This document shows positions 1 through 64,000 of a DNA stretch of 64,000 nt, piece by piece (positions within the stretch are counted from its first letter, which is position 1; every line of letters starts with the position of its first letter). The notes beneath the pieces are model-generated. The model was not told where the DNA came from, did no database searches, and saw only the letters and a list, made by a program, of their open reading frames with translations. Location of the stretch: the NCBI GenBank assembly GCA_000165425.1, contig CT868025.1:186001-250000 (forward strand). The letters are read 5' to 3'. Made by a program: the position numbers and the translations under genes. The stretch is from Paramecium tetraurelia. Taxonomy: Eukaryota.

Positions 1-3000
1 TATTGCTTACCATGCTAAACTGTTTACCCTATCTAATAATATTGCATAGAAAATTTACAATTGAACATTCAAATGTATCAGTCATATCCAAATCATTATC
101 TCAGGTATAAGCAAACCTAAATTAAGTCTGCCACAAAGTTAGTCAATTGTTATTTCCTGTATTTCAATTGGTTTTTTTACTTACCTCAGATGCATTACAT
201 AGGTTGGAATTTTTTAAGTCAGAGTGACCTACTTCTAGTTGTGCTTTCAGTGATAATACTCTGCATTTCTACAGGATCGTTGCTGATTTCCAATATCTAC
301 TTCATCAATTTTGAATTCAATGAGTAGTCACTAAGAAAGCATTTTACCTACTATAATTGTTTCGCACAATTGTTGATTATCCCCATGGCTATTTTGAATC
401 AAAGTGCTGATTCATTGTACTAAATGGCTGGCAGAATATTTCACAGTATTATTCTATTTGTCTTGATTTATGAAGCCTATGTGGAACTACCATTTGGGTA
501 ATTGTAATTGAATAAACTTTAGATTCTCAAAATACTCAACCATCTACAATAGATTATTAATTATGCATATATTACTATTTATTTTCACATCTATTTTGTA
601 TTCAAACCCCGATCAAGCTTATAGTTCATTGGCTTTAATGTTAATCCTTCAACCAGTCTCCTAGTATCTCTTTTAAACATTAATACAACACAAAAGATTA
701 AAGACCTATCATAATACTTTAAATTAATATTACGAATTGTTAGTCATAGAAGATTTCTTTGACTTAATCTAGGCTGCCTAGAAGAGTAAGAAAAGAATTA
801 TCGAGTTTAATCTAGAAATTTAGTTTGCATTTGAATCGCTGTCAGTCACTCAAATGCTAATGCAAGAAGATAGGAGCTGGAGGAGTCTTGAAATGGGAAG
901 ATGCAGTCATTCTAACATCTTGTTTATTTAGAATTGGGTTTGAAAAGCACAGGAATGATTCCAAGAACCTCGAAATTTATAGTCTTAAATTCCTTACATT
1001 CATCAATAAATACAGAAATAATGCTCCAAAGAGTTATTAAGAGTTGAAGATCCTCTTTTAAAAGAAGCGAGAATATTCATTTTATTTCATTTAAATCTCC
1101 CTCTTATTATAGTTCATCTTACAGGCTCAGATGCAAAAGGACGAGGATTATAATATCAACAAGGATACTCGTGTATCTAATGTGAAACTATAAGTAAGCA
1201 AGAGTGAAAGAAGTATTGTATAAACATTATACTAAATGGAGTAAATTAAGTAGAATTTACTCCCCTTATTAATGCAGCTAAGTTAATTTAAGATTCAATT
1301 TTGGAAGCAATATTTGTCTGGTAAATTTTAGAATTTCTCTGAAATCGAAATTGAGGTTAAATAATTGCAACTTTTGAAAAACTAAATCTTAAATCAAATT
1401 AAAATTTATCAACCAATTTTTTATACGCATGGTCGCACATTTAATGTTCAATTCCTTAAATATAGCGCTTTGATTGATTTACTCTTGTTTAACAATGTTA
1501 GGAGATATTTTGAACTAGAAAGAGGTAATACATAATTTATATTGATAGAAAGAAGAGAAATTTTATAATTGGAAAAAAGCATGAATTCTTTTGAAACAAC
1601 CAATATTAACTTTTTTAAAGGGGAAGCCATATCTTTAAAAGTTTGCATTGCTTAAGGTCCAAATATTGGGAAAATTCTAAATGAAGTTATTTCACCTTTG
1701 ATCCCAAGGTTTTTTGGGTTCCATCACTTTGATAATCCATTAGAAGCTTTCCTCGATTTCACTAAAGGAAATATTAACACTCTAATGCCGTCTTGGTTAG
1801 AACCTGTTCATGATGAGATTATGTAAAATTACATTAGAAGAGGAGGCACTGCTAGGATAGGCAAGTACTTTTAAACTTTTGCAAAAATATATGATAAAAC
1901 ATTGATAAGATGTTAAGTCTATCTAGCCCATAATTTTAGTTAAAACTTAAGTGATGATTTTACTATGATTGGTTGTTTGAAATCCTTGGAAGTAGAATAA
2001 CCCAAAATCAAACCTGGGAAAGAGCCAAAGAAAATAAAAGATCTTGCTTTTAAAGGGGCTTAACATATTTTATTTGATGTTAATGGAAACATTTTAGGAA
2101 TAACTTAAGGATTATTTAAAATGATCGATCGTCTATAAAGGACTAAAAGTGCACCACACTTTGAATCTATGAAACATAACAGTCATGAGAAAAGTAAATC
2201 TGAGAACTCTTCATTTGAGAGTGAGAGCTTTGATGTTTACCAATAATAATGGTCAAACTAACTGTTAAAAATAGATGAATTTTATTAAAAAGCGCTAATT
2301 TGGATGTTTTTACCATTCTTATCGAGGGAGGTAGAATCCACTGGAATTGAGTACTTGATGGATGGAGAAACTCCCCCTAAGAATAGATATCCAAATTTAG
2401 TAGATCTGGAAACTAGTAATAGCATTGTAAGCAATAAAGAAACTTATTTATTTATTCCTGAGGATATTAATTTGTTTGTATCTTAGTATGAAAAAGTGTT
2501 ACAAAAAATAATGGATGATGTACGTGTTCAATCAAATAATTTCTCTTCAGGGAGTCAATACAAAGGTATGAAAAGTGACTACTAAGAAAGCGAAAGTTTT
2601 AGTGCTCAACAAAGTGTTACAATATACAATGAAAAATTATGTAGCTTTTTCTTTGATTAACATTTGAAAAGTCATCAAGCCTTGTAATTTGGTACTACTA
2701 GATAATCAGAGATGCAAAAGACTTCAGTAAAACCATCTTCATAGTCATAAGTGTCATTATAAAGTGAAGATAATAGTGAATAACTTAAAACCAGAGCTGA
2801 AAAGGTCTATTAGGATAAGTACACTAAATACATTGAAAAAATATCACTGTAAGATTTCAATCCAGTTCCTGTTTTTTATTCAGTCAATTATGAAGAATAT
2901 AAGTATAAAAAGAATGACATCGAACAAAAATAACAATTTTTTGTAGTTGAACTCGTTATTAATGAATAATAATTATTAAATACTATGGGTTATAAAAGAT

Positions 3001-5339
3001 AGGTAAGGGAAACCATTAAATAAGCTTGTTTAAATTTTTAATCTAAAAGACTCTTGATTGAATAATAAATATAAACAGAAGATTCTAATAGTCTTCAAGG
3101 TAATATCAGTGAATAAAGAAGTGACCATGATGGAGAAATCGTTAATTACATGTTCCCCACTCATCCATCTCATTATTATGAAGATCTATATTTTCACTCT
3201 CCTAACAAGGATTAAGTTCCTAATTAATTTAATTAGAACGATAATAAATATTTATTCAGTAGTCGGAGTGATGAAAATGAACATTAGAATAAACAAAGTG
3301 TAAATACATAGGAATCCATTATGAAAGGATCTTTGCATTTAAAATTCCCAGAAAGAAATTTGGCTTTGAAAACCATGAACAAATTTATGGAAAAAAGAAA
3401 ATAACAAGATTTCTTTAATGAGACTGATTCTAAATTAGCCATCGATAGTAGAGCTTCTTAATAATAAATTCAGGAAGAATATTAGGTCAAATATTCTGAA
3501 AATCTTAAAATATTCGATTAGAATTATAAATCAATACATTCTAAATTGTAAGAATTCAATAATCCTACCTCGTTTAGAATCTAAAAATATCTACTATATT
3601 TTGTGCTTTTTTTGATAATCGGATACATCATCCTATTAACGATAGCAGTATTTCAATAATACAATTTTAATGATTGTTTTGATCTTATTGAATTAATGTT
3701 ATCTACCCAGTAAAGCTATTCATAAATTACTCATGGTCTCTATCATTTAGAATTAGCAGATTAATTTAATCACTTTGATAAAAATTTGAAGGAATTTTAT
3801 TCTTCTCAAATTGATAGTAATCTTTAAAACTTAATTAATTTATAAAGTGAACAATTAATAGATATCAATTAAGTTAATTTTAGTGTGAATTAATTTTATA
3901 ACATTGAATACTTAGCGATTCTTAATCCAACACTATAGGAGACCATTTAGATGAGCTTAGCTTAATTTTATAAAATAAAAAACCACACATCGAATAATTC
4001 ATAAGTTACACTCATTTCAACCGCTAATTTAAAGGAAATTGGATAATTACCTAAATTGGCATATGATAATTGTTATGATGAAAAAGTTTAGAATGAAGAA
4101 CAAGTCCAATCTTTATTAACAATTTATATGTTAATTATTTTTTTTTTGGTGATGTTGCTGTAGTTTTTGTAAGTACCTTTGATATAGAAACTTAAGAATG
4201 ATCATAGAAGATTATACAAAATTGTGATTAGATTGTAGGTGTATGAAGTATAGGATGAAATTGAGACTTACGAGCATATACTTTCAATCTTTAAAAGGTC
4301 ATTATATGAATGGATGTTAATTGATTTTGTATAAGAAACTCGAATGTTCGAAAACAGTATTGATAATATTTAAATGTAAACTCAATAATTAACTGAATAA
4401 AGTTAAAATCTCTTGCTTAATACTAGTAATAAAAAAAATAAGTATAAATTATTAGAGAAATTGAAGAAACGACACATAAATTAGTTTAAGTATATCATAA
4501 TATTAATGATTGGATTAATAGTAATACTTGCTTATTTTTTAATCATCTTCTTTGTAATTTTTATACTATCCCAACAATTATTTGCTAATGCAAACTTTCT
4601 ATTTAAATTTAAATTAATCCAATCCTCTTTTATCAATATCATCAACAATATTGATTTAGTATGCTATAATACATATGATCAATACCGTTTCATAAATTTA
4701 ATGGGTTAAGAGGAGTTTAATAATTATTCATCCTCATTAAAAAGTGATTAATAAGATCAGTACATAGAATTCAACAATAATTTCGCTTCCATTGTGAGTG
4801 ATGAATATTTAAAATACAATTTGCAATAAATAAATGAGAATAATATATGCCTAGATTAGATTGGAATTGCTTGTAATGAAACTTCAGCCTATCTATTCAA
4901 TCCCAATATATTCTCATCTTATTAACATGGAATGAAGTACTTAATCACTTAAATTGATAAACTAATTCAATCCTAACCGCATTTCTTCTACGATAATAAA
5001 AATAACAATACTTTTCAATAAGTACAGGACTTCCTATCAAGTAATGATCACATAATATACATTGATTATGGAAGTGAGGTCTTAACTAAAGCATATGCAT
5101 AATTAGTAGACACTGCACATTAAGAATTTGATTAAGCACTAAAAATTTACAAGCAAACCCTAATGATATTTATATTAAGTGTAGGAATGCTTGGTTTGTT
5201 GATCATTTTAATGTTGGGTAAATTGCTGTTGAATATGCAATAGGATTCCATTCGTACATGCCAATCGTCACTTCTTCTCATTTCTCCTAAAAGATATTTG
5301 AATCAAAATATAGCATAATTAACATAGAAAAAAAGATGA
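1..5339 (+). CDS. Large multi-pass membrane protein with central PAS-like domain (ciliate-expanded family), 5' partial
   Basis: Long code-6 frame with short introns (e.g. ~498-522). N-terminal hydrophobic helices; PAS-like segment ~1640-1990 (IPRFFGF...NINTLMPSWLEPVHDEIMQNYIRRG); further TM helices ~3590-3660, 4120-4170, 4490-4570, 5160-5230; TGA 5337-5339. Confidence 0.75.
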
Positions 5340-5492
5340 GTGTTTTATTATCTTTTTTAACCAATTAAAATAATTATATTCTTATAACAGCTTTGTTTTC
5401 TAAAAAATCCCTTTGAGCAATCTTTGGTTAAGCATATTATGTTCAAAATTAACATTATTCTAGTTTATATTATTATAAAATTATTTTAATTA

Positions 5493-6613
5493 ATGAACCC
5501 AACTTTCAAATAATCTCAGCAATTAGAAAATCACAGTAATATTATGGGGAGCAGTGCTGGGTTTAACAGGAGGATCAAGTTGTCCTCTTAAAGGCCTGGG
5601 AGTAGAGACTAAAAACTAAAAACAGGAGAAATGTATTTGAAAATATATTTAACTTAATAGATTTCCATAATTTTAAGATCCTTTAGCTACAAATCCATAT
5701 AATTTGTTAAGTCTTAATCTCTATTAAGATGAAAATACATTTATTACAACTATGAAAGCAGAAATTTTATAAATACAAGAAGAAATCAATAAATTGGACA
5801 TTGATGGACGTGTACTAATAAACAATTCATCTTTAGATTCGAAATAACGACCCAAGACAAGAGTATAGATTACAACAATTTAAAAAATGGGTTGCTCAAA
5901 ATTCTACGTCTAAATTCACGTTTGACAAATTAAATAATATTGAAATCTCATAACTCCTCATTGTATTAGATGTTAGATCTTTAGAGTAATAAATATAATG
6001 GTATTTGAAGGGATGCTGTTGTCAAGCTCTATAAATTCTTATCCATTTTGGATAGTGTAATAATGAAAATTACAGAATATGAGGCCGTTCATTTGATCAA
6101 ATTTGATGAATTATTTAGTTAATTGTGTCCTAATTATTAGGAAAATGTGCAATAAATGTCTGTCTTAAAATTTCCTGTTTCTATTGCTAATTTAAATCGC
6201 ATGACTGAACTATATTAAGTTAAATTCGACAGGAACTAACCATAAAAGATAACTAATGATAATAGTAATAATTAAATGCTTCTCAAATAAAATAAGCAGA
6301 AAGATGACTAAATCCTCGAGTTAAATAAAACTATCAGATAATTATAATTATAAGCAAGTGTGAAGGGGAATAACAATAATAAAAATAATTAAGATTCTAC
6401 AGAACAACTTGATTAAATTAAAAATGCNNNNNNNNNNNNNNNNNNNNNNNNNNNNNNNNNNNNNNNNNNNNNNNNNNNNNNNNNNNNNNNNNNNNNNNNN
6501 NNNNNNNNNNNNNNNNNNNNNNNNNNNNNNNNNNNNNNNNNNNNNNNNNNNNNNNNNNNNNNNNNNNNNNNNNNNNNATATTAAGTCTTAGTATGAAGAT
6601 AAATTATACACCT

Positions 6614-6651
<38 letters not shown>

Positions 6652-7206
6652 CTTTTATAATCATCATAAATTTAGCCATAAGCATAAATTGCTGCATCAC
6701 CTTAATTGAATAATGTTGCAAAAGATCATAATTATTATCAAAAAATCTTAGATAAAGCATAATAAGAATATAAAGAAAGATATAAAACTTTAGAAAATGT
6801 AATCTTATGTATACAATTTAGGATCTAATTAAATTAAGAAATGAATTGTTAGAAAAGTAAACAATAATCGAAGGTTTATAAAGAGAAATTTAATAATGGA
6901 AAGAAACAAACGATAGATTAAATCAAGTTAAAGTATTAGAATATATTTAATTAGGATGAAATCTATCAATAATTTTAAAAGCGATACACAACTGAAGAAT
7001 AATTTTCTAATTCTTATGAAGCAGCCTTAAAATTAGAATTTGACACCATGAAAAAGGCTTTTGAATAAAAGATACAAAAATATTAATAAGATTTAGAATC
7101 CTAAAGGAGAGAATCAGGAAAATAGTTAAATGAAATACGAATTTAATTGGAAAGAGAAAAAGAAACTAAAAAATTATTATTGAATAAACTTAATTTATAT
7201 AGTTGA
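5493..7206 (+). CDS. Hypothetical coiled-coil, Gln-rich protein spanning an assembly gap
   Basis: ATG 5493, short introns, Q/E/K-rich C-terminus (LEFDTMKKAFEQKIQ...LEREKETKKLLL), TGA 7204-7206. Continuity across the N gap is assumed. Confidence 0.6.
6428..6577. other. Assembly gap (150 N)
   Basis: Run of N bases. Confidence 1.
6616..6648 (+). repeat. (TAA)11 tract encoding poly-Gln in code 6
   Basis: Eleven consecutive in-frame TAA within the CDS (KLYTL-Q11-YLLQ). Confidence 0.85.
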
Positions 7207-7299
7207 AATTGATATTTATATATAAAATTTTTGACTCCTAAAAACTATTAACTAATTCTTAATTTTAATTTAGGTAGGAATATTAGGAATTCATTAAGA

Positions 7300-8122
7300 A
7301 TTATTATTCCACTAATTTTTTATATTCAAATCCGTTATCTTCGATCTTTAATAAGAATCCAAATAAACTTTTAACGCTTGGCTTTATATTTTATAATCAA
7401 GGAATTTTTAGAGTGTACAATAGGGTCTTCTCATTTTCATCACTCTTCTTGTACTCTAATGGATTGCTTAAATCTTTAAAGAGGTGCGTGATCTGTTTCA
7501 TGTAAGACTCTATCATATTTTTTTAAGTGTTTAAATATCTGAAATATATTTTATATATATTGGATCTTTTTATAATTCTTCTATTTTCTGTATATTTAAA
7601 GAGATGTTATTCTTTAATTACTATTGATAATAATTATTCCATTATTAAAATAAATCATGATATTTAAGTTAAGTATTTTTTATCTTTCCTAGAAATAAAC
7701 TAGGCATCTCCCTCCTTTTTTTGAACAGTGATGGTGGAGAACATTATACTTGGGTTAGAATTTGTGTTCGAACTTTATGTAGTTTCCTTGCATAAATTAC
7801 ATGGTTTAGTTGACTTTATTGTTTTATAAGAATTCACTGAAATATAGTCTGATATTGAGTTCTCCACTAACATGTATAAGGAAACTTACTTTCGATAAAT
7901 TAAATCAGGAATTGCTATAATTAATCAATATCTTTGGATTTCTCGAATTATGTAATAGCATTCATAAATCTGCCATTTTCTTTTGATACCAAATTGTCTT
8001 ATAGTTATCAAATAATACGTACCTTTAAGTAGACCCTTTTAATCAAGAGATATGGTATTGTTCTGATAGAGAGTATAGATTAAGAACAAAATTCTTGCCT
8101 CTATGGATTCAAATTGATTCAT
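7300..8122 (-). CDS. Hypothetical protein (3' end approximate)
   Basis: ATG at 8122: MNQFESIEARILFLIYTLYQNNTISLDQKGLLK, then a GT-AG intron. Stop position not resolved. Confidence 0.55.
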
Positions 8123-8395
8123 ATAAATTATAAATTATTTACAAATTAACCCCAATCTAATAATTCTAGCTTATGAAAGAATAGACTAATTAGATACTTA
8201 AAAGATACAGGGTGTAAACATTAATCTTTGTTGGAAAGCAATTTTATATTCTACAATGTTTATGATTTTATTGCAATACCCTATATTATGGATCTTTCTC
8301 AAATCAAGAAATTAAGCTAATTTCAACAAATAATAACATGAATTTTATGGCCAAAAATAAAATATTCTAATTCCAATAACAAAATTGATAATATT

Positions 8396-10608
8396 TCAAT
8401 TCAATTAAAGACATTAATATGGATTTTTAATTCCCTATTAAACTTTTTCTATCATCTGTTCTCTAAATTAATTCAAAGCCACTCTTACATCTTTGCACTT
8501 TTTTATAGCAATTTCTATTAATTAATATGATTAATATACATTCAAGAAGTGGCTGAAGATCTTTCAATGCTCTATCTTTAACATCTCCAAACCAACTTTA
8601 AATATAAATTCCATTCTCTGGTTGTAATTAAAAGTTTTCAGGCATATTGTCAACAATAATAACTTTGGATAGATTTTTATTTAAAATTGAAAGATCCTTA
8701 ATAATATAAATCTAATTCAATACTTTGATGTAAACTTCATCTTTAAAAACAGTTTAATCTCTATACAGTCTTTATTGAACAACTTCATTTTTGTCTATTA
8801 TGTCTATTATAAAATTAGCATAATCTGGCAAAGCTGCAGTGAAAATTACAATGTCATAATATTTTGATAAAGCTTCTAAGAATTCTTCAGCGAAAGGTCT
8901 AACTAAAAATTATCCACCTCCTTTCGGAAACTAATTATTCTATAATTTAATTACTTCTTGATAATGCACCAATGTTTCATCCAAATCTAGAACCAAAGTA
9001 TACTCTTTTTGATTTCCATTTCCCACCTTTCCCATTTTTTGAGGAATCAATTTTTCTATTAAACTACATAGTTTTCTCTATTGGGCAAGAAATTAATCTA
9101 AAGTATTTGCTATGTTTGAAATATTCAATTGAATTTCGGGACGAACTATTTCGTCAATCCTTTTAAACTATCATATTGATTAAAAAAATTACATTAATCC
9201 TAAAATGGACTTGATAATAAAGTTATTTTTCTGTAATCCTTGGCTTCCTTTAGTGCTTTATTTTCTAGAATTCTAACATCTAAGTTCAATTCTTTGCTTT
9301 ATAGAATTTTAAACTTAATGATTAAGTGTGGTTCCCTGCAATACTTAGAAAACATAAAGATTGCTATTCAAAATATATTGGATAAGGTTTTTGACATTAT
9401 GGTCTTCATTTCTATCCTGATCTTAAGATTCACTTATTAATATAAAATTAGCCTAGGATTCATACAATAAGGTCTCAAGTATCTTTGGCTCAATTTTAAA
9501 TAAATATTCACTCTACAAATAATAAAAGATATTTACGTTTTATCTCTCGTTAATCTAAGTTATTAAATTTAATAGTTAGTCACTTTTTTAAATCAAATTG
9601 GAGTAGGTTGAACTTTCAATCAGATGGAAAATGTCATTCCATAATTGTTCTTTTTCAAGGAGTAACTTAATTATGCTTTATTGAAATGTTTAATCATTGC
9701 ACTAAGAATAATTGTTTGAACTATCTCCTTTTAATTTTGGAGAATTGAGAGGTGAAATGTTGATAACCTTTTCCATATTCTTCTTGCTTGAAGATTATTT
9801 AGATTAAATTGTGTTATCTAATTTTTATTTTAGACTGTTGAAAGATTCTAAATATGATTTATTAATCATTTGTGGGTATGTTTTTTTCGAACTGCTGTTT
9901 TGATTTTTTGTATTCAAATTTTAAGGTGCGTTTTTCTGATTACTATTTAGGAGCATATTAATTGTATTGATATTCTCATTGTTAATTGTATTTTGACGTA
10001 TAGGGGTGGAATGCTTTTAGTTATTCTATTTAGTTAGTTGATTAAGGGTATTTTAACAACTTTTTAAATTTCCTTTTGAATTTGAAGAGGAAGAAGACTA
10101 ATCATTTTTCTTGTTATATTGATAATAGAGATTTTGGAAGTATCGATGATCCAACTCTCTATTCTATTCTGGAGCAATAAATGTTGATTTCAGAAAGGTT
10201 TCATTGTTTTTAGGGGTATTTTATTTGACCAAATAACTAGTTCGACTTGAAACTAAATATATTGGATATTAAATACATTAGCCATCCCCTTTGTTATCAC
10301 AAATCTAATTTTCTTTTTTTTTAAGTACATTTTATCCAAACAACTATGTTGTAGCTTTGTTAACTTCATCCTAAACCAAATTGTTTAAAAACTATTTAAC
10401 TTTTTGTGGATTGGAATAGTCAAGTCTAGCTGTTTAAGGCCTGTTACTAGGGTTCTTGGGAGTAAAATCTATTTTGATAATTAAAATTCTTACTTCTATT
10501 ATCAGGTTGATTTTCTTTAAACGATCCACGGGATTTATTGGAGCATGATGACACATCAAGTATATTTAAATAGTCTGACGCTTTTGAGTTGAGTTTGCTA
10601 CAAAACAT
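8396..10608 (-). CDS. NIF/FCP1-SCP family HAD-type CTD phosphatase-like protein with long low-complexity N-terminus
   Basis: EYTLVLDLDETLVHY catalytic motif (~8965-9005), FLVRPFAEEFL, VIFTAALPDYA, IIVDNMPENF, PENGIYIQSW; TGA 8396-8398. Confidence 0.9.
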
Positions 10609-10905
10609 ATTTGAAATTGTTAACAGATTTAATTAATTTCTCAAATAATCCAATTTCAATGAATTTATTACTTATATAAAGAAAGCCCTTATAATATATG
10701 ATTTTCTTTCCTTCCCATAACCAATCTAGAACAATTCACACTTATAGATCAGTCTAAAAATTTAAGAAATTGATTAATTCAAATTTGGTTTGCGTTTATT
10801 TTTGAATCGAAAACTTCTTTAAATGATTCCATTATTTTAATAAGAATTTATTATTTGTTAGCAATATAATTGTATAAAGTAAGTATTAATTACAAAAAAA
10901 TTTAG

Positions 10906-11427
10906 TCAGGTATCCAATGAAAATTCTTCTATTTCAGTAAGATCGATAATGTGGGTTCCATAGTGTTTTTACTTCGTCAGAAATTAAGAGCACTCGTCAG
11001 AATTAATGAGTTTATAATTACTAAACAAAATCAACTATCTATTTACCTGCTCAGTTCCTGTAGAAACTATTGAATTCCGATGGCTCTTTTTTTCAATGTA
11101 TCTGGACATAAGTTCCCGAATATGTGTTTGGATGGAAAGGTCAATTAGATGCCAAAAAGTTTCTTAAGTTTTTGATAGAATTGCCACAGTGTACTATAGC
11201 GTATTTCCATAATCCATATTTTTCCTTATTCATTCACTTCAATCTAGAATATTGATAATATGAAAAAATACTTGATATTCAGCAAAGGTTTTATGTATTT
11301 TTACTGTTTGCATCTTAAATTTAACATATTGAATGGATCTCTTCCTCTACTTATTGAGAAATGATAAAATAGGTAGACTGTTAATGTTTAAATTTTATTC
11401 CTTATTAAGTGAAATATCTGATATCAT
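10906..11427 (-). CDS. Small PX (Phox homology) domain protein
   Basis: After removing two short introns: WIMEIRYSTLWQFYQKLKK...FPSKHIFGNLCPDTLKKRAIGIQQFLQEL...SDECSQFL, fitting the PX RY / PxK / R..L..YL pattern. Confidence 0.75.
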
Positions 11428-12379
11428 TAAGCATATAATACTCTTTAATTAGATGAAAAATAAATATTTAAATAGAAAATAAATAATAAATCATTTAGTG
11501 TTAAAGAATTATTTATTTCCACAATTTACATTTTGATTCTATAAAAATAATCTTATTTTGTGTTCATAAAAAGCCTTATTCAAAGTCCTAAATAGAGCTC
11601 AAAATTTTAATATTAAACATCTAGAAGTATAATTTTACAAAAAATACAATAGCACAATATTAGTTTGGCAGATTTATATTTATTCTAAATTATTGAATAA
11701 TTTCATAATTTAGAATAGTTTATACAAATGCTTTTAAAATATAACTAAAATAATGCAAGGGACAATGAAGGAATAGCAATCACACTATGGAGCACCTACT
11801 CGTATTGAGATAGTTGTGTTCTGAAATTGAATTCCACCCAATTATTGATGCTAATTTAGGGTGTTACTTTGGATAACTAGATTAAAATAATAATGTAGAA
11901 CTGATCTAGGAAATAGAGTAATAACTACTATTTTGTTATTCGAATTTTTGATTTGTTTTTTCGGATGTGACAATTTTGAGAAATTCTAGGGGTTAACTCT
12001 TTTGATTGGAAAAATGAAATAATTAGAGTGAGAGTGATTAGCAGGGGCAGTTTCTTGAGGTAATGCTTAAAGCATGCTCAAATATTTGTAAACTAATTAT
12101 AGAACTATTAACCATTAAAATTATTTTATTTTATTATAAGTCATTTATATAAAAGTAGATGAAGTAATATTGAATATGTAGTCTGCAAGTAATTGGGATT
12201 ATATTTATTAATAATTTCAGAATGCTGGAGATTGACACGATATCTTGCACTGTATGTGTGAAAAAGGATAGGTAAAACGTGTATATTTAAAATAGATCAG
12301 GTCAAAGGGAGAAATATGATTGATTAAGTTTTATAAATTTTTAAGTAATTTAATTAAGTTATTATCTTAGTCTTCGAAT

Positions 12380-13000
12380 ATGGGAGGAGCATGCTCTGGA
12401 AAAAAACCATAGCCAAAATAGAAATAGCAATAATAGGAATTGAATATAGTTGAATAACCATATTTGCAAGTGCAATCGATGAGTTAACCATAATCCAGGC
12501 CGCCAGAACAAAGGAGTGAAACTGGGTAATCTGTTAAGGAATTGCTTTATTAATATAAAAAATTTACAGATTTCTTAGGATTAGTGGGTAATTTGGATCA
12601 TTTGCCAGCCCACACCAGGGAATAATTGAATAATTGTATTATTTAGAGATCCAATATAAATATACTTATATAGAATAGTATTAAAAGAATAATGAGGGAG
12701 TAGAAGATAATAAAGAGAGTGGAAGAAAGTGATTATTATTTAATTCATAATGACGAGAAATTTGCCATAACATTTGTGTAATTAATGTAAAGAATATCAA
12801 ATATAATATTGACTGAACTCCAATCGGATTCAAATTTTTAGGAAGCTTTTCCGATGTTGATTGTTTCATTTGTTGATTTGGCAACATAGATTACTAAGGA
12901 GATAGAGAATTTTTTAAATTTCAAAACTCATCTGATCAAAAAATAGAATACCAAAAATCAAATTTCTTAAGATAATTATTAAGCATCAACTAATAAATGA
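12380..13000 (+). CDS. Hypothetical 206-aa protein with predicted N-myristoylation/palmitoylation (MGGACS)
   Basis: Intronless code-6 ORF from ATG 12380 to TGA 12998-13000; N-terminus MGGACSGKKPQPK. Confidence 0.7.
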
Positions 13001-13283
13001 TTTCTTTGTAGTAGTGATTATATCTATAAATTTAATATTTAGAGATTAATGCAATTTATTGATCTCAACCTGGTGTATCTTCACATTTAAATTATATATA
13101 TAAAAATATGAAAATTAATAATTTATAATTAAACAATAAATAATATTATAGAAACTTATTGATATTTATCTTATTTGTATTTTCAATGAAGATATCTTTT
13201 TGGGTGCCTTAATTAATTCAAGACAGAAAACTTCTTATTTGTATATACATTATAAGAAAATACAAATATAATTTATTAATAAA

Positions 13284-14516
13284 ATGGACGAAACTCCGAC
13301 AAGTGTAAATTCATTCACAACAACAGACAAAGAGTTAGAAAATAACTTGAAGGATTTGCTTGAGAGAATATTAATCTATGCCGAGAAACACATTGAAACC
13401 AAAGAGGAGCTCAATTAAATTGAAAGTGAATTGAAAGACTACGAAAGTTTGTCCTACTTGGTTGGTATAATAAAAGTAATATTTACTAAACTAATGCTCA
13501 AAATAGAAAAGAAACTGTTGTAAGTAATAAATTATTATTCAAAATCCAAAGGAAATTGGATAAATGCAACGATTAGAATAAGTCTTAATTCTATAAGGAT
13601 GATGAAGAATATGACAAGTTAGAATAAAATCTCATTAAATATGAATAAGAAATTCGCAATCATATCAGTGTAACCATTCTATGATAAGTTTTAGGTTGAA
13701 TAACAATTAAAATTATTTGCTGAATCAATCTAAAACAAATTGGATGAGAGCGAATCAATCAGATAAGAATTATTGGAAACAACTAAAAATAATATAAGCG
13801 TAAATACATTTAATCTGATTATGATAGAAATTGAAAAGAGAAAATTACGAGTTGAATGAAAAAGAGAAATAGTTACAATAGGAAGTCAATAATTTAAAGT
13901 CAACTATTTAAAATTTGGAAAAAGAAAACAAAAGAAAATCAATTGACTCTAATTAAAGAGACTATTTATAGACTCTTATCAATAAATAAGCTAATTAATA
14001 ATAAAATCTAACAAAAAATGGACTTAGTCAGGAATCAAGGCATTTAAACTCTCATTCTGAACATTAATCAAATCCAAGGTAATTTCTAAAAGAATAGTAA
14101 GATCTAATAATACCTACATAATCATCTCAAAAATTAAATTATTATAATTTTATCAATAATGCAAATACCAAATAAAAATCAGAAGTGATTAGATCCATGC
14201 AACAAAAGGACTTTAACAATATCTATAACTAAATTATGAGAAGTAAACATAATTCACTATCATCTATAAATGAACTGATTAATAATGTGACACAATAGGA
14301 TAAAAAGCGCACCGATTAATTATAATCAATCTCGAAGAATAGTTCCTAGAATAATAGTATGATTCAGAAGAATAGAGGTATAAATAACTATTTAAAATAT
14401 CGATAGATTATAAATAAATTGAACCACTAGAACTTTAATAAAGGAGTAAAAGTTCTAAACGAGCAGACGACATCATCAAATATTAAACCTTAGAATCTTT
14501 GATAAAATTAAAGTGA
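13284..14516 (+). CDS. Hypothetical coiled-coil protein
   Basis: MDETPTSVNSF...; YDKLEQNLIKYEQEIRNHISVEQQLKLFAES heptads; several ~25-nt introns; TGA 14514-14516. Confidence 0.7.
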
Positions 14517-14716
14517 TTTATTTAATTTTTCATAATATAATTTAAATTAAATCATTCCTATTTATATTTAATAATATTTATAATTCGCCACAATATTTAA
14601 GAATGACAGGGAATAAGAAAATTTAATTAGATTTTCTAAAAGAAGATTAAGTTACTTAAAAGCGAGTTTATAAATTTTAATAAATAAAATTTAGTGTATT
14701 GTTACAAAAATACAAA

Positions 14717-17700
14717 TCAAGAATCTTATTAAATCTAAACTGCAATTTGATTTCCTTAAACGTTTCCATCGACTTGTTGTTGTTGAGAATCCTAAAGTGC
14801 AAATGTATTGAAAATCTATTCGATTGATGCTTATTTTATGGAGTACTAAGAAATTCTATATTGTTTTTTCTAAATTTATTAAATAAAATAATTACATTTT
14901 GTTCGAATCCTTCAAAAAGTTTGCTAACAGTAATTTATCCAAGTAGTCTAAACCTATAGAAAGTTTGGAAATGCTCAATGATTTCAAATTATCCAAAGCT
15001 TTACTGAATAAATTTCTACAATAGATCACCCATTTTCTCCACTATAATATATTCTGCAAGTGTTTCAATTGCCAATAGATTAGGTTTTCTGAGATCATTA
15101 TAAATATGTGATCCTGATCCTTTCATTGTGATTTCTTATTCTAAATGATTTTAATTGATTTTTTTCAATATCTCAAAAGTCATGCTTTAGTCTAATCTCG
15201 TACTGCCTTACAATTGCATCTATTGGATTAATTCTTGAATTTCATTTGTTTAAGGTTTTTCTAATTTGACTTCAATTTCGTATCCTTTTCCAAATTTATT
15301 TTTGATATGTTGAACCGATCCAAGACATCTGAGATTACCACTAACCTGGATAGCAATTTTAGTTGATAATGCTTCAGCTTCTTCCATTGAATGAGTAGTT
15401 AAAATAATAGTACTTTGTTTTCTTTGGGTGGCGATTCTTGAGATAACATTCCACATGAATCTTCTTGCTTCTGGATCCATACCAGTAGAAGGTTCATCCA
15501 AAAAGACAATAGGAGGGTTCCCTATCATAGCTATGGCAACTGACAATTTTCGTTTATTGCCGCCTGAAAGTTAGCCTGATTGAATATTCTCGAATCTCTT
15601 TAAATCCATTTCATTCAACTTCTTTTCAACTAATTCCTCTTTCTTATAGTACGGTATTCCTTTGATATCCGAGAATAGTTCTATGTGTTCTCTGACAGTA
15701 AGGTTATCCAATAAGGCATCAAATTGAGGACAATATCCAATATTGACCCTCGCAGCTTCAAGATCAGTAATGACACTCTTGCCTGCAATAAATGCTTCTC
15801 CACTTGTAGGTTTTAACTCTCCTGACAATATCTTAAAAGTAGTAGTTTTCCCAGCTCCATTGACTCCCAATAAACCAAAGACCTCTCCTTAATCAATAGC
15901 AAAACTGACCTAATCAACAGCCACCTTATGCTTACCTTCGCCCAACATGAATACTTTTCTCAACTCTTTAACAAGAATGGCTTTCTCTTCAGGCTTAAAT
16001 GTTTCACATAATTGTTTTTCTTTAGCAACATCATCGTCAATAGGTTTGGGAATGTAAGGGATACTGGCTTCGCTTGATCCCAATTTCTACAGCTATCCAT
16101 TATCCTCAAAATACTCAACAATGAATATGCTTATTGTATAAACTACTCCCATCACTACAAGCATTAGTATATCTGCACCACTTACTGCCATATCATAAGT
16201 ACTTTTCATTTCACTCCATCCTTCAATTATCATATAAGTATCTTTTGAACATGCATTTAATATTCCATATGCAAATGAGAAGGATGGAATCAATCTGAAT
16301 ATCCATTATAAAACAGTGGCTACATCTCTTGTAGATTCTATCAATCTCAAAATGTAAATTATCAAACTGACAATTGATCCAACCAATAAATGAATGAAAA
16401 AGTTCAATAACATTGCATTACCCTGTTATTTGAAGGCGAAACTAAAGAAATAACAAAAGGGGATGATTGCCCAACCATATAAAAAGAAGATCAACCATGA
16501 GAATCCATAGTTTTCTCCTTGTCTCAAGGCAGCTATATCAAAGGCCAAAATTAGAAGACAACACACAACTGCTGGAATTACATGCTTTCCTAAGTCCATA
16601 AGCCAATTGCTAAACCAATATGCTTTTACTGAAACCCCAGATACCAACTGTTGATGTTTAATGTTAATTTCTCTTTCCTTAACAATGTATGATATAATAG
16701 ATGCTGGAATGAATGCCATACCCATGGAAAACACTAGAGCAGATAAGAAACCAGCTATTGCCTTTGACTCGTTCAATTCATCATAGGTTTTCCTCAAAGG
16801 AGAATTTGTAACTCTGATCTCGTAATTATTATTATTGGTTGCTTTTCTTAAAATTGCTTAATTCATTTAGTTTTGCAAAACAAGCGGGGCTTCCCTAAAG
16901 ATAGTGTTCACAAACATATAATATTCATATTAATCATTTGAATTGCTGGTTAGATAATACCATCCAATATTGGATGTTAAATCAAAAGTATCAAAGTAAC
17001 TTTAATCGATCTTTTAGAGATTACTCAAACTATCATCTCCAAAAACTTGAAGTGACGAGTTGTATATTTCTAAATCAATCTATGAAAATAGAGATTAGTC
17101 ATTCACTCCTCCCCATAAGTATTGAATTCCATTCCCGTAACATTCTGATGGAGGTGATAAAATAATAATATCAGGTTCAGTGATGAAATTTATAGTCATT
17201 AAGATCAGACCGACAAGTACAACCAAACATGGTAAAAGGATTTCACAACATAAACTCATCATATCTCTCTTAAAAAATCTAACCCTTTTCAAAAGTAAAG
17301 CAAGAGTGTGATTGAAAAACAATAAAGTCGGATTAGTCACTCTTATTTAATTAATATCGAAATCGTCGATTTTAATGGCTTATTTGTTTTTATCCTCCAA
17401 CTCCATATAATCATTCACTTAATTATGTCCAGCTCCAATTTAGGCAACCTTTAAAAACACTTCTTCCAGGGTTGTGATGCTGATCCCATAACTTGTAAAT
17501 ATGTAAAGTCGTTTCACAATTATTATCTAAATCTATAAATAATTTTGGGAATTTATTCACAGCATTCAAAGGTAATTACATGAGAATTTCAGCGGAAACC
17601 TTAGAAATCAAAATAGCTTCAGGACAAGACTTCATTATTACATCGATTATTGGTTCTGAATCAGTAAGAGTACTTTCTTTTACAATAGTAAGGTTGTAAC

Positions 17701-20146
17701 CATTGCCAAATTGATTCTTCAAAAACACACTACTTCCAGAACACTGTAATTTACCCTCTCCCATGATACCTATTCTATCACCTAGAAAGTCAGCCTCATC
17801 CATAAAATGAGTTGTCAATACAATGATTCTATCCTCTTTGTAATTCTTAAGCATTTCCCAAATGTATCTTCTAGCACTCGTATCCATTCCTGAAGTAGGT
17901 TCATCCAAATAGATAAGTTTAGAATTACCAATAAATGCAATTGCAACTGATAATCTTCTCTTCTGTCCTCCTGATAGATTCTTACTTAGATAGTCAGTCT
18001 TTTCTAGTAAATCCACATCTTCAATCATTCTTCTAACAGCTGCAGGAATATCGTTTTGGATTCATTCCTTTTAAAAGTAGCAAACATTTCCAAATGTTCT
18101 TTGACTGTCAAATTATCAAATAAAATATCATGTTATGGACACACTCCCATGAATTATCTAATTTCTTCAATTTAAGTTTCAATATCATATCCAAATGCTG
18201 TTGCTTCTCCTGAAGTCATATCTAAGAGACCGGTCAGCATAGAAATGGTTGTGGTCTTACCTGCACCATTGTGTCCCAATAAGGCATAAATTTAGCCGAC
18301 ATACATTGTCAGACTCACATTACTCACTGCTTGTTTTCCACTTGGATAAATTTTAGAAAGATTAGAGATTTTAAGTACTTCTGACCTACTTTCCTAGTCT
18401 TTCAAAGCCTACTCGACTTCCTCATATCTTTCTTGATGGACTTGGGATGACTTCTTCCTCAGTTGTTTAGACTATCCACTATTGTTTGATCTATTAAAAT
18501 AGGGAATGCAAAATAACGGATGTAATTTCTTACCCCATTCATTTGGAAATACAAGATCCAAATAAATTGACAATATCAAGTAGAAGAATATGTTCAAGAG
18601 ATGCATTATCAAAGCAATATTAACTGCATAGTTGTCAACTTTGGTAGATATAGATGACATCGAAACACCTCTCCCTTGAGCTTCAAACAATACCATAACA
18701 TCAAAAGCAAAGGACATTCCTGCATGAGAAGATATTGAGGCTCCCCAATAGGTTGATTCAGGAACTATCTACTCTCCACTGCCAACTAAACTGATCACCA
18801 TGTACATCAACAAGTACCAAACGATTGCTACGATCAATCCGAACAATGCTCTTGTAAAAAACACACTAGGATTACATTAATTTTTACCTTATGAACATAG
18901 ATTAGAATATCAAGACTATGCAAAATAGCCAATAATTCAAGAACAACACAAACCCATCAGTATGAGTAAATACAATGCCCGATAACAGTATTGTAGCAAG
19001 AATTGATATGATTGTATAGATTATGAGATACTGGATAATCCATGATAAATAGAATGAAGTGTTGTTCAACCCCATCATCTTCATACCTTCCCTTAGCTTT
19101 TTCTCCTTTTCATAGATCATCGCATAGGTCATTCTCAAATATATGATTATCAGAGGCAATATCAAATATACACCGAATTACCCTCTTAAAAACTCTGCAA
19201 AATCATCCTTAACTCCATCCTATTGATGCACTAATTGAATTAAACTAATAAATACCATAGGAGAATTTTGGAGTTATTGAAACTTAACTGTTAGTTTCGA
19301 TCCTCAAAATAACGTTATCCACAAAAGTCTACACTGTTAGCATACCAGATTTCCAATAAGCATTCGCTTTGTCATAATCTTGATATTTAACTGGATCCAC
19401 ATCAATTTCATTTGTTGGAGGGATTTCATAATCAAATAATCCACTAGTATTGAATCTCAATTGATAGTCATAGATATTATTCCCGACTGTTTCATTAAAC
19501 ATCACAGCAAAACATACACTAGGAACTCCCCCTTTTCCATAATCTGAATCTGAAGTGTAAGTATCAAGATCATCATTGTTCTTAAAGATTAAAGTTTTGT
19601 AATCATAATAGGCTAATTTCATTGTAACATATCTTTACTTTCAAAAATATACTTCAGTTCCTTTACAATCTTATGATCTTGGCTTGGCCCAAGCACCACA
19701 TGTCCGTTCAACCAATAGCTATCCTCGTCATAATTATAGTTGTCTATGCAATTTCTAAGTTCAACTTAATTAATACTTCATTTTAGGCAATACTGATAAT
19801 CTCGTTTCAGTATCCAAACTCTTAAGATTTTCAACGAGATTCAACCTTGGATTCCACTTATCTATGGCCATAATATTATTTTCTATTTATCTTTCATCGA
19901 TAAAAGGAGATAACATCACTGGTACATTAGGATCTGATGATAGCCAGTCTAATTTAGGCTGTAAAAACCCAGTTTCATCAATATTTGTCTTATGTATAAT
20001 GCGTCTAGAACTCAAATAATTTTTTACCTTATTCCTCCCAATGCTACTATTAGCAGTAATGGTAAAATAATTTCACAAGTAGAACAGAAAAAGTTCCTCT
20101 TCCAGAGGATCCAGTTCTTTTTCAGTAATGAAGATAGATGGCCCAT
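14717..20146 (-). CDS. ABCA: Full-size ABCA-subfamily ABC transporter (TMD-NBD x2); contains apparent frameshifts
   Basis: N-terminus [18 protein letters not shown]. Two Walker A motifs ([18 protein letters not shown]), signatures [12 protein letters not shown] / [21 protein letters not shown] / [17 protein letters not shown] / [22 protein letters not shown]. Confidence 0.95.
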
Positions 20147-20529
20147 CTAATATTATTTTATTTAATTTGATAACTAGGATTTTTCCCAAGTTCTTAAATT
20201 ACAAATTCTATAAATAGATATAGAATATTTAATTCAATCAACACATCGTATTATTAAGATTTTTAGAAATTCTAAAATTCTAATTCTTTGTTCTTACATT
20301 CTCAAATTACTTACCAAATACACTCCTCTGTATTTGCTGCTGATAATTAGGCTAATCTCAAGTCATTATTCTCATATGTAAAAATAAATTGAAAATCAAT
20401 CAATAAGAAAGCAAAGAATTATAAAGAAACACAAGACAGGAATAAAATGAGATTCATAAATATTTACATCAACAATTATAGTAACTCTTACGATTTGAAA
20501 CAAAAAGAATAGCAATAATTTTTATTTAC

Positions 20530-21411
20530 TTTTTTTTAATTTTGACAAGCATCACATGAAAATTTAATATATAAGCAATCGTGAATGAAATGAAACTCAT
20601 CTTTTTGCATTTCATGTAATATAAGATGAGTGTAATTAGAATTCTACTGAATTTGGTTTTATCAATATTTTTTGAAGAAAACTGAGGTGATTTATATAAC
20701 TGTCATACATAATAATTATATCTCAAAATATTATCAAGTTATAAAACAATTCATTTATGAATTTTGTTGTCCTAAAGTTTTTTGGTTGATTAATTTATAA
20801 AGCTTTTATGATTACTTAACATACTTTTTGGTATGTTAGAGAAAATTTAGTTGTTGCCAGGTGCTGTTGTTTATTATTAGGTTGTCTTTAGGTAGACTCT
20901 TTATTATTAAATTTCTTATAAAATTAATGTGTTTTCGGTGCTTATTGTTTCTTCTTTTGGTGATTTTGTTTCTGTATTTATATGGTATTTAGAGACTTCT
21001 TTCACAAAATAAACATTGATTTTATCGTTGTTTATTACCACCTTGGGTGATATTGACTTGTAAGTATCCCCTTATTTGAGATTTTATTAACCATCAATTT
21101 CTTTGACCGATTTTCTTTAAACTCCTGATTACTTTATTTTTAAATGTTCATCACCTATATAGAACAAGAGATATACTTTTTTAGTTGGTTAATGTCTTAG
21201 AACTTTGACAAGTTTACAAAATAGCCTTCGGTTTAGCCACTTATTTTTTTTATATTAAAATAGAGTCCTTTTTTCCACCACTTAGGTCTTTTAACTGAAT
21301 TGAGGTTTTTCTATTATTTGTTCCAATCCTGGCTGTGTTGTAACAGTTTTGTAGAGTATTCATTTGTTTTTTCTCGCAACAAAACAAGTTTAATACTTAT
21401 TCGCTTTTCAT
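20530..21411 (-). CDS. Hypothetical Lys/Gln-rich protein (boundaries uncertain)
   Basis: Open code-6 frame ~20600-21160 on the minus strand with A-rich coding bias; start and stop not resolved. Confidence 0.4.
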
Positions 21412-22409
21412 ATGATTTATAAACAATATTTAATATCAAAATAATACCTTATACTTATATTTATGAAATTTACAAATTTAAATTATTACTCTATCACTAA
21501 TAGAATAGATATAATTTTTATGAATTAAAATGATATTTTAATCAGAATCCGTAAGTGGTTAATATTACTTTAGAATCACAAATGATGACCACAAATAATA
21601 ATGACTATTTTTATATTATTAAATGAACCAATTCCACAAGTAGCTAAATTAGAAGTCTCAATTAGGATGAATAGAATTTAATAGGAACCTATTATCTAAA
21701 TTTAGGCTACAAACAAGCATACAATTCAACATTTTAATCTTTTCTTGTTAATTTTTCTAGAGTTAATTAAATTATTTGACCAGATGTTTGAAAATCTTCC
21801 TTTTGGACTTGTAGACAATCAATTTATATTAAAAGATAAAATATAATGGATAGGTTTTTATGAAATCTATTATATTTTAGGAAAATAAACTGTATATTAC
21901 TTTTCTAGTTTAAATTATGCAACATTGAGTCATTTAATTCTTAAGATAAATTTTATAAACTGCAATTTCATATACTTGGATACCATACACTATAAATATT
22001 TTTATAATAGATTTGAATTGACGCAACAGTCTATAATGAAACCTGATTTTTCGAGATTCAAAACATATTTATATTTAATTATCAAAACTATTTATTGATT
22101 TATTTCCAATTAGCGAAAATAAATAAATATTAATATTTATCATTCTAAAATCCAAATATTTATTAAGGGTTATGATCTAAAAATAAAATTTGAGATTAAA
22201 CTAGTAATAAAATTAAATGATTATTGATAAAAGAAAGCATAAGAAATGATGGATACTCTAAAGAGATTATAATACTATAGGAATGGTTAGTTAGGAATTA
22301 TATAATTATTATTTACAATGATTAGAGATTGTATTATATTATTTTAAATAGAGTTCTAGAATTAATATAAATACAAATCAAATGTATTTAGATTTTTATT
22401 AATCAATAA

Positions 22410-23464
22410 TCATTATTCGCTTTCTTTTTTTATTTCATTTTTCCTCACATCATTTTAAGGTTATTATGCAGAACCATTTTAAAACATTTGCATATTTCCC
22501 TATTATTGTTTTAATTATGAAAACATCTAGAAATTAAATGCATTCTTATTAGCACTCATATTCATCAAAAATTGAAGAGAATTTGCTGACAAATTATTTT
22601 ACTATTGAGAAAAGAATTATTATTATTATTGGCTAGGCTGCTCTTGTTTTATTTGTATGACACTAGCCTTTTTTTATTCTCCTGCTATTTATGGTTAATT
22701 ATTATCCCTATTCCCTACAATAATTAATTTGAATTACTTAATTCTTCTTCTTATTCTTATTACAATCTTTGAACAATTTCAGTTAAAATATTCGAGTAAT
22801 TAGCGAATCTCTATTAATTTTTAGATTGCATATTTGATAGTTCTTATGTTAATTGTTGACTTTCCTAGAATAGTGTTTCATTTTGTTGCATAATTTATTA
22901 GAGTGCTATTTATAGTTATTTTTAACTGTCAGCTATAGCTTAAATTTCATTTTTTAGTTCCTTTTATGCTTTCTTAAATTGCTCAATTTCATCAACAATT
23001 TATGGAATTTCCTAAGATTCTTAATAAATATTTAACATCTTTATCGTCATTTTCTTCCTAATTTCGTCTTTTGATATTATTCAATAAGGCTCTTCCATCT
23101 CTTCGAAACCATTTATGCTCAAATTTTTAATTAATCTCGTCTGCTTTACTTTTTTTAAAATTATACATGTTGAGTTATCTAAAATTTAGAATCAAAATTT
23201 ACCTTAAAAAGCTTGGATAATTCTTATGTTTGAAATATTTTGGCAATATTTTATCAGCAAGCAATTGTTAATTTCTTACAATGAATGCGTTTCCCTCAGT
23301 ATTCCATCCAATAATTTCTTTTAGATCTTCATTCTATTGTGTTTATTAGATAATACTTCCATAATGTCAAACAGTCTTACTAAAAATGAAGGCACACTTC
23401 CTTTTTATCTTTATTCTGAGCTTTAACTTTAAGAATCTTAGAAATTATCACTACTATCTTGCAT
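22410..23464 (-). CDS. HSF-type DNA-binding transcription factor
   Basis: VPSFLVRLFDIME...IIGWNTEGNAFIV...[25 protein letters not shown]...FEHKWFRRD, followed by a Gln-rich coiled coil. Confidence 0.92.
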
Positions 23465-23970
23465 ATTATTTAAAAATATTATTGTTTTGATTTTTATTAA
23501 AAATTAATATATGTATTCATATCAAAAATCTTAACAATACTGATGAATATTACAGTATCTTTTGCCAAAAGCAGATGACATTAATTTCCTCCATTTAGGA
23601 TTTTACAGCATAAGCCTTAACTAAATTAATTAGGTTCTTTATTGAAACATAAATAAGTTCAAATATATATACAAAATCATGTTTAAATATGAATTAAATA
23701 CGTCAGGTGTTCAAAAATCTTCCAATAATAAAATAAATTAATTGGAATATCAATATATTTATTAATTTTATCTCATTTTCTTAAATAAAAAAGAAACATA
23801 ATCTTGATCATAAATAATTTTAATGTGTATTAATATTATGGAATTAATAAAGTATTCTTTATTGATTACAAAATGTTGTTAATTTTTATATTGACCTAAT
23901 TAAATCTCTCATAAAAGACTTATTAAGGATTTGATAGTAACTGATAGAAATTGTATATAATAATTATTTA

Positions 23971-25319
23971 ATGAATTTGAGAAAATTTTCCCAGTTGTCA
24001 TATTTTTAAGCGAAAAGTTAAAAGCAATAGAATCAGCAAACCAAGGCTGTATAATAGAAAAACATGAAGCCTATCTATGAATTTGAGAAGAAAAATTTGA
24101 AAGAGTAGTTTGAATAAAATCAAAGCAATCAATAAACGTTGATTAACCAAGAGACAAATGAGATTACAGTTTCTGATTTCGAAGCATCTACTCATGTGGA
24201 AAAAAAATGTAAAATTTACATAATTAAAGTAATTAGCAATCCAAGGGCGAAAAGAAAACATTTTTCACCAATCTTCAGAACAAACAACATTACAGTTGAT
24301 CAAAATTCAACTAGATTCTAATTATCTTTATCTAGAGAAAAATTGTTAAGCCATGATGCTATCAGTTTATGGGATTCAAATCAAAGAGGAAATAAATAAT
24401 CATCTCATAGTGTTTAGATAGAAGATAAATAAACATTCATCAGCAAAGGTTCAAAGAAAAAGTTAGAGAAAGGTATCAAAATATAGTAAGAATTGGATGA
24501 ATTCCTCAAGTTTAGGCATTAGAATATATAAACTTAATTTGATTGTACCAAACTAAAAAAATTTGAAAAAAGAAAACTGAAAACCAAAATTAGTATTGAG
24601 TATCAAATTGATTCAAGAATTGATAAATAAAATAATGAAAAAGAATGCTAATTTAATGGTTTGAATAATCAAAACTAAGATTTATATACTAAATTAAATA
24701 ATTCATAAGAATAGAAAGAAAAATCAAAAAATAGTAGTTCTATCAAAAGTAACCCTTTGATTCCAATTCACATTCGATACTAATATGAAAAAGAATATAA
24801 GGATGCTAAATAAAAATCAAACGAAAAGTTAAATGAATAATAATAATATCTTTAAAGTAATAATAGTTATTAAATTTAGGAAAAAAAGTAAGTAAGGATT
24901 AAATAGAGGAGTTCTTTAAAGAATAATAGAAATTTATGTAAAAGAGAGCTGACTTTTTTGAAAAAGAATTTGAGAAGAAACTTTGGGAAGCATCCTAACA
25001 TGAAAGTGAGTTTCTTTATAAACCAGTGCTTAATGAATAATCAAGTCGAGTATATTTACTAACTATACATTTAGATTTTGGATAAGAAATTAAAAGGAAA
25101 AAAATTTGATTAGAGAATAGAACAATTCTAATAGAATAGATAAAATAAAATAGAGGAATAGATATAAAACATGAAACCATCTTTCACTCCAAAAATAAGC
25201 AAAATGTCAAGAAAAGTAATCATTCAATAGTAATAAAGCTCATGGAAAACCCAAAATAAAAAAATGATAATGGAGTTTAGTCATATAATTATAAAGCTAA
25301 GACTCAAGAAGGATAGTGA
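23971..25319 (+). CDS. Hypothetical Lys/Gln-rich protein
   Basis: ATG 23971; one 23-nt intron (~25216-25238) brings TGA 25317-25319 into frame; C-terminal PSFTPKISKMSRKL. Confidence 0.65.
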
Positions 25320-25366
25320 CTTAATTTAAATGATATTAATTATATATATCTTTGTTAATCATTAAT

Positions 25367-26749
25367 TCAAAATACTTTTACTGATGGTATTAAGATGTCT
25401 TTATGAAATACAGGATCATTGATTACTTGATCAATGCTCCATCTATTTTAAACATTCTTTTCTAAACATCCATTTATTACTCTCATTACGTTCTCGTTAA
25501 TTTTTTTATCTTAATTAGTTTTTACTTTTTAACACTATATTTATCTATATAGATCTTTATCATTTTATCCTTTAAAAGGATACTCTCCTGTTATCATTCT
25601 AGATAAAAGTATACCTAAAGACCAAATATCTGAACTAGCAGGGTGATGAGGAACCTTATTAAATAAATTGTAACATTACCTTTGCTATTATTTCGGGAGA
25701 CATATAATGAGGCGTCCCACAAAATACGTTAGTTTTTTAATTTAGAGGCATGCAAATGGCAAAACCAAAATCTATCAGTTTTACAACATTAGTTTTCATC
25801 ATTAAAACATTATCTAATTTGATATCTCTATGACATATGTTTAGATCATGCAAATATTTGATAGCCATGGCAATTTGATAGAACAAACTTAAACATTCTT
25901 TTTCTGGCAAGATTCTATTTGGCTTAGACTTTATGTACGAAGCCAAAGATTATGAGGAAATATATTCCATGACTAAATTGATCTTATATTATAATAAAGT
26001 ACTGATTTTTTATCTTCTATTGCCCAATACAATTTGATAATGTTTTGATGTTCAATCCTTTTCAAGATGGATATTTCTCTTTTTACATTGTTCATTTTCT
26101 GAGAATCATTCAATTTTATTTTTTCATAAATTTTAATAGCATATTTCTCTTTCGAATTTTTATCAATACCTAATCTAACCATTGCAAATGATCCTGATCC
26201 CAGTATTGTTTCCAACTTGAAATTTCCCATAATCAATTCTTGATTGCATAATTAGTTCAATGCTAAAGCACTTTTTGGTGGTTTTTATGGTAAAGGACAT
26301 TTATCAATTATTTATTGTTAAGATTCTATTTTCTATTTGTCTTTCGCATCTTCGAATCGCTTAATTCTTGTACCAACTCCCGATAATGCCGAGAAAGGTC
26401 TTGGCTATTGAATTTTTTTGTTTATTGAGGTACTCCACTGTCTATCTTACTATTAAATTCTAGTATTTTAAGTAGTATTTAAGGATAAAGGTTACTCTTT
26501 CGATGATTTCCATTAAGAACATTCTATCTATTATATGAAGTATACTATTGATTTAGTTCTCAATATTTTTGAGAATTACATCAGCTTGCAATTTGATACT
26601 ATTTAAATCATAAATATTAATCGCATCGGTTTTAAGTTCTAATGTTATATCAAATTAACGTTACATTTATTCTTTTCAATATTAGCTAAAAATGATTGAG
26701 TAACAGAGTCATTAGATTCTGATTTGTTAAGTTTTATTTATTTTAACAT
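25367..26749 (-). CDS. Ser/Thr protein kinase, CAMK group (SNF1/MARK-like)
   Basis: LGSGSFAMV, YAIKIY, HRDIKLDN, DFGFA, FCGTPHYMSPE, DIWSLG; TGA 25367-25369. Confidence 0.92.
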
Positions 26750-26866
26750 TCTTTGTTTTTTTGAAAAATTAATAATGATAACGATAATTAATTAATAAAA
26801 CAATAAAATTTTGTCTAATTAGTATAAATATATAAAATAAAAAAGCCATTTAATCCATTATTTAAT

Positions 26867-27520
26867 TCATTCCTACAAACTATCTGATCTGGATGAAAAT
26901 ATTCTATCAACTAATTTGATTTAAGCTTTTTGATTAACAAAGGATTTTGATGAATACTTTCTAGGAACTGAAATTAATTATTTAGTAAATATGCCATAGG
27001 GATCTGTTACCTTAATGGTTCTCTTTTTCTCTTGACTTGACATTTTATAGTTTTTAGAATTGTTTTCTATTTGACTTGTATCTTAACTATTGTATTAAAA
27101 AATATTGGATTTTTTGACAGGTTTGCAGGATTCATACTGTTATTGAATAAAAGAATTTGGAGATTGCTTGATATTCTAATCAAGATAATTGAAAATATTA
27201 TAACAAACATCCGAGACATCTTGAGCACTTTATTATGTACTTTGCTTTGTACTTTATTTGGTGCTTTGTTAATTACCTAAATTTTCTTTATTAGAATCCT
27301 TGATTGAATGCATCGTAGATTTTCTTGAAACAGGATTTTTTTGTAATAATTTAGTTTTCAACAACATATTTTTGATTGCTGCCAGATTTTATTAAGGTAA
27401 AGAATTCTCTCTTCTCCTTCTGAGCATTTATTACTTAGTTTTTGTGACTTCAGGATTAAAGAATTAGGCTGTCTTTTAAAAGGGATCCTCTTTTCCAAAA
27501 CTCTATTCAAAAAAATTCAT
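26867..27520 (-). CDS. Hypothetical protein
   Basis: ATG 27520 (MNFFEQSFGKEDPFQKT); code-6 frame ending SRSDSLQE-TGA. Confidence 0.55.
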
Positions 27521-27615
27521 TTTCAAATTTAATATTAGTTTATTATTAACAAATAAAAAATTATATTAAAAAGAATTTTTATAATTATAATATAAATCCC
27601 CTATTTTTGACATAA

Positions 27616-28372
27616 TCAAACAACGAAATATTTTGAAAATAATGATTTGCTTTTGAGTGTTCCCTCTTATTTACTCTTCTCTATTGAATAGTCATTATAT
27701 AGTAAAACTTTTTCAGTTATTGTTACCTAATCAATTAGATCCTAATCTTTAAATCTGCTCATTATCATCAATCTTAGTTGTTTCTTCAAATGCCAGTTGC
27801 CTTTTTCATAAAAAATCCACAAATTATGATTTAATCTTGGTTTTTGCATCAAATTTATAAGATATGGGTAAATCTCTTTGCATTTTATAACCTCATCATT
27901 TTAATGTCAATCTTATTTGAGACTTTATCTCCATAATCTTTCTCTACCTCCTATTTTATTTTAGGAAATGCTTCTTTGTTTAATTCATCAATTAACCTTC
28001 TATTGAATAGGCTAATAATTGCCTTCCAATTGCTTGCGATATTCCTTCAAATGCAAAACGGTCTCAACAAAATTGTCTTGTGAAGCAATCTCCGCATTTA
28101 ACTAGAAATAAAGCTCATCAATCACTAAAATGAATTCTGTAGGCTGCACCTTGACATCGCCAATTTTTGAAATGGAAGTTAGACAAAAAAGAATACCAAA
28201 ATTTCCTGGATTAAAGGGCCTTGTGGATTATGTTTTAAATGAAGGGCTTCTTCTTCCTATTTATAAGATACTATCCTTCATATTTCACAGAAAAGTAATG
28301 TTTTCTGATACCCACTCATCATGCTGACGCTTTGTTGTGTTGCATTCCTTTTTAATTATAATACTTTAACAT
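27616..28372 (-). CDS. Hypothetical protein, exon structure unresolved
   Basis: Coding-like segments (IDELYFQLNAEIASQDNFVETVLHLKEYRKQL; YPYLINLMQKPRLNHNLWIFYEKGNWHLKKQL) lie in different frames and need atypical introns to join. Confidence 0.4.
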
Positions 28373-28417
28373 AATTTATAATTCATTAATATTATTATTA
28401 TTATTTTTTATATATAC

Positions 28418-29680
28418 ATGGAAACAGTTTCTTAACAAATAAAACAATTGAATCAGAAAAATCAAGAACTCTCAGTGTTAGAAAACAGAATAGTCTAATT
28501 GAAATAATAATTGAATTTGCAATAAGCAAACAATAATATCTTGAAAACTAAAGTAGATAAGATAGTTCACTCCAAAAAACAAAAGTTTTATGATCAAATG
28601 AAGGTAACTTCATTACTAACAGAATTTAGTTGAACCAAATACTCCAGGATAATGCTGTAAATAATGACTAAGCTTAATATATGATTCAAAGAAATAAAGT
28701 GTTATTGAATGAAGAACTAAGACAAACTAAATAGGATATGTTGGAAGAAAAGTATCTTCAAACCTAATAGATGAAATAAAAATTGGATTTAGACATGCTT
28801 ATTAACTAAAAAAAAAGAGATCAATAGCTATTAGAGAAGTAGTAATAATATGCAAAAGTACTCAAATCATTTTATTTGATTAGATTTCAGAGTGGGAATT
28901 TAATCTTAAACTTGATTTAAAATAAAGACAGATAGATAAAATTGACAGAATCAGATCAGAAGAAAAGGAGTTCAAAGAACAATTAGCAAAAAGAATATTA
29001 GAATAACATCAGCTATGTGAATAATTGACCAATCAAGAATAACGATTGTTAAGGTATCTTTTATTTGCAACTTATGAAGCAAATTAAAACATTCGCAATA
29101 GTTCGGAACCTCACTTAAAAATGATCTAACAACTGCAATGCATTTAAGTATAAAGGAGTATAAAAATAATATGTCTGTGTCAATGCCCACTCATGTTAAA
29201 TCTTACAGTTCTTCCAAATTACCAAAGGAACAATAACGTAGTCCTTATGCCCAATTGCCTACTATGCTCATGATGAAAATAAATGGATAAATCAATAAGA
29301 GCTAAAATGAAAACTCTTTTTTTCGTGAAAATATTATGAAAGGGTATCAATTTTCTTTGCCTTCTCTTTGTAAGCCTTCCTTTACAGAATAGTAACAACA
29401 AGTCGAACGGCTTTATTAATCCAAAACAGTGAAGAATAGTAAGTCAGATTTGCAGTAGATACTGAATTATTGTGATTCTACAGGTAAAATAGAACAGAAA
29501 TAAAAACATCGTATGAATTAAAGCGAAATATTGAAAAACTAGGCGAGTACTTATTCGATAAAGGAAAATAAATAGAACTAACAAGAGTAAGAGTAAAGTA
29601 AATAGTAATAATCAGAAGAAATGAAAATTAATAAGGATGAAGAAATATCGAATCAGAATTAATAAGAAGAATAACAATGA
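28418..29680 (+). CDS. Hypothetical coiled-coil protein
   Basis: METVSQQIKQLNQKNQELSVLENRIVQLK...; short introns; TGA 29678-29680. Confidence 0.65.
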
Positions 29681-29738
29681 TGATATGTATTTATTAAAAT
29701 TTTAATAAAATTTTATAACAGATTTTAAATCATTAAAA

Positions 29739-29800
29739 GATCCTATATTTAAATCAGAGTCCAACTATAATATTTAAGAAGGATTCTTCATTTTAGGTCT
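29739..29800 (-). promoter_or_regulatory. SECIS element in the SelW 3' UTR
   Basis: Minus strand: CCTAAA-ATGAA-GAATCCTTCT-TAAATATTAT-AGTTGGACTC-TGAT-TTAAATATAGG. AUGA...GA quartet (29791-29788 / 29756-29753), imperfect helix II GAATCC/GGACTC, apical AAA, lower helix CCTA/TAGG. Confidence 0.85.
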
Positions 29801-29835
29801 TGAGATGATCTAAAACGACATGGTTATGTATTCTT

Positions 29836-30179
29836 TCAATTTTCAATAAAATTGACAAGCTTTTTCATAGCTTTCTCTGCTGAAAATGCTCCGAAAGGAC
29901 CATCTCCACGTAATTTAGAGTGAATTAGTTCAGATTTAGAATCCTTTCTAGTCACGGTTATTTCCATTTCTCCAGTTATTTTATCTTAGGATTTGCTTGT
30001 CACTTCAGCCTGAGGATATAATGATTTAATGTATTGTTAGGCCAAGTTGTATTGAGACCAATATCCTCATCCACCACAATAGGTGATATGAACTGGATAA
30101 TAAATGAATAGGAAATACCTTTGAATTATTTATCTTTGGAAGTTTTAAGTGTTGAGATGTTCTCTGGTAATTTGATCAT
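29836..30179 (-). CDS. SELENOW: Selenoprotein W (Rdx family) with CxxU motif; Sec encoded by TGA at 30067-30069
   Basis: MIKLPENISTLKTSKDKQFK [26-nt intron 30093-30118] VHITYCGG-TGA-GYWSQY...ITGEMEITV...LIHSKLRGDG...KKLVNFIEN*. Matches SelW motifs YCGxUGY, TGxFEV and HSKxxGDG. Confidence 0.93.
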
Positions 30180-30355
30180 GAAATAATAAATAATATCTTA
30201 TTATAATATAAATTTCACTTAAAAGTGTTAAAAAATAATGGATCAATAATAATTAAAAATAGTCCAAGAAATTTGTTAATTGTTATAAAACATTTAAAAT
30301 AGTATAGCTTTGCAAAAATGAAATATTTGTGATTTATATTGTAATGTGTAATGTA

Positions 30356-30828
30356 TCAAGCTACAAGTATGCATGCTCCTCCAACTGCTTTGATTCTTCT
30401 CTCTGCAGTTTTGCTAAAGAACTTAGCTTTGACAACGACTGGTTAATTTGGAAGTCTGCCTTTTCCTAGGACTTTGAAATAACCAGCCTTGGTGACATCG
30501 ATAACAGCAGCTTTGTCCTTTGATTTAGCATATTTTTCTCTGGTTTCATCAGTGACAAGTGACCATAATTTGTCAATATTGACTACAGGTCTGTGGAGTG
30601 TGTTTTTTTTCAAATGGAAATGTCTCATACCGGTCTAGAGGAGGAATAGGAGGAGATGGGTACTTTTTGGAAATAACCTGGATGGTATTTATTGAAATTG
30701 ATTCTATGATGTGTTAAACCTCCTGAAACACCTCTACCACTTGGATGTTTTCTGTGTTTGCCAACTCTACCGTAACCATGGCATACATGTCCTCTCATTT
30801 TTCTACACTTTCTCAATCTGCTGACCAT
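30356..30828 (-). CDS. RPL27A: 60S ribosomal protein L27a (uL15)
   Basis: [33 protein letters not shown]...YHPGYFQK [intron 30635-30663] TGMRHFH...[12 protein letters not shown]...[12 protein letters not shown]. Confidence 0.97.
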
Positions 30829-30922
30829 TGTATTAAATTTTAAAAAAAAGATTTTAATATGTGATTAATACCCTGATTGAATATATAAATCGTAATAAAT
30901 CGAGAGTAGTGATTACCTAGAA

Positions 30923-31997
30923 ATGCGAATTACTGTTAATTAACTGTTGTGCCAATAAGATGAAGTTGAGAGTATAATTTAAAAGGATTAAATAAATAAT
31001 TAAAAATGTAAAATGATGCAATCGATTATCTGAAAATCTTCACTTCACTAACTATATTCAAAGCTTTCTGTTCTGGTGTGCATCGCTATAAAGTTAACTA
31101 GATGGCATCATCACATTACGAAACCGTAAATAAGTGATCATGATATTATGATAGGAATCAACTTTGGCTGTTCTGATGAAAATTCAGATGTAATTCAATT
31201 TTCTACTACTTCATTCCACATTGTTTTTTAAACAGTGGGACAATGTGTCAGAAATGGGTTAATTCAACCTCTTCCTAATGATGTCAACAAGCCTATTTGC
31301 TATGACCTTATTGCTGACAGATTATAGATGGCTTTTGAAAATATATAGATACGAAAATCATATCCTCAGAGAAGACTACCCAATATTTGAATTCTTGGGA
31401 ATACAAATCTTTATGATGTTTGGATGCGCCTTGCTCATAACAATTTAGTGGTTCACAATTCCAATTCTTTCGGATCTAATGCATCAGCTTTTATGCATTT
31501 ACAAAATACCATAAATCATTAAATGTCACCAAAATAACTAAATGCCCAACATCACCTATTTCTGCTTTCTCGAAGACTACTGCATTTTAATTTTTTTCTC
31601 CTACTACAGAGGTTGCCCCAGCAATATCTTTAAACTCCAAGAAAACCTGGGAATTTGCATAAGCGTAACCGTTTTCATATGCATTCAGCAGTGCATTCTA
31701 CTCTATTAGTTTCACATCAAACCCTAACTCTACTACAATAAGTCTTAGGTCAAGGACTTTGCCAAATAAATAAGGGAGCAAAACATTTATTCAACCTTTG
31801 ATGATTTGGTTATGAACACCAATGTTGAATGCGCAATTTGTCTTCAGGGCATCGAAATAACTAATTCTTCACAAATTTAACTTGATTCTCAGGATTCAAT
31901 AGTTTTGACTCTTTGTTCCCACAAGTTTCACGAAAGTTGTCTGATAAGTTGGCTCTAAGTCAAAAAGCAATGTCCAGTGTGCAGACACTAATTCTGA
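30923..31997 (+). CDS. Transmembrane RING-H2 E3 ubiquitin ligase (Tul1/Dsc1-like)
   Basis: Several hydrophobic helices, YYRGCPSNIF motif, C-terminal CAICLQ...LTLCSHKFHESCLISWLQVKKQCPVCR. Confidence 0.8.
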
Positions 31998-32101
31998 TTG
32001 ATTCAATGTTGTTTTTATGTTTTACGTATTATTTATCTCTCGATTATATATGAGAACATTGATATTTACTATAATTTTATATGTAAAACATTTCATAATA
32101 T

Positions 32102-32472
32102 TCAAGCCACTGTATGAATTAGGGTCCATGTTAATAAAAATTCACCCACTGAAGCTCCCAATCCCTCTGTGTATATTTCTGTATTCTCTATTTTATCTTC
32201 ATCGACCTAATCAATCATTTTGCAGATCGTACTTATTTGTATTTGAAGACATAATAGTATGAAAATCCCATCGACAAAAACAAAAATCCCAAAATTGTCA
32301 ATATGCCTTGTAAATGTAAAAATCCTGCCGCTAATCCTAGAAGGACTGATACTATTTGTCTCACGAAGAAAAGTGCTGTTTTGATTTGATCAGAACTTGC
32401 TTAATCGTCTGTGGATAAAGAGAAACTCAAAAACTCACCTACAGACTGGAAACCTTCCTTTTTTAAAGGCAT
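32102..32472 (-). CDS. RAB5IF: Rab5ip-family small membrane protein (RAB5IF/C20orf24-like)
   Basis: After two introns: LFFVRQIVSVLLGLAAGFLHLQGILTILGF...YKQVDEDKIENTEIYTEGLGASVGEFLLTWTLIHTVA*. Confidence 0.85.
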
Positions 32473-32506
32473 TCAATAATATAAATTTATTAAAAATAAA
32501 TATAAC

Positions 32507-32918
32507 ATGGGAAAAATTATAATCGAATACCTTGAAGGCAAGAAAATTTATGCTTGCAAGAACTGCAATGTTCATCTTTCCAACCAAGACTACTTGACTT
32601 CTAAAGTAATTCCTTGAGTTAAGTTATAGCAATTCACAGGAAAGTCTGGAACCGCATTTCTCTTCGAAAAAGGGTAAGAGTTACAATAATAAAAGTGTGA
32701 ACTATCTGACAGGCATACCAGAAGATAAAAGACTAAGAACTGGATTACATACCACTCAAGACATCATGTGCATCAAATGTCAAACATATCTCGGATGGAA
32801 ATATGTAATGCCATGAATTACAATATTAAAGCTTCATGCTTATGAGTAATCTGAGAAGTACAAGGAAGGCAAAATCATTTTAGAAAAACTGTTCTTGACC
32901 AAAATCAAGTGGAATTGA
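32507..32918 (+). CDS. YPEL: Yippee-family zinc-binding protein
   Basis: MGKIIIEYLEGKKIYACKNCNVHL...SKQFTGKSGTAFLF...TGLHTTQDIMCIKCQTYLGWKY...EKYKEGKIILEK; three short introns. Confidence 0.93.
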
Positions 32919-32952
32919 TCTACTATCTTTAAATTATAAAATCATAATAAAA

Positions 32953-35900
32953 TCATTCTATTAATGAGACTCTGTCACCTAAGTTATTAAATTTATATTG
33001 GTGATAAAAGTTCAACCCTATATTCATCATATTCACACCCAAAATCTCCAAAAATGTTGTGTGTATCTACCGTAACTCCAACATGCTAGTAATTGCAATT
33101 GTTATTTATAAAATCGAATACAGCAGAGATTATCTAAGAGAATTAGCAATCTGTCTCAAAATCTCATTCTTATATTGCCATCTGCTATCCCACTTTGGAT
33201 GTTTATTCAATTTAGATGTCTGGATAATGAAGAAGACATAATTGAATCCACATGATATCCAAAAAACCGTTTTTAATAGACCAATACTCCTTTTTAAATT
33301 GCTGATATTTCGTATCAATCATAATGTAAGTCTTAAGCTATAGTAAACTATTCAATTACAGCATAATTTGAAATGCCAATAAAGAAAAAGATAGAAAGGC
33401 TAAGTCATACAGTCCTTATATTATAAATCTATCAATATAATTGGAATAATTACTTTATGATAAGAAAAATACTGATTCCATTTTCTAGGAGGGAGAAATA
33501 TGAAAAACAAATGGTTTTTGAAATGCTTGAGTAATTTAGAATCTTGATTATAATAGTGTAGAGGCAAATTAAAAATATTATTAACAAAAGACCAGGAAAA
33601 TTGTATATTACTAAGAAACTCTATTCATCAATAATTTAGTTGTTATTTTAGTTTTGATTATTATTAGTTTAATTAGTGTTGTTATAATCTGTGTAATAAT
33701 CTTGAGTAACGCATTAATTTAAATAAAGATCTAAATCTCCCTCGCATTCTAAACAAATTTCTTTCTCTAAAAATGCACAAGCTGTACATTTTCCAATTGA
33801 GCAAGGATAGCATTAGCCATTTAATGCATAATAATTGACTGGACATTCATCTACACAAGTAGAATTATACAGATATCCAACTAAACAGATTGAACATTTA
33901 TCATAACTTTCACATTCGGCACAATCATTTGAACAAGATAATGAGATAGATTACTTAAAATATCCTTATTATTGGATGTCTCCTTTATAATACGTAGTAA
34001 GTTTATATGTGAATAAATAGACATATTGATTTGGAATAGTAAAAAATCTGAATGGAATTTCTAACAAACCATTTCCTTCCATATTGATATAGACAATTTA
34101 ATTCTATTCTTGTTTACAGCCATCACAATATATTATAATATTTCCCTCATATTTTATTACATCCACCTAAAACTACAAGGCAATTCGTAATAATGCTTCT
34201 TTCATTTATATAAATTTGTTATCCATAAGTTGTATATTGGATAACTAAATTTTTTCATATTCCCAATCTTGGAACTTAGAATTGAAAATGGCTATTTAAT
34301 CTCCATTCTTATCAACTAGAATAAATTACCATTCGAGTAATTAAGGTTTAGATGGATTTAATGGTTATGAAATAAGGAGACGTAAAACTTAATGTTTTTT
34401 CATTAGAGGCAAATCATTTATTTCAGTATTGCAATCAAAGTTATTCTGTTAAAAATTCAAGAATTTACATTAAAGCTTTTACTTTATGATCAAATTAGTA
34501 GGATAATGAATTTTCAATTTATCTTATTCATTAATGTCGCAGGGTAATTCGATGCTAAATTACCATTGATTTAATGCATTTAATTCTCTTGTGGTGATTT
34601 ATGGAACAATTTGAAATTGATTTGGCTTAAAAACTAATTAATATTCGATTTAACTTTGTTAACATTCCTTTGCATATGTTGAAATTAATAATTTTGACTC
34701 CTTTGCTAATCTAGGTGTTTCTATATTAAAAATAACATCCTTATTTTTTGATAATTCTATCACTGAAAAATTTATCCTTTTGCAATTTTGGCATTTAATT
34801 TCATTTATGTTTATTGTATCATCAAAACGAAGTTAAACTATATATTAACTCTCTAAAGACACAGATAAGCTAGTCTTATCTACACTTAATAAACTGCTTA
34901 AGGATATTTATAGATTCTTGATTAATTAATTAGGTTTCTGAATTAGAACAACATCTGATAATAGTTACTCTCTAAATTGATCATTTTAATAAGCCTGTGA
35001 TTCAAATCTACTAGTTTAACATATTGTTGATGGATTTTTAATCCAATAGGTAAAACTAAATGATGATCCACTTACTATTTAACTTTCCCATTAAACCAAA
35101 TTCAATTCTTTGGGGAATTGGATATATATCACTCCATTTACGATAGGGTTTTACAATTCAATGTTTATATACAGATTTGTTTCTTCATCTACTACTTCAG
35201 TATCTCTACTAACAATAAAACTCTTATATCTATTTGGCTCAATAGAATAAATAAGATCTCCAAATAAACTTGCACTTATTTTGTTAATTAAAAATGAGAA
35301 TTTTATGTCTTGCTTATACTCTAAATTCTAAAATTAGAATTCAACCTTTAATCTAAACTGTTCTAACAATTAATCATTAAATCCAATTATAGAAATAACC
35401 TTGTCATTCTAAACAAATGATTTTTCAATATCATTTATGATTAATTTATCAATCACCAATAATATTGATAATGTAAATTACATATCTGAATTAGCAAGTA
35501 TATATTTCTAAGAGTCCAGTAGTATTTATAAGGTTGTATATTATGTCGCATAACTATTAGAGCTCACTAAAATTAAAATGAAGGATACCTTTCACTATTC
35601 TTTCTATTTCAGATGGAGCATATGCCCCAAAATTGAATTAACCTTCAGATAATTTATTGCCGCTGTTAAAAATCTTAATAGTTGCTGTGTATACCTCTAA
35701 ATTAGAAGGATATGTAAAGTTATTAATAATAAAGGAGTGCTGACTTTCATTATAAAGGAACTCCACATTTCGATTGAATACATAAATACTATTTTCTTTT
35801 GATTGGCAATCCTGTCCATTTGATAGGCCTGTGAAATTAGTGCAAGATATAAAATGACTAGTGAATACTGGGAATTCTAATTAAAATTATAAATCCTGAA

Positions 35901-36435
35901 ACATTATAGGCTTATGTTCAATTTAATAAAAGTCGTATTAAAATGAAAATTAAAGATTAGACCGTTCAAATGTAATCCCATTTCCGTCAGCCTAACATTT
36001 CAATTGATCATCTTTAATTTCCAAGACCAAAAACATATTTATTGTTTTTGTTCCATTTATAATTGTAATCTTGATGATTTTTTCTCCAGGAGTTGGAGGA
36101 TTTTTTATTTTATTAAAGAATGCCATGAAAAAGTAAATTTATCGATCTTCACTAGTATATATTACTTTAGGAGGTTAAATTTGGAGTGGATATTAACAGT
36201 CAACGCTGAAACCTGAATCGCTCATGTCAAATTCACTTAATGTTATTGCTATCAACTTTGTAATCTTCTTTAGGTATGCACCTTGAAAAGCAATTTTCAA
36301 ATCAATTTGATTGTAGGAATTAACATTTTCATAATTATAGGTGAGAGTAACATCAATATCTGTCTCACTTTTGACCACTTCAAATGAAGCTACTTATAGG
36401 ATTAGAATTGGCAGTAGTGTTAGTTTTAATAGCAT
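32953..36435 (-). CDS. Large surface/membrane protein: signal peptide, beta-rich ectodomain, furin-like Cys-rich repeats, C-terminal TM helices (~1160 aa)
   Basis: MLLKLTLLPILILQVAS signal; CSNDCAECESYDKCSICLVGYLYNSTCVDECPVNYY...CYPCSIGKCTAC (~33720-33940); hydrophobic helices ~33040-33620; span 3483 nt is divisible by 3. Confidence 0.8.
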
Positions 36436-36726
36436 TTTCAATATTAAGAATATGATTATAAATGAATTCAATCATTTATTTGAACTCTTTGTTTATTGGA
36501 GATTTCCACTAAAAGTTTACTTTTTTCACTAAAATAATATTATATATTTTAATATATAATTCATATACAAGAAGGAGTTAGTTTGAAATTCTATATTGAA
36601 TTATGTTTTTTATTGATCACTCCTTTACTTTTAGTATCAATCAATCCATGGCATTAATACTCTTTGCATAAAAAAGTTAATTATGAAAAATAATATTATT
36701 ATTAAAATTATCATATAGATAGTAAT

Positions 36727-37011
36727 ATGCAATCCAAATTTCAGAAAGAAATTTTGCAATTTTATCGATCAATGCTTAAGTGGGCCAATCTGAAACCAGA
36801 GCCAGCAAGATCAACTATTAAACTTTATGTTTAGAATGAATATCGAAAGAATTAAAATATTCCAAAAAAGAAGTTAGATAGGGTATTTTGTGGATTAATA
36901 TATCTAGATTGAATTTCTCTTTAGATAAGGAAAGAATAAGTACGAAATATGGAAGGTATAGAATTTTCATATATTAAGGATGCAAAAATTGACTAAATAT
37001 AAATTAAATGA
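36727..37011 (+). CDS. LYR-motif mitochondrial protein, SDHAF1-like
   Basis: MQSKFQKEILQFYRSMLKWANLKPEPARSTIKLYVQNEYRKNQNIPKKKLDRIEFLFRQGKNKYEIWK; two introns. Confidence 0.8.
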
Positions 37012-37036
37012 TTTATAGTAAAAATTTATTAAACTT

Positions 37037-37572
37037 TCAAGGTTTGCCTTTTTTTATTTTTTCTAAGAATTAACAAGGCTTTTCACATTCTGTATGTGTA
37101 CAATGATGGCGTTTTACAAGTTACTTACAACATTTGCATTCCTTTTCCTTAGACTCTCTCCTTTTCCTCAATTTTCCATTCTAAGAATCTGATTAACTAT
37201 CCAAGACAAAGTCATCTTCCTTAGACATTAAGTCATCTAAGTTGACTTAAACAGGCAAATCAGCTATAAAATAGAATTATGTTAAAGTGATACGTGAATT
37301 CTTGACTTTGATAACATCCAAAAGTTTTGAAATTTAATCATTTGGTAATCTTTCAAAGATTTTGATCAAATCATCACTCATTTTTCTTGATATTTTAATT
37401 TATCCTCTTTCATCATTTAACTTAACCTTCTTTTCTATTGAGTCATTTTCACTTTAACTACTATTTTCTTGTATCTTATGATCCTGCTTCCTTAATTTAA
37501 AACTACCCCTTACTTATTATCCAATCCAGAAGACTTAGAATGACACTCAGAGGATTCAGAATTCTAAAACAT
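37037..37572 (-). CDS. Hypothetical protein with Cys/His-rich C-terminus
   Basis: ATG 37572; ends ECKCCKQLVKRHHCTHTECEKPCQFLEKIKKGKP*. Confidence 0.6.
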
Positions 37573-38195
37573 ATATTTTCTAATATAATATAATATTAAT
37601 AAATAATTCATTTTTCTTTGCTTTATTGCTTTTATATCGAATTTATATAAAACTAATTCTAATCTCATAATATTTATGAATCCCATTCTAGACTGAACTT
37701 CTAATAGTTTATTTGAGTATTGTTAATAACCCTTAGGGATTGATTTAGTAATGAAGATTTTAAATGAGTCAATATCTAGCATAAGACTGATCAGCAAGTA
37801 AAGAACAAAATAATATATTCAGTTCTGAAATTTCAGAATAAACTATTTGATTTGATTTAGATTTTTAAATTGTAAAGCGAATAGTAAATGAAGTCTTAAA
37901 ATATAAAATTATCCTAATACTTAATCATATCAAATGAGAAAATAAGAATATTCCTTTTACTTTGACTGATTATAGAATTTGCTCAGTATATTCAATATTA
38001 AAAATAACATTTGATTATATGAATCAGAGTGTTTCTTTGTTTCTACCTTTAATGGTTTCTCAATTTCAGATTAAAGAGCGGTAAAATTGAAATAATAAAT
38101 AAGATAATTAAAAATCCATTTTCACTTTATTTATCACTTTTATATATAAGTGTTTAGTTTTTAACGATAATAATAATTTATTTAATATTAACAGA

Positions 38196-39217
38196 ATGAT
38201 CATCGAAAATCAAAGATGTTTTGGGAAGGAAATAGCAAATTCAACTTTGCATCAATCCAAGGAGATAGGCATAATCGTGGAAAAACATAAAAAACCTTTC
38301 TCCATAATACCAAAAGTTTTTGCAATGAGTTTGGATGATAAAGAAAATAAACTGTTTAGAAGAGAATCAGAAAAATTCTAAATTGAGATAGAAACCGAAA
38401 AGAGCAAGGATGTTAAAAATCCTTAAAATGTTGAGTTATATTCCAATGAGATCTTACAACACCTACTGATTGAGGAGGTAATATTTTTAGACTATTTAAG
38501 AATAAATATACAATTAACTAGTACATGACACCTGAGTAACAGCCTGATATCAACATAAAAATGAGAGCTATTCTTGTGGATTGGTTAATTGATGTTCATG
38601 CCAAATTCAAGTTGAAGGATGAAACACTCTACATTACAATCTCTTTGATTGATCGATACTTGGCTCTGGCTCAAGTCACAAGAATGAGATTACAGTTAGT
38701 AGGTGTGGCTGCCCTGTTTATAGCTTGTAAGTACGAAGAAATCTACCCTCCTGCTTTGAAGGATTTCGTTTACATAACAGATAATGCGTATGTGAAAAGT
38801 GACGTTTTGGAAATGGAAGGTTTAATGTTATAAGCCTTAAATTTCAATATATGCAATCCCACTGCTTATTAATTCTTACAAAAATACTCAACCAATTTAG
38901 ATCCGAAGGATAAGGCGTTAGCTTAATATATACTGGAATTGGCTTTAGTTGAATATAAATTTATTATATATAAGCCTTCTTAAATTGTCCAATCTGTTAT
39001 ATTTTTAGTTAATAAGATTAGGTAATACTTTTATATTAATCATAGAACACCCACTTATAAAACATCGAACGAGAATCAATTAAAGCCTTGTGCTAAAGAA
39101 TTATGCACATTACTTTAAACAGCAGATCTAAGTTCCCTATAAGCAGTAAGGAAGAAATTCAATGCTTCTAAATTTTTTGAAGTTTCGAGAATTAAAGTAG
39201 AAAAAACAAACAAATGA
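38196..39217 (+). CDS. Mitotic cyclin (A/B type)
   Basis: D-box-like RCFGKEIAN; cyclin box MRAILVDWLIDVH...LQLVGVAALFIACKYEEIYPP; TGA 39215-39217. Confidence 0.95.
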
Positions 39218-39805
39218 TTGTAGTTTTAAATGTCTTGTTTCTTTGACTTTCACTCAAATTTTCAATTTTAGTTTTACAATAATTATAAACAATTATCATA
39301 ACTTTCTAAAATCAAACAAATGAGAAGAAATCTAATGAAAGTAACAAGTATGTTGGAGTTAGGGATTTGTATTATCTTTATAAAATGAAATTAAGAAGAA
39401 TAATCATTAAAGATATATTAAAATGTAATTTTTTAGATTAGTTTATTATATGTTTATTTTATCAGAATTTCAATTGTAATTATAATTTATCATTTTTTAT
39501 AAATCTATATTTAGAGTGATTCCGCAAATAATTAACAGATTCGTTTAAATTTAAGTATTCAAATAAATAATTAACTTCTAAACATTTCTCAAAATTACAC
39601 TCTCTTTTATATATATCTAATAAAGAATCTTCTATAGATTTTATTTGAAAATGCTTCAGTTATTAATTAAATTAATCAATTTTAAGGCATATTATTGTTA
39701 TTTATACAAAAAGCAACATTTATTTAGTTAATTAACAGTGGCAATCTAAATATGGTTATGTGATTAAACAAATAATATTGAATATATTTAATAAAAAGAT
39801 GAATC

Positions 39806-40888
39806 TCATCTTCCTGACCATGATGCAACTTATTTCTTGAATATGATGATGACTTATTCAATGATAGCATTTTCTTCGTCTCTCTTGGCCTTGGCTTCAG
39901 CATAGTCTGCTCTCTTGTTTTCTAAATCGGATTAAGCTTAATCTAAAGCGTCTTATGACTCTTAGAGAATAATCTTTGATTTGGCTTATTAGGCTAAGGC
40001 AGCTTGAATTTACTAAGGAAATAGAGATGATAATAGTTACAGTTGCCAATCTGTCTGCATAAACTTATTTTCTTTCGTATTCAACTTTGAGGTTTGCAAC
40101 TTCAGCTTCGCTCAATGATACCCATCCTGCTAATTCCCATGAGGCATTAATTTCATTGACTTCAAGAGCTTCAAGTGAGGCTTAAAGATTGGCTTCAAGT
40201 GATTCCAATACTGACAACACTTTCTCTGCTAATGTGGCTCCTCTGCTTACAGAACCGTCTTCTTATTTGTTGGCCAATTGGAGGAATGACTTTAATTCTT
40301 ATTCTTAGAATGTGCTACTGTATTGCTTCAACTTGTCAGCAACACTGTGAACTTAGACTAATTCAAAGGAGTCTCCATTGATAATATATCCTGCGACATC
40401 TTATTTGAGGACTCTGACTACTTCGAGTGCTTCTCTGTTTTATTTGATTGATCTAACAAACAATTGATTGCTGAGACACTATTCATCAAGAAGGACTTAA
40501 ATCTCTCTAGCGATTTCATCTTATCTTTGTTCATTCCAAGCGAGGTAATTTTTGGTGTCGTGGAGTTCTTATTCAAATTGTGCTCTGTTCTCAATTGATT
40601 ATTAAAACAATTTTTGGTTGAGATTCTTGATTTTTGTGAATTGTTCAATTGTTCTAAAATTAATCAATAAAATTACTATGCTCCAACCCATTCGTCTGTT
40701 TCATTCTTTTAATCAGCTGCGAATTAGGCATCCTTGTTTGATTAAATCAAATCATTGAGTAATCCAAACACTGTATCAATAGCATCACTTGCCTTTGTTC
40801 CAGTCTAAAGGAGGGCAAGGATTTGATCCTTAGTTGATGTTGCTGATGCGAATGTGACCAACAATACAAGGGCGATTGCCAATTTCAT
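39806..40888 (-). CDS. Trichocyst matrix protein precursor (TMP/Grl family)
   Basis: Signal peptide MKLAIALVLLVTFASA; acidic coiled coils (DTVFGLLNDL; EQCLSNQLFVRSIKQNREALEVV; LEVNEINASWELAGW); one 23-nt intron. Confidence 0.8.
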
Positions 40889-41406
40889 TATTTTATTAAT
40901 ATACGCAGAAAAACGGGTAATTCAATTAAATATCAATCCAAAAATATAAATAATCAGTATAAAATGAATAAAACCTCATGATTACCTAATTTACTAGACT
41001 ATCCTCACATAGTAAGCATAAGTTACTTAAATGAATTATGATACTACTATGTAATAGATGATTCTAAGTAGATAGCAGAATAAGTTGTATGAATTCAATG
41101 GAATAAATTGAATATCCACTAGTAACCCCTCAGGAACCATCAAAAAGAAGTTGATTAATGAAGTTAAAGGGAAGAGTTTGGCAGACTTGGATGAGATGAA
41201 ATGGCGTAGTTGCGAGGAACATAGAGAATCACAGGTTTTTTATGGTAGAAATTAGAATATAAATTAATTTATATATATTTATATTTATATTATATTTAGT
41301 TTATGTTATGAAAAAGGTAATTGGGCATTCAATAAGTTATTTAATATTTTATTCTTTTGGATAATTATAATTATGAATATTATAATATTAATTATAAAAT
41401 ATTAAA

Positions 41407-44046
41407 ATGAATTAAATTCAATAAGAGATCACTATGATTCCTACCAAAACATTTAAGAATGCACTATGGATTTCAAAATCTTTGAGTGTAAACAAACGAA
41501 AAAGTCCCAATTATCCATGTAAAAGATGGGGACATACGGCTGTGTTACACGACAAATATATGTATGTTTTCAGTGGTTGTGGGAAATCTGATAATCCCAG
41601 ATAGTGGGAACAAATATATAGAATGGATTGCGTTACATTTTAATGGGAAAGATTGAATTCGCCATCTTTGAAGCATCCTCCAGGGAGAGATTCTCATTGT
41701 TGTGTATGTTTGTAAAATAAGCTGTATTTTTTTGGGGGATCCAGCAATGAATTAATTCTTGGGGATTTTTGGAGCTTTGATATTGAAACTTCTGAATGGA
41801 CAGAAATTCAGGTACCAAAAGATATGGAGGGTAGAGAGGGACATTCGATGGTGGCTTTATCATCTAGATTGATATACATCTATGGCGGATGGGATCAAGT
41901 GTAAAATATAATGACAGAATCTCATTGGTTATATGATATAAAAACAAACAAGTTTCAATAAGTGACACATTTTACAGGGGACGAGATGATTAAATTAGAG
42001 AGTCACACGGCTAATAAAATAGGGGATAGTGTTTATATCTTTGGAGGGTAAGGTCAGTAGTCGAATAAACAACTAGTATTTCATAAAGATTTGTATAAAT
42101 TAGATTTTGAGAATATGAATGATTTGCATTCAAAATTTGACTAATTGGAGTCTGGAGATGATAAGGGTTAGAATATAGATAATAATACTGTTATCAAGAT
42201 TGAGAAAATCAAGGCAAATGGATCTCAATAGCCAACTCCAAGAGCTTCTCATTCTGCAGTTGCTTATGGAGAGAGATTCTTATTCATCATCGGAGGAGAA
42301 GGGTATGAATGAATAACAGTCAATTTTAGATATTAATACGACTAATAGAAGGACAACGAAGAGGAGGCTATTGAACAGGATTAAGATGATGATTAAAATA
42401 TTGATGAGGAGGAGAAGCCTATATTTCCGAAAAATGATATTTGGATATTTGAAACATTTATGAGAGTATGCAATTTAAGTAAATTTATAGACGTGGAGCA
42501 AATTATAGCCAAAATCTAAAACTCCAGTATTTCAACCGAGATTTTCACATAGTTGTATAGTGTATAAGGATTAGTTTATAATATTTGGAGGGTTGAGAAG
42601 TATGGGAGAAGTGTTGGAAGACATTATGGTATTGCATTTAAAGGATAGTGATAATAATGTACAGAAATACTCAAGGGATGAGATGAAAAACGTTTGTAAG
42701 TATTGCCAATTGATCTATGGTATTCAGTAGGAAGAGGAAATATCATATCATAAAGCAACAGAGAGTAGTGCAGTAAAACTACCTAAGTTATCTTTGACAT
42801 TCGTAGATGAGTAATAATATATTTAATAGTTTACTAGAGTTTCTAAGTTGATTCAGTGTCCTATGTCTTGTTTTGGTCTCTTTTTGGACAACGTAAAATT
42901 ATCAGAAGCTGCTGAAGTCAATTTTGAATATGTGTTCTTATAAAGAAGGAAGAAATATTCAAATACTATTGATGAAATAAGGGATAAGATACCAGTGTTG
43001 ATAATATTTGAGAAAGACCCTAAAGAATTGGATGATTTAAACGATTTCCTATTTAATTTTGACATTTCCAAAAGGAAGAATAAAGTGATCAATTAGGACT
43101 TGGACTTGAAAAATGAAAGTGAACAAAACTAAGTTCTGGAAGAGTAATAACTACTCAATAAGAAGTAATACGCCTTAAATTTTAAAATTGCATCATTGCG
43201 ACTAGGAGATAGTGTGCTCATCTGTCATAAGTCTTAGAACAATTATTATGTTGGGTTGATATCGATGAATAATCAATTGAATCCTAATGATGAAACCTTG
43301 ACCTTCTATAATTACACGATGACTATTGCTAATGGTACTGAGAGGAAGATTGACTCAACTGAGAGCAAATATGTGTTATTAAATGCAATTACTCATTTAA
43401 TTAGTGAGGAGGACTTCATATTGAATTGCAATTTTAATTATACCAAAATCTTCATCTTCGATTTGACTAGGATACATGCTTTATAAAAGATATTTGAACT
43501 TAGTCTATTTAATGACGATATAATCTCGAATCAATCATTGGCATTTGAATTGAAGAAGGACGATGCAAGTAAATTTCCAGATTTCTCTTTGAAGGAGTAT
43601 CTCAAATACTATTCATTGGAACACTTACCATTTAGAGTGACTGTGCAGAATCAATTGATCAATATGAATGTTAATGTGATAAGTCGAATAGAGAATAAGC
43701 ACAAGGTTACTGTGACCAACGAAAAAGTAGTAGCGAAATTAAATGAATGGGCGGAGTCTTATCAATTAGGTAGACTGACCTAAAATAACTTTGGAGTCCT
43801 TCTTTATTATTAAGGGAGACTGATCAATAGGCATAGAAAGTAATTGGGGATCTATCCAGGTGTTCTTGAGCAAAGTGGGTATGTGAACATTTCAAAGATT
43901 GTTAAACCCAATATGACATTTGAAGTAAGTAGTGCAATTTATGTTAGGGATTCAAGAATTCATACTTGGCGTCTATCTTACTATAAACTCTGGAAGCATT
44001 GGAGGAAGAATGCGAGCCAGAGAGAAGAAAGGAAATTAAAATTTGA
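41407..44046 (+). CDS. Kelch-repeat beta-propeller fused to a degenerate MORC-type GHKL + S5 module
   Basis: Kelch blades RWGHTA..YVFSG, RDSHC..YFFGG, REGHSM..YIYGG, LESHTA..YIFGG, RASHSA..FIIGG, RFSHSC..IIFGG. C-terminal half carries MORC-like motifs (CPMSCFGLFLDN, YALNFKIASLRLGDSVLI, VGLIS, TKIFIFDL, DFSLKEYL, GVLLYYQGRLI). Confidence 0.8.
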
Positions 44047-44296
44047 TGTTATTGTCTATATATCACAATATAATATTATTAATTATGCCATCATGAACGA
44101 ACGTTATTGAGTAAGTAGGTATGCATTTTGATATAGCAAATCCATCGATTAATGAAATTAAAGTGTCAAGTAAAAGTATTAAAATTTGATATTATATGGA
44201 AATTAGCAAATTTTCAATAGTTTTATCCAATTAAATTGCGCAATACTAAGATCTGATTATTTTAGAAATATCAAGGCAATTTAATTTTTGTTTGTT

Positions 44297-46086
<1,790 letters not shown>

Positions 46087-46222
46087 ATATTAACATAACT
46101 TTTAATGTTAATAGTGATTAATATTTATAATTATTAATTTTAGTGAGTTTGTTTCTAGAGAGAGGGTGTGTCTATGAGAATATCAAAAATAGTGAATTAA
46201 TTTATAAATTGAAACATTAACA

Positions 46223-47912
46223 TCATCCTTATGTTTTATCACTATTTTACAAGTGTTGATTAAATGATTATTAAGGATAGCAAGCAAGGTGATAATTGTA
46301 TCCTGGAAGATAATTAGGAACTTACTAATAATTATGAGTATTCAAATTTGGTGGAAAATTCAAGACTGACCTTGGATTGACACTTTAAGAGGCTCCTTAA
46401 TACTATGATTAATAATTATTGAATGGGAAAAATGGGAAGTAAGAACCTATACTAGGTTGATTCTCTGGTAAGGATATTTAATTTTATTATTATAAGGGAT
46501 CTTCAAGATTTTAATTTAACAGCATGTTGCTTAGTAGATTATTGTAACTAGGTAGACTAGTATTGCTTAATAGTCCATACAACCCTTAGTTCACTGCAGC
46601 ATCTTTATTCAAATTAGCTAATTGCATTTTTTTGAAGAATTAATTAACTTGTTCTGAGTTGACAAAATAGATTTTATTTTTCTCCTTATTAACCAAGCAA
46701 GTTTAAAGTTAGAGAGACTCTTCTGATGAGATTTAAGTGAAATCCATAATTTATAGTGGCAAGGTATTTTACTATTATTTATTATTTGCATTATCTTATG
46801 GTTTGTTATTGTCGACATTCTCATCACTTTAGCTGTGATTGTCCTTATTTTGAATAAGGATTTCATCATTATTTTTTAATGGTTCTTCTAATTGTTGTGA
46901 CTGCTTTATATGTTTCGGTTAACGAGTTGAAGTAATCTTCTTTGACTGTTAGTCGAAATCCTCTTATTTGACATCATAAGGATCGTCGCCGTCTTGTTTC
47001 ATTCTCCATTCTATTTTTTTGATTATTGCATTAATGCATCTTTGTTCTTCTAAACTCAATTCTTCAACGGAAGGCTCAGATAAAAAAGAATCTTATGCTT
47101 CATTATTGCTCTCTTAATTGGATTGCGTTTAAACTTTATTGTTTTTTTCTTTTCTCATGAGACAATTAAAGCGATTTTTTACATTATTTTCGCTTCTTTA
47201 CAGTTTTAGCTATTTTGAAATTTATGCCCATTTTTTTCCATTTTAAATGGCCAATTTCATAAGCTCCAAATCTTCAGATAATTACCATGGTTTTCTTAAT
47301 ATTAATTATAGAATTACCTATTAATAGTTGGATTTAAATGATTGTTCCATCTTTCCCTGCACTGTTTCCCATTTCGATGGACACTTGAATCCGTTCGTTT
47401 GTTGAGAGCCATGGCTATCTGACTCCATTTGTTGCCTTTATTTAATTTCTAATATTCTTGAATAATTAATAGAAGTGCATCATCTTCTTGTCTGGTCCAT
47501 GGAGCCTACTATAAAGGTAGTCTCAACATTTGCAGCCACTTCTATTTGCAGTGAAAGGGCTCTCTCCGCTGCATCATGGAAGATATGTTGATCCAATCAG
47601 ATTCACTCTATTAATTTCATATGATCATTTCAATACAATCTGTTTAAAATCTCGTTTGTGAAGGGCCAAGTACTTTCCAACCAACCAAATTAACACTTTT
47701 TTGTCGTCGTCAGTCCAGTTCTTCTTGAATTTGCTAGCACCTTACTGGATACTTGCTTGGTTGTTCTTTTGGATGTTCAGAATTTCATAGTTATTCGGAA
47801 ATTATTCTAAGCCAAGATTATACAGCTCTTTCATATACGTGAATCTCACATTGGTAATGTCTTTAACTTTATCGAAAAAATCTTTAAATTTAGTGAAGAA
47901 ATCATCCATCAT
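46223..47912 (-). CDS. Three-repeat Myb transcription factor
   Basis: KKNWTDDDK...; APWTRQEDD...KWSQIA...RNGKQCRERWNNHLNP; KPWQLSED...KKWAQIS...RSENNVKNRF. Confidence 0.92.
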
Positions 47913-48004
47913 TCAATTCTCAGAAATTATAAAATAATCCAATTAAAAACTACCCCATTATATTATATTGTCTGAGTATATTATTAATAATTGTTTATTT
48001 TTGT

Positions 48005-49728
48005 ATGAAATAAGGTTATTGGATTTAAGGCTGGAGTGATTTGGTTGCAAATTTGAAAGTCACCTAAAATTGCATGGACTTGATTGACGTCCAGGGAAAT
48101 GGCCAATATAATTTGGTGGTTGCAGATTAAAATTAAAGACTTGTGTCCTACAGGAATACCAACATCGCTTGGGAAACCAGACTGACAGACAAACCAGTCT
48201 GCATGACGTATTTCTACGGCGATACATCGGGCCAACCTTGCATCAGCATATGCCACGGAAACACCATATACAACTATAAGATTTTCAAAGCCTTTTATAA
48301 ATGTCAAATTCCAAATATTCAATTGAAACAAGAGGAAGCAGACATCTGGAAATAGTATTCGACCGATAAGAATCTCCAAAACCTCATAAGGGATTTGAAG
48401 AATTTGCAATAATAACATTCCAATTTATCGTATAAGTCTTTGGAATTGTTGTGCTTTTAGGATTTGCAAAAACAATAGGAATTAGCAGAAAAATATTAGG
48501 ATAGTCCTTACATCGAAGATTCAGTCACTTGTGTGAGTGTACTTAAAAAAAATGTAGATGAAGATAAATCCCAAGGGTAATTAATTGTAGGAACAGAATT
48601 GAAATTCATATACATATATAATTAAGAAATCACTTAAATTTATAAAAAAGTAAATAAATACTGCAATTATTTAGTATGAAATACCTGGAGTTCCGATTTC
48701 AATTTGCATATTTTCAGAAGAACAAAAAGACGGCCGAATTGCAGTATTAGTCAGAGAGAATTGTGTGTATTTCATTGGCAATGACATTGAACCCTACACC
48801 ATCGATTTGCAATCCAAACCAATAACCATGATAAGATAACAACGATGTCTGTACATAGCAACCATGGATAGGGTTGTCCAAAACTATTAACACAAATAAA
48901 AATAATATTAGTTATAGATGTAACATAATATCTTGGGCATTGAAACTGTGACCACAGGCAAAGGATAAGAAACCAAAGGGTTGCTTATTGCATTAGAAAA
49001 TAAGACTATTCAATTCTATAAGGATACTCTATTGATGTCTATTATTAATCTGGAAGTATAAAATTGATGTAATAGTTTAGAGCAATGTTTCAGTCATGAG
49101 ATTTGGATTCTTCGGAGTCAGCCAAGATGGTTTTCTAATTACCATTAATATCAAAGGAGCATTAGAAACTAGAACTCTATCCAGAGAATTCGAAAGGAAG
49201 AAACAAGCCATACTAGAAAAGGAAATTATTAAACCCATCGAATTTCCACCTATCACCAATTTATTCATTGAACAGTTTCAAAGAGAGAGAGAATAGGGCT
49301 CAGAAATGTTAAGGACATATTAATATGATTTATTGAGAATGAGATTTAAGACTGCCTAAACATACTTGAACATATTGTCTAATAAGGAATAGGCTCCTCA
49401 ATTAAATTAGAACAATCCTTTGAGACTTTCAGCTATTGCAGAAGGATTAGGACCTAAATTTAAATTATGTTGTGTTGTAGAAAATATAAGCAATCAACCA
49501 ATTAAGGATATCTATATTAATTATGTATACAATTCGGATATTTACTAACCATTTTAATTAATAAATCAATTGCCATTTTTAATACCAAAATATTAAAAAA
49601 ACTTTGAGTGTTATTTTACTAACATTCATTAGAATGGTATCAGTGATACGATTAAAATCATCTTGTATAGAGAATCAAAATAACTAATCTAAACTTCAAT
49701 CTAGATGCCAATGAGTGAATTAGAATGA
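48005..49728 (+). CDS. BBS1: Bardet-Biedl syndrome 1 protein (BBSome subunit)
   Basis: WSDLVANLKVTQNCMDLIDVQGNGQYNLVVAD; YKIFKAFYKCQIP; LKKNVDEDKSQGQLIVGTE; LFIEQFQRERE; FQYDLLRMRFKTAQTY; EGLGPKFKL; ends MPMSELE*. Confidence 0.9.
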
Positions 49729-50017
49729 ATCAACCACAACTAGTATATGAATAATAACCAATTTTATATCTAAATATTTTAAATAAAATAATTATTATTA
49801 TTAAGTTTCAATTAATATTTATTAAATAATTATTATTTAAATGGTTTCTTATACGACTATATAAATAAAATATATAAACCAATAAAACCTGATTTTTGTA
49901 TATTTAGATAATTTATATAGTTAAATATCTATGATATGATATTATATAACTTATGAAGTTTTTTTATAACATATCGAATTTAAATTATATTTATGCATAA
50001 TTAATTATAATTATTAT

Positions 50018-53000
50018 TCATCTTCTCTTCTTATTTCCTCCCTTTCTGGTTGGAATTTCTGAGTCACTCGATTATTTTCTCTTTTTTTTGACTCCCTCAT
50101 CTGAGTCTGATTCACCTATAATATAATAGATATAATATGTTACCTTGATAATTTTCTTCCGCTTGAACTTGTTCTTTTTATTTTTATCCCTAAATAATAA
50201 TTCCTTGTTTCTTTAGTTCTTTAACTAAATTATTGGCATCTTCTCTTTGTAATTCAAAGTCCTTCATGATGGCATCTCTAAGAACTTATCCTTCATCTTA
50301 GGCTTGTAATCCTACCTCTTCTTGTAACACCTTCAAGAAGTTGTTCTCATTTTTAACATCGGCATTAGCCTTTTCTAATCTTTCTATGCATTATTCTAAA
50401 CTAATGATTAGACTTTGATAAAATGATAGTTTTGGTTTCAATTTATTATTGTCGTCATCCTTGATGTCATACATCTCCAAAAAGTCTGCTTGTTTTGTGA
50501 CTTAAGTGATGACCTTTTACAGAATAATATTGTTGTGATCACTGACTAATTTACAAAGGTACATTATAAATCTTTCCTATGGTCCTATGAAATCAGATTC
50601 TAAGGATCTGGATTCTAAAATATCTTTGAATTCAGACAAAGATGGATTGGATTTCTACCCAGTTATTTTATAGCTCATCATTTTAATTCCCGCACTTGCT
50701 GCTTATATTAATGAGTTTTCTTGCCATTGTTGTGTATCAAATAGATCAGGATTAAGAATTTAATCCTTTACATAATGCAAATAACAACAAATGCTAAAGT
50801 ATAATTCCAATCCCTTTTCAAAAATCCTTAAGAATTGTAAGGATGATGTTATGTAAAGCTTAAGAAAACTGGTCACAATTTACAAAGGCAACTATTGAGA
50901 ACGCAATCTAACATCGAACCACAAAAACAAAAATTAAGCTATCCAAACTTAGGGCTTCAAAATTTTATCATGAATTAATAATTTGCATAGTCCTTCCAAT
51001 GCAATAGCCTAGATCACTCCTTCAGATTTGAATGCAAATTTCATTATAATCTATAGAATCTTCTATTTTCCATATGTTTCTGAATCAATAACCCATGCCT
51101 AATCGTCATCATACATCAATAATGCATCCAAAATGCTTCTTAGAGCTGTAATGGTCATAGGATTGTCATTATTTTTCTAGGTTGGGATGGATTAATCCAA
51201 AATTCTGGCCAAAGTGGCAATGGTAGATCCTCCAACATCAATTCCAAATAATGGGATATATCCCAAACATCTGAAACTCAATTTCTTAGCCAAACAATCA
51301 TCTCCACTCTTATATTTCTCGCTAATTGTAGTGATGATTGTCTTTAATCTGATAAAAATCCTATCTTCTATTTTGGCTATATCAAATTAGTTAAACAAGG
51401 CATCCAATAAATATAGACAATGAATATCAATATTTTTGTTGTGTTATTTCATCTTATCCAATTCATTGAGTGTTTGCTATATGGCCTTTTAATTTTATTC
51501 TAGCAATTGCTCATTTAATTATAATGATTGCACATTTTGTTTCTTCTTTTTAACTAAAGCTTCCTTTTCTTATTCTAAATTTTCTCTTTCTTCTTTTCTG
51601 ACCTACAATGATTATTCTAATTATTAGATATTTTCAACTATAATCTATTTCTATAGATCTTGGATAACTTTAAATACCTACTCTGCCATTTAATCTTACG
51701 ATGATACTAGGAGTTTAATTACTTTGATTGATGGAATCATTAATTCGTAATAACTTTTTATAATAGGCATTTCAAAATGATGTTATGCAAACCATCTACT
51801 CTCTAGTTCTTAATCACTTCTATCTTCATAGATCTCATTAAACTTTTGGTTATGCAATCTTTGACAGTCTAGTTTTTTGTATTTGCTGATGAACTCAACC
51901 ATTCGATCTAATAGTCTTGTTCTTCCTATCTCTTCTTAATTGATAAGCAATTATGCTAGTTACAATAATTCATAATATTGCAATAAATCCAAATCTTAAT
52001 TAAAAATTTCAGCAAATTATGTGCCTTCTGGGAAATTGTGATCGACTATCAAATTCATTTATTATTGTAATTAGGCTTTTTACTCTTAGTTTTGAGACAT
52101 CTGACACAACACTTTAATAAATGACATTTCTGGTCCACTTGTTTAATTGCTTAAATTCCTTAATGCATCTCTGAAATAAGTTGATAATTCATCCTAATGA
52201 ACAGATTTCAATATTGCTTTCAATCCATCCAATATTGTGGAATATAATTAAGGGAATATTAAAGTTTTATCAATTTAAAATAAATTTAAAAATCTCTTCA
52301 CTGCTTCATGAATGTGATTCACTTACTCAACATTCATTGATTTTCTAGCTGATTTCTATCTTGAATCCTCCTACATTATTTAATCATCTTAGATTATTTT
52401 ACCAAAAGATTACTGTAAAAATAATTCGCATTACTCCACCACCTTCTAACTACTGTTTTTTAAACCATCATAGATCACTTAATATAAATCTAATGTTGTT
52501 AATTGAGATATGGAGAAATGATTTTTCATAAGCTTTTTGAAAACCTAAAGTCTCACATCCACGTCAGTATCTCTGATTCTAATTATTATAAATGGAAGAG
52601 TTGAATCATTTAATTCTGTGTTGGTTAATGCATCCAGTCTCAACTCCTTTTTGTCGTCCTCGCAAATAGTTCGAACCATTTCATATTTCAATGCCACTAT
52701 TGCTTATTTTAATTTATTTTATTTTCTCTCCTCAAATGCGATGTGTTATAAATAGGAACCCAATTTCACAGCCAAACCCTTCTAAGTTTTCCCTGTCTTT
52801 TATAATTTTGTATTTTTGAATAAACCTACTGTGTGATTGAGCATGTCATATGCAGTTTTCTCATCCACCAACTAATTCAATAACTAAGGGGGAATACATC
52901 TTAAGATCATAAACAGATGTCTCCCACAACATATTCTTGTAGCAAAATTTTATGAGTCCAAACCCTCTGCGAACAATTGCATTAAATAGAGAAGGAAGCT

Positions 53001-53338
53001 ATTATACATTTAATTGAATAAACCTTCTTGTGTTATCTGTGCTAATTTATTTTCGAGTCTTTTGGGCGGGAAGTGTGGATTCATTCCATTTTTTTATCAT
53101 AAATGTTACAAATTTTTCAGTAACATTTTCAAATAACTTTCTATGCTGCTTCGATGTCCCATTAAAGTTCTTGATTATTTTTAAATAACTACATTCTAGT
53201 TATTTTGTGAACTATCTAAAATTTTATTAATTCTAATTACTATGTGTCTCCCAAAAAACTCACATGCAAATTGTGGATGTGTTGCTACGTAACATTGCCA
53301 CAGTCAGCAACATCATTCAGAATTGAATATACATCCAT
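50018..53338 (-). CDS. NCAPG: Condensin I HEAT-repeat subunit CAP-G (Cnd3/Ycg1)
   Basis: HEAT-like repeats with IRDTDVDVRLQVF, LVFRCLGYI, SIFDALLMYD, IALEGLCKLLI; acidic/basic tail. Confidence 0.8.
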
Positions 53339-54217
53339 TTATTTTAAATTTAATATATATTTTTTATTCATAAACCAAAATATCACTCATATACTATCAA
53401 TTAACTAATTATTATATAACATTTCTTAATTTTCATCTTTTCATTTTAAATAATTTTTAATTTATTTTGTATCTCCCCATCAACTCACTTCAATTTTAAT
53501 GAAACCACTTCCCATCCTCACAAATACCAAGCTTACTAGATAAGAAAAACATATTTTAGCAATCAGTTCTCTTTCAAATTATGTATAAATATCAGAATAC
53601 TATTCTATCTATCTATTTATCTATTTCAATCAGAAACTACTATACGTCTACCCTCTAGCATCATAAATTACCTTCTCTATATATCGCACTCTTGAGTTAA
53701 ATAGATTTAATTTAATACTTAAAAGAAAATTAAAAATCTGAATTCCATATTCAATAAAATATTTGAAATAACCTTAATTCTCACTTAAAAGTTAAGGAAC
53801 TATATACATAGTAAGAATTGATGGATAATTTTCATGATTTAAATATTTTTATTTTTAAAGATGGAACTAGTGGATTTTGTTGTTCAAGCTTTAATTAAAA
53901 GAATTCTCATAATTCCCTTTTTGTTGTATGTTGAAACTGAAAAATCTAATGATTAATAATAGATAAATATAATTTCTATTGATATCCCCTTTGAAGAGTT
54001 GAAAATTCTATTCCTTAATGAGGATTCCAACTTGGAATCTACAAGTGAACAAATTGCTTTGAAATCAGTGCAATTTTAGGAAATTAGAATTCAGTTTATT
54101 AATATTAGGAATTAATGTAAATTTTCATTTCATAATGAATCCCTAAAATTAGTGAATGTTTTGGTATTTAATTTTATAAAGTTTGTTCATATTATTTAAT
54201 AATTTACTTTAAAAACA

Positions 54218-55307
54218 ATGAGATATATGATTTTATTTGCTCTAATAATGCTGGTTGTATCAGAAGATATTAAATGCCCAGCTGATATGGATACGACTGT
54301 TTCATGCACAAAAGAATACTCACCAGTTTGTGGTTATTCTTCTGAAGATTATGTAAATATTTCTATAAACTTTAAGCAACAAGGAACCTTCGAGAATTCT
54401 TGTTTCGGCTGTAGGGCCAAGAATGTCGTCTACTACAAACCAGAACCTTGTTTAGTTTACAGTGCCCCTCCTCCTGGAACATCCACTTCCACAAATACTA
54501 ACAGTAATTCTTCAACTTCAAGTTCAACAAGTTCAATTCACAAATGTGATACACCCAAAATTGAGAATGCAATTTGTCCAGAACAGTATATCTTATGAAA
54601 TATAATTAGGTTCAAACAGACCTGTGGGTTGTTCAACAGCAAAATCTAATGTATCAAGGCTCCTTGTGGACAAGTATTTACTAACGAGTGTTTTGCTTGT
54701 GCCAATGAAAATGTTGATACATATTTTTTCGGAAATTGTGATGAATTACCAAAAGAGTATCTATAAATTATATCTAAATTTTAGAGACACCAACCAAACT
54801 CCCGAAACTGATTACATCAAGTGTTCAGATCCTAGACCAGAAATGTGTGACATGCTCTATACAGACACTTGTGCATTCACTGAATTCCCATGTTATTCCG
54901 ACTCTTGCATGAAACTCACTGGAAGTGGTTGCTAGGCCTGCTCAGATAAGACTGTTGTTGGTTTTATGAAATAGGCATGTTCAAAATATTCGTATTTATT
55001 ATATTTAAGCTCTAGATAAATATTTGAATCCACCGCTGTGGATGGTCAAAAAGACGGAACTGATGATTTAGCCGATCAAGAAGTTTAATACTAATGCAGT
55101 TTGAACAGACCTACCAGTTGTGATGACAATGTCAACGAAGTTTGTGCATCCTAGAAATGCAATGACACCATTTGCAAAAAGGAATATTCAAATGAATGCT
55201 AAGCTTGCTTAGATTCTGACACAACATCTTATAGTAAAGGAAAATGCGATGCAGCCTCATCAGGAGTCCTCCTAGGTGTTGCCTTCATCATCCACCTTTT
55301 TATATGA
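54218..55307 (+). CDS. Secreted, probably GPI-anchored protein with four Kazal-like Cys-rich domains
   Basis: Signal MRYMILFALIMLVVS; CTKEYSPVCG...NSCFGC plus three related repeats with CxAC; Ser/Thr linker; hydrophobic C-terminus ASSGVLLGVAFIIHLFI*. Confidence 0.85.
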
Positions 55308-55481
55308 TGTTTTGAATGTTCATTAACAATATAAATAAATTTAATTTTCTATTGTTGTTGTAGTCATCCGAAGTTGATAATTGTTCCATTTCAGAATTGT
55401 AGCGTTAATTCTGAGGTTTTAATAGAATTGGTTATAATTATTAAATAAATTTAACGAGCACATTTTATTATATTTATTTTA

Positions 55482-55697
55482 ATGTAATAAACTGTCTCAC
55501 TTATTGCTGGAATGACTAAAGTCTTTAATTCTGCTAATATTACACAACAGTATTCAGATGTCTCTAAATCTGAGAAAGAGAACTCTAAAGGTGCTAAACA
55601 AAATAAGAATCACATCTAAGAATTAACAAACCAAAATAGTTTTAAAGAAAATGACAAGGAAAATGTTCTAATTCAGAACCAAATTTCAAGGAAATGA
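55482..55697 (+). CDS. Small 71-aa protein with three KEN motifs
   Basis: Intronless ATG-to-TGA code-6 ORF: MQQTVSLIAGMTKVFNSANITQQYSDVSKSEKENSKGAKQNKNHIQELTNQNSFKENDKENVLIQNQISRK. Confidence 0.6.
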
Positions 55698-56201
55698 AAT
55701 TGAGATTCCATTATATATACTATTATTATGTTATAAACAGTTAAAAATATTTTAACGGAATTACCCATTTTTATTTTTGCGGATTAACTTAATCCAATAT
55801 ATTTGTTTTTGTGACTCATAAAGCCTTAATATAGAGTGAAGTTTCTTAGTTGGAAGAGCTATATAAGCATGTATGAAATCATAGAATAATTTAATAATCT
55901 ATTAGATATTGTAATACAATAGATAATTTTTTATCTTAATGTAGAATTATATTTATAAATTTTAATTTAACTTAGTATTAATATATTGATAAATAAGAAT
56001 AACTTAATACTAATTGATTCATTCTTTTAACAATATGAATTACTTCAGTTAGATATCTTCTAAATTCTAATCATCTGAATTAATTATTTGAGCTGTTTGT
56101 TTTGCAAATTTGTTTAATAAAGCTAATTCCGAAAATTTGTTTAAATGATTACTTATGTAAAATTAATCAAATATATAAATTTTTTTTTACAAAAGAATTA
56201 T

Positions 56202-59200
56202 ATGTCATCGAAAAAAGAATACGGAATAGAGGAGCACATATATGAAACTCTGCTTGATTTATATAAGTTAGAGTGCAGTGAAGCCTTCAGATTTCCAGTT
56301 GATATTCATCTATTTAAATGCCCTGATTATTATTAAATTATAACAGATCCAATGGATCTTAGTACATTGACTACTAAATATAAGGATGGTGCGTATAGGA
56401 CATTCAATGAAATCAAAGAATAGATTGATAAAATTATTAAAAACTGTAGGAAATTCAATACCGATCCTAATCACACAATATTAAAAACTTGCTCTAAATT
56501 TGAGCAATGCTTTAATACAAGGTGGAATAAATTGAATGAAATAAGGATTCAATTAGGAATACCAGATGATTATTAATTAAAAGTAGAAATGAATAAATTA
56601 GATTCAATTGAATAAAGAAAAAATAAAAAAAAAGAACCTGCTTCATTAAAAGAAGATTAGGTTGGTAGAAAACCCCGTTTACCCAAAAATGAGATTAAAA
56701 CTTACAATAATAATAACCAATTTACATTCCTTAAACCATAGAATGATTTCGTAGTCAATAAATTTAAAATAAAATCTTCATCAATCCAAGATGATGATCA
56801 ACCCTACATTGATTCAAACACAAGTTTAAAAAATGAATCGTAAAACTTCCAAGAAAATCAGTTTGAAAGCAAAATTTAGAAAAAGGAACTCATTGAACCA
56901 CCTCCACCTACATCATTTAAAGTTTCTATATCTAGAATGACATCAAATGATATAAGCTAAAGCCAAGAGAAAATAAAAGAGACACCTCCAGCCTAATTCA
57001 ACACTTTTGATACTCTCTAAAGACAGGATTCGACTAAATCGACACTCTCATTCAAAATTCCAATCCCTAAATTGAACCCACCTCAATAAGATACAATAAA
57101 AGAAACACCTGATTTCTAAACGCCAATTACTGCTAAACCTATTTCAACACAATAGCAATAAATTCCTAAATAAGTTCCAATGCCATAGATTAATCAATCT
57201 ATTATAACAGATACTTAGAATGAATAATAATAACCAAAACCGCAAATCTCTACTCAATAATTACCACCATAATTACCTTAATAATCTATAAATTAATAGT
57301 CTAATTCTTATTTGCAATCGTAGCCATAAGTTCAATAATAGCCATAATTAGGATCAATATAAAAATAATTAGAACAACCATAATTATAATAACAATAATA
57401 AACATAACAATAATAATATACATAACAATAATCTTCATAATTATAATAGCCATAATAGTAATAATAATAAAATTAGGTTTAAATATAAAAATAATAATAA
57501 TCATCAATTTAACCATAAATCAATGATGATTACAAAACAATACCTAAAAAACCTGAAATAAAAAAAGAATAGAGTGAAATTGGATAGTAAAATTCTTATG
57601 CATAATTGGAGCCTCAGCAATAGGAAGTATTACCTAAGATCAGCATTAATTTTAACAATTCAAATAAAATTACATAACCAGAATCTAAACCTCAGCCATA
57701 TGAAACAAAGATTACTATACCTAAATAACAACCTTAATAGTTAATTAATATTTCAAGTTCATAAGCTTCTTAATAAAAAATTGAAAAATCAATTCCTATT
57801 ATAAAAGGAATGACACAAAAAATAGAGACTCCAAACACTCCTAAAGGAAAGAGAAAAATTATTGATTCTGATGATTCATAAGATTCAAGCAAAATAGAAT
57901 AAATCCCTATCATTAAAAAGCCTAGCGAGAAAAAAGTTGAGTTTAATGAAACCCCTCTTTAGCATAGCATATCAGGGCCTTCATCAGAAAAAAAAATGTA
58001 GAATTTAGGTTCCCATCCCTTTTCTTTAAATGATTAAGACAACAAAGTACAACCAAAGGAGAATTAACCTATTAAACTTGCTCCCACAACTCCACCAGCT
58101 ATAGCCATATAACCTCCTTAAAAAGTTGAGGCTCCTCCATCCAAATATGTATTTAAAATAGATGTCAATGCTATTCAAAAATCAGAAAGTGATCATAATT
58201 AGAAAAAAATAGAAAAGTAATTACATTATATAATATCTGTTTAGAAACAAAAAATATGCTTAAAAAATAATGTCTGTTCTTAAAAAGCATATAATGGCGA
58301 GACAACCAAACATTGAAATACTGAATAGATGTTTGGATGTCCCTTCAAAAACTACTCTAAATATGATTCTCATGTGGTTAAAACAAGAGTTTGACAAGAT
58401 TCCTTTTTAAGAATATATAACAATTGCAAAATTTGTTGAATTGGCTTATCAAAGCATTCAAAAATTCAAATGCGAAGAGGAACCACAAAATGAATAGTTA
58501 CTTTAGCAGTATTTTAATAGAGAAAAAGAATAAGAGCAAAATCGCCAAAAAAAAATAGAATAGGAAATTAAAGTATAGCAAGAACCAATAATCCTAGAAA
58601 AAATTGATATAGAATTGCTATCTAAATCATTAAGAATTAGATCAAAAAGTAAATTTGGTTTTTATAATTTAAAATAGAAAAAAAGGTCAACGATAAGGAG
58701 AAGAAAGAAAAAGATAATGACAAATAAAAAGATGGCGACAAGTAACAGTAAAGGCCTGTCCTACATTAATAACAGGAGATTTCAAGTTTTGCTTTAGAAA
58801 ATCCAAAGAAGATGAAATTAGATTAAAAATAACCATATATCGAAGATATTGATGATTATTTTGAAGAATAGACTCAAGGTTAGGATTGGTGGAAAATTTT
58901 AGAATAGAAATAGAATGAATGTAAAGCAATAGAAGAAGAAAAAAAAGAAAAGGAAGATTAAGAACAGGAAGAAGCATTCTTCATCAGAACATTAGATTAA
59001 GTCAGAGTAAATTATACTCTTAATTTGGGTGAAAAAAATGGAGTTGGTTTGTATCCTACAATTGTTGTAGAGAAGATGTTCTTCTTTCTATTAAATCAAT
59101 AATCAACCTATTTTAGATAAAATAAAAACTCACTTACAAATTTCTTTAAAAAATTAAAAGAAAATTAAATAGAAAAGAAAAATGATTTTTATCAATAATT

Positions 59201-59897
59201 TAGTAAATACAATTATTATGTTGATGAGAATCACACTCAACTAATGGATTTATATTAGATTGATAATTATGCTGAAATCTAAGTCAAACTAACATTGAAA
59301 GATGATGGAGATTTTGATCCTTTTTAATTAGAAAACAAGTTAATAATTAATTTGGGGATTAACAATCTTTTAAGCTGTACAACTAAACATAATTTTATAA
59401 ATTACTCTTCTATTAACAAGCAATTTTAATTAAAATTAGCTTAATACCCACAATCAATAAGCGAAACTATTTTGCTCTCAAAACTATATGAGATGAATGA
59501 AGTCTTTGTGGAAAGTCTGGAAACTACAACAATGAATGAGTAAATAGATTTATATTATTTAGCAATGGAGGATGCGGTGTGTTCCTATGGAATCAAAAGA
59601 AATAAGCATTAAATTAAGAATACTAATATTCATGTCATTTATAGATATAAGTGCCTTTTACTTGCATCTAAGACTTATGCTTAAGCTTAAATGATACAGT
59701 TATCCTTAATGGACAATAATTATGATATATTAAGTTGTTATGTATTTGATAAATTGAGTTATTATTATTTAAGCAGTTCTTAAGCTAAGGACAAGAAGAT
59801 TTTTTATCTGATTACAATAAGACGATTATAATTTAGACGATCAACTGGAACTATAAAGTAAGTGTTCATTTCATTAATTAAAACCAGAGTAGAATGA
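56202..59897 (+). CDS. N-terminal bromodomain protein with long Gln/Pro-rich region
   Basis: SEAFRFPVD...PDYYQIITDPMDLSTL...IIKNCRKFN; poly-Q ~57200-57510; introns at ~58217, ~58649 and ~59858 restore frame. Confidence 0.85.
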
Positions 59898-59941
59898 TTA
59901 ATAAAACGAATTAATTTGAATTAATATATTATTTTTAATTC

Positions 59942-60570
59942 ATGAAGTTTTCAAGATTGATTGGCAGAATCTTAGTAGCATTTATATTCGTGAATGCTGG
60001 GTTGTCTCAATTAAATAATACCGATCCATTTGTTTAATTTGTAAACGTCAGATATCCACTCTTCTTTGATTATGTCCAAAAATTGACAGGTCATTCATTG
60101 GATTGCGCAGAATTTTTAGTACTATATATTTGATTTTAGAAACCCACAAACTTTATTAAACATACTCCATGCTTAATTCAAACAATAGGAGTTGCTTAAA
60201 TTCTGTTAGGAGTTGGAGTAGGAATAGGTATTCAAGGAGCAGGATGCTTATTGGCTTTGTTAAGTATCATCATAACAGCATTTGTACACAACCCCATAAT
60301 TTATTCAAACTTTGTGTAAGTCTTAATATTAATTGTAGAAATGCTTAGGCTGAATATCTGAACATAATTTTTAATGTCGGAATAATTGGTGCATTATTTT
60401 TGGTTGGAAAAAGTAGAAAGAATAAAGGAAGTTGTGGAGTTGGATCTTGTGTAGCTAAGCCAAAGGTTGCTTAGGCTGAGGTTAAAAAGGAAGAAGTTAA
60501 AAAGGAAGTAAAGAAGGAGGAGAACAAGTAGATAAATTCACAATAAAATAGTAAAAAAGGAAAAAAGTGA
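59942..60570 (+). CDS. DoxX/SURF4/HR-lesion-like membrane protein with Lys-rich tail
   Basis: MKFSRLIGRILVAFIFVNAG...IGVAQILLGVGV...TAFVHNP...NVGIIGALFL; ends SKKGKK*. Confidence 0.75.
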
Positions 60571-60670
60571 GTATTTTAAATATATCAATTAATATTATAT
60601 ATGGGTTAATGAAAAAGTATGTATTGAATTCATATACCATAAATTAAATAAAGATATAAAAATTTGAAAA

Positions 60671-61315
60671 ATGGTAACTAAACAAGTCTAAGTATATAAT
60701 AGGGAGTAGATGCTTACAAAAAGACTAGAGTTTAAAGGAATGTAGGAAGAAAAGTGACTTCTACTAACCTTTATTTGAAATTATTAATAAAGGTACAGCA
60801 TTTCGATTGATTGTCTAGTTATACAAATTCTTGGCAAGAAGAACAGACTCTCAATTCAATGCTACTGTTTTGAGAAGACTCTAATCAACAAGAACTGCAA
60901 GGTACCCAATTAGTGTCAGCAGACTTGTAAAATAAATAAATACAGCCAAAGATAAAACCAGAACTTTAGTAGTTGTAGGCACAGTAACTGATGAGTAATA
61001 ATTGAATTTATGCATTCTAGTGCTCGTCTTCTTACTGTCCCAAAATTAAATGTCTGTGCTCTCAGATTCACTGAAACAGCAAGAAAGAGAATTCTTGCAG
61101 CAGGAGGAAAGACTTTGACTTTCGATTAATTGGCATAACAAAACCCAACAGGTATGCAAGTGTCCCTAAAATTTATAGGAACTGGCACTATTCTATTGAG
61201 AGGTCCAAAGGTGAGAGAAGCCTTAAAACATTTTGGCAGAGCCGCTGGTTTACCAGGATCTCATGCCAAGCCATATGTCAGCCACACTGCAAGAAGAGGC
61301 AAAGGTGCAAGATGA
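60671..61315 (+). CDS. RPL18: 60S ribosomal protein L18 (eL18)
   Basis: ATG then an intron; [23 protein letters not shown]...VVGTVTDDARL...[27 protein letters not shown]...[17 protein letters not shown]. Confidence 0.97.
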
Positions 61316-61389
61316 TTTTTTTAGTACATTAGGACATTAAAAATACACATATTATTTTATTATATTAAATCAAAAATAAATTAATTTTG

Positions 61390-63052
61390 ATGACAGATAA
61401 AAGAATTGACAAATATATTTTTAATGTAAAAGATAGAATTGGACAAGGATCTTATGCTGAAGTCTATAGAGGAACCAATGAAAAAACTGGGGAGAAGGTA
61501 GCTATCAAGATGTTGAGTAAATCAGTAATAAATTCGTAATAATTTCTTTCATCAAAATAGAGATGATTATTTAAGGGAAGGACTTATTCAAGAAATTAAG
61601 ATTATGCAAAAATTAAAGAGTCCAAATATTGTGACTTTGTTGGATGTCATGGAAACAAACAATAATTATTACATTGTATAAGAATACTGTGATGGAGGCG
61701 ATTTCGATGAGTAAATATATTTAATACATTTCAGACTTCTGAAGAAACGAAAATTACTTTCTGAAAAAGATGCAATCAAATTCTTGGTTGATGTACTTAA
61801 TGGTTTCACACAACTTATAAAAAATGGTATTATTCATAGAGATCTTAAACCTGCAAACATTTTAATCGACAAACAAGTATTTGTATCAACATTAAAAAGT
61901 CCTATAAATTGGCTGACTTTGGTTTCGCTAAGTGTGTGGACAATTTCAAGAAAACTATGATGGCTTCCATGGTTGGAACTCCACTTTATATGAGTCCTCA
62001 AATTTTAGATCACAAAAGGTATAACTCTAAAACTGATGTCTGGAGTATAGGATTCATCTTTTATGAAGCCTTATTTGGAAAGAGTAAGAATCTTCTCAAT
62101 ATCTAAAAGCACCTTGGACAGCCAGATCGCCTGCTGAACTCTTAAAAAACATAAGAACTTAGCCTTTAAAATTCCCTACTGATAAAAATTAAGTTTCCCA
62201 AGAAACCCAAGATTTGATAATCGGGTGTTTATAAGCAGATGAGAACAAGAGATTGTCATGGGAAGAAATCTACAAGCACCCTGCTGTATCCCAATACTTT
62301 ACTGTATTAATATTTAAATGATATCTAAAGGATTTTATTAAAGGAAATAGTAAATTAGAGGACAGAGCTCAATATTTAATTAATGATATCAGACAGATGA
62401 TATGCAAAGAGAAAATAGATATCCACAAATTATTTGCAGATTTGGATATGTCAAAAGATAAAGCTCTAGATGTTAATGAGTTGGGAAAGTTCTTGATGAA
62501 AGTAGATAAAGATATCACCAGAGAGGAGATCGAATATATATTTAATAAATTTGATGACGATGGCAACAATCAAATCGAATTTGAAGAATTTAAAAAGTGG
62601 CTTGAAGATAACTAAGTATTCTAATCGATTTATCTTAGATTATTACTAATGGGAATGCTTAACAATAATAAAGAAATGGAGGATCTCATAAAAAATTATC
62701 TATATTACCACATTAATTAAAATCCTAAGGTTCTATTGAAGAAAGAGCTAATTATGTTATTGAGAAATTAAAATTGTCAATCTAAAAATATAAAATCAAC
62801 TTGTTAGATCTCTTTAAAAAAGTATCAATTTCTAAGTTAATATAGTTTGATAAATCTGCTGATCAGAGATTGGATAAAAATGAAATGGGATAATTGCTAA
62901 AAAGAATAGAGCCTAATATAACTCAAGAAGAAATAATTGCTTGTTTCGACTTTTTTGATGAAAATGGCGATGGAGAAATTACTTTCTAAGAATTTTAAAC
63001 AAGTTTAAGCGAAGAAGTAGGAAAAAAAAGATAAAGCATAGATAATCACTGA
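61390..63052 (+). CDS. Ser/Thr kinase (ULK/ATG1-like domain) with four C-terminal EF-hands
   Basis: IGQGSYAEVY, VAIK, HRDLKPANIL, ADFGFAK, VGTPLYMSPQIL, DVWSIG. EF loops DMSKDKALDVNE, DDDGNNQIEFEE, DKSADQRLDKNE, DENGDGEITFQE. Confidence 0.9.
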
Positions 63053-63611
63053 TGAAATATCATATTATCATATATTCAATAATTAAGTTCTTATTTTCAA
63101 ACTATTTAAATAAATGGTTAAATTTAAATTTTCTAAATAAATTTACTTCTTAAATTCACAATTAAGAGTAGAACTATATTTCTCAAATCAATCAATCTTT
63201 ATATAATCTCTATAAATTTAGGTAAAAGTGAATTCAAAACTTTCATTTAATATGGTACAAAATTGGCAGTCATAAATAAATATTGCATTAAAATTAAGTC
63301 ATTATTCGCAATGATTAGTATCACACCTATTTATTAAAGATTTATATAAGATATGCATGGTGAAAGAATAACCTATTCTGGCAATTAAATAGAATCTAAT
63401 TGGATAGAATATCATTAAATAGTTCCTTTTATTGGCAAGACTTATAACTAAATAAAGAGTATTATTTTTAATTAGATTATTAGTATTCGAATTGTTGTGA
63501 TTAATCTCTTTAGTAAACTAAAGCCGTTATATAAATACTTAAATAATTTATAAGAAAAATGGTATCAATAAAGAATAAACGAATAAAATAAATTAATTTA
63601 TTCTTATTTCG

Positions 63612-64000
63612 TCAAATGTAACCGATTTGCCTCAATATCGTCTTAACAAAATGAATCAAAATATCATATCTCATCTTAGGTGTTTTAAGTTATGGAAGAG
63701 GTAAATAAGTAACAATTGTTTCATACATTTTGCGTGCTTTTCTAAATTTTTCTAATTTGCACGGCTTTTTCATATCGAAATCGTGTTCTCTAGTAATTAT
63801 CATATGATGATTATTGTTAGTGTGTTCTTCATTAATGACACTTAGAGGTTTAACTACAACTATCTTTCCTTTGATTTTTAAAGTATCAGTTTCAATTTAG
63901 TAAATGTGAGGTGGCAAATAAGTGGTTTCTCCAATTCCACCAAAACATAAAATATTTGTTCCATTCACACAGCTTGCATGGCTCCATCTTTTTGTTTGTA
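63612..64000 (-). CDS. Kelch-repeat protein, C-terminal part (5' partial)
   Basis: RWSHASCVNGTNILCFGGIG Kelch blade; frame open to TGA 63612-63614. Confidence 0.7.

Follow-up and report, generated by a model that had tools for sequence, protein, structure and literature searches.

Introduction

In Tetrahymena thermophila UGA is at once the sole stop codon and the codon for selenocysteine (Sec), as reported in 2006 for six genes (Eisen 2006, PMC1557398) that comprise two GPx, three TrxR and SPS2, with the authors expecting more to be found (Coyne 2008, PMC2612030). According to these accounts the genes carry a 3' SECIS, were missed by the automatic models and had to be edited. Other ciliates likewise give this one codon several meanings: UGA is described as Cys and Sec, depending on its position, in Euplotes crassus (PMC3737529), and as Trp, stop and Sec in Condylostoma and Parduczia (PMC4967479). 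In vertebrates, a second UGA in Dio2 is reported to serve as the stop (PMC3316567). SelW is described as one of the most widespread eukaryotic selenoproteins, present in most Sec-using eukaryotes (PMC2375036). The main text of the Tetrahymena account of Coyne 2008 (PMC2612030) has 0 mentions of the term 'SelW'.

Here we examine a locus in a 64,000-nt stretch of Paramecium tetraurelia DNA (hereafter the window, to which all coordinates refer), for which a reading of the sequence by itself had proposed a selenoprotein of about 105 residues of the SelW type, with a SECIS in its 3' UTR. This proposal emerges as the best reading on the grounds of family membership, conservation of the codon, the hairpin and a spliced contig, and we consider the locus a genuine SelW gene whose product almost certainly contains selenocysteine (probability roughly 0.92). 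Unlike the threefold use of UGA in Condylostoma and Parduczia, Paramecium SelW would employ only the stop/Sec pair. The proposed use of UGA both as Sec and as the only terminator very probably holds for this mRNA but is not new, given the Tetrahymena report of 2006 and the like situation in two standard-code loci described below.

Gene structure and genomic setting

The gene lies on the minus strand and opens with an ATG at 30179-30177. With one 26-nt intron removed, it comprises a frame of 105 codons that is interrupted by a TGA at codon 29, stays open over the following 76 codons and meets another TGA at codon 106 (Table 1). Within the first 150 nt, this intron is the sole frame-keeping one of two candidates of 18-39 nt; the other, of 28 nt (30093-30066), shifts the frame. 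If introns of up to 119 nt are allowed there are nine length-compatible candidates, with RNA support for the 26-nt one only. Homology also takes in exon 1: the related protein P0033 is 43% identical to the spliced model over residues 4-40 and P0028 34% identical over residues 2-39, both alignments crossing the junction; 11 of the 35 alignments with relatives start at or before residue 15; and the models from P. primaurelia and P. octaurelia (P0003 and P0004) begin at the same Met.

The window has a GC content of 22-33% (2-kb bins), and its frames are long only if TAA and TAG are read as Gln, as exemplified by the frame at 33432-35591 (719 codons, 48 of them TAA/TAG). The SelW gene is flanked on one side by a same-strand gene whose stop lies at 30356, and on the other by a frame that converges on it and ends at 29680. 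The former (30356-30828, minus strand) we take, from its translation, to be an rpL27a-like gene; its most plausible reading has one intron of 29 nt (30663-30635) and ends in TGA. No tRNA was found in the 64-kb window.

Table 1. Coordinates of the SelW gene and its elements in the window
Feature	Position	Strand	Basis or remark
Coding portion of exon 1, ATG through base 1 of codon 21	30119..30179	-	~20-residue N-terminal extension
Intron, 26 nt, GT..AG	30093..30118	-	Absent from spliced X3 contig, present in X16 contig
Coding portion of exon 2, with the Rdx/SelW thioredoxin-like domain and the stop	29836..30092	-	Profiles, predicted structure
Cys26, first residue of the CxxU motif	30076..30078	-	C in 22/31 library matches at this column
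In-frame TGA, codon 29, inferred selenocysteine	30067..30069	-	In spliced contig; TGA in 15/15 SelW-like metagenome loci
Terminal TGA, codon 106	29836..29838	-	Relatives end within a few residues of the same point
Type I-like SECIS hairpin	29737..29801	-	Rule-based scan, shuffles; no Rfam SECIS_1 match

The encoded protein belongs to the Rdx family

A profile query consisting of exon 2 from codon 22 onward (P0001; 84 residues, U scored as C) matched the Pfam Rdx family (PF10262) with 39.3 bits (cut-off 22.6; E 7.5e-10) and the SelT/SelW/SelH family (TIGR02174) with 40.7 bits (cut-off 34.2; E 2.2e-10). The part after the TGA matches both by itself, in each case below the cut-off (TIGR02174 at E 7.1e-5); this match and the open frame bear out the original prediction that some 76 codons with SelW hallmarks continue past the TGA. 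The top sequence match in the PDB is mouse SelW (2npb, E 2e-5), with MIEN1/C17orf37 at E 0.21; Cys26-x-x-UGA29 aligns with the motif of 2npb, such that the UGA lies opposite its second motif residue. The named animal matches, like the best PDB match, are SelW; on these search scores, a place in the SelW1 subfamily as opposed to SelW2/Rdx12, SelT or SelH is a tentative assignment.

An AlphaFold2 model built from an 18-sequence alignment (mean pLDDT 95.7) displays the order strand, motif, helix, three strands and helices; the predicted fold is thioredoxin-like, and the CxxU directly follows its first strand (E2-5). In Foldseek searches with this model, ranks 1-12 were occupied by SelW-related proteins, proteins named 'putative Se binding' and structural-genomics targets (probability 0.98-1.0), with a TM score of 0.68 against mouse SelW; no match was obtained at E < 0.001. 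The Paramecium protein shares with mouse SelW and the Rdx family the CxxU after strand 1, the thioredoxin-like fold (as predicted), the HSK..GDG stretch and the small size, and its gene has a putative counterpart of their 3' UTR SECIS. It differs from SelW in being longer by about 20 residues at the N-terminus and in an insertion of 5 residues ahead of the last strand, both of which are also present in several environmental matches, and its gene differs in having one 26-nt intron and in TAA being read as Gln. Four further proteins of 175-303 aa (P0016, P0026, P0035 and P0040) display a CxxC version of the SelW-like domain C-terminal to another domain, an architecture that might represent either a fusion or a gene-calling artefact.

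A candidate SECIS hairpin and the proposed fate of the terminal UGA

The predicted hairpin with SECIS geometry in the 3' UTR was recovered, and its core is formed by AUGA (29791-29788) and UGAU (29756-29753), i.e., 29791-29787 facing 29756-29753. Helix I has its arms at 29801-29794 and 29745-29737 (-11.1 kcal/mol), helix II spans 11 in-register positions with eight canonical pairs, one A.C and two tandem U.U mismatches, and the apical loop of 10 nt presents an unpaired AAA at 29775-29773. Type I SECIS elements are described as having a UGAN/KGAW core and apical adenines (PMC3753652; Rfam RF00031), for which the window offers UGAA/UGAU preceded by A. The hairpin further has in common with them helix I, the 11-position helix II, the unpaired AAA and the location in the 3' UTR, but it differs in the three helix II mismatches, the tandem kind of which is graded down by SECISearch3 as described (PMC3753652), and in the lack of an Rfam match.

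The bare AUGA/AA/GA pattern carries no weight here, being about as frequent in the window as chance predicts (127 matches versus 122.6 expected). With structure added, by a custom-made scoring rule that was set with the site already known, the site at 29791 ranks 1 of 177 candidate triples and first of the 10 geometry-passing sites in the 64 kb (-16.0 versus -14.3 for the next); when the 150 nt after the stop are shuffled, 22 of 3000 sequences yield any candidate and 0 of 3000 score as well. Plain folding of the region gives z = -1.83, with 6 of 200 shuffles as good. Rfam SECIS_1 does not match the hairpin at E values of up to 10; across 13 related loci it gave three matches (31.4, 24.3 and 21.3 bits), all below the gathering threshold of 35, so its sensitivity is low here. 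Six weak matches at the locus to unrelated Rfam families were taken as chance. Like hairpins were found in 7 of 15 related metagenomic loci (see below), 46-64 nt past the stop and, for the six measured, 268-292 nt from the TGA; the scans returned no SECIS candidate at the other 8 of the 15, and both MAFFT alignments of the relatives' SECIS were out of register. A stem-loop just after the Sec codon is weak (-6.1 kcal/mol, no control). The second-best SECIS-like site in the window is at 50350 on the minus strand, with a score of -14.3.

The distances suggest how the two UGAs might be told apart. The SECIS lies 275 nt downstream of the Sec codon, and UGA106 is 44 nt before the core and 34 nt before helix I. 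We propose that splicing of the 26-nt intron would let the ribosome reach UGA29, where the hairpin would bind SBP2 and recruit eEFSec and Sec-tRNA for the insertion of Sec, a scheme drawn from the standard eukaryotic pathway. In Tetrahymena, eEFSec, SPS and an SBP2-like gene are listed in a survey of ciliate GPx, in which the five annotated P. tetraurelia GPx are given as having neither Sec nor SECIS (PMC7409322). At UGA106, its closeness to the hairpin core and to the mRNA end would let the release factor win; the simplest reason for termination there would be that 44 nt falls below the minimum functional UGA-SECIS distance of 51-111 nt reported for mammals (PMC3753652). This rule does not appear universal in ciliates, since their TrxR Sec codons are reported to lie shortly before the SECIS, contrary to the minimal-distance model (PMC4967479), and the SECIS itself is said to be able to set which positions take Sec (PMC3737529).

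Given the ciliate TrxR precedent, a reading is conceivable in which UGA106 is in part decoded as a second Sec, giving a selenium-dependent, 121-residue isoform with two Sec residues. The UGA of the SECIS core (29790-29788) continues the reading frame of the gene 16 codons past the stop, so that such a ribosome would lengthen the protein by 15 residues, including one Cys, stop at the core and unwind the hairpin in passing, thereby constituting a built-in feedback. We regard this as very improbable: an in-frame core is expected in one of three cases by chance, the relatives end at the point of UGA106, and the residues past the likely UGA in the related protein P0036 are unlike those of the window.

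Conservation of UGA at codon 29 among relatives

In the column of codon 29, 16 of 31 phmmer matches have W, 6 have C, 2 have a different residue and 7 are gapped; of 100 profile matches, 85 have W, 4 have C and one has G, the remaining 10 being devoid of the motif. Since W is otherwise rare in those 100 proteins (44 in 7953 residues), we infer that the W at this column is UGA as translated by gene callers using code 4.

Metagenome contigs were scanned with a two-motif pattern that leaves the codon at the Sec position free and that is biased toward TAT codons and this SelW subfamily. Of the 19 loci retrieved, 15 are SelW-like (tblastn E <= 9e-5) and represent about 11 distinct genes; TGA occupies the Sec position in 15/15 and TGG in none. 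The other four (L003, L006, L008 and L010, with the codons GGC, AAC, TAC and TCG) are chance matches (tblastn E >= 1 or none), and a pattern search from a single protein gave 305 matches with 0 confirmed; two alignments of relatives contained no stretch of sufficient conservation for a search of this kind. Locus L016, by eye, encodes the library protein P0017, whose model starts just after the TGA. Locus L001 (801-1190, plus strand) has 22% GC, many in-frame TAA/TAG codons and a TGA at the Sec position, and, like the gene in the window, ends in TGA under code 6; TAA/TAG seem to stand for Gln in its source organism. A hairpin-like stretch with AUGA, situated about 80 nt past the stop of L001, was rejected by the SECIS scan. 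Loci L002 and L014 use the standard code, have TGA at the Sec position and also end in TGA; hence two meanings of UGA in one SelW mRNA are independent of a UGA-only code. Three other SelW-like loci with TGA at the motif (L004, L015 and L018) possess a long acidic C-terminal extension, and no SECIS candidate was seen in them within 260 nt of the first stop.

On the face of the database, with 85 of 100 matches printing W, and given that some ciliates are reported to read UGA as Trp or Cys (PMC4967479; PMC3737529), UGA29 might be decoded as one of these two residues by a near-cognate tRNA in place of Sec. However, all 15 loci with readable DNA have TGA and none TGG, as befits a caller artefact; Trp cannot serve a CxxC/U motif; a SECIS would be needless; and TGA is described as the unique Paramecium stop codon (PMC5485702), with the neighboring rpL27a ending in it. 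This makes decoding as Trp or Cys very unlikely.

Transcript evidence

Four of the 24 listed sequencing runs were compared with positions 29550-30450. In X16 a single contig runs across 29666-30326 with no gap, the intron being present, and in X3 a 400-nt contig over 29749-30174 lacks exactly 26 nt at 30093, shows 0 other differences and keeps the TGA; X3 is labelled RNA by guess, and this one contig is the source of the splice. X3 is without cover in the intergenic bins 29643-29735 and 30201-30324, as RNA would give. The precise omission of the only in-frame short intron agrees with its predicted removal to give the Cys-x-x-UGA frame, and splicing that takes out the TGA, an outcome named beforehand as contrary to the prediction, was not seen, the single spliced contig retaining this codon.

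The X3 contig ends at 29749, past the SECIS core (29753); another 4 nt would bring it to the 3' arm of helix I (29745-29737). The end of a contig is not evidence for the end of the RNA: on rpL27a, X3 has a contig ending at 30333 and the poly(A) tail is at 30324, and on this account its contigs may lack some 9 nt of the RNA end. The RNA check turned out favorable as to the 26-nt intron and the cover of the core beyond 29753, whereas a transcript end ahead of the complete hairpin, also named beforehand as contrary to the prediction, is excluded in part. The SelW transcript extends at least 87 nt beyond the stop, which is twice the mean 3' UTR of 44.6 nt given for P. tetraurelia (PMC5485702).

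The runs X20 and X21 are two oligo-dT libraries from one study, of each of which a third to two-fifths was read. Their peak depths are 4.4 and 6.6 over the SelW gene versus 665 and 625 over rpL27a; the SelW mRNA is rare, at about 1% of the rpL27a depth. The reads have the same orientation on the SelW gene as on the minus-strand rpL27a. Among these 58-nt reads no splice junction was found (0 at a depth of 2 in X21), with splice forms listed from three reads upward, and none extends below the bin 29798-29828 or over the SECIS core. Across TGA29 the raw reads have no difference listed, the X21 bin 30046-30076 having a mean depth of 6. In rpL27a, three variants at 30422-30440 in about 6-14% of the RNA reads are probably reads of a paralogous copy, and a G>A at 30329 probably reflects a paralogue or another strain.

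The rarity of this mRNA and the lack of an Rfam SECIS match would be in keeping with termination at UGA29, by which the locus would be a decaying pseudogene or a substrate of nonsense-mediated decay that yields a 28-residue peptide, with the hairpin a relic or due to chance. Against this, the frame after UGA29 is open and 95-96% identical in the models of P. primaurelia and P. octaurelia, TGA is found at the family Sec position in 15/15 loci, and the hairpin is right in both geometry and position; we accordingly consider termination there highly improbable. A loss of homology past the TGA, which had been set down in advance as the observation that would count against a selenoprotein, was likewise not encountered, the homology extending downstream of codon 29.

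Paramecium gene models

The original prediction had held that gene predictors would tend to truncate the frame. The named Paramecium models show no truncation at the TGA, using instead an over-long intron or a downstream Met. The 96-aa models P0003 and P0004 (P. primaurelia and P. octaurelia) are missing the nine residues carrying the motif, whereas P0120 (P. sonneborni, representing a cluster of 7) and P0005 begin only at the downstream Met and have 43 residues. All these models are without a selenoprotein label; the species concerned presumably also have TGA at the site, and the SelW gene is apparently uncorrected in the named Paramecium models examined. In P. bursaria, two consecutively numbered SelW-like models without the CxxU stretch (P0007, KAM3129692.1, and P0019, KAM3129691.1), likewise without a selenoprotein label, probably represent selenoprotein genes that lie in tandem and were both modelled wrongly.

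Although a 53-nt intron at 30118-30066, with the same donor, keeps an open frame and reproduces P0003 and P0004 with 4 and 3 differences, and although a minor splice form in fewer than three reads would escape the listing, we dismiss as exceedingly improbable that it is real and yields a 96-residue protein stripped of the whole Cys-x-x-UGA stretch and its redox motif, as the spliced contig lacks 26 nt and not 53, the X21 bin 30046-30076 is covered at a mean depth of 6, Paramecium introns above 40 nt are called questionable (PMC5485702), the first strand and the active site would be deleted, and, of 35 relatives, 25 favor the 26-nt model by score and 10 are indifferent, in a test that the motif-bearing query leans that way.

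Function and significance

Taken as a selenoprotein W of the Rdx family, the 105-residue product of this two-exon, weakly expressed gene would probably act as a thiol/selenol redox switch, reducing the cysteines of partner proteins or forming transient bonds with them. Mammalian SELENOW is reported to bind 14-3-3 via the Sec of its CxxU (PMC8508763), from which 14-3-3 can be put forward as a tentative, rather doubtful candidate for the ciliate partner.

Paramecium is not named in the text of PMC4561486 and PMC5330540, figures and supplements aside, and the gene may already be recorded in figures or supplements, in figure 6 of PMC2375036, in subscription papers or in selenoprotein databases. 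A search of titles and abstract openings, under spellings other than SELENOW and 'selenoprotein W', found no literature naming a Paramecium SelW. SelW is reportedly among the selenoproteins listed for Euplotes by Turanov in 2009.

The principle of the dual UGA having been in print since 2006, the SelW gene is a useful annotation fix: Paramecium very probably makes selenoproteins that are hidden by the public models, in which a spurious long intron has been introduced or the start codon has been placed too far downstream. The Tetrahymena list is without SelW, and in one paper small ciliate selenoproteomes have been argued from such lists; the present locus suggests that ciliate selenoproteomes are undercounted. 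With an mRNA of about 450 nt, two UGAs and one hairpin, the gene would also represent a compact natural reporter, in an organism in which RNAi and transformation are usable, for the choice between Sec insertion and release.

What the first reader, a model, noticed from the sequence alone, without database searches (positions are those of the whole stretch)
41407..44046. Kelch-MORC fusion with an apparently dead GHKL ATPase
Seen: six Kelch blades followed by MORC motifs in the correct order. CPMSCFGLFLDNVKLS (~42857-42904) aligns to the N-box WPFSAxAELIDNAxD with the catalytic Glu replaced by Leu. No DxGxG G1 box is present (IIFEKDPKE at the expected place). KQYALNFKIASLRLGDSVLI (~43165-43220) aligns to GxYGNGFKxGSMRLG with the glycines lost. 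S5-like DFSLKEYL and GVLLYYQGRLI follow. Established: MORCs are chromatin-compacting and transposon-silencing ATPases, and apicomplexan MORC also carries Kelch repeats and partners with AP2 factors and HDAC3. Inference: this is an alveolate-type MORC turned pseudo-ATPase scaffold, a candidate for ciliate gene silencing or programmed DNA elimination, and easily annotated as only a Kelch protein.
Basis: partly seen in the sequence, partly recalled or inferred. Interest (0 to 1): 0.75.

Follow-up and report, generated by a model that had tools for sequence, protein, structure and literature searches.

The report
Ciliate Kelch-MORC with dead ATPase
Paramecium carries a gene annotated only as a Kelch protein that is in fact a MORC-type chromatin protein lacking the residues for using ATP, yet it is strongly conserved, so it probably works as a scaffold rather than as an ATP-driven clamp.

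Summary
Confirmed. The gene (41407-44046, +, ciliate code, four introns seen spliced in a run contig) encodes 845 aa identical to Paramecium tetraurelia GSPATT00033249001, 'Kelch motif family protein'. A six-blade Kelch propeller precedes a MORC GHKL-S5 module: a family profile hits only MORC2/3/4 in the PDB below E 0.1 (best 1e-17), and the AlphaFold model matches MORC3 at Z 22.7 over 292 residues (Hsp90 family 11.8 or less). Against MORC2, Glu35, Asp68, Gly70/72, Gly98/101/103 and Lys427 are replaced; Asn39 and Lys105 remain. All four copies in the genome are degenerate, no canonical MORC was found there, and dN/dS on the module is 0.03-0.06. None of 30 non-redundant family members has the catalytic Glu; 14 of 24 non-Paramecium members keep DxGxG. 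So hydrolysis was probably lost family-wide and nucleotide binding later. Best reading: an ATP-independent nuclear scaffold. Orthology to apicomplexan Kelch-MORC was not tested; a role in DNA elimination rests on one weak ISWI1 pull-down row for a paralogue. No ciliate MORC or pseudo-ATPase MORC was found in the papers searched. New variant of a known kind.

The parts
41407..44046 (+). Whole CDS, 5 exons (41407-42302, 42330-42465, 42491-42810, 42838-43924, 43948-44046), 845 aa, code 6
   Evidence: Spliced translation is identical over 845 of 845 residues to P0055 = GSPATT00033249001; poly(A) reads on the + strand in 3 of 3 raw-read runs
42303..42329 (+). Intron 1 (27 nt)
   Evidence: 27 nt left out at 42302 in the contig of run X5; GT..AG
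42466..42490 (+). Intron 2 (25 nt)
42811..42837 (+). Intron 3 (27 nt, in frame, no stop), just before the N-box; missed by a straight ORF reading
   Evidence: Left out in the X5 contig; intron at the same site in all three paralogues
43925..43947 (+). Intron 4 (23 nt), right after the S5 lysine-finger position
41494..42643 (+). Six-bladed Kelch beta-propeller (about aa 30-395, my boundaries), the most conserved part
   Evidence: Pfam Kelch families; Foldseek top hits KLHDC3, LZTR1, KLHDC2/10 for the homologue's model; dN/dS 0.008 against the closest paralogue
42695..42706 (+). CxxC (CKYC, aa 413-416) in the linker; possible metal-binding half-site (inference)
   Evidence: 20 of 20 Paramecium proteins; also in P0016, P0018 and P0023, absent from the 8 other homologues checked
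42785..43555 (+). Degenerate MORC-type GHKL domain (about aa 443-690, my boundaries)
42878..42892 (+). Motif I: Leu465 in place of the catalytic Glu (MORC2 E35); Asn469 kept (N39)
43013..43027 (+). Motif II / G1 box lost: KDPKE in place of DxGxG
   Evidence: 20 of 20 Paramecium proteins lack DxGxG
43163..43186 (+). Motif III / G2 box: Lys560, Ala563, Asn565 in place of Gly98/101/103; Lys567 kept (K105); predicted as part of a continuous helix (aa 546-573)
43556..43998 (+). S5 (transducer) domain with the MORC signature GVLLYYQGRLI (43793-43825) and Phe812 (43919-43921) in place of the gamma-phosphate lysine

Best explanation
A MORC-derived pseudo-ATPase that works as an ATP-independent nuclear scaffold. 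Shown: a Kelch propeller fused to a full MORC GHKL-S5 fold, expressed, spliced and under strong purifying selection, with 8 of the 10 scored active-site residues replaced and no CW finger or C-terminal coiled coil. Inferred: (a) it cannot hydrolyse ATP (about 0.9), and in Paramecium probably cannot bind it either (about 0.8), since the adenine-binding Asp and the lid glycines are gone and the phosphate loop is predicted as helix; (b) it therefore does not cycle through the ATP-gated open/closed clamp of MORC2 and offers a fixed surface instead; (c) the propeller, the most conserved part, binds a conserved partner, and the MORC module docks on chromatin or a chromatin enzyme, linking a targeting factor to a remodeller or deacetylase as apicomplexan Kelch-MORC does with AP2 factors, HDAC and ISWI (about 0.5). 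A specific role in programmed DNA elimination is possible but about 0.15.
For: Fold: profile A2 against the PDB gives 9 hits at E under 0.1, all MORC2/3/4 (best 1.1e-17). AF2 model (pLDDT 76, pTM 0.79, ciliate-type alignment only): the first listed Foldseek rows are all MORC2/3/4 (best E 4.7e-14, next family 3.2e-6); VIA Z 22.7 over 292 aa to MORC3, 22.1 to MORC2, 15.2 to SMCHD1, 11.8 or less to Hsp90, MutL and topoisomerases. Residue roles from PMC5811534 passages. Losses shared by all 20 annotated Paramecium proteins for the N-box, G1 and S5 lysine. No Glu in 30 of 30 non-redundant members. dN/dS 0.034 and 0.056 on the module in the two close pairs. Bipartite NLS-like tails in 6 of 11 non-Paramecium homologues checked. 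The paralogue pair was seen in both ISWI1 pull-downs and neither control. Plasmodium and Toxoplasma Kelch-MORCs act in HDAC/AP2 complexes and PfMORC associates with ISWI.
Against: No localisation, partner or phenotype data for this gene. The ISWI1 row has 2 peptides, 1 spectrum per replicate and q 0.0099, in a cross-linked pull-down of about 1,500 proteins with 598 'only-in' flags, 22 of the first 30 of them ISWI1-only; the window's own gene and its closest paralogue are not in the stored, cut file. The Paramecium protein has only a short basic tail and no clear bipartite NLS. Asn39 (30 of 30) and Lys105 (29 of 30; 1 truncated) are kept, which a purely structural role does not obviously require. 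Without ATP-driven dimerisation or a coiled coil, the known MORC mechanism (dimerisation is needed for silencing) cannot simply carry over.
Confidence: 0.52

Rival explanations
1. A non-hydrolysing nucleotide or phosphate sensor: the module still binds Mg-nucleotide or a phosphorylated ligand through the kept Asn and Lys, and binding switches its conformation or dimer state. This fits the non-Paramecium members best.
For: Asn39 in 30 of 30 and Lys105 in 29 of 30 members; 14 of 24 non-Paramecium members keep full DxGxG, and 13 of the 14 with that region keep the S5 lysine; two such homologues pass the Pfam HATPase_c_3 cut-off.
Against: In Paramecium the adenine-binding Asp, the G1 glycines and the S5 lysine are gone in 20 of 20 proteins; the G1-to-G2 span is 50 residues against 29-31 in canonical MORCs, and G2 is predicted as helix.
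Confidence: 0.17
2. A non-chromatin Kelch adaptor (for example a KLHDC/LZTR1-like substrate receptor or a cytoplasmic scaffold) in which the MORC fold has been co-opted as a generic interaction domain.
For: The propeller is the most constrained part (98% identical, dN/dS 0.008), and its closest structures are KLHDC3, LZTR1 and KLHDC2/10 substrate receptors. No CW finger or coiled coil follows the S5 domain. Pfam AP2 and ELM2 models found nothing in the genome, but the controls did not ring either.
Against: No BTB or other adaptor domain in the Pfam scan; the MORCs described in the passages read are nuclear; NLS-like tails in homologues; a paralogue was seen in a nuclear remodeller's pull-down.
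Confidence: 0.2
3. A specific factor of programmed DNA elimination, recruited with ISWI1 to developing-macronucleus chromatin.
For: Paralogue pair detected only in ISWI1 pull-downs from developing cells; PfMORC-PfISWI association reported; MORCs silence transposons (established knowledge).
Against: The hit is at the detection limit among hundreds of ISWI1-only proteins. All four duplicates are retained and transcripts are low and even in three poly(A) runs of unknown stage, which reads more like a housekeeping complex subunit (inference). No expression time course could be retrieved.
Confidence: 0.1
4. A still-active, divergent ATPase that uses other residues, or a decaying relic.
For: The fold is complete and Asn39 and Lys105 are kept.
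Against: The general base, adenine anchor, lid glycines and lysine finger are lost together. Decay is excluded by dN/dS 0.03-0.06, intact frames in 4 of 4 copies and spliced transcripts.
Confidence: 0.04

Closest known systems
Animal MORC2/3/4 and plant/algal MORCs (GHKL-S5 ATPases)
   Same: Whole GHKL+S5 module aligns (Z 22.7, 292 residues to MORC3); MORC-specific SxRLG and S5 GhXhh.XXRhl motifs; Asn39 and Lys105 equivalents kept.
   Different: No catalytic Glu, G1 box, G2 glycines or S5 lysine; lid about 20 residues longer; no CW zinc finger and no C-terminal coiled coil; N-terminal Kelch propeller.
Apicomplexan Kelch-MORC (PfMORC PF3D7_1468100, TgMORC)
   Same: Kelch repeats combined with a MORC-type GHKL domain (passages of PMC6693557 and bioRxiv 2023.09.11.557196 and .557253).
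   Different: [quoted passage not shown] This protein has six blades, no CW finger and a degenerate site. Orthology and the state of the apicomplexan active site were not tested here.
SMCHD1 ATPase module
   Same: Related GHKL-S5 chromatin ATPase fold (Z 15.2).
   Different: Clearly weaker match than MORC; no SMC hinge; SMCHD1 is an active ATPase.
KLHDC2/3/10 and LZTR1 Kelch substrate receptors
   Same: Same six-bladed propeller type (Foldseek E 2e-21 to 1e-16).
   Different: No BTB domain found in the Pfam scan; fused to a MORC module.

Membership tests
MORC family | N-terminal GHKL domain followed by an S5 domain, closer to MORC than to other GHKL families | tested here: met
MORC family | S5 signature GhXhhpXXRhl (Iyer 2008) | tested here: met
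   GVLLYYQGRLI fits at every position except the polar one (Tyr); homologues such as P0009, P0015, P0016, P0018, P0046 and L062 fit fully
MORC family (active ATPase) | Motif I catalytic Glu (MORC2 E35) | tested here: not met
   Leu465; Glu in 0 of 30 family members
MORC family (active ATPase) | Motif I Mg-binding Asn (N39) and motif III Lys (K105) | tested here: met
   Asn469, Lys567
MORC family (active ATPase) | Motif II DxGxG (D68, G70, G72) | tested here: not met
   KDPKE; absent in 20 of 20 Paramecium proteins
MORC family (active ATPase) | G2 glycines (G98, G101, G103) and S5 lysine finger (K427) | tested here: not met
   Lys560, Ala563, Asn565; Phe812
MORC family (canonical animal/plant type) | C-terminal coiled coil and/or CW finger | tested here: not met
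   The protein ends about 30 residues after the lysine-finger position; no CW family in Pfam; model of P0003
MORC family | ATP binding, hydrolysis and ATP-gated dimerisation | not testable with these tools
Apicomplexan Kelch-MORC | Kelch repeats fused to a MORC GHKL domain | tested here: met
   architecture of apicomplexan MORC
Apicomplexan Kelch-MORC | Phylogenetic grouping with PfMORC/TgMORC | not testable with these tools
   no apicomplexan MORC sequence was returned or 66
Apicomplexan Kelch-MORC | AP2, ELM2 and HDAC partners | tested here: inconclusive
   PF00847 and PF01448 found no match in the genome but their controls did not ring; HDAC and partner binding not tested

The most novel reading that the evidence does not exclude
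Ciliates have a single MORC lineage, a Kelch-MORC shared with apicomplexans, which lost ATP hydrolysis at the base of the sampled family and ATP binding in Paramecium. It now acts as an ATP-independent partner of ISWI1 on developing-macronucleus chromatin and is needed for transposon silencing or DNA elimination. That would be a natural MORC whose silencing works without the ATPase cycle.
Probability: 0.12. Interest if true: 0.87.

Novelty: new variant of a known kind. Interest (0 to 1): 0.62.

Why it matters
The papers read treat MORCs as active ATPases whose silencing needs ATP-gated dimerisation, and list no ciliate member. This is a conserved, expressed MORC-fold protein in a model ciliate that lacks the catalytic machinery, with no active counterpart found in its genome. 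Its relatives form a natural series from 'probably binds ATP but cannot hydrolyse it' to 'probably cannot bind it'. It makes testable which MORC functions need the ATPase cycle. It suggests the Kelch-MORC architecture is not parasite-specific, and asks whether the essential Plasmodium and Toxoplasma MORCs are themselves active enzymes. It also gives Paramecium chromatin researchers four hidden candidate genes now labelled 'Kelch motif family' or 'uncharacterized'.

Tried and rejected
Single-sequence Pfam and PDB searches of the C-terminal half: no MORC or GHKL hit; nor for homologue P0009 alone against the PDB.

Search for a canonical MORC in the own genome: PF17942 found nothing, but its control did not ring; PF13589 gave 24 matches that read as MLH1, PMS-like, Hsp90-family and histidine-kinase domains, none scoring with the family profile; an algal MORC module and the L062 module found nothing. 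The L062 query also missed the four known copies, so sensitivity is limited and the result is 'not found with these queries'.

Tetrahymena radial-spoke TtKelch (TTHERM_00760390) as an orthologue: rejected, it is 427 aa, Kelch only. P0022 (insect repeat protein) was dropped as a chance hit. Fragments P0006, P0008, P0010, P0014, P0017, P0019-P0021 and P0049-P0054, and loci L041, L055, L060 and L061, were not in the motif count because my N-box pattern did not extract them; L041's N-box reads GVLLDN-type, also without Glu.

Repeated independent loss of the G1 Asp: not shown; one clade is not rejected (p-AU 0.099; L045, which has Asn there, was wrongly grouped as Asp-bearing in that test). The position of L062 next to canonical MORCs is a meeting of long branches.

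No RNA holder was listed on record. Expression time course: gene IDs not found in the held supplements of PMC3091696, PMC5485702 or PMC13092971. The ESM Atlas was used with homologue P0012 only: HATPase_c_3 and Morc6_S5 clusters, no apicomplexan cluster shown. Earlier findings of the scan: nothing in 3 look-ups. Homodimer prediction: tool not available, no result.

Full report
Gene and organism. The window is AT-rich and reads as ciliate DNA under code 6. The gene starts at 41407 and ends at 44046 on the + strand. Three introns follow from the frames. A fourth, stopless and in frame (42811-42837), was revealed by introns at the same site in the three paralogues. All four (27, 25, 27 and 23 nt) are left out in a contig of run X5, whose RNA status is a guess by the tool. 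Three poly(A) raw-read runs from one study cover the gene on the + strand at low, even depth (mean about 1-11 per bin); their stage is unknown. The spliced product is 845 aa and identical at 845 of 845 residues to P0055, the P. tetraurelia record GSPATT00033249001, named 'Kelch motif family protein' in UniRef. The genome holds 4 copies, two close pairs at 84% and 59% identity over the C-terminal query.

All motifs are at the stated coordinates. Single-sequence searches see only Kelch. A search of 1.84 billion representatives returned 18 proteins at E up to 0.001; one, P0022, is an unrelated insect repeat protein. Five of them are full Kelch+module proteins of 791-989 aa, two of which pass the HATPase_c_3 cut-off. 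A profile of 11 Kelch-poor family sequences hits 9 PDB sequences at E under 0.1, all MORC2, 3 or 4 (best 1.1e-17, MORC3 residues 11-330). One homologue (L062) hits MORC3/4 on its own (E 1e-8). AlphaFold2 on window 42839-43924 with 26 family sequences and no canonical MORC gave pLDDT 76 and pTM 0.79. Foldseek lists MORC2/3/4 first (E 4.7e-14; Hsp90 family from 3.2e-6). VIA-align over 48,161 chains gives Z 22.7 (rmsd 3.7, 292 aligned) to MORC3, 22.1 to MORC2, 15.2 to SMCHD1 and 11.8 or less to Hsp90, MutL and topoisomerases. Profile-profile comparison with three canonical MORCs gives 99.2% for the family and 90.0% for Paramecium alone, with Hsp90, MLH1 and 120 decoys far below. The full-length model of the P. 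primaurelia homologue matches six-bladed KLHDC and LZTR1 propellers.

The active site. Passages of PMC5811534 assign Glu35 as general base, Asn39 to Mg, Asp68 to adenine, Gly70/72 and Gly98/101/103 to the lid ends, Lys105 to the alpha-phosphate and Lys427 (S5) to the gamma-phosphate, and show that ATP binding drives the dimerisation needed for silencing. Mapped through canonical MORCs P0043-P0045, the window protein has Leu465, Asn469, KDPKE, Lys560/Ala563/Asn565, Lys567 and Phe812. So 8 of these 10 positions are replaced and Asn39 and Lys105 remain. All 20 annotated Paramecium proteins from five species share the PMSCFGLFLDN N-box, lack DxGxG and lack the S5 lysine. The span between G1 and G2 is 50 residues, against 29 and 31 in two canonical MORCs. 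The model draws one helix (aa 546-573, pLDDT 70-89) through the G2 box. The domain is not decaying: dN/dS on the module is 0.034 (window against its closest paralogue) and 0.056 (second pair), and 0.008 and 0.045 on the propeller (NG86-type estimate, dS up to 1.9).

The wider family. A metagenome scan added 27 loci. Of 30 members non-redundant at 90% (6 Paramecium, 24 others), 0 have the catalytic Glu (27 Leu, 1 Ile, 1 Met, 1 Asn), 30 keep Asn39, 29 keep Lys105 (1 truncated), and 0 keep Gly98 or Gly103. 14 of the 24 non-Paramecium members keep full DxGxG, and 13 of the 14 with that region sequenced keep the S5 lysine. The simplest reading is loss of hydrolysis in the family's ancestor and further loss of nucleotide binding in Paramecium and some others. 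Whether the G1 loss happened more than once is open (p-AU 0.099). The lineages of the metagenome members are not named. L058 and L060 read through TAA/TAG. L062 begins with CCCCAAT repeats, the telomere given for the rumen ciliate Entodinium (passage of PMC6211341). Most others are open under the standard code. A ciliate-wide range is therefore an inference. No Tetrahymena, Oxytricha or apicomplexan sequence was returned by any search, which may reflect word-based sensitivity.

No active partner found. PF13589 finds 24 places in the genome, all reading as MLH1, PMS-like, Hsp90-family or histidine-kinase domains. A canonical algal MORC module finds nothing, and a DxGxG-keeping homologue finds only the same four degenerate copies. 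These searches have limited reach (one search missed even the known copies), but they give no sign of an active MORC for this protein to regulate.

How it most likely works. Shown: an expressed, constrained Kelch-MORC fusion without the catalytic residues, CW finger or coiled coil. Inferred: it cannot run the ATP-gated clamp cycle and serves as a fixed platform, the propeller binding a conserved partner and the MORC module contacting chromatin or a chromatin enzyme. Apicomplexan MORCs combine Kelch repeats with a GHKL domain and act as scaffolds for AP2 factors, HDACs and ISWI (passages of PMC6693557 and bioRxiv 2023.09.11.557196 and .557253). In support of a nuclear role, 6 of 11 non-Paramecium homologues checked end in bipartite NLS-like sequences. 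Also, the second paralogue pair appears in Dataset EV1 of PMC9670198 with 2 peptides in both ISWI1 pull-downs and none in the controls. That row is weak: one spectrum per replicate, q 0.0099, a cross-linked sample of about 1,500 proteins, 598 'only-in' flags, 22 of the first 30 of them ISWI1-only; the window's gene is absent from the stored, cut file. AP2 and ELM2 searches were uninformative. I put the nuclear-scaffold reading at about 0.5, a non-chromatin adaptor at 0.2, a nucleotide or phosphate sensor at 0.17, a specific DNA-elimination factor at 0.1 and an active enzyme at under 0.05.

What is known. Iyer et al. 2008 (PMC2292703; parts 1-2 of 4 and passages read; supplement held nearly empty) describe MORCs as active ATPases present in crown-group eukaryotes, apicomplexans and heteroloboseans, with no occurrence of ciliate, Tetrahymena, Paramecium or Kelch in the text. 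Library searches for MORC+Kelch+ciliate (5 papers), MORC+Paramecium (6), MORC+Tetrahymena+ATPase (4), microrchidia+ciliates (2), MORC with pseudo-enzyme terms (16) and Paramecium+kelch+autogamy+mass spectrometry (0) showed no title or abstract on a ciliate MORC or a natural pseudo-ATPase MORC. I saw most of these only as listings; the Tiamat preprint passages do not mention ciliates. Farhat et al. 2020 was not held. Subscription papers on protist chromatin proteins (recalled, not seen) and unseen supplements could mention it.

Verdict. The protein belongs to the MORC family by fold and signature but fails the active-ATPase criteria, so it is best filed as a new pseudo-ATPase variant of MORC. 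Orthology to apicomplexan MORC and any role in silencing or DNA elimination remain untested. Interest 0.62.

Noticed in passing
PMC9670198 Dataset EV1; paralogues L006/L007 (G000:C669 and C491): The second paralogue pair (GSPATP00022044001/GSPATP00017773001) is flagged as found only in ISWI1 pull-downs, with 2 peptides; weak but testable.
   Followed up: partly
window 42811-42837: Stopless in-frame 27-nt intron; retention would add 9 residues just before the N-box. The paralogues have a 24-nt intron with a stop or 28-nt frameshifting introns at the same site.
   Followed up: yes
L062:1-24 and 2753-4162: Kelch-MORC on a contig starting with CCCCAAT repeats (Entodinium-type telomere); the most MORC-like member, with Asn at the catalytic Glu position and intact DxGxG and S5 lysine.
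   Followed up: partly
L036, L043, L045, L046, L047, L059: Six divergent Kelch-MORC copies share one contig-name prefix, suggesting a family expansion in a standard-code organism or several related organisms.
   Followed up: no
window 41112-41252 (+): Short GC-richer open stretch (47 codons) between the upstream gene and the Kelch-MORC, with no Pfam match and no RNA depth; possibly a gene remnant.
   Followed up: partly
window 39800-40887 (-), 38474-39217 (+), 44310-46086 (+), 46223-47479 (-): Neighbours: a secreted protein resembling trichocyst matrix proteins (recalled; no Pfam match), also upstream of paralogue L005; a cyclin; a protein kinase (WNK-like from recalled motifs); a Myb-domain protein. 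No link to the finding seen.
   Followed up: partly
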